A stretch of DNA of 62,606 nucleotides, counting the filler. It is 9 parts of 9 records of this genome, joined end to end, with 100 filler letters (N's around TTAATTAATTAA, not from the genome) between each part and the next. Parts side by side here need not be neighbours in the genome. Positions count along the whole stretch, not along the records: positions 53,206 to 62,606 come from SRR31147125_89300; 8 more parts are not named here. One strand, written 5' to 3'. Below, piece by piece: positions 1 to 62,606 of the stretch (its first letter is position 1; each line of letters begins with the position of its first letter). The position numbers were made by a program, and so were the translations under genes. Below the pieces are notes generated by a model. The model was not told where the DNA came from, ran no database searches, and was given only the letters and a program-made list of their open reading frames with translations.

Positions 1-40
1 GGGAATTTGAATGCCCTCATTGAGGGTCGACCGGTAAAAA

Positions 41-70
41 AATCCCCCGACCCCCTTTAGAAAGGGGGAG
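41..70. repeat. Short GC-rich hairpin (aatccccc..ccccctttagaaaggggg), REP/short-dispersed-repeat-like
   Basis: Inverted repeat cccccttt/aaaggggg upstream of the hdrC-like gene; resembles dispersed AATCCCCC...CCCCCTTT..AAAGGGGG elements. Confidence 0.4.
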
Positions 71-106
71 TCAGCGCCCATAACAGATTATTTAATAGGT
101 GCCGGC

Positions 107-706
107 ATGCGTTTTACAAAAGAGCAAGAAGCATTGGACAGCAACGATGACAGCACTTTAGCTGCCGTTCAGAAGATGGTGCGGGCGTGTATTCAATGCG
201 GGACCTGCAGCGCCTCGTGCCCGAACGCACCGGCCATGGATCTCACCCCTCGCCGTCTGTGGCGTCTTGTCCAGTTGGGGAAGATGGAAGCCATTTTTCG
301 AAGCCACACCTTCACGCTCTGTTCGGCATGCCATTTCTGCACGTTGCGCTGTCCACGCGGTCTGACCCCGGCCGAGGCGATGGCCGGCCTCAAGCGGATC
401 GCCAGCCGCCACCGCATGCGGCGTCATCGGGAGAGCATCATTTTCTATCGAGATTTTGTCGATAACATCCGCCGCAACGGCCGTGTGCAGGAGATGGCGC
501 TCATGACCGCTTACTTCATGCACATGCGACGCCCCCTTCTACCGGCCCGATTTGCAGCGCTCGGCTGGAAGCTGCAGTGCAAAGGCAAGGTGGCGCTGCC
601 CCGCGCTGGTGCATCGTCGTACAACCTGGAGGCCCTTTTTCGGAAGGTGAGTGAATTGGAAAAAAGACAAAGCGATGAGCGCCGGTCGAGCGGCGCCTTG
701 GATTGA
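107..706 (+). CDS. hdrC: Heterodisulfide reductase subunit C-like 2x[4Fe-4S] protein
   Basis: CIQCGTCSASCP and CSACHFCTLRCP motifs; directly upstream of a CCG-domain gene. Confidence 0.85.
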   Translation: MRFTKEQEALDSNDDSTLAAVQKMVRACIQCGTCSASCPNAPAMDLTPRRLWRLVQLGKMEAIFRSHTFTLCSACHFCTLRCPRGLTPAEAMAGLKRIASRHRMRRHRESIIFYRDFVDNIRRNGRVQEMALMTAYFMHMRRPLLPARFAALGWKLQCKGKVALPRAGASSYNLEALFRKVSELEKRQSDERRSSGALD

Positions 707-731
707 ACCCGTCAGGCGAGGAAGAAGACCA

Positions 732-1606
732 ATGCGCTATCTCTACTACCCGGGCTGTTCGCTGGAAGGAACGGCGAAGGAGTATGACATTGCCACCCGT
801 GCCCTGATGCAACGTCTGGAGGTCGAGTTGGCGGAGATCGAGGGATGGACCTGCTGCGGTGCTTCGGCGGCACCGGGGTTAGCCGCCTGCTGGCCCTCAC
901 CCTGGCGGCCCGCAACCTCGCTTTGGCCGAACGGGCCAAGGCCAACGCGGATCTGCTGATCCCCTGCAGCGCGTGCTACCTGAACCTCAGGCAGGCCAAC
1001 GAGGTCCTGAAAGAAGACGCCCAGGCCCTTCAGGAGACCAACGAAGTGTTGTCCGAGGAGGCGCTCTCCGTCAACGGCTCACTGCGGATCCGCCACCTGC
1101 TCGATGTACTGGCCAACGACATCGGGCCGTCCGCCATCGCCCGGCGTGCCGCCATCTCCCTCGAAGGATTGGTTGCGGCGCCCTACTACGGTTGCCAGTG
1201 CCTGCGCCCTTACGCGGATTTCGACGATCCCCAGGCGCCGACCAGCATGAACGGCCTCATTCAGGCCACCGGCGCCTCGGTATTGAACTGGCGCATGGGC
1301 GCCCGCTGCTGCGGGGCGTCGCACATGACCACCCACATGGAGCAGGGCCTGGAACTGAGCGGCGCCATTCTCTCCGCGGCACGGGAAGCAGATGTGATCG
1401 CGACGGTCTGCCCCATGTGCCAGATCAACCTCGAGGGTTATCAAGAAAAAATTGCCAGGCGAACAGGGCGAGCGACGGCGGTGACCGTTCTCTATCTGCC
1501 TCAACTGATTGGATTGGCCCTGGGATGCGATTCGCATGCCCTCGGCCTCGAGTTGAATCTGGCCGTCTCTGTCGATTTCATGGAGAGATTCGCCGCACCT
1601 GCTTGA
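732..1606 (+). CDS. hdrB: Heterodisulfide reductase subunit B-like CCG-domain protein (one apparent frameshift near 870)
   Basis: YYPGCS...WTCCGA in one frame continues as ARNLALAE...PCSACY...PYYGCQ...CCGA...VCPMCQ in another frame. Confidence 0.85.
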
Positions 1607-1659
1607 ACCAGACATATGGCGCAGGTTCGATGTCATTAACGCAAGGAGTATTTGACGAT

Positions 1660-3948
1660 ATGGCTCGATCCGTCATCCCTTTTCATCAGCGATTGGCCAC
1701 CCGACTGATCCTAACCGTCGGCCTGGTCCTGCTCGCCTCCTTGTCGATATGGGCCTATCTGCATATCGAAGATCAGAAAAGCCGCCTCATGGAACAGATT
1801 CTGGCCGGAACGGACCGTCTGACCAACACCATCCGTCTCGGCACCCACTATGCCATGATGCTCAATTCGCGTGACGATATCACCCAGATCATCACCAATG
1901 TGGGTCAACAGAAAAAGATCGAAAACATCCGTATCTACAACAAACAGGGCCAGATTAAATTCTCCAATCGCGGCGAAGAGGTGGACCGGGTCACCAACAT
2001 CGAAGATGAGGCCTGCTATATCTGCCACCGTACCGATCCACCGCTTGACAACCTGGTACTGGACAAGCGGACGCGCATTTTCCGGGGTCAGAACGGGCAG
2101 CGTATGCTCGGCATCATCACGCCCATCGGCAACGCGCCGGGCTGCAGTACCGGTGACTGCCACTTCCATCCCCAGGGGAAGAAAATTCTCGGCGCCCTGG
2201 ATCTGGTCATCTCCCTGGCCGACACCGACCGGGAGATCCTGGCCGTCGAACGCAACATCATCACCTTTACGGCGTCTATCTTCCTGGTTACCTCGGTCAT
2301 CATCCTGGTCTTTCTGCTGCGCTTCGTCAACCGGCCGATCCGACGCATGATCGACGGCACCCTGCGCATCTCCAGCGGCGACTACGCCACCGGTATCGAG
2401 ATGCGTCGCAACGACGAAATGGGTCTTCTGGCGGGCGCCATCGACCGCATGGGCGAATCAATCGCGGAACAGCAGACGGCCCTCAACAAACAGCGCGACG
2501 AGTACCAGGAGCTGTTCGAACGAGTACCGTGCCTGATTACCGTTCAGGACCGTCGGTTCGACCTGTTGCGCTACAATCGGGAGTTCGCCCGACGGTTCGC
2601 CCCCCGGCCGGGGGATAAATGCTACCAGGCCTACAAAAACCGCGACCGCAAATGTGAACCATGCCCGGTCGAGCAGACCTTCCATGACGGCAAGTCCCAC
2701 TACGCCGAGGAGAGCGGCATCAACAAGGACGGCACGCAATCCTATTGGATCGTGAGCACCTCTCCCATCCGCGATGCCAACGGAGAGGTGGTGGCCGCCA
2801 TGGAGATCTCCCACGACATCACCGCCCGCCGCCAGCTCGAAGTCGAGTTGGTGCGGTCGGAGAAGAAGTACCACGCCATCTTCAGCAACATCCCCAATCC
2901 GGTCTTCGTGCTCGACCCAGACGCCCTTACCATTCTGGACTGCAATATGAACGTCGCCGATGTTTACGGCTACGCCCCCGAAGAGTTGGCCGACACCTCT
3001 TTTCTAAAACTCTTCCCCAAAGCCGAACGCCAACGCCTCGGCAACGAATTGACCAACGCCAGTGAACTGCACCAGGTTCGCCAGACGCACAAAAGCGGAC
3101 ATCTCATCTATGTCGATATCAACATCTCCCCGTCGGAGTATTCGGGGAAAAAGGTTCTACTGGTCACCACCAATGACATCACCCAGCGCCTGGAAGTCGA
3201 GCAGCAGTTGATTCAGGCCAGCAAAATGGCCACCCTTGGCGAGATGGCCACGGGGGTGGCCCATGAGCTCAACCAGCCCCTGTCTGTGATCAAAACAACC
3301 TCCAGCTTCTTCATGCGCAAAATTGCAAAAAACGAAGCGATCGATACGGATGTGCTGGCCAAAATGCTGACCAAGGTGGACGGCAATGTCGATCGGGCGA
3401 CCCGAATCATTCACCACATGCGCCAGTTTGCTCGCAAATCCGACATGGCCCTTCTCAAGGTCTCGATCAACGATATCCTCCACAGCGCCTTCGAAATCTT
3501 CAGCCAGCAGCTAAAAGTGCGCGGTATTGGGGTTAAGTGGCAGCTATCCGACCCCCTCCCCCGCATTGAAGCCGACGCCCAGCGTCTTGAACAGGTATTT
3601 ATCAATCTGCTGATCAACGCCCGTGACGCCATCGAACAGAAGTGGGAGCGGATAGGGCACTCCCGTGACAGCGACCACATCGCCATCTCCAGTCGACATG
3701 AAAATGGGCGTATCATCTGCCTCATCTGCGATACCGGCGTGGGCATCGAACCCGGAATCGAAGAAAAGATCTTCGAACCCTTCTTTACCACCAAGGAGGT
3801 GGGTAAAGGAACCGGTCTCGGGCTCTCCATCAGTTACGGAATCGTTCAGGAGTGCCGGGGAACGATCCGCTGCCTGCAGGGTGAGAAGGAGGGAACCTGT
3901 TTCGAGATGACTTTTCCCGTGGCCAATGAAGGAGATGAGGGAGAATGA
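1660..3948 (+). CDS. Membrane sensor histidine kinase (TM-periplasmic CxxCH domain-TM-HAMP-PAS-PAS-HisKA-HATPase)
   Basis: RBS aaggag at 1643; two TM helices; H-box GVAHELNQPL; N-box QVFINLLINARDA; G-boxes FFTTKEVGKGTGLGL; the upstream part of the 973 ORF is only shadow overlap with hdrB. Confidence 0.9.
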   Translation: MARSVIPFHQRLATRLILTVGLVLLASLSIWAYLHIEDQKSRLMEQILAGTDRLTNTIRLGTHYAMMLNSRDDITQIITNVGQQKKIENIRIYNKQGQIKFSNRGEEVDRVTNIEDEACYICHRTDPPLDNLVLDKRTRIFRGQNGQRMLGIITPIGNAPGCSTGDCHFHPQGKKILGALDLVISLADTDREILAVERNIITFTASIFLVTSVIILVFLLRFVNRPIRRMIDGTLRISSGDYATGIEMRRNDEMGLLAGAIDRMGESIAEQQTALNKQRDEYQELFERVPCLITVQDRRFDLLRYNREFARRFAPRPGDKCYQAYKNRDRKCEPCPVEQTFHDGKSHYAEESGINKDGTQSYWIVSTSPIRDANGEVVAAMEISHDITARRQLEVELVRSEKKYHAIFSNIPNPVFVLDPDALTILDCNMNVADVYGYAPEELADTSFLKLFPKAERQRLGNELTNASELHQVRQTHKSGHLIYVDINISPSEYSGKKVLLVTTNDITQRLEVEQQLIQASKMATLGEMATGVAHELNQPLSVIKTTSSFFMRKIAKNEAIDTDVLAKMLTKVDGNVDRATRIIHHMRQFARKSDMALLKVSINDILHSAFEIFSQQLKVRGIGVKWQLSDPLPRIEADAQRLEQVFINLLINARDAIEQKWERIGHSRDSDHIAISSRHENGRIICLICDTGVGIEPGIEEKIFEPFFTTKEVGKGTGLGLSISYGIVQECRGTIRCLQGEKEGTCFEMTFPVANEGDEGE

Positions 3949-4003
3949 CCCGAATTGGGGACATTTCTCCATATAACCATACTCGCATGAAAGGACACCG
4001 CCA

Positions 4004-5158
4004 ATGGCGCTGAAGGAAGAACAGCTGGAGATCCTGCTGGTCGATGACGAACAGGATATTCGCGATGTCCTCGAAGTCGCACTGGCAGACGCGGGACACA
4101 AGGTATTCACGGCCGAAAACGGCCAGGATGCCATGGCTGTTTTCGAGCGCACCCATCCGGCCATCGTCATCACCGACATCAAGATGCCGGTGATGGACGG
4201 CATCGAACTGCTGCAACGCGTCAAACGAAACACGCCCGAAACGGAAGTGATCATGATCACCGGCCACGGCGACATGGATCTGGCGGTCAAGAGTCTCAAG
4301 CACAAAGCGACCGATTTCATCACCAAGCCGATCAATGTAGATGCCCTGGACATCGCCCTGCAGCGCACCCGGGAGCGGATCGTCATGCGCCGCAAGCTCC
4401 AGGACTACACCACCCACCTGGAATCCCTCATCCGAAAGAAAAGTGAGCTTCAGGACCATCTCTCTTCACTGGGATTGATGATCGGATCGATTTCGCACGG
4501 CATCAAGGGGCTGCTGACCGGGCTGGACGGCGGTATGTACCTCCTCGAGAGAGGGATTAAAACCCAAGATCAACCGTCTCTCGAAGAGGGGTGGCAGACG
4601 GTCAAGCTGATGGTCGGACGGATTCGCAAGCTGGTCATGGATATCCTCTTCCAGGCCAAAAAGCGCGATCTCAACTGGGAACGCGTGGACCCGGGCAATT
4701 TCGTGGAAGAGGCAGCCCGTATCATGGCACAGCGTCTGGAGGGAACCGGCATAGACTTCAAACAGGATTTCGGCGATCTGCCATCCACCTGCACCTTTGA
4801 TACCGGATACATCCATGCCGCCCTGACGAACCTTTTCGACAACGCTATCGATGCCTGCCGGCGCGATGAGACCACGGACCGGCATACCATCACTTTGGAG
4901 GCCGCCCGCGATGGCGAGTCGATCCTCTTCACCGTCAGCGACGACGGCGTCGGCATGGATGCCCAGACCCAGGAGCAGCTCTTTACACTCTTCTTCTCCT
5001 CCAAAGGGCGCCATGGGACCGGCCTTGGACTCTATATCACCAGAAATATCGTGGAACAGCACGGCGGAGAGATTGCGGTGGTGTCATCACCCGGCCGGGG
5101 TAGCCGGTTCACCATTAAATTGCCGATGAGGAAGAATCACGAGGAGAAAACCGGTTGA
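4004..5158 (+). CDS. Hybrid response regulator-histidine kinase (REC-HisKA-HATPase)
   Basis: LLVDDE, TDIKMPVMDG, KP receiver motifs; SISHGIKG H-box; NLFDNAIDA, DDGVGM, GTGLGL. Confidence 0.9.
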   Translation: MALKEEQLEILLVDDEQDIRDVLEVALADAGHKVFTAENGQDAMAVFERTHPAIVITDIKMPVMDGIELLQRVKRNTPETEVIMITGHGDMDLAVKSLKHKATDFITKPINVDALDIALQRTRERIVMRRKLQDYTTHLESLIRKKSELQDHLSSLGLMIGSISHGIKGLLTGLDGGMYLLERGIKTQDQPSLEEGWQTVKLMVGRIRKLVMDILFQAKKRDLNWERVDPGNFVEEAARIMAQRLEGTGIDFKQDFGDLPSTCTFDTGYIHAALTNLFDNAIDACRRDETTDRHTITLEAARDGESILFTVSDDGVGMDAQTQEQLFTLFFSSKGRHGTGLGLYITRNIVEQHGGEIAVVSSPGRGSRFTIKLPMRKNHEEKTG

Positions 5159-5185
5159 TGGCCGTGACAGCTTGGGTGCCGTTCG

Positions 5186-5971
5186 TCAGACGGCATACTG
5201 CTTCGAAAAGGCGAGCACCTTTTCCACGTAGTTGCGGGTTTCCCGATAGGGCACATTGCCGTTGTAGCGCATCACCGTACCCGGACCGGCGTTGTAGGCC
5301 GCCAGCGCCTGTTTCAAGTTGCCGTTAAACATGTCCATCATCCGGCGCAGATAACGCGCGCCCCCATCGATATTCTGCTCGATGTCGAACGCATCTTCGA
5401 CCCCCAACTCCCTGGCGGTGGCCGGCATCAGCTGCATCAGCCCCTGGGCGCCGGCCCGGGAGACGGCATCGGGTTGGAAGTTGGACTCGGCCCGGATCAC
5501 GCTGCGGATCAGGCCGGCGGGCACATCGTATTTTGCGGCAGCCGCGTGGATACTGTTCGAAATCAACTCATCTGCCGTCATCTCCCTCTGGGCACTCTCC
5601 GGCACATCGGGTGACAACTGTGCCTCAATGGGCGCCTCGACCTGAACCTCAGGCGTGGGTGACCCTGATTCATTCGACAATGCTTGATCAGTAGCGTATG
5701 CAGTTGCTGGATCAATAGACGGCTTGGATGATTCCCAAGTGCGAGATTGGGCAGTCACAGTGTGTTTCCAGTAGTCGCGAATCCCCATTCCGACCGATGA
5801 CGATGGGGTCGATGGTTGCGATTCGGACTGCATCTTTTCAAGCAACTGGGCGAATTCGCCTATTTCGACACTTTCAGACGCATCTCCCTTTTGAAGTTGC
5901 CGTCCTATATCGTTCCCCATACCCGCCCGCTTGAAATAGTCGTGTATGGTCATATGCGTATTGTTTGTCAT
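5186..5971 (-). CDS. Lytic transglycosylase (SLT domain) with long N-terminal extension
   Basis: IRAESNF, GAQGLMQLMP, ALAAYNAG, ETRNYV motifs. Confidence 0.9.
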   Translation of the reverse strand: MTNNTHMTIHDYFKRAGMGNDIGRQLQKGDASESVEIGEFAQLLEKMQSESQPSTPSSSVGMGIRDYWKHTVTAQSRTWESSKPSIDPATAYATDQALSNESGSPTPEVQVEAPIEAQLSPDVPESAQREMTADELISNSIHAAAAKYDVPAGLIRSVIRAESNFQPDAVSRAGAQGLMQLMPATARELGVEDAFDIEQNIDGGARYLRRMMDMFNGNLKQALAAYNAGPGTVMRYNGNVPYRETRNYVEKVLAFSKQYAV

Positions 5972-6030
5972 TTTCGATCCAACCCCCTGCTTGACCGGTC
6001 TTTAAAAACAGTTGTGGCCCCATCTGAAAC

Positions 6031-6047
6031 AGCAATTTTTATTCCAG
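6031..6047 (-). promoter_or_regulatory. Sigma54 (-24/-12) promoter of the SLT gene
   Basis: Minus strand CTGGAATAAAAATTGCT = GG-N10-GC with TTGC, 60 nt upstream of the start codon. Confidence 0.6.
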
Positions 6048-6074
6048 TTGATACAAATAAAGAATTTTTTATAT

Positions 6075-6156
6075 AAACAAATAGTTATAATACATATAGC
6101 TGTACTGGTATGCCAAGAGACGGTCAAATTTGCCGGCAGACCGGCAATAAAATGAC
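6075..6156. promoter_or_regulatory. Putative IHF site (6075-6087) and dyad enhancer-binding-protein UAS (6123-6156)
   Basis: AAACAAATAGTTA deviates at one position from WATCAANNNNTTR; GTCAAATTTGCCGG-CAGA-CCGGCAATAAAATGAC imperfect dyad lies about 80-110 nt upstream of the sigma54 site. Confidence 0.45.
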
Positions 6157-6310
6157 AACCCTGACATATTAGACAACTCTAAAACGCTGGCTATGTTTTG
6201 CAGAATCGCAATGGCGGCGGCAACAAGGTAAAAGGAAAGAAATCCAATCGCTTCTCCACAAACCTCCAGTTGCTGCTCATTCGGTATCGAAATCGATTTT
6301 ATTGCGGACC

Positions 6311-6410
6311 NNNNNNNNNNNNNNNNNNNNNNNNNNNNNNNNNNNNNNNNNNNNTTAATTAATTAANNNNNNNNNNNNNNNNNNNNNNNNNNNNNNNNNN
6401 NNNNNNNNNN
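6311..6410. other. Artificial contig spacer (N44-TTAATTAATTAA-N44)
   Basis: N runs with six-frame stop linker; composition changes across it. Confidence 0.99.
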
Positions 6411-6722
6411 TTTTTCGCCCTCACGAATATATTTCATAATAGCACGAATTTCATCGTCTTCCAATGTCGATTGATACGACGGCATTCCCAAATGTGCAAT
6501 CCCAAATTTTATATTTCTAAAAACATAACCATCTTCAGCTCCAAACTGCCATATCCCATCGATTAAACTGGCAGCATTTCCACCGCTAAGGTTTGCTCCG
6601 TGGCATTGTGCACAGTTTTGTCCATAAAGAGCAGGGCCGTTCTGGGCATTCAAATTAATAAAAGAAAAGATAAGGGAAGAGGTTAATACAAAGTTGCGAA
6701 GAAAAAGCAGAGTTGATTTCAT
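6411..6722 (-). CDS. Exported c-type cytochrome domain protein, N-terminal part (truncated by contig end; possibly fused to a PQQ/glucose-sorbosone dehydrogenase)
   Basis: Signal peptide, LYGQNCAQCHG heme motif, distal GMPSY Met. Confidence 0.75.
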
Positions 6723-6945
6723 TTTTGTCGATTTAGATGATACACAATAAGATACAAAGTTTTCTCCGATTTTGTTCAATTTTCGTATCAATTCAAATCT
6801 TAAACCTGTAAAATGTATTCAACGATCTGTAATAAATATACTTTCGTTAATCAAACCGGAAGTATTTTTGTTTCATTAATTTTAAAGCGAGTAATCGGGA
6901 ATCAAAATATTCTCAATGCTCTTTACTTAAATATCAATACAAAAA

Positions 6946-7728
6946 ATGAAAAACGTAGCATTAATAAGCGGAGCCTCAACAGGAATTGGAAAAGAGTTAG
7001 CATACATTCACGCTGAAAAAGGCGGCGATATTATTATAGTAGCACGCAGCAGAGACAAACTGGAAGCTTTAAAAGCAGATTTGAAAAAGAAATATGGAGT
7101 TGAAGTAATGGTAATTGCAAAAGACCTTGGCAAAGCAGAAGCTCCGAAAGAAATTTACGACGAAGTAAAAAAAGCAGGAATAGAAATCGACATTTTAATA
7201 AATAATGCAGGTTTTGGCGCGCTGGGAAAATTTCACGAATTGGAATTCGACCTTCAAATTCAGATGATTAACTTAAACGTTACATCGTTAACCGCCATGA
7301 CACGTTTATTTTTGTCCGATTTTGTAGAACGTAACTCGGGAAAAATCCTGAACACCTCATCAACTGCAAGTTTTACACCGGGGCCATTACAAGCGGTTTA
7401 TTTCGCCACAAAAGCCTATGTAACTTATTTTAGCAATGCGCTTTCTGAAGAACTAAACGACACAAACGTTACGGTTACCAACTTAATGCCTGGCGCTACT
7501 GAAACAGAATTCGGAGCGACTTCGGGAATGGATAAAACAGAGGCTTTTAAGAAAACTGTTTCGGCACGCAGCGTTGCTGAAGATGGTTACAATGCAATGC
7601 TCAATGGAAAAATAGACATTATTTCGGGCTTAACTCCAACGCAAAAAGTACTGATAAAAATGATTCCTTTTATGTCGAAAAAAACGCTACTTAAAACTGC
7701 ACGGAAACTACAGGAAACTGAAGAGTAA
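6946..7728 (+). CDS. Short-chain dehydrogenase/reductase (SDR)
   Basis: SGASTGIG, INNAG, YFATK catalytic motif. Confidence 0.92.
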   Translation: MKNVALISGASTGIGKELAYIHAEKGGDIIIVARSRDKLEALKADLKKKYGVEVMVIAKDLGKAEAPKEIYDEVKKAGIEIDILINNAGFGALGKFHELEFDLQIQMINLNVTSLTAMTRLFLSDFVERNSGKILNTSSTASFTPGPLQAVYFATKAYVTYFSNALSEELNDTNVTVTNLMPGATETEFGATSGMDKTEAFKKTVSARSVAEDGYNAMLNGKIDIISGLTPTQKVLIKMIPFMSKKTLLKTARKLQETEE

Positions 7729-7795
7729 AAAATGCCTGCACAAAACGAAACCAATTTATTATAGCACAAGAAAACATTATTCAGAATAAACAGAA

Positions 7796-8902
7796 ATGAG
7801 ACAGCTAGTACCTCTTATTTTTTTCATAGTATTTTTAGGAATACTAATTGGAGCCAACATATATTTAACGCGCCGGTTTGGCTGGTATTTCGATTTTAAA
7901 AGCATCCGTTTTTTATATGTAACATTTGCCGCACTTACAATTTTTATGATTGGCGGGCTAATAGCATTTATGAACGCCCAAAGCAGTTTTGCCAACCTGG
8001 CTTACAGCGCAGCCGCAATAACAATGGGATTTATGTTGTTTTTGCTGATGTCGGTAATTGTTGTAGATATTGCGAGCCTTTTCATAAAGAACAATCCCAA
8101 AATTCTTGGCTCCCTGGCTATTTTACTGGCACTTGTTGTTTCGGGCTACGGAATTTGGAATGCCACCAACAAACGAATTCGTGAAGTGGATGTTCCGTTA
8201 AAAGGATTAACTACCGAGATAAAAGCAGCACTGTTAACCGACATTCATATCGGGCATTTTTGGGGCGTAAAAACCCTGCAAAATGTGGTGGCTAAAACCA
8301 ATGCACAAAATCCTGACCTTGTATTTATTACCGGCGATTTGTTCGATGGAAAAATTCGTTTGAACAAAGCCAGCCTTGCTCCACTGCAAAATTTAAATGC
8401 CCCTGTTTATTTTGTTGAAGGAAACCACGATGGATATTCGGGAGCCAAAGAAATTAAACAGAAGTTGCGAGAGGTTGGAGTTCATGTTTTGGAAAATGAA
8501 GTCACTCATTTTAGCCAATTGCAACTAATTGGTTTAAACCACATGCTTGCCGACGACAATTCGGTTGATATGCACGCAACCGGAGTTCGTTCAACTATAA
8601 AATCGACTTTAGAGCAATTGAATATATTTCCGAATAAGCCAACAGTACTATTGCATCACAGCCCCGATGGAATTAAATATGCAAACAAACATGGTGTTGA
8701 TTTGTACCTCGCCGGACACACCCACGCCGGGCAGATTTTTCCTGTAAATTTTATTGCTGAGTTAATGTTCGATTACAACAAAGGCCTGCACCATTTTAAG
8801 GGAACAAAAATGTATGTTTCGCAAGGTGTGGGAACATTTGGACCGCCCATGCGTGTGGGAACCATTAGCGAAATAACAATATTGAATTTAAAGCCTGAAT
8901 AA
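7796..8902 (+). CDS. Membrane-anchored metallophosphoesterase (YkuE/YaeI-like)
   Basis: N-terminal TM helices; DIH, GDLFD, GNHD, HHSP, GHTHAGQ motifs. Confidence 0.9.
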   Translation: MRQLVPLIFFIVFLGILIGANIYLTRRFGWYFDFKSIRFLYVTFAALTIFMIGGLIAFMNAQSSFANLAYSAAAITMGFMLFLLMSVIVVDIASLFIKNNPKILGSLAILLALVVSGYGIWNATNKRIREVDVPLKGLTTEIKAALLTDIHIGHFWGVKTLQNVVAKTNAQNPDLVFITGDLFDGKIRLNKASLAPLQNLNAPVYFVEGNHDGYSGAKEIKQKLREVGVHVLENEVTHFSQLQLIGLNHMLADDNSVDMHATGVRSTIKSTLEQLNIFPNKPTVLLHHSPDGIKYANKHGVDLYLAGHTHAGQIFPVNFIAELMFDYNKGLHHFKGTKMYVSQGVGTFGPPMRVGTISEITILNLKPE

Positions 8903-8903
8903 A

Positions 8904-9575
8904 ATGAATGTAATTATAACAGGAGCCACCGGAATGGTTGGCAAAGGAGTTTTACTTGAATGTTTAGATCATTCAGAAGTAGAGAAGGTGCTGGTAATTG
9001 GCAGAAACTCTGTTGAACTGAAGCATCCGAAACTAAAGGAATTGATTCATAAAAATTTCTCCGACTTTTCAGATGCCAAAGATGAGCTGCAAAACTACGA
9101 TGCCTGCTTTTTCTGCATGGGAATTAGTTCTGCCGGAATGAAAGAGGAAGATTATAAACACATTACCTACGATTTTACTTTTGCTCTGGCTAAAACATTA
9201 TTTGCTATTAATCCCAAAATAACCTTTAATTATGTTTCGGGTCAGGGAACCGATTCTTCTGAAAAAGGCCGAACAATGTGGGCGCGGGTAAAAGGAAAAA
9301 CCGAAAACGACTTATTAAATCTTGGATTCAAACAAGCCTATATGTTTCGTCCAGGAGCCATAATTCCTTTACGTGGAATAAAATCGCGGACTAAATTGTA
9401 CCAGTTTGTATACGATTATTTTATGTGGTTGGTAAAGCTTATGAAAGCGCTTGCCCCAAATTCGGTAGTAAACACCACACAAATTGGATTGGCAATGATT
9501 AATTCGGTTTCGAAAGGATATGAAAAGAAGGTATTAAGCCCGAAGGATATTTTAATCCTAAGCAAATCCATTTAA
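8904..9575 (+). CDS. NAD(P)-binding epimerase/semialdehyde dehydrogenase-like protein (YraR/TIP30-like)
   Basis: TGATGMVG Rossmann motif; WARVKGKTE; FRPG. Confidence 0.8.
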   Translation: MNVIITGATGMVGKGVLLECLDHSEVEKVLVIGRNSVELKHPKLKELIHKNFSDFSDAKDELQNYDACFFCMGISSAGMKEEDYKHITYDFTFALAKTLFAINPKITFNYVSGQGTDSSEKGRTMWARVKGKTENDLLNLGFKQAYMFRPGAIIPLRGIKSRTKLYQFVYDYFMWLVKLMKALAPNSVVNTTQIGLAMINSVSKGYEKKVLSPKDILILSKSI

Positions 9576-9591
9576 CTTAAAAATGCAATTG

Positions 9592-9676
9592 GGCGTAATA
9601 TTTGGAATGCCATTCCAAATAATGGCGTAAAATTTGGAATACCACTCCAAATATTGGCGTAAAATTTGGAATACCA
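9592..9676. repeat. Tandem array of about 2.7 copies of a 32-bp unit, each full copy containing a palindrome
   Basis: GGCGTAA(T/A)ATTTGGAAT(G/A)CCA.TCCAAATA.T starts at 9592, 9624 and 9656. Confidence 0.9.
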
Positions 9677-9697
9677 TATAAAAAACCATTACCTTTG
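9665..9697 (+). promoter_or_regulatory. Bacteroidetes sigma-ABfr-type promoter (-33 TTTG / -7 TAnnTTTG) of the AAA ATPase gene
   Basis: TTTG at 9665-9668, 21-nt spacer, TACCTTTG at 9690-9697, ATG at 9711. Confidence 0.65.
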
Positions 9698-9710
9698 AGC
9701 TAAAAAGGGA

Positions 9711-10950
9711 ATGAGAAACAGGTCGATATCTAACAATATTTTAGCGCGAAATAAATCTCGTTTTGGACGCATTTTGGTTGTTACCGGCGCACGCCAAACG
9801 GGCAAAACAACACTGGTGCGTCAGCTTTTCGAGCGCTATCCTTATTTATCGATTGAAGACCCGGTAAGTGTTGAGCAATACAAAAGTCTGTCGGCTGCAC
9901 AATGGCAAGCCAGTTATCCGAATGCTCTTTTAGACGAAATTCAGAAAGAACCGCAGCTTATTGAAAGTATAAAATCGGTGTACGACCAATACTCCGAGCC
10001 CCGTTATATTTTGCTGGGCTCGTCGCAAATAATGTTGCTGAAAAAAATACGCGAATCACTGGCCGGTCGATGCCAGATAATTGAAATGTTTCCGCTTACT
10101 CTCCCCGAATTACTAACCAGCGGCTGGGATAATGATGTTCAATTGTCGTGGTTTCAAAAGTTACTTTTAAAAAAGGACGTTGACGATCTTCCATTTTTGC
10201 TTGATACGCAACACGCCCAAAAGCAAAATGCGTTCAACCATTTCGTGAAATTTGGTGGCTATCCGGCAATTTCAGATTACAACCTTACAGACGATGAAAG
10301 ATACGATTGGCTGAACAATTACGTTCGAACGTACCTTAACGCGACATACGCGATTTGGCCGAGCTGCGAAATCTTGAACCGTTTACCAAGGCACAACGTT
10401 TAATAGCCATTAACACCGGGCAACTTACCAATAACTCGCAAATTGCAGTAGAAGCAGGGGTTACATCAAAAACGGTACAGCGCTTTGTTGAGTATATGAG
10501 TATCAGCTACCAAACACTGGTTCTGCAGCCCTGGAGCAGAAACTCGAAAAAACGCCTGGTTAAGTCGCCGAAAGTACATTTTGCTGACCCGGGAATTTTA
10601 CGTGCAATCTTGCAAAAAGGGGAGAGCTAAATGGTCACCAGTTTGAAAGTGCAATTGTTGCCGAAATTTATAAGCAACTAAAAACAGCCGATATTCCTGC
10701 GCAGGTTTATCATTTGCGTACTTCCGATGGTAGAGAAGTTGATCTGCTAATTGAAACCGAAGCTGGCTACATTGCTATTGAAATAAAACAAAGTTCGGCA
10801 GTGCGTTCGGTAGATGCCCGACATTTACGAAAACTAGATGATATTTTGGACAAACCGGTTTTGCACAAATTTGTTCTTTCGAACGATACGAATTTAAGAG
10901 ATCTGGAAGTAGGAGTAAAAGCAATTCCTGCTGTTAAATTTTTAACCTAA
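9711..10950 (+). CDS. AAA_14 / DUF4143 ATPase with wHTH and C-terminal PD-(D/E)xK-like domain (two apparent frameshifts near 10340 and 10620)
   Basis: GARQTGKT Walker A, LLDEIQ Walker B, LLGSS, ESLAGR, GGYP, KRLVKSPKVHFADPG, GREVDLLI...AIEIK spread over ORFs 9711-10403, 10355-10630 and 10714-10950. Confidence 0.85.
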
Positions 10951-11111
10951 AATGAATCTAATAATAAAAAAGACACTTTTGGGTTTGTGGATTTTTACAG
11001 TTGGGCTCGGCCAACATTTTGGAGTGGATATAATGAATTGCTTATAAAATAATAGTTTTAAAAATTTTTCATAGTTTTGCAACATTGTTAAATTTTTTAA
11101 TAACTAGCATT

Positions 11112-12392
11112 ATGAATAAACTAATCGTATGGGTAATCCTCGTTTTATCAGTTTGTGGTTGCCAGTCTAAATACTCCGGAATTCCTGAAACTTATCACTC
11201 TCAACTTGATTTGGCTTTGGCAAAGGCTGGAGATAATGTAGTTGAATTACAAAAAGCTCTCGAAGAAACTCCTGCAGAGCAAAAAGAAGGCATGGCCTTT
11301 CTTATTAGCTATATGCCGGAGCGCGACTTAACAAGCTTAAAAGCTAACTTCCTGTTGGAGAATGTTGAGTTTGCCTACAAAGCCCGCGAAAAATACGCAT
11401 GGTGTGCAGCCCTTCCCGATTCAATATTTTTTAACGAGGTATTGCCGTATGCAAATATTTCGGAAGAACGCGATGCCTGGCGAAAAGACTTTTACGAGCG
11501 TTTTGCAAAGTATGCCGAGGAGAAAGAGACAATAGTTGAAGCCATTATGGAAATTGCCCGAAATATAAAAAACGAGGTTGATGTAGAATACAACACGAAA
11601 CGTTCGCGGGTAGATATTAGCCCTTTCCAGGCAATGAAAGAACACATGGCAACTTGTACCGGATTGTCGATTTTATTAACCGATGCTTACCGTTCGGTTG
11701 GAATTCCATCGCGTTTGGCCGGAACTGCAATGTGGACTAATTTTAAAGGAAACCACACCTGGAGCGAAGTTTTAGTAGACGAAGAATGGCACTTTATAGA
11801 ATATTACCCCGACACTTTAGATAAATCGTGGTTTGTGGCCGACGCCGGAAAAGCCGACCCGGATAATATGCTGCACTGGATTTACGCCGCTTCGTATAAA
11901 CCAACCGAAATGCCTTATTATGCGGCTCCCGACGGAAGTATTATGAAAGTTGTTGATGTAAAAAAATTGCCTGAGAAGATTCGTCCACGTTTTCAGAAAA
12001 GGAAAGGAAACCAGAAGGAAACTGAAGTGCTTGCATGGGGACATAATGTTACACAACGCTACATTGACATTTACAAAGAAGCAATTAAGAATAGCCAACT
12101 TGCTGAAGATGAATTGATGGCTAATGTTGTTGTTTTTGCCAATGCCAATACTTCGGTGAGCGAATCGAGATTAAGTTGTCGGGTTAATGTTTTTCAAGGT
12201 GAAAAGAACATCAACTTTGGCTACTCGCCTCGCCAAACCGACGACATGAACCAATTTCTACAGTTTAAACTGAAAAAGAATTCGGAATATAAATTACGGG
12301 TTACCAATCCTGAAAAAAATATTAGTAAGGAATTTGCCATCACAACCGAAACCGGCGAGTCACAAGATGTGCAGCTGGTTCTATCTAACTAA
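11112..12392 (+). CDS. Transglutaminase-like domain lipoprotein
   Basis: Lipobox-like SVCGC; ATCTGLS (Cys), GNHTWSEV (His), WHFIE; TAGTTTTG -7 box at 11072. Confidence 0.8.
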   Translation: MNKLIVWVILVLSVCGCQSKYSGIPETYHSQLDLALAKAGDNVVELQKALEETPAEQKEGMAFLISYMPERDLTSLKANFLLENVEFAYKAREKYAWCAALPDSIFFNEVLPYANISEERDAWRKDFYERFAKYAEEKETIVEAIMEIARNIKNEVDVEYNTKRSRVDISPFQAMKEHMATCTGLSILLTDAYRSVGIPSRLAGTAMWTNFKGNHTWSEVLVDEEWHFIEYYPDTLDKSWFVADAGKADPDNMLHWIYAASYKPTEMPYYAAPDGSIMKVVDVKKLPEKIRPRFQKRKGNQKETEVLAWGHNVTQRYIDIYKEAIKNSQLAEDELMANVVVFANANTSVSESRLSCRVNVFQGEKNINFGYSPRQTDDMNQFLQFKLKKNSEYKLRVTNPEKNISKEFAITTETGESQDVQLVLSN

Positions 12393-12407
12393 TTCTAAAA
12401 AATAACT

Positions 12408-12761
12408 ATGCGAAAGATTATTTTTTTATTGGCCATAATTATGGCTGCAAACACTGTAATTGCCCAAAACACAAATGTAAAAACGCACGATAAACTTCTG
12501 ATTAACACCGATCCTTCGAAAGGAGTAAAAAGCTTTAAACAATGGGGCGTTTTTCCTTCCGAAGATAAATCGGTACGACGGATTGTTATGAACCTGACAC
12601 TCGCGTATCCCGAAGACCGCGCAATTGCGCACTGGGATTACATGGACCGTGTTAAAATTTTGCGCAAAGGAGGTGTCAACGGCAAAAACATCAATTTCGA
12701 AATTGGCCGGATGCTGACACCTTACGGAAGTAATTTTAAACAAGGCTGGAGCTACACCTGG
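12408..12761 (+). CDS. Peptide-N-glycosidase F-related exported protein (partial)
   Basis: Signal peptide; WDY and FEIGRMLTPYG motifs like PNGase F; truncated by contig end. Confidence 0.65.
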
Positions 12762-12861
12762 NNNNNNNNNNNNNNNNNNNNNNNNNNNNNNNNNNNNNNN
12801 NNNNNTTAATTAATTAANNNNNNNNNNNNNNNNNNNNNNNNNNNNNNNNNNNNNNNNNNNN
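12762..12861. other. Artificial contig spacer
   Basis: N run plus TTAATTAATTAA. Confidence 0.99.
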
Positions 12862-13013
12862 AAACAACAAAATATAAATAAACAGTAAACGATTTAGCAA
12901 TGCTTATGTTTGGTAACATTGTTACATAAATAACTGGAAGTATTATGTATTGTTTTGATAAAGGAAATAGTTTGAAGAAAAATAGATATTATATAAATTA
13001 GGAGGCAATAATA

Positions 13014-14348
13014 ATGTTAGATACAGCTAGTTTGGTTGATAATATAAGTTTTATACTGGTGTTCGCAGCAGGTTTAACTTCGTTTTTTTCGCCATGTGTT
13101 TTACCGCTTTTACCAGTATATTTAGGATACTTATCAGGCAGTGATAAAGAAGGGGAATATAACACAAAAAAAGTATTAATAAATACAATAGCTTTTGTGC
13201 TCGGTATATCAGTAACCTTTTTCTTATTGGGTCTAGCTTTTACCAATATAGCAAAGTTTTTATCGGACAACAGAAGCATCATAACAAAGGTTTCTGGTAT
13301 TATCGTTATAATATTTGGTCTTGTACAGATAGACTTTATTGAATTTAAGATATTTAACAGAGAAAAAAGATTTAATACTAAGTTTAAAAAAGAGAAAATG
13401 AATCCTATAATGGCATTTTTGATGGGGCTTGCTTTTTCGTTTGCTTGGACACCGTGCGTAGGACCAATGCTTTCGTCGGTATTGCTGTTGGCTTCAAGCG
13501 CGCAAAGTGCAGTACTTGGTAATGTTTTGGTTTTGGTATACACACTTGGTTTCGTAATTCCATTCTTGCTTGCAGGAATATTTACAGCTAAACTCTTGAA
13601 TCTATTTAATAAAAAACAAAATATCGTAAAATATGCAAAGATTATCGGCGGTGTTATTTTGATAATAATGGGTATTATGATGTTTACAGGATGGCTTAAT
13701 ACTTTTAGCGGATATCTTAGTACGCCTGAAAGCATAAGTGAAAGCTCTGATAGTGCATATGAGCAAGTTGTGGAAGAAGAAGCGGATGAAACTGAAGCTA
13801 GCAAACAAGTAGAAGAGGAAGTAAATGAGGAACCGAATCAGGAAACTGAAGCTACACAGGAAAATGAAGATACTAATGCTGGAGATGAGCAAGAAGAAGA
13901 AATAGATTTACCTGCTATCGTTGATTTTACACTAACAGATCAAAATGGAAATCAGCATACGTTATCAGATTATAAGGGTAAAGTTGTATTTTTGAATTTT
14001 TGGGCAACAGGATGTCCTCCTTGTCAAAAGGAGATTCCACATATTGTTGATTTATATGAGGAAAACGAAAACGAGAATGTAGTTATTCTTACTGTAGTTA
14101 ATCCTAATGGATTTTTAGAAAGTGACAAAGACTATATTAAGTCATTTATTCAACAAAATAATATAACATTCCCAGTGTTATTTGATGAGACTGGCGAAGT
14201 TGTTCAGGACTATGGAATATCATCTATTCCAACAACGTTTATGATTACGGCAAACAGTGAAGTGTTTGGTTATGTTGGTGGTCAATTGGATAGGGCGGTT
14301 ATGGATAATATTATTGCACAGACACTTGAACAAAGTGGGTTAGAATAA
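13014..14348 (+). CDS. CcdA (DsbD TM domain)-TlpA redoxin fusion
   Basis: SFFSPCVLPL and WTPCVGP Cys motifs, six TM helices, acidic linker, LNFWATGCPPC thioredoxin fold; RBS aggagg. Confidence 0.9.
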   Translation: MLDTASLVDNISFILVFAAGLTSFFSPCVLPLLPVYLGYLSGSDKEGEYNTKKVLINTIAFVLGISVTFFLLGLAFTNIAKFLSDNRSIITKVSGIIVIIFGLVQIDFIEFKIFNREKRFNTKFKKEKMNPIMAFLMGLAFSFAWTPCVGPMLSSVLLLASSAQSAVLGNVLVLVYTLGFVIPFLLAGIFTAKLLNLFNKKQNIVKYAKIIGGVILIIMGIMMFTGWLNTFSGYLSTPESISESSDSAYEQVVEEEADETEASKQVEEEVNEEPNQETEATQENEDTNAGDEQEEEIDLPAIVDFTLTDQNGNQHTLSDYKGKVVFLNFWATGCPPCQKEIPHIVDLYEENENENVVILTVVNPNGFLESDKDYIKSFIQQNNITFPVLFDETGEVVQDYGISSIPTTFMITANSEVFGYVGGQLDRAVMDNIIAQTLEQSGLE

Positions 14349-14394
14349 CAAAATTAGATGTTATAACTTGAAAAAGACTTACTGACACATCTAA

Positions 14395-14441
14395 AAAACT
14401 GCGCCTTAAAAAGTTTGTTTAACTTTTTGGGGCGCAGTTTT
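14395..14441. terminator. Bidirectional hairpin between convergent ccdA and typA, resembling abutted IS3/IS150-type ends
   Basis: 21-bp stem aaaactgcgccttaaaaagtt/aactttttggggcgcagtttt with 5-nt loop and flanking A/T tracts. Confidence 0.7.
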
Positions 14442-14486
14442 ATATTTATTCTTCTTTATAGTATGCCTTAAAAATAATATTTTCTA

Positions 14487-16328
14487 TTATTCATTTTCCA
14501 TCATAACTTTACGTTTAGATATCTCGCGTTGACGCATCTCTGTATTTAATGTTACTTTTCTTAGGCGAAGTTCTAGTGGTGTAACTTCCAAATATTCGTC
14601 GTCGTTTATAAACATCAAAGATTCTTCTAAAGACATAACAACAGGTGGAGCAAGCATGACATTATCGTCTTTACCAGAAGATCTAGTATTAGTAAGCTTC
14701 TTTGTTTTACAAACATTTAGTGTAATATCCTCTGGTCTTGAAGAAAGCCCAATAACCATTCCACAATACACCCTTTGAGCTGGTGATATAAACAGCTGTC
14801 CTCTTTTTTGTGCAGTGTTCATTGAATATGGAACAGCGGTTCCTTGCTCTGTAGCAACTAAAACTCCTGCATGACGGCTTGTTATATGACCACAGAAAGG
14901 CTTATACCCCTCAAAACTAGTGTTCATAATGCCTTCACCACGTGTGTCTGTCATAAGGTTTCCTCTAAACCCAAAAAGCCCTCTTGAAGGAATTAAATAT
15001 TCAAGCTTTGTTCTTCCGTCCTTTGCCTGCATATCTAAAAGCTCGCCTTTACGTTTGTTTATCTCATCCATAACGTTTCCTATGTATTCATCAGGCACGT
15101 TTAAGAAAAGTTTTTCAAATGGTTCTTCTTTTACGCCGTCATTATCATGCAAAATAACTTGTGGTCTGCTTACCATAAACTCGTATCCTTCGCGACGCAT
15201 TGTTTCAACTAATATTGAAAGATGCAGCTCACCTCTTCCGCAAACCCTAAACGAATCTGCGTTGTTTCCTTTTTCAATGCGTAAAGCCACATCGGATTGA
15301 ACTTCTCTTTCAAGCCTTGACCATATTTGCCTTGATGTTACAAACTCTCCATCTTGTCCTGCAAAAGGAGAATTGTTTACAAGAAAAGTCATAGCAACTG
15401 TTGGCTCCGAAACCTCTATTACTGGCAAGGGTTCAACTTGTCCGAAAGTGCAGATAGTATCCCCAATTTCGATACCACTGATACCAGAAACTGCAATAAT
15501 ATCTCCAACCTTTGCCGATTCAACATTTGTTCTTGTAAGACCGTCAAACATCATAATACTTGTAACTTTAGTAATCTGTCCTGTGCCGTCTGGTTTATCA
15601 GGAGTTCCTATATCGACGTTATCACCAATGCTTATTTTACCGCGGATAACTTTTCCAATACCAATTCTACCAACATATTCGTTATAATCGATAGTAGAGA
15701 TCTGCATTTGCAGTGGCTCGTCTACTTCACCTTTAGGGCAAGGGATATGGCTTAAGACCATATCATTTAGTGGAGAAAGACATTCGCCGATTTCTGGAGT
15801 CAAGCCAGACTTTCCATCTCTTCCTGAAGCAAATACGATAGGTGAATCAAGCTGCTCATCAGATGCTCCTAGTTCCATCAATAAAAGTTGTGTTTCTTCC
15901 ATTGCATGCTCTGGGTTAGCATCAGGCTTATCGATTTTATTGACTACAATAATAAGCGGCAAATTCATCTTTAGTGCATTTTCTAAAACAAACCTTGTTT
16001 GCGGCATTGGACCTTCTGCAGCATCAACCAAAACCAAAACACCATCAACCATAGATAAAATACGTTCGACCTCGCCGCTAAAGTCAGCATGGCCAGGTGT
16101 ATCTACTATGTTTATTCTTGTGTCCTTCCAGGTGATAGATGTATTTTTGGAAAGGATAGTGATACCTCTTTCCTTTTCAAGATCGTTATTATCCATAGCT
16201 CTTTCATCAACGCTTTGGTTTTCACGATACAGCCCACTTTGTTTAAACATTGAATCAACTAATGTTGTTTTTCCGTGGTCAACATGAGCTATTATTGCTA
16301 TGTTTCTTAAATCAGTTCTTTGTTCCAT
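14487..16328 (-). CDS. typA: Translational GTPase TypA/BipA
   Basis: RNIAIIAHVDHGKTTLVD, ERGITI, DTPGHADF, GRGELHL, and TypA C-terminal KKLTN. Confidence 0.97.
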   Translation of the reverse strand: MEQRTDLRNIAIIAHVDHGKTTLVDSMFKQSGLYRENQSVDERAMDNNDLEKERGITILSKNTSITWKDTRINIVDTPGHADFSGEVERILSMVDGVLVLVDAAEGPMPQTRFVLENALKMNLPLIIVVNKIDKPDANPEHAMEETQLLLMELGASDEQLDSPIVFASGRDGKSGLTPEIGECLSPLNDMVLSHIPCPKGEVDEPLQMQISTIDYNEYVGRIGIGKVIRGKISIGDNVDIGTPDKPDGTGQITKVTSIMMFDGLTRTNVESAKVGDIIAVSGISGIEIGDTICTFGQVEPLPVIEVSEPTVAMTFLVNNSPFAGQDGEFVTSRQIWSRLEREVQSDVALRIEKGNNADSFRVCGRGELHLSILVETMRREGYEFMVSRPQVILHDNDGVKEEPFEKLFLNVPDEYIGNVMDEINKRKGELLDMQAKDGRTKLEYLIPSRGLFGFRGNLMTDTRGEGIMNTSFEGYKPFCGHITSRHAGVLVATEQGTAVPYSMNTAQKRGQLFISPAQRVYCGMVIGLSSRPEDITLNVCKTKKLTNTRSSGKDDNVMLAPPVVMSLEESLMFINDDEYLEVTPLELRLRKVTLNTEMRQREISKRKVMMENE

Positions 16329-16738
16329 TTATATATATTCCTTTAAAAAATTATTTTTCAATTAGTATTAAAACTGTGATCCGTACAATGAATCTTATGC
16401 TTATGCACAACTGATTAAAAATAACATATATATCGTGGTTTGTCATCTTATTTTTATTAAATATACTAGTGTTGATTATAAATTAACACTATGTTAGCAT
16501 TTTAAACCAAATTTGCAGAATAAAAGAGCATATACTGATTTTACTTACCCTGTATAGCGTGTTTTGTAACAAACAGTAAACATAATGTATAAAGTATTGT
16601 GTTTTTGGATATCTTTTTTTATAATTGGTAAGCAGTCAGTTTTTGATTATATGGCTTTGATTAGCATAATAGTTTTATATAATCGTATATTGGATTAAAT
16701 AAGTATAATCATATATAATTGATTGAAAAGAGAATTGC

Positions 16739-17608
16739 GTGAAAGTTAGCAGGACAATTATGATTGGTATTATAGCCTTAATTTTTATTATTGCATTGTA
16801 TAGCGGGCTTGTTGTTAGAAGATATAATGTAAATACTGAAAAAATTGAAAAGAACAACAGTATAGATATAGTTTTGATAGCGGATTTACATAGTTTCCGT
16901 TTTGGAAAGCAGCAGAGCAGGATAATTAGTAAAATACAAAAACAGCAGCCAGATTTGATTTTACTTGCAGGTGATATTATTGATGATAGAAGACCTTTGG
17001 ATGATGGCATTATATTTATGCAAAGAGTAAGTAAGGTTGCTCCAACATATTATGTTACGGGGAATCATGAATTTTGGATAGAAGACTTTGAGTCAGTTCG
17101 AAAAATGATCGATAAAACGGATGTAGTAACGCTTGATTGTAATATGCAGAGTATTGTTATCAAAGATTTTGAAATAGATATTTATGGAATACAAGATGCG
17201 ACCTTTGTTGAAAAAAATCCTGTAAAAAAAGAAAGAAGTGCAAAGTTTAATCATGAAGAGTGGAAAAATAAGCTTTCTTTATTGTCAAAGGACATTGATT
17301 TAAAAAAATACAATATTCTGCTGTCTCATAAACCAAATTATATAGGTGAGTTTAAGAAATATGATTTTGATCTAATAGTATCGGGTCATGCTCATGGTGG
17401 TCAGGTGAGGATACCTTACATTTTAAACGGATTATTTGCACCAAATCAAGGGTTTTTTCCAAAACATGCGGGTGGTGTATATAGATACAACAATACTACG
17501 CATATAATAAGTAGAGGGGCTAGTTTGGATATTTTACTTCCGAGAATATTTAATCCTCCAGAAATTGTTACAATAAAGCTAAAAAAGTCTCAAAGCGAAA
17601 GTGATTGA
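16739..17608 (+). CDS. Metallophosphoesterase (YkuE-like)
   Basis: ADLH, GDIID, GNHE, LSHKP, GHAHGGQ motifs. Confidence 0.9.
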   Translation: MKVSRTIMIGIIALIFIIALYSGLVVRRYNVNTEKIEKNNSIDIVLIADLHSFRFGKQQSRIISKIQKQQPDLILLAGDIIDDRRPLDDGIIFMQRVSKVAPTYYVTGNHEFWIEDFESVRKMIDKTDVVTLDCNMQSIVIKDFEIDIYGIQDATFVEKNPVKKERSAKFNHEEWKNKLSLLSKDIDLKKYNILLSHKPNYIGEFKKYDFDLIVSGHAHGGQVRIPYILNGLFAPNQGFFPKHAGGVYRYNNTTHIISRGASLDILLPRIFNPPEIVTIKLKKSQSESD

Positions 17609-17654
17609 TTTGTGGTGACTAGGATTAGAATTTAAAAGAATTTTTTATAAAACA

Positions 17655-17833
17655 AAACCCGCTGGTGCCGTCAACTTCGTTTTTAATAACCCGCATGAAA
17701 GCAGGTGGGTGCAACGCCTATATCCGCAGCCGTCCACTAAAAAAAACGAGGCCTGACATTGTATATGAGGACATTATCTCCCGTAGTTGATATGTGAGTT
17801 TAAAAATAAAGAAAAACGCACACCGCAGGAAAA
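17655..17833 (-). ncRNA. ssrS: 6S RNA
   Basis: Minus strand CCTGCGGTGTGCGT...GGGAG...CACCCACCTGC..GCGGGTT...GACGGCACCAGCGGG; the ends pair; hallmark Firmicutes 6S motifs; about 180 nt. Confidence 0.85.
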
Positions 17834-17863
17834 TTTAAATATTATTTATTTGTTTGTATTTAG

Positions 17864-17872
17864 ATTATACCA
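17864..17872 (-). promoter_or_regulatory. Extended -10 sigmaA promoter (TGGTATAAT) for 6S RNA
   Basis: Plus-strand attatacca = TGnTATAAT on minus, about 30 nt upstream of the 6S stem. Confidence 0.6.
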
Positions 17873-18013
17873 AAAAAATTATTTTTGTTAAGTGTATTTT
17901 TTGTTAAGTATTTAATAACAATACGTTAATATGTCGAAATATTTGCAAAAAAATAGGTAAAGTGATAATTCATCAGATTTTGTGGGTATATTAAAACAGA
18001 TATCAAATTACAC

Positions 18014-18041
18014 TTGAAAAAAGCCCAAAAAAGTGTATAAT
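18014..18041 (+). promoter_or_regulatory. SigmaA promoter of tRNA-Val
   Basis: TTGAAA-N16-TATAAT ending 20 nt upstream of the tRNA. Confidence 0.7.
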
Positions 18042-18060
18042 AAATCTTATCAATTTATAA

Positions 18061-18106
18061 GGAACTATAGCTCAGATGGTTAGAGTGCTACGTTGACATC
18101 GTAGAG
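18061..18106 (+). tRNA. tRNA-Val(GAC), 5' part, truncated by contig end
   Basis: GGAACTA-TAGCTCAGATGGTTAGAG D arm; anticodon arm CTACG-TT GAC AT-CGTAG. Confidence 0.9.
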
Positions 18107-18206
18107 NNNNNNNNNNNNNNNNNNNNNNNNNNNNNNNNNNNNNNNNNNNNTTAATTAATTAANNNNNNNNNNNNNNNNNNNNNNNNNNNNNNNNNNNNNN
18201 NNNNNN
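18107..18206. other. Artificial contig spacer
   Basis: N run plus TTAATTAATTAA. Confidence 0.99.
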
Positions 18207-18249
18207 TTTCCCATTCAGATGGTGGGGAAGCGAGCGGAGCGGGGATTGA

Positions 18250-18966
18250 TCATTCGCCGAGGTAGGCCTTCACGATCGACTCGTCCTGGCGCAGTGTTTC
18301 CGCGTCGCCGCTGATCACGATCTGGCCGGTTTCCAGCACGTAGCCGCTGTCGGCGAGTTTGAGGGCGACCTTCGCGTTCTGCTCGACCAGCAGGATGGTC
18401 ACCCCCTCTCTGTTCAGCCTCACGATGATCTTCATGATCTCCTGGACCAGGAACGGGGCAAGGCCCATGGAGGGCTCATCGAGAAGCAGGAGTTTCGGGT
18501 TGGTCATCATCGAGCGGCCCATCGCCAGCATCTGCTGCTCGCCGCCGGACAAAAAGGCCGAGTCGCGATGCTTGCGCTCTTCGAGCACCGGAAAGATCTC
18601 GAACACGTGATCCATGCGTTTTTTGCGTTCGTCCTCGTCCTTGAGGGTGAACGAGCCGAGTTCGAGGTTTTCGAGGATGGTCATCCCCTTGAAGATCTTA
18701 CGTCCTTCGGGGACATGGATCAGCCCCATCTCGACGATATCGTGGGCCGGCTTGCGGGTGATGTCCTCGCCGCAGAAGTGGATGGTTCCCGAGGTTGCAC
18801 GGGTGAGCCCGGATATCGTGCGCAGGGTGGTGGACTTACCGGCGCCGTTGGCGCCGAGCAGGGTTACGATCTGCCCCGCCTGCACCGAAAACGAGATGGA
18901 GCGGAGCGCGTGAATCTTGCCGTAGTGGGTTTCGAGATCCTTGATTTCGAGGATGGTTTTGCTCAT
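18250..18966 (-). CDS. livF: Branched-chain amino acid ABC transporter ATPase
   Basis: GANGAGKST, VPEGR, LSGGEQQML, LDEPSMGLAP. Confidence 0.93.
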   Translation of the reverse strand: MSKTILEIKDLETHYGKIHALRSISFSVQAGQIVTLLGANGAGKSTTLRTISGLTRATSGTIHFCGEDITRKPAHDIVEMGLIHVPEGRKIFKGMTILENLELGSFTLKDEDERKKRMDHVFEIFPVLEERKHRDSAFLSGGEQQMLAMGRSMMTNPKLLLLDEPSMGLAPFLVQEIMKIIVRLNREGVTILLVEQNAKVALKLADSGYVLETGQIVISGDAETLRQDESIVKAYLGE

Positions 18967-19745
18967 ACCGCTTCGTCCTCTTCCCTGCCGAGATAGGCCT
19001 CGATGACTTTGGGGTCGTTCTGCACTTCCTCTGCAGTGCCCTGGGCGATCTTGGAACCGTAGTCGATAACGGTGATCTTCTCAGAGACTTTCATAACCAG
19101 CCCCATGTCGTGCTCGATGAGCAGAATGGTGATATGCAGTTCGTCCCGAATCCGCTTGATCAGCTCGATGAGCTGCTGTTTCTCGTCGAAGTTGAGACCG
19201 GCAGCCGGCTCGTCGAGGAGCAGCAGCTTCGGTTTGGTGGCCAGCGCCCGCGCCCACTCCACCCGCCGCTGGTGGCCATAGGAGAGGTTCGACGCGATAC
19301 GGTCCTTTTCTTCGAGGATACCGACGAATTCGAGACAGGAGGAGCAGAACTCCTCGATCTGCGCTTCTTCCCTCCGCTGGGAGCCGGTGCGCAGGACTGC
19401 TCCAATGGCGCCCGCACGGGTGCGACAGTGCATGCCCGACATAACGTTCTCCATCACCGTCATGGACTTGAACAGGCGAAGGTTCTGGAAGGTGCGGGCC
19501 ATCCCGCTGCGGGTAATCTTGAACGGCCGCTTGCGGGTGATCGTGTTTCCGTTGAACCCGATGCGGCCGCCGGTCGGCTTGTAAAACCCCGTAAGACAGT
19601 TGAACACCGAAGTCTTGCCGGCGCCGTTCGGTCCGATCAGACTGGCGATGGAGCCTTCCTCCACGGAAAAGCTCAGGTCGTTGATGACCTGGAGTCCAGC
19701 GAAGCTCAAATTGAGTTTATCGACTTCAAGCAGCGCCATACGCAT
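18963..19745 (-). CDS. livG: Branched-chain amino acid ABC transporter ATPase
   Basis: GPNGAGKT, RTFQN, LSYG, LDEPAAG, IEHDM. Confidence 0.93.
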   Translation of the reverse strand: MRMALLEVDKLNLSFAGLQVINDLSFSVEEGSIASLIGPNGAGKTSVFNCLTGFYKPTGGRIGFNGNTITRKRPFKITRSGMARTFQNLRLFKSMTVMENVMSGMHCRTRAGAIGAVLRTGSQRREEAQIEEFCSSCLEFVGILEEKDRIASNLSYGHQRRVEWARALATKPKLLLLDEPAAGLNFDEKQQLIELIKRIRDELHITILLIEHDMGLVMKVSEKITVIDYGSKIAQGTAEEVQNDPKVIEAYLGREEDEAV

Positions 19746-19769
19746 ATTTCCGGTTCAGATGGTAATCTG

Positions 19770-20756
19770 TCATGACTTTTTCACCGGCCATATCCCTTCG
19801 GGACGATAGAGCATGATCACGAGCATCACGATTGCAAACACCAGGATGCGCGAGCTGCCTAAATCGCGAAACACCTCCGGGAACAGTACGAGAGCGAACG
19901 CACCAATGATAACACCGGGAATTTTGCCCATGCCGCCCAGCACGACGCCGAGCAGAATCAGCACCGACTGCTGGAATGTGAAGGTCTCCGGGGAGATGGC
20001 GGTCATCTTCGCAGCGAAGAAACAGCCGGCAACCCCGCCGAAAATCGCGCCGATCACGTATGCATACAACTTCACCGCGACCCGGTCGATGCCCATCGCC
20101 TCGGCCGCATCTTCATCCTCGCGCACATACTGCCAGGCCCTGCCGAGTCGCGAATGCTGGAGTCGGTAGCTCACGAAGCAGCTGAGGATCGCAAGGATCA
20201 GGAAGACATAGTAGAAGTGGGAGATCTGGCTGATTTCGAAGCCGAAGATCCACGGCTTTTCGATGCCGATCAGCCCGCTGGCACCACCGGTGATTTCCAG
20301 ATTCCGTGCGATGATGCGCACGATCTCGCCGAACCCGAGCGTCACGATGGCCAGATAGTCACTGCGCAGCCGCAGCGTCGGGCCGCCAATGATTATCCCG
20401 GCAATGCTGGAAAAGAAAACCGCAGCCGGTATGGTGAGCCAGAAGTTCACCCCGAACTCCGAGGTCAAAATGCCCGTGGTGTACGCGCCCACCGCGAAAA
20501 AAGCGGCGTAGCCGAGGTCGAGCAACCCGGCGTAGCCGACCACGATATTGAGGCCGAGGCAGAGCATCACGTAGAACCACACGGTGGTCATTACCTCGAG
20601 CACGTAGTTGTTTGATACCAGCGGCAGCAGCATCGCCACAACTGCCATTACCGACAGCACGATCAACCGGTTGCGCTGCGATTCGAGCCAGCGCAGCGGC
20701 CCGCCGCCTCTTCTTCTCGTTTCCTTCATCTCTGCGACTGTATCCGGACCGCCCAT
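19770..20756 (-). CDS. livM: Branched-chain amino acid ABC transporter permease
   Basis: GLNIVVGYAGLLDLGY, LRLRSDYLAIVTLGFGEI. Confidence 0.93.
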   Translation of the reverse strand: MGGPDTVAEMKETRRRGGGPLRWLESQRNRLIVLSVMAVVAMLLPLVSNNYVLEVMTTVWFYVMLCLGLNIVVGYAGLLDLGYAAFFAVGAYTTGILTSEFGVNFWLTIPAAVFFSSIAGIIIGGPTLRLRSDYLAIVTLGFGEIVRIIARNLEITGGASGLIGIEKPWIFGFEISQISHFYYVFLILAILSCFVSYRLQHSRLGRAWQYVREDEDAAEAMGIDRVAVKLYAYVIGAIFGGVAGCFFAAKMTAISPETFTFQQSVLILLGVVLGGMGKIPGVIIGAFALVLFPEVFRDLGSSRILVFAIVMLVIMLYRPEGIWPVKKS

Positions 20757-20757
20757 G

Positions 20758-21672
20758 CTACATCCTTTCGATCTCGGTCTTACCGAGGATGCCGGTTGGC
20801 TTGAACACCAGCAGCAGGATCAGGATGCCGAAGGAGAACACGTCCTTCCATTCGGTACCGATAAACGGGATCTGGGTGCCGTAGGACTCCAGCAGCCCGA
20901 GCAGCAGGCCTCCGAGCATCGCTCCGGGAATCGATCCGATACCGCCGATCACGGCCGCGGTGAACGCCTTGAGGCCGACCACGAACCCCATGAAGAAATG
21001 AATGGAGCCGTAGTAGGTGCCCGCCATGATGCCCGCACCCGCGGCCAGGGACGTACCGATGAAGAACGTGAGAGCGATGATCCGGTTCACGTTGATGCCC
21101 ATCAGCCGACAGGCGTCCTGATCGATCGCGATAGCGCGCATCGCCTTGCCGTACATCGTCTTGTGCACAAAGAGGTAGAGGGCAACCATCAGAATCGCGG
21201 CCGCTCCAACGAGGACCATCTGGGTATAGGTGATGAACACGTTGCCCAGCTCGAGCCCCTCGTAGCCGAGATCGGTGGAAAAGGCCAGGTATTCGCCGTC
21301 AGTAACCGCCATCACCGCGTTGGACAAAATCATCGATACGGCAAGTGCGGTAATCAGGATGGAGAGCCGGGGGGCGGACAGCATCGGCTGGTACGCGATC
21401 CGCTGGATGAGGACCCCGAGCAGGCCCACCGCGATCATCGAGAGCACCATCGAACAGAGAATGCCCACCCAGCTGTCGCCGAGAAGGCCGCTAATCGCGG
21501 AGAGAACGATAAACCCTACGAACGCGCCGATCATGTACAGGTCGCCGTGGGCGAAGTTGAGCAGCTTGATGATCCCATACACCATCGTATAGCCGAGGGC
21601 GACCAGGGCATAGAACGAGCCGAGAATCAGCCCGTTGGCAAGTTGCTGCAGAAGGATATCCTGGAGTGACAT
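20758..21672 (-). CDS. livH: Branched-chain amino acid ABC transporter permease
   Basis: YALVALGYTMVYGIIKLLNFAHGD, KAFTAAVIGGIG. Confidence 0.93.
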   Translation of the reverse strand: MSLQDILLQQLANGLILGSFYALVALGYTMVYGIIKLLNFAHGDLYMIGAFVGFIVLSAISGLLGDSWVGILCSMVLSMIAVGLLGVLIQRIAYQPMLSAPRLSILITALAVSMILSNAVMAVTDGEYLAFSTDLGYEGLELGNVFITYTQMVLVGAAAILMVALYLFVHKTMYGKAMRAIAIDQDACRLMGINVNRIIALTFFIGTSLAAGAGIMAGTYYGSIHFFMGFVVGLKAFTAAVIGGIGSIPGAMLGGLLLGLLESYGTQIPFIGTEWKDVFSFGILILLLVFKPTGILGKTEIERM

Positions 21673-21689
21673 ACAGTGAATAAATCAAT

Positions 21690-21722
21690 GGGGAAACGGA
21701 CCGGCACACGACCCGTTTCCCC
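21690..21722 (-). terminator. Intergenic hairpin after livK (stabiliser or partial terminator)
   Basis: ggggaaacgg...ccgtttcccc stem. Confidence 0.5.
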
Positions 21723-21757
21723 TGGATGTGGAGACGTTGACGACGACAGGCTCCCGC

Positions 21758-22870
21758 CTATTCGGCAAGCGCCCACTTACCGTCCTTGGCGATCAGCGTC
21801 ACGAAGTTACTGCGCGCCAGCGTGTTCTTGTCGGTAAAGGACACCGGACCGGCGATGCCGGTGAAACCGGAGGTTTCGGCAAGCGCCTTCTTGATCGCAT
21901 CCTTGTCGGTGGAGCCTGCGCGGGTAATCGCGTCCGCCATCAGCTTCATGCCGTCATAGGCCAGCGCCGCATAGGCATCGGGCTCCTGCTTGAAGGTCTC
22001 TTTGTAACTGGCATGGAAATCCTTGGCAGCCGGAAGGTAGTCGACCGTGGGGTTGGAGAAGCAGTAGACACCTTCTGCGGCCTTACCGGCAATCTCAAGC
22101 AGTTTCGGCGAGTTGGATCCATCGCCGACGGCAATCAGACCACGGTAGCCGGCCTGGCGCAGCTGCTTGATGACGAGGGCGCCGTCAGCATAGTAGGCGG
22201 TCCAGAACACCGCGTCGGGGGCCTTGGACTTGATGCGGGTAACGAGGGCCGACTGGTCCTGCTCACCCTTGTTGACAACCTCGTAGGCGACAACTTCCTT
22301 GCCCATCCCGGTCCACTTCTCGCGGGTCAGCTTCGCGAGATCCTCGGAGTAGCCGTCCCCCTGATGGATAACGGCAATCTTCTGTGCACCTTCTTTCTCG
22401 AACAGCTCGACCGCTGTGTTGACCTGGTCGAACCCGGTTGAGTTGATCTGGAACGCGTTGCCCATGTTGGCATCGATGAGCTTCGTGGAGTTGGCTGCAC
22501 AGATAACGAACGGCACATTCGCATCACCGTATATCTTCAGGGTCGGAAGGGTCGCACCGGAGCAGTATCCGCCGACCACTGCCGCGACATCTGCGGAAAC
22601 GAGTTTGGTGGCCGCAGCCGTACCCTGCTGGGGGTCACAGGCGTCGTCGCCGGTCATCGTGGTGATCTGCATGCCGAGAACGCCGCCGCCCTCGTTAATT
22701 TCCATCGCGGCAAGCTTCATTGCGTTTTCCATATCCTTGCCGGATGTTGCCTCGGAACCGGTGGTCGGAATCATGATACCAATCTTCAGGTCTGCGGCGA
22801 CGACCTGGCCGCACAGAAGCAGTCCAGCGGCAAGTCCGAAGACAGTGGATACAAGTAACGATTTTCTCAT
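21758..22870 (-). CDS. livK: Branched-chain amino acid ABC transporter substrate-binding protein
   Basis: Signal peptide; DDACDP, GGYCSGAT, AYDG motifs. Confidence 0.9.
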   Translation of the reverse strand: MRKSLLVSTVFGLAAGLLLCGQVVAADLKIGIMIPTTGSEATSGKDMENAMKLAAMEINEGGGVLGMQITTMTGDDACDPQQGTAAATKLVSADVAAVVGGYCSGATLPTLKIYGDANVPFVICAANSTKLIDANMGNAFQINSTGFDQVNTAVELFEKEGAQKIAVIHQGDGYSEDLAKLTREKWTGMGKEVVAYEVVNKGEQDQSALVTRIKSKAPDAVFWTAYYADGALVIKQLRQAGYRGLIAVGDGSNSPKLLEIAGKAAEGVYCFSNPTVDYLPAAKDFHASYKETFKQEPDAYAALAYDGMKLMADAITRAGSTDKDAIKKALAETSGFTGIAGPVSFTDKNTLARSNFVTLIAKDGKWALAE

Positions 22871-23057
22871 AGCACTCTCCTTAATTGCTTATTGGTATGG
22901 ATATCGAATCGTTTCCCGCCCCTCCAGACAACGGCGGAAAATGATGACACGGAGTCAAAAATAGAAACCAGATGGCCTGCTCTTGTCAAGAAGATCGACA
23001 TTTTATTTTCGTATCATCGTTGTTTCAGGAACAAACATCCCACCGGGCGGCGGATAT

Positions 23058-23999
23058 TCAACCGAACAATGATTCAACAAATCGATGAGGATCGATCTGC
23101 GCAACCTGGCGTGCGAAGTCCTCCATGAACCGGTAGTGATCCTGCATCTCCGGATCGGGATTTCTCACATTATACTGGCGATAGCGCCAGAACGACGTGG
23201 CCGCTGCCCCGTACTCCACAAAACGCTGCAGCACCCCGCGCTCGGCAGCTTCAAGGGGGCGAATCTCCTGGTACCCGGCAACCAGCGACGCGGTCAGGTC
23301 CAGGGAGAACCGTCCGTCGACGACGCAGCAGCCGATCGCGGCCATCCCGATGTCGAATACCAGGTAGTAATTGCACGCCTCCTCGAAATCGAGGATTGCA
23401 GACAGACGGCCATCGACAAAAAGCATGTTGTCGTAGAACAGGTCCCCGTGGATAAAGCCCCTGGGCAGACTAACCTGACGGGCGGCCTCGAGCAGCGGCC
23501 GCCGCTCCATGAGCCACGTTACATAGTCGCTGTTCCCGGACAGGTGATCCAGCTCGGAAAAAGACTCGACGCCGTAGGAGAAGTGATCCAGCAGGCCGGG
23601 ATGAGGGGGAATCGCATGCAGCCTGGCCAGCGCCGTCCCTACATCATGGACATGGTGCGTATCGAGCGGACTGACAACATCGCCGCTGATGTACTGCTTC
23701 AGGTAGACCGGTTTCCCCTCGTAATCCAGATGAGTCGATCCGTCATGGGCGTGTATCACCCGGGTGGTGGGGTAGCCGATCTCGTCGAGATAGTTCAGGA
23801 GTGCACACAACCTGCTGACTTCACTGAAATCCTTCTCATCACATACGGATAGCACGTAGATACCCGTATCGGTCACCACCTTCATGCTCGAGTTGGCCAG
23901 TCCACCGGCCAGTGGCGTGAACTCACGGAGGCTCCCCACCGGAAAGTTTCCCAGTAACTGCCTGACCAGCTCATTTGTTAAAACGGTAAACGCTGCCAT
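23058..23999 (-). CDS. thrB: Homoserine kinase type II (APH-fold)
   Basis: MAAFTVL start, GGLANS, GFIHGDLFYDN, ILDFE; directly downstream of thrC. Confidence 0.8.
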   Translation of the reverse strand: MAAFTVLTNELVRQLLGNFPVGSLREFTPLAGGLANSSMKVVTDTGIYVLSVCDEKDFSEVSRLCALLNYLDEIGYPTTRVIHAHDGSTHLDYEGKPVYLKQYISGDVVSPLDTHHVHDVGTALARLHAIPPHPGLLDHFSYGVESFSELDHLSGNSDYVTWLMERRPLLEAARQVSLPRGFIHGDLFYDNMLFVDGRLSAILDFEEACNYYLVFDIGMAAIGCCVVDGRFSLDLTASLVAGYQEIRPLEAAERGVLQRFVEYGAAATSFWRYRQYNVRNPDPEMQDHYRFMEDFARQVAQIDPHRFVESLFG

Positions 24000-24021
24000 A
24001 GACACCTTCCCTGCCAACTCT

Positions 24022-24252
24022 TCACACGTGAGCCTGGTTTGTAACATATCGTTCGATCTCGGAAATCAGCCGGTTTTCCAGCTCATCACACCGGCACTCG
24101 ATTCTGCTCGTATTCATCGATGCGGCCTCCTGTAACGATTCATGACGGCCGCTTTCGGGCACTGATACGCCCAGCGCCTGCTCCATGACCTGCGGGAACT
24201 TTGCCGGATGGGCTGTCGCCAGGCTGATAAAACGCGTGGACTGTGGAAATCG
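24022..24252 (-). CDS. thrC: Threonine synthase, C-terminal fragment (not in ORF track)
   Basis: Manual translation RFISLATAHPAKFPQVMEQALG...QAHV*; LATAHPAKF is the ThrC C-terminal motif. Confidence 0.8.
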   Translation of the reverse strand, partial: RFPQSTRFISLATAHPAKFPQVMEQALGVSVPESGRHESLQEAASMNTSRIECRCDELENRLISEIERYVTNQAHV

Positions 24253-24253
24253 C

Positions 24254-24353
24254 NNNNNNNNNNNNNNNNNNNNNNNNNNNNNNNNNNNNNNNNNNNNTTA
24301 ATTAATTAANNNNNNNNNNNNNNNNNNNNNNNNNNNNNNNNNNNNNNNNNNNN
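24254..24353. other. Artificial contig spacer
   Basis: N run plus TTAATTAATTAA. Confidence 0.99.
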
Positions 24354-24465
24354 TTAATGTGATAATAATATAACACATTATACAATATTTTGGAATATAA
24401 ATCTTTATTTATTATCATGCTCCTTAACAAAAAAAATATAATTACAAAAAAATGCTAAATATTGT

Positions 24466-24494
24466 GTATAAATAATACTAATAAAGCCAAAATA
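24466..24494 (+). promoter_or_regulatory. Possible forespore sigmaF/sigmaG promoter for spoIIR-sleB-ypeB
   Basis: GTATA-N15-GCCAAAATA loosely fits the forespore sigma consensus; AT-rich background makes this weak. Confidence 0.3.
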
Positions 24495-24581
24495 TTCACA
24501 TAAGTACTTATCTATAATATTTCGATACAAGTTAATTTTCTCTTATCGAGATGTAACATAAATAAACAAGGTGGATTTAAT

Positions 24582-25241
24582 ATGATTAATAAAAACAAGC
24601 TTAAAAGCGTTTTAAGAGTTTACGCTACATGTATACTAGCTGTTGGCATATCATTAGCAGTTATTAATATGCCAAGCTGTGTTAACGACGAAGTATATTC
24701 TAACGCAGTTAGGCTGCACGTAGTCGCAAACAGCGATAGTGACAATGACCAAAATGTGAAATACACTGTCAGAGACGAGATATTAAAAGAAATAAGCAAT
24801 AAATTAAACGCAATGTCAAGCGATGTGTCAAGCTTTAAATTTCTGCAAGAAAACAAAAAATTTATAGAAAATATAGCAGTCGATACATTAAAGGAGCACG
24901 GTTATAACTACGGCGCACAAGTTAACATAGGTATTCATACATATCCTACTAGAATGTATGATGAAGCCACTCTTCCTGCTGGTGAATACAAAAGTATAAG
25001 AGTTATGCTTGGCGAAGGTAAGGGAAAAAACTGGTGGTGTGTTGTCTATCCGCCAATGTGTTTAGGTATAGAAGAGGATGAAAATTTAGACGACATATTA
25101 ATAGATGAAGAAAATCTAACAGACGAGGAAGGTATCATAATAAAATCGTGGATACTTGAGTTTTTTAATAAAGAAACACCTCAGCCAAATGAAGCTGCTA
25201 AAAACAGATTATTAAATTGGCTAAAAAAACTAGGAGGCTAA
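24582..25241 (+). CDS. spoIIR: Stage II sporulation protein R
   Basis: RLHVVANSDS..DQ, LPAGEY, GEGKGKNWWCVVYPPMC. Confidence 0.95.
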   Translation: MINKNKLKSVLRVYATCILAVGISLAVINMPSCVNDEVYSNAVRLHVVANSDSDNDQNVKYTVRDEILKEISNKLNAMSSDVSSFKFLQENKKFIENIAVDTLKEHGYNYGAQVNIGIHTYPTRMYDEATLPAGEYKSIRVMLGEGKGKNWWCVVYPPMCLGIEEDENLDDILIDEENLTDEEGIIIKSWILEFFNKETPQPNEAAKNRLLNWLKKLGG

Positions 25242-25244
25242 CAA

Positions 25245-25907
25245 TTGAAAAAGAAGATCATATTATTTGTTTTAATAATAGCTGTTGCTTTTTCTCACGT
25301 AAGTGCATCATTAATAGCTTTAAGCAAAGGCGATATCGGAGAAGATGTAAAAAAGGTGCAAACCAGACTAAAACAATGGGGTTACTATGATGGTGCAGTA
25401 GATGGAATATACGGTTCGTCAACCGAAGAAGCCGTAAAACTATTCCAAAAAAGAAACGGACTAACAGTAGATGGTATTTGCGGCTCCAACACTGCTAAAG
25501 CGATTGGCATTACACTTTCTGTATCTGGAGTCAGCGGAACTTCATTGCCTTCTTCTAATGAAAATGTATATCTTTTAGCAAGAGCTATTTATGGAGAGGC
25601 ACGTGGTGAGCCATACACTGGTCAAGTGGCTGTAGCTGCTGTGATTTTAAATAGAGTAGCATCATCCCAGTTTCCAAATACTATTTCAGGCGTAATTTAT
25701 CAAAAGGGTGCTTTTTCTTCTGTTAATGACGGACAGATAAATTTAACACCTAATGAAACAGCAATTAAGGCGGCAAAAGATGCGTTAAACGGCTGGGATC
25801 CTTGCAATGGTGCATTGTATTTTTACAATCCTGATACATCAACAAGTCAATGGATTTTTACTCGTACTGTAGTCGCAAAAATAGGGAGGCATAATTTTGC
25901 AGTTTGA
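25245..25907 (+). CDS. sleB: Spore cortex-lytic enzyme
   Basis: PG-binding domain (VDGIYG) plus LARAIYGEARGEPYTGQVAVAAVILNRV Hydrolase_2 domain; RBS aggagg, TTG start. Confidence 0.93.
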   Translation: MKKKIILFVLIIAVAFSHVSASLIALSKGDIGEDVKKVQTRLKQWGYYDGAVDGIYGSSTEEAVKLFQKRNGLTVDGICGSNTAKAIGITLSVSGVSGTSLPSSNENVYLLARAIYGEARGEPYTGQVAVAAVILNRVASSQFPNTISGVIYQKGAFSSVNDGQINLTPNETAIKAAKDALNGWDPCNGALYFYNPDTSTSQWIFTRTVVAKIGRHNFAV

Positions 25908-27227
25908 TATTAAAAAAGTAAAAAAAAGTATAAAGGACAATACATCCACAATAATATTAGTAGTTTTGCTTATTATTGCAGCCTCTTGGGGAGGTTCACA
26001 ATATGCAAAAGCTATGGAGTATCAAAGAGCGTTAGATAATATGTATGAGCTTTCCTACTACGAGCTTGTAGGATCTCTTGAAAATATTGATGTAGATATC
26101 TCAAAGTTGGTCGTATCATCATCCCCTGGTGATTCTTTAGAGTTGCTTTCATCAATCTCGAGAAAATGCGACTTTGCAACATCATCTTTAACAACTCTTC
26201 CCCTATCCCACCCTGCTTCTATGGATACCATGCAGTATCTTAATACATTAGGAGATTACTGTAGGTCTTTAGTAAGGTCAGGTGGTGAGCATATAATGCT
26301 AAGTGCAGAAGACTATACTAATTTTAATGGTTTCAGGCAGTCATGCATTCAGCTGCGTTCAACATTAGAAGGCGTAAATTATTCATATGACATAGCTCCA
26401 AGTGATGAGTGGGATTACTATCAGATGGTCAGTGAAGACAATTATGACCCTTTCACTTTTGATCAAAACGGTGGTATAGAATATCCTTCTATCATCTATG
26501 ACGACCATTTTCAGATGCCCTAATCGGTGCAGAAGCAAAAGCATTATCCAATACTTCATGCACACAGGAAGAGGCACTGCAAATAGCTGCAGCAGGATTA
26601 AACACCAATTATGATTCTTTGTATTTGTCTGCGCTTAATTCTAAAAATATAGACGGCTATTCCTGCTCTAATGAAAATGGAGATACCTGCTTTGTATCTA
26701 ATACTGGTGATATAATCTGGATGATGAAAGATGCACAAAGTTCTGTAGAAAATCTTTCCTATGAAGACTGTGTACAAAAAGCTCAAGAGTATATTTCCTC
26801 AATGGGTATAAATGATATGGTTGATACATGGAGCCAAACATATAATGGACAATGTGTAATATCCTTTGCATACAAGCAAGATGACTGTCTTGTGTACCCT
26901 GACTTAATTAAAGTAAAAGTCAATACAGAAAACGGCGACGTTATCGGATATGATGCGTTGGGATATTTCATGAATCATACTGCAAGAGACATCCCTACTG
27001 ACATATTACCAGTAGATGAAGCTCAAAATACAGTTCTAGGTACATTAGATGTAATCAATACTGAACTTTGCTATATTCCTTCCGCTGGCGGCGGAGAAAC
27101 ATTATGCTGGGAGTTTGAATGTGCCCAGGAAGGTGAAGATTACCTAGTGTATATAAACGCACTAAACGGAATTCAAGAACGTATTTATAAAGTTGTTGAA
27201 ACAATGGACGGCGAACTAACCGTTTAA
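25897..27227 (+). CDS. ypeB: Germination protein YpeB (one apparent frameshift near 26503)
   Basis: Follows sleB; YPSIIYD(G)PFSD restored by +1 base; YPDLIKVKV, LCWEF, VYINALNG PepSY motifs. Confidence 0.85.
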
Positions 27228-27249
27228 TGTTTCTAATTACCTCCATATA

Positions 27250-27280
27250 AAGAACCTTGTTAAAAAACAGGGTTTTTTTA
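27250..27280 (+). terminator. Rho-independent terminator after ypeB
   Basis: aaccttgtt-aaaa-aacagggtt plus T run. Confidence 0.7.
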
Positions 27281-27289
27281 TGTGCAATT

Positions 27290-27529
27290 TTGCTTAACAA
27301 TTTACCTGAACCTCCTTTTTACAGTAATGATAATAAACAAGGTGCAATAACATACTTTAAAGTAAATAATTTTGATGATATGCTAGAATATACTCTTGTT
27401 ATACTAAACTTGCTTGACAAATATAATGTGCCTTACGATATACTTTATACAAACCATGTTGGGCAAATTATTTACTAGGATAAATATCAAGTAAGCGTAA
27501 TTAAAGGATGTAACACAAAAGATTTTTGA
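27290..27529 (+). pseudogene. Degenerate remnant of a small hypothetical protein with an internal TAG
   Basis: NLPEPPFY...AITYFK...LLDKYNVPY...GQIIY*DKYQVSV reads as protein-like through the TAG; no convincing start or RBS. Confidence 0.35.
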
Positions 27530-27638
27530 TATCTTAATCGAACATTGCATGTTTTTATACATATATTATATTTTTTTAATACATATATTGTATAATTAAT
27601 ATATTGTATTGTAAAAAAACTTTAGAAAGAGGTAAATT

Positions 27639-28324
27639 ATGAAGTATACTATTCAAGGTGGAAATCTTCCTGTTGCGCTTATCACACTTGAAACTGGTGA
27701 AGCACTCAATATGGAGCGTGGCGGCATGTCATGGATGACTCCGAACTTGCATATGGACACCAATATGAAAGGTGGGCTTTTAAAGGGATTGGGACGTGCT
27801 GTATCCGGCGAATCAATATTTTTAAATACTTACACTAACAATTCAGGAAATCCCGGATTAATGGCATGTGCTTCATCTTTCCCAGGCGAAATATTTGCAA
27901 AGCAATTAGCTCCAGGCGAAACACTAATAGCACAAAAAGGCTCGTTTATGTGTGCTGAATCTTCTGTTAATGTAGCAATGCATTTTAGAAAAAAAGTAGG
28001 TGTAGGCTTGTTCGGCGGCGAAGGCTTTATTATGCAAAAGTTTACAGGTCCTGGATGGGTATTTTTAGAAATAGATGGTGCGTCCATTAAATATACTTTG
28101 GAGCCAGGTCAGCAACTAGTAGTAGACCCTGGGCACTTAGTAATACAAACACCATCAGTTAATACAGAAATAACTATGGTAAAGGGACTAAAGAACATTG
28201 CATTAGGTGGCGAAGGATTATTGCTTGCTACAGTGACAGGCCTGGTGATGTATGGCTGCAAACATTGACTTTGCCTAATGTCGCAAGTGCAATATCAAGA
28301 TATATTCCAACCAGTGGCGGCTAA
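27639..28324 (+). CDS. TIGR00266/AIM24 family protein (apparent frameshift near 28240)
   Basis: SGESIF, LFGGEGFIMQK, GGEGL; alternate frame restores GPGDVWLQTL...TSGG*. Confidence 0.88.
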
Positions 28325-28360
28325 AAAAGCTGCATAAAATAGATTTGTAAGATTTTTTCC

Positions 28361-28393
28361 AGCAATGACCGCACACTAAGCGGTCTTATTGCT
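28361..28393 (+). terminator. Hairpin terminator after the AIM24-family gene
   Basis: agcaatgaccgc...gcggtcttattgct. Confidence 0.55.
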
Positions 28394-28619
28394 ATCTAAT
28401 TATTCAATATCATTATCTTTGCTATTATTCACAAAGTAAATACTGAATGTAGTTATTATTAAAGTCTATTAACTAACAAAATTTTAAAAAGCATTACAAG
28501 TCTAGGAGTCTGAAATTTCAAACAGTGAACTTATCATAAAAGCAGGTATTGAAACTCCTTTAAGCGGTAGTTTTTTTGTTATCATAATCTTTGACAATAT
28601 AATCTATTATAGCTACAGG

Positions 28620-30551
28620 CTATACTAATATCTCTTTATTCACCAACGTTTTATTTTGATTATTTATTTTATAGCTCCACCTAACAAGGCTAATTGTACC
28701 ATTTTCTATTTCAATAGCCGTTATTCCATTCTTTCTTACACAAGATCCTGAATTAAAATACGGTGGAAGTTCCACATTAGAAAATTCCGGCTTATGCGTA
28801 TGTCCAGCAACAACCATATGCTTGTTGGTCATTATCCATTCCGTTAATTTTCTTTCTACGGCTAATTTCTTTTTATAAACTTTAGCTGGTCTTGTAGGGT
28901 CTTCTATTCCTAAGTGCTCTAATGGTTTCCACAAATATCTCGACAAAAATCTTGCTAAGCCCCATAATTTATTGTTAAAAAAATCTACCTGGTGTCCGTG
29001 TAGTAAAAAGATATTACCTCCCGATTCTTCATGGTTTAATACTAATGCCTCATGCGCTTTTATGCCATCTAGTAAATTCCTATATCTATCTCCGCTTTCA
29101 TCATAGTACTCATACAGATTGTTTTCTAAATATTCTGGTCTTTGCTTTGCTTTGTCGTGGTTTCCATATATAAAATATAATCTATCCTTTTCATAGAACT
29201 TTTTAAATAGCAGGTATACATCAAAGTATGTCTCAACAACTTTAGTTAAATGTCTGTTTTCCCAAAGCTCATCGCCGTCACCTAACTCAATATAAGTAAA
29301 TTTATCTTTATAGTATTTCTTTAAAGCGTAAAGATACAGGTTTTTATTTTTCAAAAAGTCATCTGATCTGTCACCTACACCTCTGTGAACATCACTCATT
29401 ATTACAAATTTACTAGAATTATTAAAAGGTATTCTATTAGCATTATTAAAAATGCTTGTTAGTTTATCCATAGCATTATCATTTGAACCTCCCCCTAAAT
29501 ATTTTTTAATAATATCATGATTCCAGAAGATTTTATCATTTTTACCGATATTAATAATGTGCTTATATAATTCTGGTGCTTTTAATTTAACTGCATTTGT
29601 TTTTTCAGGCAATGTATCATATGGTGCTGTTATTTCAGTGTATATATCGCATAGTTTTTTGCTGTTTGATAAAATAATCTCATCAGTTCTATCTGTTCTA
29701 GTGGAAGGCTGTTTTGTTTTTGGTTTACTAAATTCTAAAGATACAGTATTCTCTTTTATATTTATTTCTTCTTTTAGATATCCTGTTTTTTTCAGCCCTC
29801 TTATAAATGCCTTTAGCATTACTTGATTTTTAAGAGTTATTTGTATTTCCATGGTTAAATCATCAGGACTTGCAAACTCACCTAGTTTAAACCCTGTCAG
29901 CCACCAATGTAAAGCTTTTCTTTTAAGCATTGTTTTACCATGTTTTCTTAAAATAAAGTTTAAAGGCATCATATCCTTGTCATTAGCACAATCATAAAAT
30001 ACACCTTTAAAAAGACCAGCAATCTTAATGTCTCTCTTTTGTGAAGTATATACCCCAACTTCTGCTCCTGAAGTTAAATCATACTGCCCTTTCCAAAATT
30101 CTATTAACCATTTTTTATCATCGAAATCAAAAAATATTGGCTCACTATCTACCACCATACCCAATGGAGATGCAGCTTCATCATATAGCCTACAGTATCC
30201 CATTTGTCTTTGCCATGTATCCATTTTTGAATAAAACATATCTTGTTTTTCATCATACGCATATCCTGCTGCAGCAATTGCTTTATCCAGTTTGTAATCA
30301 CCTGTTATATTTTGAATTTTGTGTTTAGCAAAAATTCTTTTTGCTGCTGCTATTATAGATGTTATCATCTTTGAAATATATGGAATAATATTATCTAAAT
30401 ATACTATAAATATTCCAAATAGTATAACTAATATGTAACCAATTCCCATTGAAATTATACTTGTCGTAGGTTTTTTGAAAATTGACATAACAAAATTAAT
30501 TATATTGGGCTTAGAAATGATTATAAAAAATCTATTTAATAACTCAAACAT
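28620..30551 (-). CDS. DUF4474-like domain fused to a calcineurin-like metallophosphoesterase
   Basis: WQRQMGYCRLYD, WLIEFWKGQY..GAEVGVY, HWWLTGFK; then SDVHRG, GDGDELWEN, GNHD, HGHQ, GHTH. Confidence 0.75.
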   Translation of the reverse strand: MFELLNRFFIIISKPNIINFVMSIFKKPTTSIISMGIGYILVILFGIFIVYLDNIIPYISKMITSIIAAAKRIFAKHKIQNITGDYKLDKAIAAAGYAYDEKQDMFYSKMDTWQRQMGYCRLYDEAASPLGMVVDSEPIFFDFDDKKWLIEFWKGQYDLTSGAEVGVYTSQKRDIKIAGLFKGVFYDCANDKDMMPLNFILRKHGKTMLKRKALHWWLTGFKLGEFASPDDLTMEIQITLKNQVMLKAFIRGLKKTGYLKEEINIKENTVSLEFSKPKTKQPSTRTDRTDEIILSNSKKLCDIYTEITAPYDTLPEKTNAVKLKAPELYKHIINIGKNDKIFWNHDIIKKYLGGGSNDNAMDKLTSIFNNANRIPFNNSSKFVIMSDVHRGVGDRSDDFLKNKNLYLYALKKYYKDKFTYIELGDGDELWENRHLTKVVETYFDVYLLFKKFYEKDRLYFIYGNHDKAKQRPEYLENNLYEYYDESGDRYRNLLDGIKAHEALVLNHEESGGNIFLLHGHQVDFFNNKLWGLARFLSRYLWKPLEHLGIEDPTRPAKVYKKKLAVERKLTEWIMTNKHMVVAGHTHKPEFSNVELPPYFNSGSCVRKNGITAIEIENGTISLVRWSYKINNQNKTLVNKEILV

Positions 30552-30613
30552 AAAACTTCTCCTATCACTAATACTTATATAATATTGCTAGAAGAGGAAT
30601 TGTGTTAAAATAT

Positions 30614-30646
30614 CAAAAAAGACTGCTTTCAAACAGTCCTTTTTTT
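30614..30646 (-). terminator. Terminator after the hypothetical gene
   Basis: aaaaaagactg-ctttcaaa-cagtccttttttt. Confidence 0.6.
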
Positions 30647-30668
30647 AATTCTAGATAATTTCTAACTA

Positions 30669-31439
30669 TCAATTACAACCACAGCCACAGTCCTCATCAT
30701 GGTGATGATCCCCATCGCAATCGCAGTCATCGCCGCATCCACAACTGTGATCATCTGTTAATGATGCTGGGATATTAAGTTTATCGACAGCTTCTTGTAT
30801 TGATTCTTCTGTGTTCTCTGGCGCTTTTACATCAGGGGTTAAGTTCCATACTTCAATGTGTTCTAGCATTTCTTCTGGATTAACCTTTACCAATGGACTT
30901 AAGGTTTCCACTTCCAACATAAAGTCATTTGTATATGTTTCAAAGCTTACATTATTATCTGGATAGTTTTCTCCTTCAAAGTGAGCATATCTTTTTACAA
31001 ATGCTTGACCATTATTAAAATATGCTGCCCATCCTTGATTGTTTGTTAAGCCTAGTTTGAATGCTGTATCTAATTTTACATCCTGACGAAGTGTAATGTA
31101 TTTATCTCCCCAATACACTCTATCATCATTCATCTTTGCATAAGGCCATAAGCTAATGCTTCTATTGTGCAATAAACCAGTATCATTTTGATTATTAGGT
31201 ATTACTTCAACTCCTCCTGCTGCCATAACAGAAATTGCCCACACTGAATATTCTATTGGCCAAACTCCTCTATTTGCAACTTGGTGAATAACAGCTGTCT
31301 CTGCTGTATCTTGAGACATAATAACTATTAGATTTTTTTGCAACCCTGATGCTTTTTCTATTTTACTTTCAATCAATACTCCATTTTCAATTGGAGTATA
31401 GTTTAGCTTGTAATTATCTGGTTCATATGTTCTTGAAAA
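30669..31439 (-). CDS. Conserved hypothetical protein (DUF4380-like, partial) with Cys/His/Asp-rich tail
   Basis: RTYEPDN, YPDNNVSFETY..LEVETLSP, HIEVW; C-terminal HSCGCGDDCDCDGDHHHDEDCGCGCN. Confidence 0.65.
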   Translation of the reverse strand, partial: FSRTYEPDNYKLNYTPIENGVLIESKIEKASGLQKNLIVIMSQDTAETAVIHQVANRGVWPIEYSVWAISVMAAGGVEVIPNNQNDTGLLHNRSISLWPYAKMNDDRVYWGDKYITLRQDVKLDTAFKLGLTNNQGWAAYFNNGQAFVKRYAHFEGENYPDNNVSFETYTNDFMLEVETLSPLVKVNPEEMLEHIEVWNLTPDVKAPENTEESIQEAVDKLNIPASLTDDHSCGCGDDCDCDGDHHHDEDCGCGCN

Positions 31440-31539
31440 NNNNNNNNNNNNNNNNNNNNNNNNNNNNNNNNNNNNNNNNNNNNTTAATTAATTAANNNNN
31501 NNNNNNNNNNNNNNNNNNNNNNNNNNNNNNNNNNNNNNN
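31440..31539. other. Artificial contig spacer
   Basis: N run plus TTAATTAATTAA. Confidence 0.99.
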
Positions 31540-32637
31540 GATGTGGACGGCAACAAATATATGGATTGCCTGTCTGCCTATTCAGCGGTCAACCAGGGCC
31601 ACTGTCATCCGAAAATCAGACAGGCCATGCTGGATCAGTCCGAGCGGATGACCCTCACTTCACGCGCCTTTAGAAACGATCAACTGCCCCTTCTTTATCG
31701 GGAACTGTGTGAGCTGACCCGTTCCCACAAGGTATTGCCCATGAATTCCGGTGCGGAAGCGGTGGAGACGGCTATCAAATGCGTTCGAAAATGGGGATAT
31801 GAGGCAAAGGGCGTCACTCCGGATCAGGCGGAAATCATTGTCTGTAACGACAACTTCCATGGCCGCACCCTGACCATTGTGGGATTCAGCACCGATGATA
31901 ACGCCAGAGAAAGTTTTGGTCCGTTTACACCGGGATTTGTTCACATTCCTTTCGGGGATGCCGATGCATTGGAGAAAGCCATAACCCCCAATACGGTGGC
32001 ATTCCTGGTGGAACCCATTCAGGGTGAAGCAGGTGTCATCATCCCCCCTGACGGATATCTGAAAAAAGTCAGGGAGCTTTGCACCAAAAACAATGTGATG
32101 TTGATTCTGGATGAGATTCAGACCGGTCTTGGTCGAACCGGAAAGCTTCTTGCAGAAGAGCATGAAGGCATCGAGGCAGACCTCACCCTCATCGGAAAAG
32201 CCCTTTCCGGCGGATTCTATCCGGTATCGGCGGTTCTTTCCAATGAGGCGGTGCTTGGATTGCTTCAGCCGGGTCAGCACGGCAGTACCTTTGGCGGTAA
32301 TCCCCTGGCATGCGCTGTTGCGCGTCAGGCCTTGAAAGTGTTGATCGAAGAGAAGATGATTGAAAATGCCGAATCCATGGGGAGATACTTCCTGGCCGAA
32401 CTTCGAAAGATCGACCATCCTTCCATCAAAGAGGTGAGAGGACGAGGGCTCATGATCGCTTTGGAATTGGTTGAAGGGACTGAGGGCGGGGCCCGCGCAA
32501 TCTGCGAAAAATTGATGCATCTGGGAATGCTTTGCAAAGAGACTCACACCTACACCATTCGTTTTGCCCCACCGCTGATTGTCACGAAAGAGGATATTGA
32601 CTGGGCTGTTGAGAAGGTGGAAAAAGCGTTCGCATGA
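31540..32637 (+). CDS. rocD: Ornithine--oxo-acid transaminase (5' truncated)
   Basis: [57 protein letters not shown]. Confidence 0.95.
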
Positions 32638-32682
32638 TATTCGTGTTTCCCTCTGACTGAAAAAACGAAAGTAAAACAGTAT

Positions 32683-32710
32683 GTGCCCTTTCCCAATTTT
32701 GAAAGGGCGC
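32683..32710 (+). terminator. Hairpin after rocD
   Basis: gtgccctttc...gaaagggcgc. Confidence 0.5.
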
Positions 32711-32761
32711 GTTCAATCATGGTCAAGCTTTATACCCATCCTGAAGCAGTTTACGAAATAA

Positions 32762-32876
32762 TTGAGGGGTCATTCCAAAACCGCCCATTTTTGTAAGAAC
32801 AAACCTCTGTGGTTTCGTAGGTGCATGCACCAGATCTGTCCCTACAATATGGACGGTGTTGAAATCATCCCCTCAA
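32762..32876. repeat. 115-bp element bounded by about 40-bp imperfect inverted repeats (REPIN/MITE-like)
   Basis: ttgaggggtcattccaaaaccgcccatttttgtaagaaca versus reverse complement of tgtccctacaatatggacggtgttgaaatcatcccctcaa. Confidence 0.6.
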
Positions 32877-33029
32877 ACTGTTTTGAAACCCGTTTTTTAA
32901 ATTCGCTCCGACACTCATTGCAACTGTCGAGGTTAGCTGCTTTATCACCAAACGAGTTTTACTTCTTTGTTTCTTGGCGTATTTACCGGTGGATTGGTTC
33001 TATCTTAAATAATGGAGATTTGTCTAATT

Positions 33030-34539
33030 ATGTTGGAAAGTATCGTAAATGCAATTGTCGGCTTAATCTGGTGTGACTGGTTAATCATTTTTCTTCTGGC
33101 ATCCGGGGTAATTTATTCCGTATTGCTTCGCTTTTTTCAGATCAGGCTCATTAAGGATATGGTACGATTGCTGATTAACGAAGGAAGTTCTCAAAGAGGG
33201 GTCTCCCCTTTCAGGCGTTGGCGATGTCCATCTCTTTGCGTGTCGGTGTCGGAAATATCGCCGGTGTGGCAACGGCAATCGGATTTGGAGGGCCGGGTGC
33301 GATTTTTTGGATGTGGACGTTGGCCTTCTTGGGGGCCAGCACCTCTTTCATCGAATGTACCATGGCTCAGGCATACAAGAAAAATGTCGATGGCGAATAT
33401 CGAAGCGGACCGGCATTCTATATGGAACACGGTATCGGATCCAAGATTTGGGGATTGATTTTTGCCGGCTGTTGTATATTTGTATATGGTATCACCGCAC
33501 CGGGCGTTCAATCCAACGCCATCTCCGCCTCTTTGAACGAGACGTTCAATATCAGCCCGATCATCAGCGGTATTCTGCTTACAGCGGTATTGGCGTTCAT
33601 CATCTTCGGCGGTGTCAAAAGAATCGCAAAAGTATCTGAGGTGGTGGTGCCGGCCATGGCTTTGATTTACATTGCCATGGCTGTCATCATTATCGGTCTG
33701 AATTTCAGCGCGATTCCTTCCGTATTGACACTTATTCTGAAAAGTGCATTCGGGATGGATGCCGTATATGGCGGAATCATCGGTAGTGCGATTTCCTGGG
33801 GCGTCCGGCGGGGGATTTACTCCAACGAAGCCGGAATGGGAAGCGCCCCCCATATTGCCGGGGCTGCAGAGGTGTCCCATCCTGCCAAACAGGGATTGGT
33901 ACAATCCTTTTCAGTTTACATCGATACGTTGCTGGTCTGCACGGCAACGGCTTTCATGATTCTATTCACCAATTCATACAATGTCGGTAACGATGCCGGC
34001 GGATTTCTCGTAGAAAATCTGGCAGGCGTCGAGGCGGGTCCGGTTTTTACCATCCGCGCCATTGAAACGGTATTTCAGAGCTTTGGCGGCGCATTTGTCT
34101 CCATAGCGGTTCTTTTCTTTGCATTCACCACCATTATGGCATTTTCCTACATTGGCGAAACCAACGTTGTCGATATCTGCAAACCCGGAGCCAGACGGTG
34201 GGCTGTTCCTCTTTTTAGGTGTGTGCTCCTGGTATCGACTTTTTCGGAACACTCCACACCCAGGCATTGGGATGGGCCATCGGTGACATCGGCGTGGGGG
34301 CCCTGGTCTGGATCAACCTAGCTGCTCTTGTCTTTTTGGCCAAACGCGCCATGATGATTCTCAAAGATTATGAAACCCAGAAAAAAGAAGGAAAAGATCC
34401 TGTTTTCGATCCCGAGCGTCTCGGGTTGACCCACATGGATCTTTGGATGGAAATCAAAAACAATTACCAAGTACGGAGCGGCGATGTGAAAATGAAAGAG
34501 GGCAAAGTTCGCAGTCACGGGGCCGGGGCGTCCGTCTGA
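33030..34539 (+). CDS. Alanine/glycine:cation symporter (AGCS) family transporter (two apparent frameshifts near 33210 and 34243)
   Basis: RVGVGNIAGVA..GGPGAIFWMW, RGIYSNEAGMGSAP, HPAKQG, DTLLVCT, FDP C-terminus. Confidence 0.9.
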
Positions 34540-34624
34540 ATTACGGGATATTTCTAAGATTGACCGTCATTGAAGATTGTGAGACGTTACAACATATTTG
34601 ATATTTTTCACTCAGGAGGTAAAA

Positions 34625-35560
34625 ATGAGTTCCAGGCACATTCAAGCACCAGCTGCCGTTGTCATGATCCGGCCTCATCGGTTTCATCCAAATCCCGAAA
34701 CTGCCGCGGACAATGCCTTTCAGCGAAGTCCCGAAGAGAGCCAATCATTGCGGCAGGTGTCAAAAACAGCCTATGACGAAGTGACGACGGTTGCCGAAAA
34801 ATTGGAGGAAGAGGGCGTCCGCGTCCATATTTTTGAAGACAGGGGGGAGAGGGAAACTCCGGACTCCGTATTTCCCAACAACTGGTTCTCCACCCATCAC
34901 GGCGGACATGTCGCCATCTATCCCATGTACTCTCCCAGTCGACGAAGGGAACGCCGCTACGCAATCATCGAGATGCTCAAGGCCGAATATAGGGTCCAGG
35001 ACATTATCGATTACTCCGCTTTGGAATTTGACGATATTTTCTTGGAGGGAACCGGTGCCATGGTGCTCGATCATATGGCACGGGTCGCTTACACTGCCAG
35101 ATCCAACAGAGCGGACGCCATTGCATTGGAGCGGTTTTGTACCCATTTCAACTTTGAGCCCATGGCCTTTGATACCGCAGATGAATCGGGGAATTCCATC
35201 TATCATACGAATGTCATGATGTGCGTGGCCACAGACTTTGCGATGGTGGGATTCGAAATGGTCAGTGATGAAGCCCGTAGAAAAGAGATCCGGGAGAGAT
35301 TGGCGGAGATGGGACGGAAGATTGTTTCCCTTGATTTCCATCAAATCAACAATTTTGCCGGAAACGCCATTGAACTGACCGGAAATAACGGCCGAATCCT
35401 TGCCATATCCAATCGGGCGGCGGCCGTTCTGACCGAAGATCAAAGAGAAACCATTGAAAAATCGGTTAAAATTGTCGAGTTGTCCGTCCCAACCATCGAA
35501 ATGGCAGGCGGATCTGTTCGTTGTATGTTGGCAGGCATCCACCTTGCCAGACGTTTTTGA
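34625..35560 (+). CDS. ctlX: Citrulline utilization hydrolase (amidinotransferase/pentein fold)
   Basis: MIRP, TPDSVFPNNWFSTH, LEGTGAMVLDH, YHTNVMM, GGSVRCM; RBS aggagg. Confidence 0.88.
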   Translation: MSSRHIQAPAAVVMIRPHRFHPNPETAADNAFQRSPEESQSLRQVSKTAYDEVTTVAEKLEEEGVRVHIFEDRGERETPDSVFPNNWFSTHHGGHVAIYPMYSPSRRRERRYAIIEMLKAEYRVQDIIDYSALEFDDIFLEGTGAMVLDHMARVAYTARSNRADAIALERFCTHFNFEPMAFDTADESGNSIYHTNVMMCVATDFAMVGFEMVSDEARRKEIRERLAEMGRKIVSLDFHQINNFAGNAIELTGNNGRILAISNRAAAVLTEDQRETIEKSVKIVELSVPTIEMAGGSVRCMLAGIHLARRF

Positions 35561-35630
35561 TCATGAAAGAGAAAAGAGTGTTGCGCTTTGAAGAAAGCTA
35601 TCGTTATTCAAACGGACACTCAAATTGATG

Positions 35631-35685
35631 GAAGGTAGCTGTCGGTTTGTAAGGAAGTATTCCATTCAAACCGACAGCTACCTTC
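35631..35685. repeat. Perfect 19-bp inverted repeat (REP-like hairpin)
   Basis: gaaggtagctgtcggtttg / caaaccgacagctaccttc with 17-nt loop. Confidence 0.85.
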
Positions 35686-35701
35686 ATGGGAATAAATAAG
35701 T

Positions 35702-37352
35702 ATGGACTGGAACAGAGTTGAAAAAGAAATCGACACCATTTTTTCCACCTATGTGACCACTCGAAGCTATACAGGTACCTTTCAGGAAAAAGAGGCGGAA
35801 ACGTTTCTGGCAAAGTGGTTTGAGGATCAAGACTATTTTCGAACCCATCCGAATTTCCGGGGAAAACATCCCCTCCCTGAAGATCCATTGGGTCGTCACG
35901 TCGTGTGGGGAATGGTTCGGGGAAGCGGGTCCGATACGGTGGTTTTAATCCATCACTACGATGTGGTGGATACCTCGGATTTCGGCGCAGTCGAACCTTG
36001 GGCACATCATCCGGATGAGATTCGCAACCGGCTTATGGAAAGCGGTATTTCCTTCGAGCCCGACGTTCAAAGAGATCTGACGGATCAGGATTGGATTTTC
36101 GGACGGGGGACTGCAGATATGAAAGCCGGAGGATCCATCCAGATGGCATTACTCAACGCCTTTACCCGAGAAGAAACCCTTTCAGGCAACATCCTGCTGT
36201 GTTGTCTGCCGGACGAAGAGAATCTGTCGGCAGGCATGCGGGCCGCTCTCACGCTTCTGGATGACCTGAAAAGCACTTACGACCTGAACTACAGATTGAT
36301 GATCGATTCGGAACCCCATGAGCGGGAAAACCCCGATACCGGCGTCATTTATGAAGGATCCGTGGGGAAATTGATGCCTTTCGTTTATGCCCGCGGGGTA
36401 TTGGCCCATACCGGCAGGATTTTCGAAGGACTCAATCCGATCCACCTGTTGTCGGAATTGGTGATTCGAACCGAATTGAACATGGATTTTTCCGAAGAGG
36501 TGGATGGAGAGGTTTTGCCGCCCCCTTCCTGGTTATATTTCAAGGACGGAAAAGAGGGGTACGATGTCTCCATTCCCATCCATGCAAGCGCTTACATGAA
36601 CACGTTGACGTTGGAACTCTCCCCAGACGAGGTTTTAGCGCAGTTGATTCAGTTGGCCGAGCAGGCTTTTGAAGTGGTTTTGGAGCGGGTCGACGCTTCC
36701 CATACCCTTTTTTGAAACAAAGGGGGATGCCGAAATCTTCCTTGCCATGGAAGCCCAGGGTATTGAGTTTTCTCAGCTGTATGACCAAGTTCATGCCGAC
36801 AACGGAAGCAAATTCGAATCTGCATTCAAAAATAAATTGACCGCCATCAAACAAGATATCGACACGGGGTCCCTCTCCCTCATGGAAGCAAGTTTTGCAA
36901 TGGTGGAATTCTGCCTTGCCGGTTGCGGCGACACCCATCCGGTTATGGTCGTCGGCCTCTCTCCGCCATACTATCCAAACGTCTGTAACGACCGGGTGGA
37001 AAACCTTGACCGGGACATCCGCGACCTTGTCCCTTGGATCAACCAATACACCCTGAAAAAGTGGAGGCAGCCCTATTCAAGCAGAAAGTATTTTACAGGG
37101 ATATCGGATTTGAGTTATGCATACCCTCCTGGGAATCAGAAAGATTTTGCCGGAATTGCCAAAAACATGCCCCTATGGGGACCGGCTTACACAATTCCCT
37201 TTGATGCCGTAAGCAGGATCCGTATGCCTTGTGTCAATATTGGTCCCTGGGGCAAGGATCTGCACAAATTCACGGAGCGGGTGAATAAAACAGATCTTTT
37301 TGAAAGGACGCCCAAGATTCTGTATCGAATCATTCGTCACCTTCTGAAATAA
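35702..37352 (+). CDS. RocB-like M20/M25/M40 metallohydrolase (apparent T-run indels near 36710 and 36770)
   Basis: HHYDVV, GRGTADMKAG, PDEENLSAGM, YEGSVGKLMP, GISDLSY, NIGPWGKDLHKFTERV. Confidence 0.8.
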
Positions 37353-37481
37353 AATGAGAAGGGGCCCCGAAGATTTACAGATCCATTGGGTTGGGTCAAA
37401 TTATTTTTGGAAAGGGCTTATTGTCAACGGAATTAGCCCTTTCATGGATATTACTTGAAAGTGAGATTAAAAGGAGTGATC

Positions 37482-38463
37482 ATGTCGAAAGAAAAAGTTG
37501 TTCTGGCTTATTCAGGTGGGCTGGACACCTCCGTCATCCTAAAATGGTTGCTGGAGCAGGATTATGAAGTTTACGCCTACATGGCCAATATCGGTCAGCA
37601 GGAAGATTTCGAAGCCGCTAGGGAAAAAGCGTTGAAAATCGGCGCTTCCGGTGTATTCATAGAAGATATGAAAAAAGAATTTGTAACGGATTACATTTTT
37701 CCCGTTTACAAAGCCAATACCATTTATGAGGGGCGATATCTGCTCGGAACCGCCATTGCCAGACCCCTCATTGCCAAAAAGCAGATCGAGATTGCCAACT
37801 CCGTCGGGGCGGCCTATGTATCCCACGGAGCCACCGGAAAAGGAAACGATCAAGTTCGGTTTGAGCTCTCCTACTATGCGCTCAATCCCGAGATAAAAAT
37901 CATCGCTCCTTGGAAGAACAGAGAGTTCCTCGATGCATTTAAAGGGAGAACCGACTTGTTGGCCTATGCGGAAAAACACGGAATTCCCACCAAGCAGAGT
38001 GCATCCAAACCCTACAGCGAGGATGACAACCTGCTTCATATCTCACATGAAGCAGGCATCCTGGAAGATCCGGGTCACGAGTGCGAAGAAAGCATCTATT
38101 CCCATACCGTCTCTCCTGAAAAAGCGCCGGACACTCCCACCCGTATCAAGATCGAGTTCAAAAACGGAATTCCCGTCAAGGTGACCAACCTGGATGACGG
38201 TACGGAAAAAACAGATGCGTTGGAGCTGTTCGAATACTTGAACAAGCTGGGTAGTGAGAACGGTATCGGCCGCTTGGATATGGTGGAAAACCGATTTGTC
38301 GGCATCAAATCACGAGGTGTTTATGAAACACCCGGTGGAACGATTCTTCTCGAAGCCCACAAGGACATCGAGGGCATTGCCATGGATCGGGAAGTGATGC
38401 GACTCAGGGATATGCTGGCTGCCAAATTTGCAGAGCTCGTTTACAATGGGTTCTGGTTCAGCC
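37482..38463 (+). CDS. argG: Argininosuccinate synthase (3' truncated)
   Basis: [41 protein letters not shown]. Confidence 0.96.
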
Positions 38464-38563
38464 NNNNNNNNNNNNNNNNNNNNNNNNNNNNNNNNNNNNN
38501 NNNNNNNTTAATTAATTAANNNNNNNNNNNNNNNNNNNNNNNNNNNNNNNNNNNNNNNNNNNN
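38464..38563. other. Artificial contig spacer
   Basis: N run plus TTAATTAATTAA. Confidence 0.99.
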
Positions 38564-38666
38564 GGGGTGATTTTTAACTTTCTGGAATTATAAGTATAAT
38601 TGTTTATGTGGTTTAGATAGGGAGATTGTAGAACGTTGTATCCATTTTTCCTCTTGCACTGACACT

Positions 38667-40505
38667 ATGGCACTCTTGGTCAGAAACCTGCTGGTTTTCT
38701 TTATTCTCTGTTTTGTGCTGTTTATTGGCGGGATGATATTTCATCTGGAGACACGGCTTCCCCAGAAGGACTATTCCGATCTGCTCGACGATATTGACCA
38801 GAATCTTGTTGCGGAGTTGACGGTTACCGGTGATGTCGTAGAGGTCGCCAGGGACGACGGGGTGAGTTACCGGACAGTGGTACAGGAGCCCGCCTACCTG
38901 GTTTCGAGCTGGCACGGCGGCGATATACATGTTTCCTACAGGCAGGATTATTCCACGCTCCTCTTCTGTGCGCTGTTCATTGTTTTCGGGGTGTCGCTTC
39001 TCCTGGTATCCTGGCTTTCCCTGCGGGTGAGCCGAGAGACTCCGGCCTCTCTTTTCGCAGGGGAAAAGCTGATCGTACCGGGAGCCGAACTGCAGCGTGT
39101 CACCTTCGATGATGTGGCGGGCATTCCCGAGGCCAAGGAGGAACTGGAGGAAATTGTCGGTTTTTTGAAAAATCCGGAGCGCTATAATGAAATTGGAGCG
39201 ACTACCCCGAAGGGAGTACTGCTCCAGGGACCGCCCGGAACCGGTAAAACCCTGCTTGCCAGGGCTATTGCCGGGGAGGCGGGGGTTCCGTTCTATAGCT
39301 TCAGCGGGTCAGATTTTGTGGAGATGTTCGTCGGCGTGGGCGCGTCCCGCGTCAGGGACCTCTTCAGCGAGGCAAAAAAACAGGCGCCGTGTATCGTGTT
39401 TATTGACGAGATCGATGCGGTCGGGGCCAGCAGGAAATCCAGTACCTCCGACGGGAGCGACGAGCGGGGACAGACACTGAACGCTTTGCTTGTCGAGCTG
39501 GACGGCTTCAGTCCGTCCGATAACATCGTTGTACTCGCGGCCACCAATCGACCTGATATCCTCGATCCGGCCCTGAAGCGATCCGGCCGTTTTGACCGGC
39601 AGATCACGATCGTGCCTCCCGACATTAAGGGCAGAAAGAAAATCCTCGATGTACATTGCGGAAAAGTCAGGGTGAGCAACGAGGTGGATCTCCAGGATAT
39701 CGCGGTGATGACCTCCGGTTTCACCGGTGCGGAGCTCGCGAGCCTGGTGAACGAGGCGGCACTGCTGGCCGCCAGGACCGGAAAAAGCGAAATCGATCAG
39801 GCTGATTTCGATCTGGCCCACGACCGGATCCTGCTCGGGGTCGAACGCAAGGGAATGGTCATCACCGAGCGCGAGAAACGTATCCTCGCGTTTCACGAGG
39901 CGGGGCACGCGATCGTCGCGAAGCTGCTGCCCGACTCCGACCCCGTCCACAAGATCACCATCATCCCGCGCGGCAGGGCGCTCGGCCAGACCCAGCAGCT
40001 GCCGATGAACGAGCGCCAGGCCTACTCGAAGCAGTACCTGAAAAACCGGATTACCACACTGATGGGAGGCCGGGCAGCGGAGGAGCTGGTCTTCGGCATC
40101 CAGACTACCGGTGGGCAGTCAGACATCCAGCAGGCAACCGACCTGGCAACCAGCATGGTCTGCAAGTGGGGGATGAGCAAGGGGCTGGGGCCGCAGGTCT
40201 ACATCGTGGATGACGGTGATTTTCTCGGACCGTCGAATAGACGCCTGGCGATGAGTACCAGAACAGAGAATCAGGTTGATCGTGAAATCAGGAATCTGCT
40301 CGATGAATGTTACCGCGAGGCAATCGCGATTCTGAGCAACGAGAGACTCTTTCTCTCCGTACTGGCGGATATCCTGATGCAGGTTGAAACGGTGGACGGA
40401 GAAGAGTTCGATATCATTTACTCCTGTTCAGTCAAGAAGAGGTACGAATTCCAGATGGATCACGACCTGCCTGATGTCTGTGAAACCGATGGCACCGGTT
40501 CCTGA
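38667..40505 (+). CDS. ftsH: ATP-dependent zinc metalloprotease FtsH (paralog)
   Basis: Two TM helices, [37 protein letters not shown]. Confidence 0.95.
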
Positions 40506-40514
40506 CGATTCGTC

Positions 40515-41438
40515 ATGCCCGCATCGGTAAAAAATCTTGTCTACCTGAGTTTTATCATCGTCGGCCTTTCGCTGTCGGTCGTACTCGTGCTCGGGGTGCG
40601 CCACTATCGGCTCACAACCCATTACGCTGAGGTCAATGTTCTTCTCGAGCGCACGCTGTTTGCGTTCGACACGATACGGGAGCAGGCCGGCGAGGCGATG
40701 ATCACCGGTGACTCCGCCGCCCTGAAAAGCCTGATCCCTGATATCGAACAACTCAATACGCAGGTTCTGCAACTCTCTGATCATCCGGTGATACCCGCCA
40801 GTTATCGGCTGGCGATGGCGGAGGGGCTCGACCTGAGCGGTCTGGTCATCGGGTTACGGCGACTTGAAACGGCCAACGAAATCGAGGTCGCACGTCTGGA
40901 GCAGTTTCGTGCAATGCGGCGAGTCAGAGATACGCTGCTCGGCGTCGATCGCATCATCACCTCCTCCATCCGCGACTCGGTGATCGCATTTCAATTGACG
41001 GTTATCGGCACCATGGGGTTCCTTATCAGCTGTGCGAGTTTCGTCCTTATCGTGCTGTATAAACGTGGCGTCTCGCCACTGCTCCATCTCTCATCCCAGG
41101 CTGAGGCCGCGCGCAGCGGAGAGCTGCAGGCCTTCTCGTACCCCTCCGATTCCGCAACGGAGATTGCCGCATTCGTGGACTCGGTCAACGAGCTGCTTGT
41201 AGATGCACAGAGCCGATCCAGCTCGACAAATCAGGAGAATGTGCCCGGATTTGACCAACTCCAGCACACGATAAATGAAACAGCCAACCGCCTCAACGCG
41301 GTCATCAATTACGGCCAACTGCTTCTCGAATCCGATTCATTGACCGACAAACAGCGGGAGATGCTCACTGAAATCGTCGAGAGTGGCGAGCGGATCGGCG
41401 AGAGCTGGCTATCTATCAGCTCGAACTTCGACGAGTAA
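40515..41438 (+). CDS. Membrane protein with sensor-kinase-like architecture but no phospho-His and no ATPase domain
   Basis: TM-periplasmic-TM-HAMP-like (EIAAFVDSVNEL) then INETANRLNAVINYGQLL resembling a HisKA helix. Confidence 0.6.
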   Translation: MPASVKNLVYLSFIIVGLSLSVVLVLGVRHYRLTTHYAEVNVLLERTLFAFDTIREQAGEAMITGDSAALKSLIPDIEQLNTQVLQLSDHPVIPASYRLAMAEGLDLSGLVIGLRRLETANEIEVARLEQFRAMRRVRDTLLGVDRIITSSIRDSVIAFQLTVIGTMGFLISCASFVLIVLYKRGVSPLLHLSSQAEAARSGELQAFSYPSDSATEIAAFVDSVNELLVDAQSRSSSTNQENVPGFDQLQHTINETANRLNAVINYGQLLLESDSLTDKQREMLTEIVESGERIGESWLSISSNFDE

Positions 41439-41656
41439 TACCTCATCATACTCCCTGCAATCTCCATCCTTGTTTCAATCGTTTCTTTCATTTCTTTGAT
41501 TTATTAAGTGTTCTTAATCGTTTCTTAATACGCATGTACTACGATGAATTGTCTCGTGGCAGTCGCGCTCGTCCGTCTAAAGTATGTGTGCCGGCTGCAC
41601 TCACACGCTGGTCAGGCGGGAACCGGGCATTTACAATCAGGCGGAAAAGAAGGACT

Positions 41657-44445
41657 ATGCAGGACAGGAATACAGAGAAATCCATACGCGCAGTCCGGAG
41701 TCTGAGGCTGCGCTACATCATCGGCCTGAGTGTGATCGCTCTGCTCGTTACGGCGTCCTACGTCACCATGCAGCGGGTGATCTCTGAGCAGCGCAACTTC
41801 GCCTCCCTCATCAACCTGGCCGGGCACCAGTCCGGCCAGGTCAACCGGATCGCCTATTTCAGCAGTCTGATGGCGACCACCGACGACGAGACTGAATTTC
41901 AGATGGCGAAGGCACAGGTGGGGCGCACGATCAACAAGCTCAGGGAGGGGCACGCGATCCTGCACAGGGGTGATCCGGAAAGCGGTGAGCCGCCAGTGCT
42001 CAACGACGAGCTTCGAATGATTTACGATGATCCGACGGTGGGCCTCCATCACAGTCTGACGCTGTTTATCGAGAATGCGGAACGGGTCTACGCAAGTGAC
42101 ATGGAGGAACTGTCTTCCGGATCGATCAGCTTTATCTTCCTGACCACGTACGGGCCGCATGTACTGGAACCGATGCTCGATGCCGCAGTCGATGAATACG
42201 AAAAGATCGGAAAAGCGGCGATCCTGCAGATCGAGCGACTGGAGGTGTTTATCTGGATTACGGCGCTTGTGGTGCTGCTGCTGGAGATCCAGTTAATCTT
42301 CAGACCGCTGGAGGGACATGTTCGGAATAGCATAAAATCACTCGAAAAAACGGTTTCGGAGATGCGTATTACCCGCAAGCGTCTGGTGGCCGCCCAGGAG
42401 CTAGCATTGGTCGGGGACTGGCAGTTCGACTCCGACGGGAACACGCTGACCTGGTCTGATCAGGTGTATCGGATCTGCGGCGTCTCTCCCAAGGCGTTCG
42501 ACGTGACCCTCGATTCATTTCTCAGTCTCATTCATAACCTGGACCGCTCGATGGTTGCCACTTCCTTCAAAACGGTGAGGAGCAATAACCAGCTGCTCAA
42601 CATGAAATACCGGGTGGTCAGGCCGGATGGCGGTGAACGTCTCGTGAATCAACAGGTTGTCGTACGGGAGAGTGAGTACGGGGGCGCCGATATCGTGTCT
42701 GGAACGATTCAGGACATTACCGAGACACGGGAATTGTCCACCCGGCTGCAAAAGCTGTCCGAGAATATTCCAGGGTTCATCTTCCAGTTTCAGCTCGGTG
42801 AAGACGGTAATTCATGGTTTCCCTACGCCAGCAAGGGGATCGGTGAAACCATCGGCGTCCAGCTTGATCAGGTGCGCCACAGTGCGGGGGTGATCGACCT
42901 CGTACATGCAGGTGATGTGAAACGACTGCGGCAGAAGATCGCACTTTCTGCCAGGGACCTGAACGGCTGGCAGGCTCGGTTCCGACTCAATCATCCTGAG
43001 CGGGGTGTGGTCTGGCTCGAGGGGCACGCGACACCGGAGCGGATCGCCGGGGGCGGCGTTCTCTGGCACGGTTATCTTTGTGACGTGACAGAGCGGAAAC
43101 ATTCCGAGGACCAGATCAGGCAGCTGGCGCTGTATGATCCGCTGACGAAGCTTGCCAACCGGCGGCTGCTCAGGGAACGGCTCAAGCTGGCGCTTGCATG
43201 TGCGCGCCGCACCCGGACATGGGGCGCCCTGCTGATGCTCGATATGGATAATTTCAAAACCCTTAACGATACCCAGGGACACAATATCGGGGATGCACTG
43301 CTGGTTGAAGTCAGCGGGAGGTTGCAGGAGTGCGTGAGGGAAACCGATACGATTTGTCGGCTCGGCGGAGACGAATTCGTGATTGTACTGGAGTGGGTCG
43401 GTGATACCCTTGAACAAGGTGAGAAGAAATCCATTGAGATCGCAGAGCGGGTGAGGGCGGCATTGGGCAGGCCCTACATACTCGGAGAGCAGTTCCATGT
43501 GTATCACGCCAGTGCCAGCATCGGGATCGCACTGTTCAGCGGTGGTGGTGAGAGCGACGGTGAGCTGCTCAAGCGTGCCGATGTGGCGATGTTCGAGGCA
43601 AAGGAGCTAGGTCGCAACCGGGTGTGTCTGTTTACCGAGCAGAGGCAGTCGGTGGTCACTTCGAGAAGCACGATGGCTGCAAATTTGCAGCGGGCGATCG
43701 ATGGGAAACAGTTTGCACTGCATTACCAGCCGCAATTTTTCGCCCAGGGACGGTTGTGCGGCGCGGAGGCACTGCTGCGCTGGACCCTCCGGGCGATCTG
43801 CCGGTATCACCGGCGACGTTTATCCCGCTCGCTGAGGAGACGGGGATGATTATCCCCATTGGCGAGTGGGTACTCGAGACCGCCTGTCGAGACCTCCTCG
43901 AGTTGACGGGCAGCGAGCTGCCGGACCATTTCAAGATATCTGTCAATATCAGTCCCTGCCAGTTATCGGACAGTGACTTCCTCGATAAGGTGGAAGAAAT
44001 CATAGCCAGAAGCGGGGTCGATAGCAGATACATCAAGATGGAGTTGACCGAGACCAGCCTCATCCAGGATCTCGATCGGGGCAGGAAAATCCTCCACGGG
44101 TTGAGACACCTCGGGATATCCGTCGATCTGGATGATTTCGGGACAGGCTACTCGTCGCTCAACTCACTGAAAAATCTTCCGCTCGATGCGCTGAAGCTCG
44201 ACTGCAGCCTCGTTCATGGGATTGGCGGTGACGTCAGGGACGAAGCTATCGTGCGGGCGGCAATCGCGATGGCCAAAGCGCTGTCGCTGACTATCGTCGC
44301 CGAGGGGGTGGAGAGTGTGGCGCAGCAGGATTTCCTCGTCAGAGAGGGGTGCGACATGCTCCAGGGCTATCTGCTCGGCAAACCGATTCCGTTTGAGGTC
44401 TTTACCAGACGATGGGTCCCGCTCGACGGGGTGAGGAAAAACTGA
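41657..44445 (+). CDS. Diguanylate cyclase/phosphodiesterase: NarX/PilJ-like sensor-PAS-PAS-GGDEF-EAL (apparent frameshift near 43787)
   Basis: INLAGHQS P-box-like, two PAS domains, RLGGDEF, YQPQ..EALLRW, ELTET, DDFGTGYSSL, AEGVE, QGY. Confidence 0.9.
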
Positions 44446-44454
44446 GCGACCGGT

Positions 44455-44973
44455 TTACTCCTTCTGATATCGTTCTCGCAGTTCCGGCGAAACTTTGTTA
44501 TAGCCGCATTCGAAGTAGGTGCAACGTGAGCAGGTGAACAGGAAGAGGGACATGACGAGCACCGCCATGGAAGCGAAGTAGATGATCAACAGGGCCCATT
44601 CATTCACCAGCCAGTAGACGGGGAATAACGCGACGGTCGCCATTCCCACCGGTGTGTATACCTTGTTGAAGGAGCTCTCCGGCTCCGCATTTTCCTTGAA
44701 CAGTTTAGGAACACCCCACAACCACATGCACTGCAGCGTCTTTCCAGGCTGGCGGTAATAGGCGCAGTGCGTGCATTTCATCCTAAATATGATTGACAGG
44801 TGTACCAGAAACGTGAGGACGAACCCGAGCATCCACCATCGTGATTCCGCATATGCATAGATGGCATAGAGTCCGACGAAGGCGGGGACAAAGGTGGCGA
44901 GCTTGAAAAAGGCAAACGTCTGGTATGGGATCCGATTCAGCAGGTTGGTTGGAGGACATTCAATGGTGCTCAT
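44455..44973 (-). CDS. Hypothetical 4-TM membrane protein with two CxxC motifs
   Basis: RBS ggag; CTHCAYY...C and CSRCTYFEC each follow a TM hairpin. Confidence 0.65.
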   Translation of the reverse strand: MSTIECPPTNLLNRIPYQTFAFFKLATFVPAFVGLYAIYAYAESRWWMLGFVLTFLVHLSIIFRMKCTHCAYYRQPGKTLQCMWLWGVPKLFKENAEPESSFNKVYTPVGMATVALFPVYWLVNEWALLIIYFASMAVLVMSLFLFTCSRCTYFECGYNKVSPELRERYQKE

Positions 44974-45419
44974 GGTTTCACTCTCCGTGGTGTCTTATGG
45001 GCTGGCCTGACGCAGCAGTGGATTGTCACTATAAAATATTCGGGGAAAACGTGTATAAGATTTTGATGAGACGGAGATTAGATCAAATCAAGCGTAAACG
45101 GTGCCCTTTCTTTCCACGATGTTCCACTGCCTGGATATTGATTATGATAACCATTGGTTAGTGGCTAAATAGGAGCATTAACAAGACGCAATCGGACGAT
45201 GGCCGGTTCCGCCCTATCGGAAAGCTAATGGAAAAATAATAGAGAGGATCTCGATTTAAACTCAGGTATTCCATGATGTTACACGAGATTTTCCGATCTT
45301 CGGGAAAAATTGAATATCTCGTTTTGTCGACTTAGAGTAGGAGTAACAAGGGCATACATTCAGCATGCCCCTTGAAGGACATCAACGGGATCATCCTGCC
45401 CATAGAACAGGAATTTGCC

Positions 45420-45503
45420 ATGTTTGGAGAAATATTTGTCCTCATCGCGCTGGCGGTCGGTATCCTCTGGTGTGTTCGTGCGACACGCTTGAAAGATAAA
45501 TAG
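45420..45503 (+). CDS. Putative 27-aa single-TM small protein MFGEIFVLIALAVGILWCVRATRLKDK
   Basis: AGGA 7 nt upstream of the ATG; hydrophobic core plus basic tail; below the ORF-track cutoff. Confidence 0.45.
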   Translation: MFGEIFVLIALAVGILWCVRATRLKDK

Positions 45504-45928
45504 CGGTCTCTCTGATCGGGATGACGATGCGGCGATTCCCGTCGTTCACTTGTTCCTCCGGGGCACCGTGCTATCGACCTTCATGACGGAGATCTGTCGT
45601 GTGAATACCCATATACATGCGTTCACGCATTCACCCATCGGCTGGCATATGAAATAAGAAATATCATCCTGCCTAACATTGTCCTAACGAAAAAATAATG
45701 TGTGACCTCGTGACCGGGGGCGTTTCCTTCCCCCGGCCAGATGCGGGCTAATTTGTCTAATGATTATGACTATTTTACCGGTTCTCCCAAGACGTTTCTC
45801 AATCCATGTATTCATTCAACGCGCATACGGTGTTGTGATCCGAACGTCTCGAGTCGTAGATGAGATTGACAAGGTTGGATCGGTATCGATAGAATTTCAG
45901 ATATCCCCCTATTCAGCACGGAGGTACC

Positions 45929-46267
45929 ATGAACAAGCGACGCGTACAGAGGAAATCGGTATCCGACACGTCGGTGGAGATTTTTGATGGCAGCAGTCAG
46001 ATCGCCGGGGTCGTCAATAACGTCTCCACTACCGGAATTGAAACCTGCCTGGAATCGGCCGCATTGAGTTCCAACTCCGCTAAATACGAACTGCGACTGG
46101 CCTGTAACGGGAAAACCTATCGGGTCAGTGCAATACCGCGGTGGCACAAATGTGAAGGCACGCAGAGCAGGATTGGGTTGAGGATCTGCGAAGCACCCCG
46201 GGACTGGTCATACTTTGTCCAGGCATTTCCCGCTGCAGCCCCGAAAAACGACGAATTCGATTACTGA
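45929..46267 (+). CDS. PilZ-domain protein
   Basis: RBS ggagg; KRRVQR (RxxxR) and NVSTTG (D/NxSxxG) c-di-GMP motifs. Confidence 0.75.
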   Translation: MNKRRVQRKSVSDTSVEIFDGSSQIAGVVNNVSTTGIETCLESAALSSNSAKYELRLACNGKTYRVSAIPRWHKCEGTQSRIGLRICEAPRDWSYFVQAFPAAAPKNDEFDY

Positions 46268-46295
46268 GATACGTCTGGATCACGGTTTCGGCTTT

Positions 46296-46500
46296 ATCTC
46301 TGAAAACGGTTCATTTTTCGCTGACATCAGGAAACGTGATCTGCTGATTCACCTTCCATATGAGATCAGCTAGGAGGTACGGAACCACGAGGAGGGAAAG
46401 CCTGCCGGCATTAAAGCGAAAATCAACCAACTCCAGGATCGAAAGATCATTCGGGCACTCTACCTGGCCAGCCAGGCGGGTGTTTCAATATCGCTCAATG
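46296..46500 (+). pseudogene. ppk1: Polyphosphate kinase 1 relic with internal deletion and stop codon
   Basis: One frame reads FFADIRKRDLLIHLPYEIS*EVRNHEEGKPAGIKAKINQLQDRKIIRALYLASQAGVSISLN, two non-adjacent PPK1 motifs joined. Confidence 0.7.
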
Positions 46501-46648
46501 AGATAATACCAACTCTTGGGAAATGCAGGCTAATTCAATCTATAAGCGAAAAACACCCGGTTCTTGGGAAGAGCCGTCAACCGCCCAGCAACGCTTTGCA
46601 GCACATCCCTTTATCGCGTAAATAACTTCGATCGGAGATCCGTAACTA

Positions 46649-46948
46649 TCAACCGAAGCGGCCGGTGATGTAGTCTTCCGTCAGCTGGTGGCTCGGGTTG
46701 GTGAAGATCTGGTCGGTGTTGCCGACTTCGACGAGGTTGCCGAGATGGAAGTATGCGGTTCTTTGTGACACCCTGGCGGCCTGCTGCATTGCATGGGTGA
46801 CGATGACGATCGAATACTGGGCGCGCAGTTCCGCGATCAGTTCCTCGATCTTCGCGGTTGCAATCGGGTCGAGCGCCGAGCAGGGCTCATCCATCAGAAT
46901 GACCTCAGGGCTGACCGCGATGGCGCGGGCGATGCAGAGACGCTGCTG
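46649..46948 (-). CDS. pstB: Phosphate ABC transporter ATPase, C-terminal part
   Basis: [32 protein letters not shown]. Confidence 0.93.
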
Positions 46949-47048
46949 NNNNNNNNNNNNNNNNNNNNNNNNNNNNNNNNNNNNNNNNNNNNTTAATTAA
47001 TTAANNNNNNNNNNNNNNNNNNNNNNNNNNNNNNNNNNNNNNNNNNNN
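46949..47048. other. Artificial contig spacer
   Basis: N run plus TTAATTAATTAA. Confidence 0.99.
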
Positions 47049-47226
47049 AAAACCGCTGGTGCCAGGAGGCATAGACCACCTTCCCCTTTTCATTTAATAC
47101 CTTATTTTCATTTTCGGTATCCACCATCCGTATCCTGTAGGTGGCAGATAAAAGCCGGACCAGGAAAAGCCCGGCATATGGGAAAATATAGTGATAAAGC
47201 AGGTAGTTGCATCTCTTTCTTATCAT
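47049..47226 (-). CDS. Lysophospholipid acyltransferase-family / DUF374 protein, N-terminal part
   Basis: LLSATYRI...VVYASWHQRF motif; RBS gaggg. Confidence 0.6.
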
Positions 47227-47670
47227 GAATTCCCTCCTGATCAGTCATGGATTTTTATCACAGACTGCCTATTTTTCCAAGATCCGGCCCATAGATTCCC
47301 ACCGCTTTGGAATAGAATGGTCACGGTCCAATAATTACGGACTAAAGCTTTCAGGCATTCTTCTGGGGGAACGTCTGATTTGCGGTATCGACTGGACGAT
47401 TTTAAGGCATAAAAACTTCCCGGCACCGGCCCTGTCCCTGACGGCAGCCCCCCTTTACATGATCCGGATATAGTGGTATGGAGTTTGGCGGATAGCCGGC
47501 AGGAATGCGCTCTATTATAGGATACCTGCCTCGCTGTCTTTTCGTGAAGTTCAAATTGTATCCTGATTTTATATTGTTTAATCAGGCCTTGTATCTTTTG
47601 ACAGATCTTTATATTTCCGACCTTTCGGTTATGCAGCATTGGCGTTTACCCTCAGCACAGGATATATGAC

Positions 47671-49219
47671 CATGACAAAAAAACTGGCTGCCCTGATTTT
47701 CCTATCCCTGTTCTTTTTCACTCCCTGCCGGGCCGGCAATACTAAAATCCCGTCCTTTCTGCCGGATTATTACTCACCAATTTTTCAAATAGATAAACAA
47801 GAATGGATTTTTGTCCAACATACCGATGCGGACGGGGTGGACAAGTGGGCCTACGAATCAGAGGACCGGTATATGGGGTTACTCATCGAAAATATCAAAT
47901 GCGACACCCCGCGCTGTAAATCCTTTTTCAATAATATTCTCGGGCATTTAAACAGGCAAATGAAAGAGAAAAACGGCGCCTTCCTGGAAATCACCCAGCG
48001 GGAAATCCATGCCAGACTCAGTGGAAAAGGCAGGTATCTATCGATTTTTGTTTACGCATTCCCGGCATCTATTCAAATCTGGACCTATTCCATGGCGCCT
48101 GCCGCAAGTCAGAACACGGAAAAATATTTCAGCAGGATTAAAGATCTGGCAAACAGGCTGAGATATGACCAGGCGCTGTCCCAGGGCAATGTTGCCATGG
48201 GGCATTGGGGCCCTCAAGTCTATCAATATGCCTCACAATTGCTCAAAAAAGATAAAAACGCCCGCAGTGTTTTCAACCATCTTCTGGCCACATCCCCCTT
48301 TAATTATAAAGCCCATGCTGATTTCATGGCGCAGATCGCAGAGCCTGAATCCGCTTTAAACAGCGGCAAAATCATTTTCAAAAACGCAGAAGATCCCCAA
48401 TTGATCGACAGGGCTGCGCGTTTCTTAAACCGGCCCCTTAAAACCATTCAATCCATTCCCCTATTGTCCCCCGGTGAGACAGGGCTCCAGCTCATACTGA
48501 TTCCCTTAGGGTCCTGCCATCTTCTTGCCCTGGAAGAGTCAGCCCAAATTTATGAAAAAATGACAGGCATCACAACAAAGATTCGCCGGTTACCTGAAGA
48601 ATGGCACCTGGGAGCACCAGACCGCATCCCTTTTCAGCGGAAAATCCAGGAAGTTCTCATTCAGCTTGAAAAAAAGGATATTAAATTCACGGGCTGGACA
48701 AAACTTAAATATCTGGACGGTTTGATGAAACAGAGGGCATCCCAGGATCCCCTGTCGGCATATTACATCCAGGATCTCATTGACAAGGTCAATCAGGGAG
48801 CCGGCCAATATTTCGCAGACCCCCACCTGGACTGGTTCTGCCGATCATTGTCCAATTACCGTTCAAAAGACCATCGCACCATGTATGTGGGCGTTACGGA
48901 CGTCAATATCTTTTCAGGCGACAATAATTATGTCTTCAGTCTGGGCAGAACCAGCGGGCCGTCCCGGGCCAGCATACTCTCCTACCACATGATGCTGGCC
49001 AAGACCCTTTCCGAGGGCTATGAAGATCGACAGCGTCTGACCGAACGTATGGCAAAGGAATTGGTGCCTGCCAGCCTCAAACAACTTGGGATTCCCCGCA
49101 GCACGGATCCCACCTGCCCCTATTCCTATTCCGGCGGGGTTCAAAGACTCGACCAGAAAACCCTGAATCTGTCGGATCCTGTGAAAAAGGCGGTGCAAAA
49201 AATGATGACCAGGCAATAG
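47671..49219 (+). CDS. Exported hypothetical protein with C-terminal archaemetzincin (M54)-like domain lacking zinc ligands
   Basis: Signal peptide; VGVTDVNIF...NYVFS...SILS...RMAKELVPASLKQLGIPRSTDPTCPYSYS...LDQK. Confidence 0.6.
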
Positions 49220-49329
49220 GATGCCGGCCCGGGCATAATCCCGGGTCGGAGCCGATCGGGACTGCCCCCGTGAGGCCGGTCATTTACAGGCCGGGGCCTG
49301 TTTATAAAAAATTAGGGCTGCATATTTTT

Positions 49330-49985
49330 TCAGTGACGGGATTTTTTATCTTTCCGGAATGTATAGGCCATGCCCAGCATCCCTGTACCAAAGAGCCATA
49401 AGGAAGAGGGAACCGGAACGGCACTGGCATTTTTAAGGGAAACCGTATCAATAAAACCCCCCAGGGTGTTATCCCGCCCAAAGGCGCTGAATCTCATCTT
49501 ATGGGAACCGGATTCGGCAATGGAAAAAGTCCAGCGGACTTCTTCCCAGGTCCCGGTCATCTCTTTATTTTTCTTGCTGATTCTACCGATTTCGGCATCA
49601 CTGATAAATCCTTTGATGCCGTTATCGTTCCCCCCTTGTCTGTACGGGCGTGATACCAGAAGGAAAGCTCATAAATGCCGGCATCGAGAAATACGGTTTT
49701 AAAAATGGAACTATTGGTTTTTCTGCCCCGGTCACTGTCCAGTTCCACATAATAGTCCCCGGAATGGGCTTTGATCACGGTATTCCGCTGAACCTCCACA
49801 CCGCTTCCCCGGGTTTCCCATCCGGGGATGCTTTTATAGACGTCCCACCCCGTACCGGTCAGTCCAAGCCCGGCATCCGTATCAAAATCACTGTTCTCCA
49901 GATTAATAACTGCGGCATGTGCGGGTAAGAAAACAAATAATAGAGCCGCCAAAACCCCGGAAATCGTCAGTCTGATATGCGTCAT
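49330..49985 (-). CDS. PEP-CTERM/VPLPA-CTERM exosortase-target surface protein (apparent frameshift near 49632)
   Basis: Signal peptide, YVELDS carbohydrate-binding-like domain, C-terminal AVPVPSSLWLFGTGMLGMAYTFRK. Confidence 0.75.
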
Positions 49986-50257
49986 TTTTTTTCCTTTAAT
50001 TCAAAGATACCGGTATTTATTTCCATTGATTCGTCATTGAAGATATATGTGATACCGCCCCAGGTGAATACGCCGAAAGTACCATTTTTTAATTGGTATC
50101 TGTCAGGCGGGTTGAAATAGACTGTACACCCGGGCAAGTTCCCGGATTTCCGTTTGCTTTCATGGGGCAGGTCTGTTAAGAAATTTGTTTTTTGGAAGTA
50201 TCGTTGATGTTGAGTTAAGAGTTGAGTTGAGTTGAATTGATCCAAAAAGGAGCTTCC

Positions 50258-52310
50258 ATGCCTTCCCTTTAAAAAAATTAAGACAGCCTTTAAAAAAATT
50301 TAAAAAGTCTTTAACCCTGAAATTATTGTTGATTCTGATTGTTGTGCTGGCACTATCCTTTGCCGGCCTTTCTTTTTTCATTCTGCAAAAACAGAACGCC
50401 TTGCTGACAGAGATGTGCAGCCATGTCGAACTTGCCCTCCAAGGCACGGCAGAAGAAACCCAGAGTTCTTTGGGCAGCTGGGATCTGATGTGGATAAATT
50501 GCTGGCTGATATGAAAACCGGTACCGGAGAGGATATTTCCCATGCCAGCCAGATGGCCCTTGACGGTGAGCAGGTGCAGATCCAATCCGCATTGGAATTT
50601 ATGCTGCTGAAAAATTCCGAAGGGGTCTCCACCCTGCTCAACAGCGTCATACCGACCACCATCATGCGCCAGGATTTCAGCGATCTGGTCCGATACAGTA
50701 AAGCCGCAGCCCAGACTTCGGAAATTGTCTATACGGTTTTTCTCGACCAGAACAGGGAGGCCTTGCCCTCTTTTATCAACAGGGAAGATCCCAAAATAAA
50801 AAAATATCTTAAGGCAGGAAAAACAGGGACCAGGATCGAAAAACTCCTTGCCCAGTCCAGGAAGGACCCCGGGGTCATGGTCTTTGAATACCCCATCCGG
50901 CATTTGGATACCCCCTTGGGCACCACCTATATCTGCATCAGCCGGGACACGGTCGAATATGAGATCGAATCTTTGGCCGGCCGTTTCCTGGACCTGAACC
51001 GGGACATTAAACAGCGGGTTGAGCAGGCCCTTGAATCAGGATCCGGCAAGGTAAGGGAGGAAATGAAAAAAGAACTTTCCCTGATGACCCGGAAAAATAC
51101 GGCATCCATCCAGAAGATCAATAGCCTTCTAAAGGCATCAGCCGAAACAGTGGACACCAGCATCAAAAAAATGATCGTCATTATCGGCCTGATCTGTTCG
51201 ATTGTTACCTTAGTCCTCATCGGACTTCTCTTTCAGATCATGGTGATCACCCCCATCAAAAATGTGGCCCAGGGGTTAAAAGATACCGCCCGGGGAGAAG
51301 GAGACCTGACCAGACGCCTCAAACTGACCCGCCAGGATGAAATCGGCGCCCTGGCCGATTGGTTTGACGCTTTTCTGGAGCGCTTGAACCAGATTATCAT
51401 AGATATCAATGACACGGCCGGAACTGTTGCCCTTGCCTCAAAAGAAGTCTATTCCAATGCCGACCGCATGAACCAGGGGGCGGGAGATCTGTCTGAACGG
51501 GCCAGCACCGTTGCCGCGGCAACCGAAGAAATGAGCGCCAATATGGACTCGGTGGCAGCGGCCAGCGAACAGGCCGCCACCAATGTAAACCAGGTCTCTT
51601 CTGCGGCCGAACTCATGAAAACGACCCTCACCCATGTGGCCGAAGATTGCGACCGTGCCAGGACCATTGCGGACCAGGCCAGTGCCGGGGCCCAGACAGC
51701 CACGGATAAAGTCACCCGTCTGGGAGGCGCCGCCAAGGAGATCAACCAGGTCACCCAGGTCATCACCGATATTGCGGAACAGACCAACCTTCTGGCATTG
51801 AACGCCACAATTGAAGCGGCCAGGGCCGGTGAAGCAGGTAAGGGATTTGCCGTTGTGGCTGCAGAGATCAAAGACCTGGCGGCCCAGACCGCTGCTGCCA
51901 CCCAGGACATCCGGGCCCAGATTCAGGGCATCCAGAACTCCACGGATGAAACCGTTGGAGAGGTGGACCGGATTTCCCATGTTATCACTGATGTAAACAC
52001 CATTGTGAGCAGCATTGCCAATGCCGTGAAAGAACAGTCTGCCTCGGCGGCAGGCGTAGCCGAAAACATCGGCCAGGCTTCTGCCGGGATCAATGAGGTT
52101 AATGTCAATGTCTCCCAGAGTTCCCACGTTTCAGGGGAAATCTCAGGGGACATCGCCCAGGTCAACACCGTTGCCGACGCCATGTCCGGCAGGACCGACA
52201 AAATGAAGGAACAGGCCAAAGAATTGTCTGACCTTTCTGAAACCCTCAAACAAATGATCAGCGTTTTTAAAGTGACCGGCAGCAAAGGGGAGGACACGCA
52301 CCCCAATTAA
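50258..52310 (+). CDS. Methyl-accepting chemotaxis protein (apparent indels near 50266 and 50470)
   Basis: RBS aggag; TM-periplasmic-TM-HAMP (GEGDLT..DEIG); IAEQTNLLALNATIEAARAGEAGKGFAVVA. Confidence 0.9.
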
Positions 52311-52320
52311 GACCGGTCAT

Positions 52321-52370
52321 CCGCGGAAAAACCCCGGGCGTTCAACATCTGCCGCCCGGGGGTTTCCACG
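52321..52370. terminator. Hairpin between convergent MCP and transglutaminase genes
   Basis: aaaccccgggcg...cgcccgggggttt. Confidence 0.55.
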
Positions 52371-52388
52371 GCATCCGCCGTTACCGGC

Positions 52389-53105
52389 TTACCTGGGCGT
52401 CCGGGCCCTGGAAAGGCGGTGTAAAATCCTGTCAGCCAAATTTTCACAGGCCCTGCCCTCCTCTTTTGTCAATCCGTTTCTACTGAACCTGCGCTGGTTT
52501 TCCAGGAATATGAGATCCTTTATGGGACCCTCGATCCCAAATGGGGCGATCCCCTCACGGATCCTCCGGAACCAGGCCTGCCAGGTCTCATGGTCGAACC
52601 GGCCGTATCCCAGGGTCTCCAACCCCGCCTCCACCCTTTCCACCCCCTGGGTTTTCAATTCATCCCGTCCCTTTTTGGCTCCCTTTCCCCGGATTCCGGC
52701 CCGTCCGGTCTTGACAGGCAACCCGATCCGCCGGGCCCGGATCCATATCAGGACCGCCACCAGGGAAAAAAGAAGCCCCAGGCTGTATCGGTCTAAAATC
52801 AGAGGGACTGCCTGGTAACGGAACCTGGACAGGCAAAAGCCCAGGGAGGACAAAAGGTCCCGGACCAGGGTATGGCCTAATGCCTTGCGGTCCGCCTGGA
52901 TAAACCCCGGCGGCGTGGTGTCCACCCGGATCCATCTGCCGTCGATCCAGGCCTTGACCCAGGCATGGGCGTCCTGCTGCCGAACCAGGGTCATGCCCCA
53001 TAAGGGGGAAACCTCATGGGCCACAAAGCCCGTGGCATACCGGGCCGGTATCCCGGCCGCCCTCAGGATCAGGGCCGTGGCCGTAGCAAATAGTTCGCAA
53101 TGCCC
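52389..53105 (-). CDS. Transglutaminase-like (TgpA-type) membrane protein, C-terminal part
   Basis: GHCELFATA..LRAAGIPARYATGF, DAHAWV, WIRVDTTP. Confidence 0.85.
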   Translation of the reverse strand, partial: GHCELFATATALILRAAGIPARYATGFVAHEVSPLWGMTLVRQQDAHAWVKAWIDGRWIRVDTTPPGFIQADRKALGHTLVRDLLSSLGFCLSRFRYQAVPLILDRYSLGLLFSLVAVLIWIRARRIGLPVKTGRAGIRGKGAKKGRDELKTQGVERVEAGLETLGYGRFDHETWQAWFRRIREGIAPFGIEGPIKDLIFLENQRRFSRNGLTKEEGRACENLADRILHRLSRARTPR

Positions 53106-53205
53106 NNNNNNNNNNNNNNNNNNNNNNNNNNNNNNNNNNNNNNNNNNNNTTAATTAATTAANNNNNNNNNNNNNNNNNNNNNNNNNNNNNNNNNNNNNNN
53201 NNNNN
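53106..53205. other. Artificial contig spacer
   Basis: N run plus TTAATTAATTAA. Confidence 0.99.
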
Positions 53206-53852
53206 GCCTCGCCGAGCGTCCCAAGCGGGATTTCCCCGAGCATCTTTTCCTTTACCGACTCATCGAGCTGGTCGGTCATTTCCGTCATGATATAACCCGG
53301 GGCGACACAGTTCACGGTGATGGAGCGTGACGCGAATTCCCTGGCCAGAGATTTGGTGAGTCCAACCATGCCGGCCTTGGCCGCACTGTAGTTGACCTGA
53401 CCGCCATTTCCAGAGAACCCGACAATGGAGCTGATGTTGACGATACGTCCCCAGCGCTTTTTCATCATCGGTTTGATTGCTGCCTTTGCACACGCAAACG
53501 CGCCCTTCAGGTTGGTATCGAGCACGCTGTCCCAGTCACTCTCCTTCATTCGGGCAACCAGGCCGTCGCGGGTGATCCCGGCGTTGTTGACCAGGATATC
53601 GATCGATCCGGCCTCGGCAATGATTGACTTGAACGCACCCTGGGTCTGCTCGAAATCGGCAACATCGAACTGGACGACGCCCGCCTTCCCGCCGTTGTCC
53701 CTGATCGCCGCAGCGGTCTCCTCTGCAGCATCGGCCCGGTTGACGTAATTTACGTATACCATACAGCCCATCTCGGCCAGCCGCAGGCTGACCGTTCTTC
53801 CGATCCCCCTGCTCCCGCCGGTGACAACCGCGATCTTTCCTTCCAGTGTCAT
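53206..53852 (-). CDS. fabG: 3-oxoacyl-ACP reductase (3' truncated)
   Basis: TGGSRGIG, NNAGITRD, GQVNYSAAKAG; start overlaps the etfA stop (ATGA). Confidence 0.95.
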
Positions 53853-55045
53853 AGCCCTCGTTTCTCCTCGATTTTGTCGATCAGTTTGGGAAGGACCTCG
53901 TAGAGATCACCCACCACACCGAAATCGGCGATAGTGAAGATCGGCGCATCCGGGTCGCGATTAATCGCCACAATGGTTTCAGACGACTGCATGCCGGCCA
54001 CGTGCTGAATCGCCCCGGATATCCCGCACGCGACATAGAGTTTCGGCGCGACGGTCTTGCCGGTCTGGCCGACCTGGTGTGGATACGGAATCCAGCCTGC
54101 ATCCACGACGGCCCGCGACGCGGAAACCTTGGCGCCAAGCGTCTCGGCAAGTTGTACGATCAGCTCGAATCCCTTTTCATTCTCGAGCCCCCGGCCACCG
54201 GAAACGAGAATATCTGACTCCTGGATGTTGACCTTCGCCTGCTGCTCGCTTACCGATTCGAGTACCTGGATCCTGCTTGTCAGCTGACGGGGAGTCGGAG
54301 TGACATCGATAATTTCGCCCGTCCGTTTCTCGTCGTACGGCAGCTCTTTCATCACCTTCGGGCGGACCGTGGCCATCTGCGGCCGGGTGTCCGGACAGAT
54401 GATGGTGGCCATGATATTGCCGCCGAATGCCGGCCTGGTCTGCAGCAGGATGCCGTCCTCGGCGCGAATCTCGAGCCTCGTGCAGTCGGCCGTCAATCCG
54501 GCATCGACCGTGGTTGCAACCCCTGGGATAAACGAACGGCCGATTGCCGTTGCACCGGCGAGCACGACCTCGGGCTTGTGCATCGTCACCAGATCTGACA
54601 CAATTTTTTCGTAGATTTCATCGGAGAAGAGCTCCAGCCCCGGATTGTCCACCCGGTACACCGTATCCGCACCATGTCCGATCAACGTCTCTGCACTGGT
54701 GCCGGTCATGTGTCCCAGCAGAAGTGCGGTGAGCGATACGTTTCTGTCGTCGGCGAGTTTTCTGCCGATGCCGAGCAACTCCGTGGCCACCGGTGCCAGT
54801 TCCCCGCCGGTAAATTCACAGAACACCCAGATACCTGACCAATCGTCGATATCCTGCTGGATCCGGCGGGCGTCGCCGTCGTCGATACGCAGCGCCTCCA
54901 CCTCACACACCTCGACACAGGCACCGCACAAGGTACACGTATCGCCGACTACTGCCAGGCCGTCAACAACCTCTATCGCACCGAACGGGCACGAATCTTC
55001 ACAGATTCCGCACCCGATGCAGAGTTTTTCATCTATCTGCAGCAT
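53849..55045 (-). CDS. etfA: Electron transfer flavoprotein alpha subunit with N-terminal 2x[4Fe-4S] ferredoxin domain
   Basis: CIGCGICEDSCP, CTLCGACVEVC; GLTADCT, TRPAFGG, QVGQTGKTV, GISGAIQH. Confidence 0.93.
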   Translation of the reverse strand: MLQIDEKLCIGCGICEDSCPFGAIEVVDGLAVVGDTCTLCGACVEVCEVEALRIDDGDARRIQQDIDDWSGIWVFCEFTGGELAPVATELLGIGRKLADDRNVSLTALLLGHMTGTSAETLIGHGADTVYRVDNPGLELFSDEIYEKIVSDLVTMHKPEVVLAGATAIGRSFIPGVATTVDAGLTADCTRLEIRAEDGILLQTRPAFGGNIMATIICPDTRPQMATVRPKVMKELPYDEKRTGEIIDVTPTPRQLTSRIQVLESVSEQQAKVNIQESDILVSGGRGLENEKGFELIVQLAETLGAKVSASRAVVDAGWIPYPHQVGQTGKTVAPKLYVACGISGAIQHVAGMQSSETIVAINRDPDAPIFTIADFGVVGDLYEVLPKLIDKIEEKRGL

Positions 55046-55072
55046 ACTATCTCCACCACGCAGCCCGGCCGG

Positions 55073-55855
55073 TTACACCAGGTACGGTTTGAGTTTATCA
55101 ACCAGTTGCTCAACCTGCTCGTCCACCGTTCCGGAGAGCATCGCCCGTTCGCCGCGCGGTTCAGGCGGAAAAACCTTGACCACCTGAGTCGGAGAGCCGG
55201 GAAGACCGATGCACGAGGGATCTGCGCCGATATCCTCTGCGGAGAGCATCCGAATCTCAGCCTTCTTGGCTTTCATCTTTCCTTTCAGCGACGGAACCCG
55301 CGGCTGATTGATATCTTTCACCACGCTGAAGAGCAGCGGATACCCGGACTGCAGCACGTCGAAACCGTCGTCCATCATGCGCTCGAGCACGATCGTCGAT
55401 TCATCGCTGGAGCGAATTTTCTGGATACAGGTCGCATACGGAATGTCGAGTCGCATCGCCAGTCCCGGTCCGACCTGCGCGGTATCACCGTCGATTGCCT
55501 GCTTTCCGCAGACGATCATATCCGCGCCACCCAATGTCTCAACGGCTTTTGCCAGCGTGTAGGACGTTGCCCAGGTGTCGGCTCCGGCAAAACTGCGGTC
55601 GGAAATCAAGACCCCGTGGTCGGCACCGCAGCTGATCGCCTGACGCAGCACCTCCTCGGCCTGGGGCGGTCCCATGGAAATCGCCGTCACTTCACCTCCA
55701 ACCGACTCCTTGATCGACACCGCCGCCTCGAGGGCGTGCTGGTCATACGGGTTCATGATCGATTCAACGCCTTCACGAGCGAGCGTGTTGGTCTCGGGGT
55801 CGAGTTTCACGTCGCTGGCGTCAGGCACCTGCTTTATGCATACGACTATCTTCAT
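55073..55855 (-). CDS. etfB: Electron transfer flavoprotein beta subunit
   Basis: CIKQVPD, NPYD, DRSFAGADTWATS, GKQAIDGDTAQVGP. Confidence 0.95.
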   Translation of the reverse strand: MKIVVCIKQVPDASDVKLDPETNTLAREGVESIMNPYDQHALEAAVSIKESVGGEVTAISMGPPQAEEVLRQAISCGADHGVLISDRSFAGADTWATSYTLAKAVETLGGADMIVCGKQAIDGDTAQVGPGLAMRLDIPYATCIQKIRSSDESTIVLERMMDDGFDVLQSGYPLLFSVVKDINQPRVPSLKGKMKAKKAEIRMLSAEDIGADPSCIGLPGSPTQVVKVFPPEPRGERAMLSGTVDEQVEQLVDKLKPYLV

Positions 55856-55941
55856 ATCTCAGCTCTCGGGGAATCTTGGCACCACGCGACAAACGCAGCA
55901 GTGCGGTGGGAGGTCGGCCTGAACGCGGAGTTCCTGGTAAA

Positions 55942-57093
55942 CTACCGGTTGTATTCCTTGTTGAGCTCCTGGCCGATGACGTTGCGCTGGACCTGGTTGG
56001 TCCCCTCGTAGATCTGGAGGATCTTCGCATCGCGCATCATCTTCTCTGCCGGATACTCACACATGTATCCGTACCCGCCCATTACCTGAACCGCATCGGT
56101 CGTGACCTTCATGGCCACATCCGTGGCGAACACTTTGCACATCGAGGATGCTTTCGACATGTCCCTGGGATTGGCGTCAATATGTTTTGCGGCAGTGTAG
56201 GTCAGTGCACGAGCGGCCTCGGTCTGGGTCGCCATGTCGGCGAGCATATGCTGGACCGCCTGGAAGCCGATGATCGGCTTACCGAACTGCTCACGCTGTT
56301 TCGCATACGTTACCGCCATGTCGAGCGCGCCCTGGGCAAGACCGACGGCAAGCGCGGCGATCCCCGGACGGCTCGAGTCGAGCGTTTTCATCACGTGGAT
56401 AAATCCGGTTCCCTGGCGGCCCATGAGACGATCCTTCGGGATTCGACAGTCTTTGAAGATGAGTTCGGTCGTCGATGACGCACAGATGCCCATTTTCTTC
56501 TCTTTCGGTCCGCACGAAAAACCCGCATCGCCCTCTTCGACGATAAAGATGGAGGCGCCTCGCGCTCCCCTGCTTTTGTCGGTCATCGCAACCACAAGAT
56601 ATATCTGCGCCTCGCCGCCGTTGGTAATCCACTGCTTGGTACCATTCAATACCCACTCGTCGCCGTCGAGTACCGCGGTGGTCTGGATCCCGGACGCATC
56701 GGAGCCGGCGTTGGCCTCGGTCAGCCCGAAGGCCGCAAATTTCTCACCACTGGCAACCGCCGGCAGGTATTTCTGCTTCTGATCATCAGAGCCGCCGACA
56801 ATGAGTGGCAAGACCCCGAGACCGCTGGCGGCAAAAGCCGTACCAACGGCAATACAGCCCCGGCCGAATTCCTCCAATGCGAGAATCGAATCGAAACAGC
56901 TGCCGCCGAACCCGCCGTACTCCTCGGGAATAGTCAGCCCCATCAGGTCGGCCTGGGCAATCGCATTGAGAATTTCACGCGGGAACCGGTGGTTTTCATC
57001 GAGTTCAGCGCGGCTGGGAATTATCAGTTCGTCAGTGATCTGCCGTGCTATATCGACGATCATCTGTTGTTCTTCAGTCAGGAAACGTTCCAT
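55942..57093 (-). CDS. Acyl-CoA dehydrogenase (butyryl-CoA dehydrogenase-like)
   Basis: RBS gaggag; FGLTEANAGSDA, GTKQWITNG, GGYGY, RDAKILQIYEGTNQ. Confidence 0.93.
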   Translation of the reverse strand: MERFLTEEQQMIVDIARQITDELIIPSRAELDENHRFPREILNAIAQADLMGLTIPEEYGGFGGSCFDSILALEEFGRGCIAVGTAFAASGLGVLPLIVGGSDDQKQKYLPAVASGEKFAAFGLTEANAGSDASGIQTTAVLDGDEWVLNGTKQWITNGGEAQIYLVVAMTDKSRGARGASIFIVEEGDAGFSCGPKEKKMGICASSTTELIFKDCRIPKDRLMGRQGTGFIHVMKTLDSSRPGIAALAVGLAQGALDMAVTYAKQREQFGKPIIGFQAVQHMLADMATQTEAARALTYTAAKHIDANPRDMSKASSMCKVFATDVAMKVTTDAVQVMGGYGYMCEYPAEKMMRDAKILQIYEGTNQVQRNVIGQELNKEYNR

Positions 57094-57108
57094 CTCAGTT
57101 CTCCTCAT

Positions 57109-58083
57109 CTACCACGTAAGCAGGGTCGCACCCCAGGTTAATCCTCCGCCGAACGAGCAGAATAACACCGTATCGCCGGCCTTGAGTCTCCCCGATCGAT
57201 TGGTCTCGTCGAGTGCTATCGGGATGGAGGCGGCAGACGTATTGCCGTAATTCATCACGTTGAGCACCACTTTTTCCCTGTCAACACCGATCCTCTCGAC
57301 CAATTTATTCAGGATTCTGATATTTGCCTGATGCGGGATCATCACATCCACATCGTCAATTGTCTTGCCGGTCCGGCTGAACAGACGATCGATGGCATCC
57401 TCCATGGCCTTCACGGCATGCTTGAACACCTCCCGCCCCTCCATCACAATATGAACGCCGGGATTGTCCGCAACCTGCAGATCGGGATTGAGGCTGGGGG
57501 ATTGATGCATATAGAGCAGATCCCACAGTCCGCCGTCCGAGCGATGATTGGTACCAATGATGCCCCTCTGCTCATCTTCACTGTGCGTGAGAACCGCGGC
57601 CCCTGCCCCGTCTCCGAACAGGATGCAGGTGTTGCGGTCCTGCCAGTTGACTCTGGATGAGAGCGTCTCGGCACCGATGGCCAGCACCTTCGCGTCGCGG
57701 TCGGTGCGGATATGTCTGTCACCGATATCGAGCCCGTAGAGGAAGCCGCAGCAGGCGGCGTTGATATCGTATGCGAACGCGTTGGTTGCTCCGATTTCGT
57801 TCTGCACGTAGCAGGCGGTCGACGGCATCAGCATGTGGGAACTGATCGTTCCGACCACCAGCAGGTCAATTTCCAGAGGGTCGACCTCAGCCATTTCCAG
57901 CGCCCTTCGTGCAGCAGTCGCGGACAGCTGGTAGGTTTTTTCCTCCCCGCCGATGCGGCGGTTCTCTATACCGGTTCGAGAGCGGATCCATTCGTCGTTG
58001 GTGTCGACGATGGACTCAATCTCGACATTTGACATGGTCCTGGCAGGAAGCGCTGAACCGGTTCCACGGACAATTGTTCCCAT
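57109..58083 (-). CDS. fabH: Beta-ketoacyl-ACP synthase III
   Basis: DINAACCGF, LFGDGAGA, PHQAN, YGNTSAASIP, GGGLTWG. Confidence 0.95.
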   Translation of the reverse strand: MGTIVRGTGSALPARTMSNVEIESIVDTNDEWIRSRTGIENRRIGGEEKTYQLSATAARRALEMAEVDPLEIDLLVVGTISSHMLMPSTACYVQNEIGATNAFAYDINAACCGFLYGLDIGDRHIRTDRDAKVLAIGAETLSSRVNWQDRNTCILFGDGAGAAVLTHSEDEQRGIIGTNHRSDGGLWDLLYMHQSPSLNPDLQVADNPGVHIVMEGREVFKHAVKAMEDAIDRLFSRTGKTIDDVDVMIPHQANIRILNKLVERIGVDREKVVLNVMNYGNTSAASIPIALDETNRSGRLKAGDTVLFCSFGGGLTWGATLLTW

Positions 58084-59105
58084 TAGAACCCTTTTTCGCG
58101 GTCCGCAAGACCCGCAGCGAGGTCCTGTACGATCACATCGTTGAGTTTCAGGCGCTCCATCTCGAGTGCTCCGACAATCGCGTTCTTGATCGCGAATGAG
58201 CTCGATTTCCCGTGACAGACGATACCGATTCCGTCAATGCCGAGCAGCGGTGCACCACCGTATTCGGCGTAGTCGACTTTTTGGGCGAATTTCTTGAAGG
58301 CGGGACGTGCAAGCAGATAGCCGATCTTGGCAAGCGTCGATTTGAGGATTTCCTCGCGCAGCATCTTCATTGCTGCCTCAACGAGTCCCTCACTGATCTT
58401 CAGACAGATGTTGCCGACAAACCCGTCACAGACGACCACGTCGACATCGCCCTTGAAGACATCCCTGCCCTCGACATTGCCGATAAAATTAAGACGGCTC
58501 CGTTCGAGCAGGTTGTATGCCTCCTTGATCAGGCTGTTCCCCTTCCCGGTCTCTTCCCCTATCGTGAGCAGTCCCACGCGGGGGTTCTTGACGTTATAGA
58601 GACCGGATACGCCCGAAGCCATAACCGCGAACTGGTACAGGTGGACCGGGCGGCATTCGACATTAGCACCGATATCCATCATAACCACGGGGCCCTTGAG
58701 GGTGGGAAAAACGGTGGCGAGACCGGGCCTGGCAACATTCTTCAGGCGGCCCAGTTTGCGTACCCCCGCAGCAAGGGTCGCACCCGAGTTGCCGGCACTG
58801 ACCGCGCCGGCCACCTCTCCGTGCTTCACCAGGTCAAAGGCGACCATGATCGACGAGTCCCGTTTCTTACGGATCGCGTTCACCGGGTTCTCATCCATCC
58901 CGACGACGGTGGGCGCGTGCTTTACCTCCAGTCTGTCGAGCAGCGGCTTCTGCTTCGCTGAAATACCGTCAAGATGTTCGCGCAACACCGCTTCGTCACC
59001 GACCAGTGTGATACTCACATCCTCCTGCTCAACAGCAAGCAGAGCACCATCGATCAGCACCTGTGGGCCAAGGTCTCCGCCCATGGCATCCAAGGCTATT
59101 TTCAC
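58083..59105 (-). CDS. plsX: Phosphate acyltransferase PlsX
   Basis: IALDAMGGD, SAGNSGA, DIGAN, GNVEG, DGFVGN, HGKSS. Confidence 0.96.
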   Translation of the reverse strand: MKIALDAMGGDLGPQVLIDGALLAVEQEDVSITLVGDEAVLREHLDGISAKQKPLLDRLEVKHAPTVVGMDENPVNAIRKKRDSSIMVAFDLVKHGEVAGAVSAGNSGATLAAGVRKLGRLKNVARPGLATVFPTLKGPVVMMDIGANVECRPVHLYQFAVMASGVSGLYNVKNPRVGLLTIGEETGKGNSLIKEAYNLLERSRLNFIGNVEGRDVFKGDVDVVVCDGFVGNICLKISEGLVEAAMKMLREEILKSTLAKIGYLLARPAFKKFAQKVDYAEYGGAPLLGIDGIGIVCHGKSSSFAIKNAIVGALEMERLKLNDVIVQDLAAGLADREKGF

Positions 59106-59114
59106 GATGTACCT

Positions 59115-59300
59115 CTAAACTTCAGAGTCGAGAACGTATACGGTGGCCTTCTTGTATTTTCCGCAGTTGCCGCATAGTTTATGCGGTTCTTTCGGTTCGC
59201 CGCAATCCTGGCAGACGGAAAGGGCAGGAGCGCTCAATGCGTCATGGGAACGTCTCTTGCGTGTACGGGAACGTGAATGTCTTCTTTTAGGTAATGCCAT
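59115..59300 (-). CDS. rpmF: 50S ribosomal protein L32
   Basis: MALPKRRHSRSRTRKRR, CxxC...CxxCG. Confidence 0.96.
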   Translation of the reverse strand: MALPKRRHSRSRTRKRRSHDALSAPALSVCQDCGEPKEPHKLCGNCGKYKKATVYVLDSEV

Positions 59301-59325
59301 GGTTTCCTCCGTTATAAAAAACCGG

Positions 59326-59853
59326 TCAGCGATCGGACAGGGTGCTCAATATCGAAAACGGCGATGCGCTGCTCTCTTGTTCACAGTCGCACTGCTTGTC
59401 ATTGAGATCGGCACCACAGACCGGACACAGTCCCCTGCACGCGTCGTCACATAACATCCGTGACGGCAACGCCAGGTATACCTGCTCGCGGCACAACGAT
59501 CCGAGATCTATAACCGGTTCCTCCAGATACATTCGATTTATCTCTTCTTCACGGCACTCCGTTTCGTGCCGCACTTCATCAATATCCTCGCTGCCGAGGA
59601 TGCATTCATAATCCAACTCTGCACGCAACTCCAGCCTTACCGGCCTGCAGCATCGGTCACAGGGAAGGCTGACCGTGCATGTCATCACGCCGGTCACCCG
59701 GGCTGCTTCACTGCTCCCGGAATGTTTGGCGCGCACATTGAGCGTCCCTGCCGGATCTTCCAAAAGATCTATCTCCCCGACGGGGAACCAACCGTCATCA
59801 AGGATGCGGACGGAACAATCAGACTGATTCAACTCACTCAACAATAGTTTCAT
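59326..59853 (-). CDS. yceD: DUF177/YceD family protein
   Basis: CDRC, LCDDACRGLCPVCGADLN; canonical position upstream of rpmF. Confidence 0.9.
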   Translation of the reverse strand: MKLLLSELNQSDCSVRILDDGWFPVGEIDLLEDPAGTLNVRAKHSGSSEAARVTGVMTCTVSLPCDRCCRPVRLELRAELDYECILGSEDIDEVRHETECREEEINRMYLEEPVIDLGSLCREQVYLALPSRMLCDDACRGLCPVCGADLNDKQCDCEQESSASPFSILSTLSDR

Positions 59854-59989
59854 GACCTTACCGTGTCGTGGCGACCAGACCCCAAATAACAAGCAGCTAA
59901 ACAAGCAATAATAATAAATTGAACAAAAAAGTGCTAGAAAAAATTCTTGCGGAGACGGGGCGCAGCCGAGAATACAGGTGTGGGGGGCC

Positions 59990-60610
59990 TCAGCCGGTCG
60001 AGCCGGCAGCGGCAAATTCCTTGTTTTTATCTTCAATAATCTTGATCAGCCCCTCGTATTCCTGCTGTCGAAGAATGGTGCGGAACTGTTCCATATAGTT
60101 TCGGACGAGGCTGACACCCTCGATATTGATATCGTACACCATCCACTCCGTATGTTCCCGCTGCATGATGTAGTGGATTGGTATCTTCGACCCCTCGTAC
60201 GGCACCAGAGTCGTGACTTGGGCGCGCTTGCCCTTGATGCGCTCGGCAACGAATTCGACATCACGGCCCCCGTAAGTTTCAAGCTTGCCGATGTAAACAT
60301 TCTCGAGCAACTTGGTGACCTGTGCCACAAAATAATCCTTCTCGTCCGCGGACAAACCGTTCCAGGCCTTCCCGAGTACCCGCCTCGACATCTCCCTGAA
60401 ATCGAAACGACCGGATATCGCGTCCATGATCCGGCTCCGGCGCTCATCCGTTTTCCCGGCCCCCTGGAGCGACTCATCATCGAGAATCGAAAAAAGTGTA
60501 TTAATAGTCGGCTGAAGCTGCGTGGTCGGCCCTTCTTCCTGCCCGTAGAGCGGAGACACCGCCGGAAAAACCAGCAGCGCCGCGATCATAACCGTTCTCA
60601 AAATTTTCAT
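59990..60610 (-). CDS. mlaC: MlaC/Ttg2D phospholipid-binding periplasmic protein
   Basis: FDFREMSRRVLG, WMVYDINIEGVSLVRNY. Confidence 0.88.
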   Translation of the reverse strand: MKILRTVMIAALLVFPAVSPLYGQEEGPTTQLQPTINTLFSILDDESLQGAGKTDERRSRIMDAISGRFDFREMSRRVLGKAWNGLSADEKDYFVAQVTKLLENVYIGKLETYGGRDVEFVAERIKGKRAQVTTLVPYEGSKIPIHYIMQREHTEWMVYDINIEGVSLVRNYMEQFRTILRQQEYEGLIKIIEDKNKEFAAAGSTG

Positions 60611-60802
60611 GATATCGTAGTACCCGTCATTCATGGTTAACGCGGTCAGCGCCTACGGTGAATCTATCCCCGGTTTTGGATAAACCAGCAGGCTACCTAG
60701 AGTTTATGATAAGTTTATGGATAAGCATTCCTGCAGATATGTCCGCACGAAATTTCATCGCCGGTACGCCCCGGTCGCTGGCGCATCCGGCACGATTGCT
60801 TC

Positions 60803-61672
60803 TCAGTCGGTGATGATCGAGCGCCGGTAGTCGTAGTAAGCCTGGCGTGCTGCGATGTAGGGGTCGAGCGAGATCCGTTTCAATTCGTCGTACACGTCGG
60901 GGGTGATGGTCATCAGGTTGACCCTGCTCACACCGAGATAGACCATATCGGTTGCGAAACTCTCGGTGATATACGGAACCGGATGAACATACGCGTCACC
61001 GAAAAAGCCCGCCGTATCCCTGAGGTTGGACGGCCCAAGCAGCGGCAGACAGATATAGAACCCCTCACCGATTCCCCACTTGCCGAGCGTCTGGCCGAAA
61101 TCGGCAAGTCGCGGTTCGATATGGAAATCGCGGTAGGCGGAATCACCTAAACCGAAGACCCCGAGCGTACTGTTTATTAGAAACCGGCCGAGCACCACGC
61201 CTGCGTCCTCGAAATCGCCCTGCAGCACATTGTTGACAAACCGGATCGGAGCGGCCAGATTCGCAAATGCATTGCCGAGACAACGCCGGATGTCCTCAGG
61301 AAGAAGTGCGGAATAGACCTTTGTCGTCGGTTTCAGAACCCAGTAGTAGACCTTATCGTTAAAAACGAACATGGCCCGGTTGAACGGCGCGATAGGATCG
61401 TAGATGTCCGGGGGAATCTCGTTGAAGAAGAAGTCGTCCTCGAAAATCGGATCCCCGAGAACCTCGACCGGTTCATCAAGGTAGGGATCCTCGTCCAGCA
61501 GATTCGGCCCAAGCCCTTCACCGTCGAGATCGAGAAGCAGGTCGGGATACGGATTCTCAGAACTCGGATCGATATCCGCACCAAGGCCTCCACCAGCCTG
61601 TTCGGCCGCAAACGGAGCGGCAGGCCGGACCAGGATGACGGCAAACATCACTATCAGCGCAAGGTATCGCAC
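60803..61672 (-). CDS. mlaA: MlaA/VacJ family protein
   Basis: DPIAPFNRAMF, RFLINSTLG, DFGQTLG.WG, LGPSNLRD, DPY. Confidence 0.9.
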   Translation of the reverse strand: MRYLALIVMFAVILVRPAAPFAAEQAGGGLGADIDPSSENPYPDLLLDLDGEGLGPNLLDEDPYLDEPVEVLGDPIFEDDFFFNEIPPDIYDPIAPFNRAMFVFNDKVYYWVLKPTTKVYSALLPEDIRRCLGNAFANLAAPIRFVNNVLQGDFEDAGVVLGRFLINSTLGVFGLGDSAYRDFHIEPRLADFGQTLGKWGIGEGFYICLPLLGPSNLRDTAGFFGDAYVHPVPYITESFATDMVYLGVSRVNLMTITPDVYDELKRISLDPYIAARQAYYDYRRSIITD

Positions 61673-61868
61673 ATCCGGTTCATACGGTTCTGGTGGTCTG
61701 GTTTTCGTTCTGGTTTACTGTATCATCTGGCACTGCCGAAGGCAAATACGAAGATCGCCGAACAATAAGACATATCATCACAAAGTCAACCGGGACAAGG
61801 CCCGCCGGACAGGTTCACCAGTTGCGTCAATAATCATTTCATATCAAGTATATACACATCAATCCCTG

Positions 61869-62606
61869 CTATTGCATGCGGGGATCAAACGCCTCCCGCA
61901 GAGCCTCACCAATGAAAATCAGCAGGACAAGACTCCCGACCAGCACCGTGAATGTTGAAAGCGACAGCCACCATGCATCGATATTGGCCTTGCCCTGTGC
62001 GAGCAACTCCCCGAGACTCGGCGTCGACGGCGGCACGCCGAGGCCGAGGAAGTCCAGGCTGGTCAGTGCCAGGATCGAGGCTGACATCCGAAACGGCAGA
62101 AAGGTAATGACCGGCGTCATCCCGTTGGGGAGCAGGTGCCGGAACATGATCACCGGATTGGAGACCCCGAGTGCCCGGGCGGCGCGCACATAGTCCAGGT
62201 TCCTGCCGCGCAGGAATTCGGCCCGCACGTAGTCCGAGAGCCCCATCCAGCTGAACAAGGACAGCAGGATGAGGAGAAACAGGGCGCTCGGTTTGAAGAT
62301 CGACGCGAAGATGATGAGAAGGTAGAGCTCCGGCATCGACCCCCATATCTCGATAAATCGCTGGAAGAAGAGATCGGTCCTGCCCCCAAAATAGCCCTGC
62401 ACCGCGCCGCAGATGATGCCGATCAGCGTCCCGGTGGCGGTAAGCGCAAGCCCGAACAGGATCGACAGCCGGAAGCCGTACAGCAGCCGCGCAAACACGT
62501 CTCTGCCTCGATCATCGGTACCGAGGATATTGTCGGCAGTCGGCGGGGACGGAACCGGTGCGACGTCGTAGTTGATCGTGTCATGGTGGAAACGGTTAAG
62601 AGGAAA
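61869..62606 (-). CDS. Peptide (YejE-like) ABC transporter permease, 5' truncated
   Basis: LGTDDRGRDVFARLLYGFR, VRAEFLRGR, EAA-type loop, GEALREAFDPR. Confidence 0.88.
   Translation of the reverse strand, partial: FPLNRFHHDTINYDVAPVPSPPTADNILGTDDRGRDVFARLLYGFRLSILFGLALTATGTLIGIICGAVQGYFGGRTDLFFQRFIEIWGSMPELYLLIIFASIFKPSALFLLILLSLFSWMGLSDYVRAEFLRGRNLDYVRAARALGVSNPVIMFRHLLPNGMTPVITFLPFRMSASILALTSLDFLGLGVPPSTPSLGELLAQGKANIDAWWLSLSTFTVLVGSLVLLIFIGEALREAFDPRMQ

Follow-up and report, generated by a model that had tools for sequence, protein, structure and literature searches.

Our analysis indicates that an acyl-thioester dehydrogenase (Acd) and an electron transfer flavoprotein (EtfAB), encoded together within a fatty-acid synthesis operon of a relative of sulfate reducers, likely form a new enoyl reductase of FAS II, of the ACAD/ETF type, which acts in the place of FabI or FabK. 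Because the genes occupy the operon slot that belongs to FabI or FabK in relatives, the complex probably carries out the final step in each cycle of elongation. The window, i.e. the whole stretch of 62,606 nucleotides that was analysed, consists of nine contigs joined by N44-TTAATTAATTAA-N44 linkers. The module lies on the minus strand of the last contig (53206-62606), and the unstranded joint that precedes it (53106..53205, with Ns up to 53205) is filler, not biology. Since the window is assembled in this manner, the contig boundary truncates fabG, and what lies below 53206 is unrelated DNA.

The order yceD-rpmF-plsX-fabH-acd-etfB-etfA-fabG, which the original prediction had read from the letters alone, was confirmed by ORFs and Pfam/NCBIfam matches, with a 2x[4Fe-4S] domain fused to etfA. 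All genes are on the minus strand. The conserved yceD-rpmF-fab operon opens with yceD (DUF177; 59326..59856; Pfam YceD, E 4e-25), found at the same position in relatives, followed by rpmF for ribosomal protein L32 (59115..59300; Ribosomal_L32p, E 2.5e-21), plsX for phosphate acyltransferase (58083..59105; FA_synthesis, E 1.7e-104) and fabH for beta-ketoacyl-ACP synthase III (57109..58083; TIGR00747, 371 bits, cut-off 292). Then come acd (55942..57093), which encodes the proposed catalytic subunit, a Bcd-like protein with three ACAD Pfam domains; etfB (55073..55855), the small ETF subunit, whose scores against solved ETF chains would place it with the bifurcating type; and etfA (53849..55045), the large subunit, with Pfam domains Fer4, ETF and ETF_alpha. 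The 3-oxoacyl-ACP reductase gene fabG (53206..53852; TIGR01830, 285 bits, model positions 1-208 of 239) has lost its 3′ end. No further fab or reductase gene was found by tblastn across the 62-kb window.

The genes of the operon are tightly packed. As had been noted from the sequence, acd follows closely on fabH: between the fabH stop codon TAG and the acd ATG at 57093 lie 15 nt that carry the Shine–Dalgarno sequence AGGAGA. The predicted ATGA overlap, where etfA ends and fabG begins, holds as well. Gaps of 86 and 27 nt separate acd from etfB and etfB from etfA, respectively. Neither promoter-like matches (4 vs 3.5) nor terminator-like matches (8 vs 5.8) exceeded the shuffled expectation.

Acd is a member of the ACAD superfamily in which the N-terminal, middle and C-terminal domains (PF02771, PF02770 and PF00441) are all present at full length (E 8e-33 to 2e-52). 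The Bcd-type YEG glutamate that had been claimed for it is indeed there, within IYEGT; this residue (E363), at the Bcd/MCAD position, is invariant in 34/34 aligned sequences and is presumably the catalytic base. Among solved structures, Acd comes closest to the Bcd chain 5OL2_C from Clostridium difficile (404 bits, E 7e-120), and 4L1F_A scores 389 bits; the CarC chain 6FAH_C ranks 14th at 313 bits, behind the Bcd-type chains. The best NCBIfam match is acryloyl-CoA reductase AcrC, at 439 bits below its cut-off of 640, and the other equivalog models of this group are likewise missed by the module (AcrB 243/475, AcrA 361/600). Acd also fails the models of carrier-protein-dependent ACADs, namely MbtN (85/700), RedW (265/650) and PigA (239/500). 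Pfam detects neither an SDR nor an NMO catalytic domain in any of the three module proteins; a place among the known enoyl-ACP reductases (FabI, FabL and FabV of SDR type, FabK of NMO type) could only be functional. About 62–64% identity is shared with orphan clostridial acd-etfBA genes, one set of which shares its genome with a curated FabK; a butyrate-operon context considered for two clostridial relatives was rejected, their neighbours being housekeeping genes. A search for literature on CoA- versus ACP-contact residues yielded nothing usable. An uncontrolled complex prediction for two copies of Acd with the AcpP of the nearest relative returned a score of zero and counts neither way.

The N-terminus of EtfA (about 54866-55045, minus strand) contains eight cysteines in two CxxCxxCxxxC motifs and is read as Fer4 by Pfam. 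The protein aligns with CarE (6FAH_A) over residues 3-393 (426 bits), and this alignment, which begins at residue 3, bears out the CarE-like 2x[4Fe-4S] domain of the original prediction. The ferredoxin domain is present in 35/36 fab-linked EtfA proteins. EtfA scores 275–426 bits against solved bifurcating chains as compared with 132–162 bits against canonical ones. For EtfB, the corresponding figures are 209–250 bits (6FAH_B, 7QH2_B, 4KPU_B, 5OL2_B and 7KOE_A) and 69–99 bits, with CarD as the top match (250 bits). The EtfB motifs that had been taken as signs of bifurcation, DRSFAGADT, GKQAIDGDTAQVGP and ERMMDDG, are literally present but count as putative markers; the arginine near the bifurcating FAD is described, in the available part of one source, as conserved in ETFs in general (PMC8958531). 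Nor does the accessible portion of a 2018 survey give diagnostic motifs for bifurcating EtfB (PMC6085437). Because published motifs of this kind were not found, the ETF was typed by relative similarity to solved ETFs. By similarity only, it would belong to the bifurcating two-FAD group and not to the canonical AMP-binding group.

A reaction scheme may be proposed on this basis. Electrons from NADH would enter at the EtfB FAD and then take two routes. The first would lead via the FAD of EtfA to that of Acd, where trans-2-enoyl-ACP would be reduced to acyl-ACP; the second would reach ferredoxin via the EtfA [4Fe-4S] clusters. This second route would imply that one reduced ferredoxin is returned per elongation cycle. 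We infer that the complex works in the reductive direction. That its substrate is bound to ACP is a prediction about which we are evenly divided, and electron bifurcation is predicted with a similarly balanced degree of belief. In this respect, a 2025 paper, as far as its accessible text goes, describes a Bcd–ETF pair that works without bifurcation (PMC12630350).

The module resembles the Bcd–EtfAB complexes of C. difficile (5OL2) and A. fermentans (4KPU/4L1F) in the order acd-etfB-etfA, in the catalytic glutamate and in the scores of EtfB and EtfA against the ETF chains of these complexes (220–301 bits). It differs from them in that it is flanked by fab genes, with no butyrate or crotonyl-CoA pathway context, that EtfA carries the extra ferredoxin domain, that the module falls below the NCBIfam equivalog cut-offs, and that the proposed substrate is an enoyl-ACP in biosynthesis. 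In the case of CarCDE, the caffeyl-CoA reductase–Etf of Acetobacterium woodii (6FAH), the likeness lies in the ETF: EtfA and CarE align from end to end, 2x[4Fe-4S] domain included, and EtfB is closest to CarD. The dehydrogenase, by contrast, is closer to Bcd than to CarC and is not a CarC orthologue, and the context is fatty-acid synthesis rather than caffeate respiration.

The survey of gene order shows that the linkage recurs. Of the 80 closest Acd loci, 56 have two or more genes of the fab operon no more than 6 kb away and are taken here as fab-linked; they fall under at least six phylum labels and show several arrangements: plsX-fabH-ACD-etfBA-fabG, plsX-fabH-ACD-fabD, plsX-ACD-fabD, fabF-ACD and ACD-etfBA-yceD-rpmF-fabD. 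Among these 56, etfBA is adjacent at 38 and not adjacent at 17, and one locus is truncated; an ETF is encoded elsewhere in the genome in 5/5 carriers without adjacent etf genes, as it is in 5/5 Nitrospirota with unlinked Acd. The linkage is kept at seven loci without fabH in the operon, and Acd follows fabF at three. In a sample of the organism's own phylum, the Acd ortholog lies 2.4–5.8 kb from fabF in 60/70 carriers. At three loci of same-phylum non-carriers the collinear order is rpmF-plsX-fabH-fabI-fabD-fabG-acpP-fabF-rpiB, and at three further loci fabK or a fabK-like gene takes the position of fabI. Accordingly, the module slot is the enoyl-reductase slot, since the gene between fabH and fabD in collinear non-carrier operons is fabI or fabK. 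The earlier view that the module is embedded in the fab operon therefore stands, but its placement where fabD normally lies was inexact.

The distribution of Acd across genomes complements that of FabI and FabK. The own-phylum sample comprised 151 genomes, with 70 carriers (Acd ortholog of at least 58% identity) and 81 non-carriers. FabI was detected in one carrier as against 21 non-carriers, and FabI or curated FabK in 1/70 as against 25/81 (p 4e-7, without phylogenetic correction). In Nitrospirota, 101 genomes were searched for Acd, FabI and curated FabK alone, which turned up in 43, 44 and seven of them, respectively; Acd overlaps neither FabI nor FabK, and exactly one of the three is present in 92 genomes (Fisher p 1e-20, again uncorrected for phylogeny). 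The sampled genomes are mostly MAGs of unstated completeness. Ten of 40 genomes with fab-linked Acd gave no match to FabI, FabK-like, FabL or FabV proteins, the controls of the FabV searches being silent; in five of these ten that were tested, FabF was present in all, and FabZ was over its cut-off in three, just under it in one and not found in one. No known reductase was detected at the thresholds used in 37/81 own-phylum non-carriers either, so that such absence is not specific to carriers. In 20 non-carriers without a known reductase, the surroundings of the operon were screened for a concealed one, and the idea was rejected: what recurs nearby are cytochromes, LptF/G, RF and a response regulator. 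Acd–EtfAB thus shares with FabI and FabK the position between fabH/plsX and fabD/fabG in collinear yceD-rpmF-...-rpiB operons, and is distributed in a complementary fashion. It is unlike them in fold (ACAD plus ETF as opposed to SDR or NMO/TIM barrel) and in composition, with three subunits, three flavins, Fe–S clusters and a possible ferredoxin output.

The anti-correlation with known reductases put forward in the original prediction, together with the expectation that carriers would lack a canonical one, holds nearly throughout for FabI and FabK but breaks down in part within the clade of the window. A FabL-model protein exceeds the NCBI cut-off in 12/13 Desulfobulbales relatives (350–382 bits vs 328; the thirteenth reaches 255 bits), and an NMO/FabK-like protein of about 185 bits occurs in 4/4 examined in this clade. 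Among the 70 own-phylum carriers, FabL is present in six, all at Acd identities of 69–84%, and FabK-like matches of at least 255 bits are present in 12. In the window's own clade, Acd–EtfAB probably operates beside a FabL-type reductase, not alone. In a rival reading, housekeeping enoyl-ACP reduction in Desulfobulbales, this organism included, would fall to the FabL-type SDR, with Acd–EtfAB as an auxiliary or conditional isozyme for certain redox states (NADH and ferredoxin instead of NADPH) or chain lengths. Two reductases per genome are indeed common: Bacillus subtilis has both FabI and FabL, and Enterococcus faecalis is reported, in the part of the source available, to have a FabI and FabK pair (PMC9671860). 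Such a division of labour is possible, if rather unlikely, since at 3/3 loci examined the FabL-like gene is half of a DUF362–FabL pair without nearby lipid genes, while the operon slot is held by acd-etfBA. Moreover, at least one carrier, with 72% Acd identity, shows no FabL match with all 13 candidates scored.

Alternatively, the enzyme could act at the CoA level, reducing crotonyl- or acryloyl-CoA to butyryl- or propionyl-CoA primers for FabH or feeding another lipid-linked acyl-CoA pool. The top match to AcrC, albeit below cut-off, the CoA substrates of the closest solved relatives of Acd and the location of acd directly 3′ of fabH in the window would all be consistent with this. Primer supply is nevertheless improbable: it leaves unexplained both the exclusion of FabI/FabK and the shared slot, fab linkage persists where fabH is missing and where Acd follows fabF, and neither crotonase nor hydroxyacyl-CoA dehydrogenase nor thiolase is found among the assigned neighbours of the Acd loci. 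Because of this slot, the near-exclusion and the loci without fabH or after fabF, the comparative evidence strongly favours an enoyl reductase over a source of primers.

A third reading reverses the reaction. Acd would oxidize saturated acyl-ACP to enoyl-ACP, perhaps with subsequent isomerization, for anaerobic synthesis of unsaturated fatty acids, and electrons would leave via the ETF. The ACAD fold has a catalytic base suited to 2,3-chemistry, and FabX of Helicobacter pylori is a single FabK-related protein working oxidatively that coexists with FabI. According to the accessible text on FabX, this flavin and [4Fe-4S] enzyme offers a precedent for a flavoenzyme running the step backwards within FAS II and, as a bifunctional dehydrogenase/isomerase, produces unsaturated fatty acids (PMC8626469). 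Acd–EtfAB would likewise be an Fe–S flavoenzyme acting on the enoyl/acyl-ACP couple; yet its fold is different and, contrary to FabX beside FabI, it excludes FabI and FabK. Nor should one expect an enzyme that merely aids desaturation to take over the reductase slot; we regard this reading as quite improbable. MbtN, RedW/PigA and AnaB (4IRN), the last a weak match to Acd along with the others, illustrate that substrates bound to carrier proteins can be handled by an ACAD fold; these enzymes are oxidative and serve secondary metabolism, and Acd lies far below the MbtN, RedW and PigA cut-offs. Finally, that an ordinary Bcd–EtfAB of beta-oxidation or fermentation lies next to fab genes by chance, as the typical sequences of Acd and the ETF might suggest, is scarcely credible given a linkage repeated across several phyla and arrangements, in 56/80 loci and 60/70 sampled carriers, and start and stop codons that overlap or closely adjoin those of fab genes.

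Within bacterial fatty-acid synthesis, diversity has been studied best for enoyl-ACP reductase, which is also a drug target. In the topic literature searched, we found no description of an ACAD/ETF enoyl-ACP reductase or of this operon. A 2022 review treats FabI, FabK, FabL, FabV and metagenomic SDR types; the terms acyl-CoA dehydrogenase, electron transfer flavoprotein and ferredoxin do not appear in it (PMC9260719). The fullest form of our proposal, which falls somewhat short of being probable, is that Acd–EtfAB may add a fifth structural class to the bacterial enoyl-ACP reductases, and the first bifurcating one (2 NADH oxidized, one enoyl-ACP reduced and one ferredoxin reduced per cycle), and that a large share of the anaerobes among Thermodesulfobacteriota, Nitrospirota, Dehalococcoidia and several candidate phyla may have no other enoyl reductase. 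The module would also extend Bcd-type bifurcating enzymes well beyond Firmicutes, Fusobacteria and Bacteroidetes, the only groups in which the available part of the 2018 survey places bifurcating Bcd (PMC6085437). If an enoyl reductase is indeed what the operon encodes, nearly half of the sampled genomes in two large anaerobe phyla (70/151 and 43/101) use a wholly different fold for an essential step, and a missing-enzyme gap in metabolic reconstructions of both phyla would be filled. Acd–EtfAB is probably an undescribed, and possibly energy-saving, route for the last step of the fatty-acid elongation cycle. Should the complex bifurcate, anabolism itself would recover low-potential electrons, which matters for life near the thermodynamic limit.

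The 62.6-kb window consists of nine contigs joined by eight linkers of the form N44-TTAATTAATTAA-N44 (6311–6410, 12762–12861, 18107–18206, 24254–24353, 31440–31539, 38464–38563, 46949–47048 and 53106–53205). It is not one genome stretch, and any feature running across a joint is artificial. The acd–etfB–etfA module and the fab genes lie on the last contig (53206–62606), all on the minus strand and in the order originally predicted: yceD (59326–59856), rpmF (59115–59300), plsX (58083–59105), fabH (57109–58083), acd (55942–57093), etfB (55073–55855), etfA (53849–55045) and fabG (53206–53852). The last of these has lost its 3′ part at the contig end, a truncation at the assembly joint that the original prediction overlooked. 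Its claims that acd directly follows fabH and that etfA overlaps fabG are borne out: 15 nt containing AGGAGA separate the fabH stop from the acd ATG, and the etfA stop and fabG start share ATGA. The spacing is 86 nt between acd and etfB and 27 nt between etfB and etfA, and promoter-like and terminator-like matches in the operon are at shuffled expectation. Among the fetched loci, a metagenome-assembled genome of Desulfofustis sp. (Desulfocapsaceae) is the nearest relative, as judged from its 93% Acd identity and its place in the tree. The operon of L003, a near-complete relative, continues fabG-acpP-fabF-rpiB-nrdR-ribD, and fabD is located ∼240 kb away. The end of the neighbouring contig encodes the C-terminal part of a protein (52389–53024, minus strand) with a weak, below-cut-off match to the transglutaminase core (E 4e-4); this protein is unrelated to the module.

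Sequence comparison identifies the module as a Bcd-like dehydrogenase combined with a CarDE-like ETF. Acd contains all three ACAD domains, and among solved structures it comes closest to the butyryl-CoA dehydrogenases of bifurcating complexes (5OL2_C, 404 bits; 4L1F_A, 389 bits), whereas CarC (6FAH_C) scores lower, at 313 bits. No NCBIfam equivalog cut-off was reached by Acd, the top match being acryloyl-CoA reductase AcrC (439 bits versus 640). EtfB aligns with five solved bifurcating ETFs at 209–250 bits and with canonical ETFs at 69–99 bits. The N-terminal ferredoxin domain of EtfA, originally likened to that of CarE, has two CxxCxxCxxxC motifs, as expected for 2x[4Fe-4S], and CarE matches EtfA from end to end, this domain included (426 bits), compared with 275–313 bits for other bifurcating EtfA chains and 132–162 bits for canonical EtfA. 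The motif strings quoted earlier for EtfB and Acd are also present. In Bcd-EtfAB and CarCDE, NADH reduces the EtfB flavin, where the electron pair splits; one electron arrives at the enoyl thioester by way of the EtfA flavin and then the dehydrogenase flavin, and the other reaches ferredoxin, in CarE via its two clusters. By analogy, Acd-EtfAB would apply the same electron splitting to enoyl-ACP.

A search of species-representative genomes with Acd yielded at least 595 relatives, and the best 80 loci were mapped with the window proteins and with fabD, acpP, fabF and rpiB from relatives. In 56 of these best 80 loci, Acd has two or more fab-operon genes within 6 kb. The gene order of the window is the arrangement found in Desulfobulbales; others include plsX-fabH-ACD-etfB-etfA-fabD-fabG (Nitrospirota L035), plsX-fabH-ACD-fabD-fabG (L050, L075), plsX-ACD-fabD-fabG (L045, L046, L055, L056), rpmF-fabH-ACD-fabG (L041, L054, L057), acpP-fabF-ACD (Omnitrophota L051, Ratteibacteria L053) and ACD-etfB-etfA-yceD-rpmF-fabD-fabG (Dehalococcoidia L071). 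All 56 fab-linked Acd proteins fall, together with 12 unlinked ones (seven Nitrospirota, three Clostridia, one Lentisphaerota and one Sumerlaeota), into a single 68-row clade (SH-aLRT 96) of a quick maximum-likelihood tree. EtfA bears the ferredoxin domain in 35 of the 36 fab-linked loci in which it could be scored. Carriers without adjacent etf genes encode ETF elsewhere (5/5 genomes examined), with a full-length ferredoxin-EtfA in four, and each of five Nitrospirota with unlinked Acd has a single ferredoxin-EtfA (54–57% identity). In Candidatus Electrothrix marina, ∼1.2 kb of additional DNA (L018:12005–13226), absent from the other loci, separates etfB from etfA. Two Clostridia loci (L047:6025–9526 and L059:6456–9635) carry acd-etfB-(ferredoxin)etfA triads, with Acd at 62–64% identity, among housekeeping genes (metG-like, spoIIR, rluD-like, radC; G6PD, cyclase). 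No butyrate operon surrounds these triads, and the L047 genome gave no match to FabI, FabK, FabL or FabV.

The original prediction placed the module where fabD normally lies. Comparison with the regions around fabF in same-phylum non-carriers indicates a different position. Three such loci have the order rpmF-plsX-fabH-fabI-fabD-fabG-acpP-fabF-rpiB, their FabI sharing 52% identity with that of E. coli, one reads yceD-rpmF-plsX-fabH-fabK-fabD-fabG-acpP-fabF-rpiB, and two have fabK or a fabK-like gene between plsX and fabD. The carrier loci L050 and L075 share the gene order of these operons, with Acd in the fabI/fabK position; the slot filled by the module is thus that of the enoyl reductase and not that of fabD, which in Desulfobulbales has also moved elsewhere.

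The distribution of the known enoyl-ACP reductases was compared in 151 genomes from the phylum of relative G001, a sample without taxonomy or completeness figures. Carriers, defined by an Acd ortholog with ≥58% identity (the next matches reach at most 55%), number 70, and in 60 of them Acd lies 2.4–5.8 kb from fabF; four single-match genomes at 52–54% identity are not fab-linked. In genome G131 (L147:1–4513), etfB-etfA-ACD stands immediately upstream of rpmF-plsX-fabD-fabG-acpP-fabF-rpiB, and the ACAD there is more divergent (47% identical to Acd of the window); the fab operon is thus associated with another ACAD/ETF lineage as well, and the 58% threshold undercounts carriers. Uncorrected for phylogeny, FabI occurs in 1/70 carriers versus 21/81 non-carriers (Fisher p 1e-5), FabK over the curated cut-off in 0/70 versus 4/81 (p 0.12), FabK-like proteins of at least 255 bits in 12/70 versus 24/81 (p 0.086) and any of FabI, FabK, FabK-like or FabL in 19/70 versus 44/81 (p 9e-4). 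FabL exceeds its cut-off in 6/70 carriers versus 1/81 non-carriers (p 0.05). No known reductase was detected at these thresholds in 37 of the 81 non-carriers, a point against the module as sole reductase; among 20 operons inspected from such genomes, about half were canonical but lacked an internal reductase gene, and fabI, fabK and fabL were absent from all 20. An independent sample consisted of 101 Nitrospirota genomes scored for Acd, FabI and FabK. Of these, 43 have Acd (62–69% identity), 44 have FabI and seven have FabK over the curated cut-off; no genome combines Acd with either reductase, and FabI and FabK co-occur in one. A single one of the three proteins is found in 92 genomes and none in eight (p 1e-20, uncorrected for phylogeny).

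One might suppose that the module supplies primers to FabH rather than serving elongation. This fails to explain the data, since the fab linkage is kept where the operon has no fabH, and both the slot shared with fabI/fabK and the exclusion with FabI and FabK are left unaccounted for. An oxidative, FabX-like role appears very improbable, as it would not be expected to displace a reductase gene. Chance adjacency of the module and the fab genes is practically negligible given the conserved linkage.

Known reductases were looked for in 50 genomes behind the fetched loci. FabL exceeds its cut-off in 12, all Desulfobulbales, and FabK in one, a Clostridia genome whose Acd is unlinked to fab genes. 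FabI was found in none at E ≤1e-50, the sole match being a 177-bit FabL-like SDR, and FabV matched none, but the FabV controls were equally silent. Ten of the 40 genomes with fab-linked Acd gave no match to FabI, FabK, FabL or FabV. In five of these ten, FabF is over the cut-off in all and FabZ in three, with one just short (152.7 versus 155.15); the fifth, a 1.1-Mb Dehalococcoidia chromosome, yielded no FabZ, and its single SDR match is the FabG adjoining fabD.

Several findings count against the module being the sole reductase in the clade of the window. Twelve of 13 Desulfobulbales relatives encode a FabL-model protein (350–371 bits versus a cut-off of 328), whose gene follows a DUF362 gene in a conserved DUF362-FabL pair in the three loci examined (L121:1501–3338 in G001, L120:531–2247 in G004 and L118:442–2244 in G003), none of which has lipid genes near the pair. 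At these loci FabL scores 354–371 bits, and an ACT-domain gene is close by. All four of the relatives G001–G004 also encode an NMO-family protein with a full-length match to the FabK model (about 181–187 bits versus 453); in G001 the gene (L086:9968–10954) lies between hisS/aspS and pcnB. A second cluster in G003 (L123:165–2289) comprises FabG-like, FabZ-like (107 bits) and FabI-like (175 bits, below all cut-offs) proteins and may belong to a separate lipid or polyene pathway. A canonical reductase in carriers, which the original prediction had counted against itself, is therefore in part a reality for this lineage, owing to the FabL-model and NMO-family proteins.

A search of the literature, supplementary files lying outside it, found no account of an ACAD/ETF enoyl-ACP reductase or of this operon. 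A 2022 review of enoyl reductases never mentions acyl-CoA dehydrogenase, electron transfer flavoprotein or ferredoxin (PMC9260719). The publications found to name both ‘enoyl-ACP’ and ‘EtfAB’ appear to concern engineered or synthetic pathways.

We regard the module as a complex of the Bcd/CarC-EtfAB type that probably serves a pathway new for such enzymes. For the organism of the window, the indefinite article is the safer choice: an enoyl reductase, rather than the enoyl reductase.
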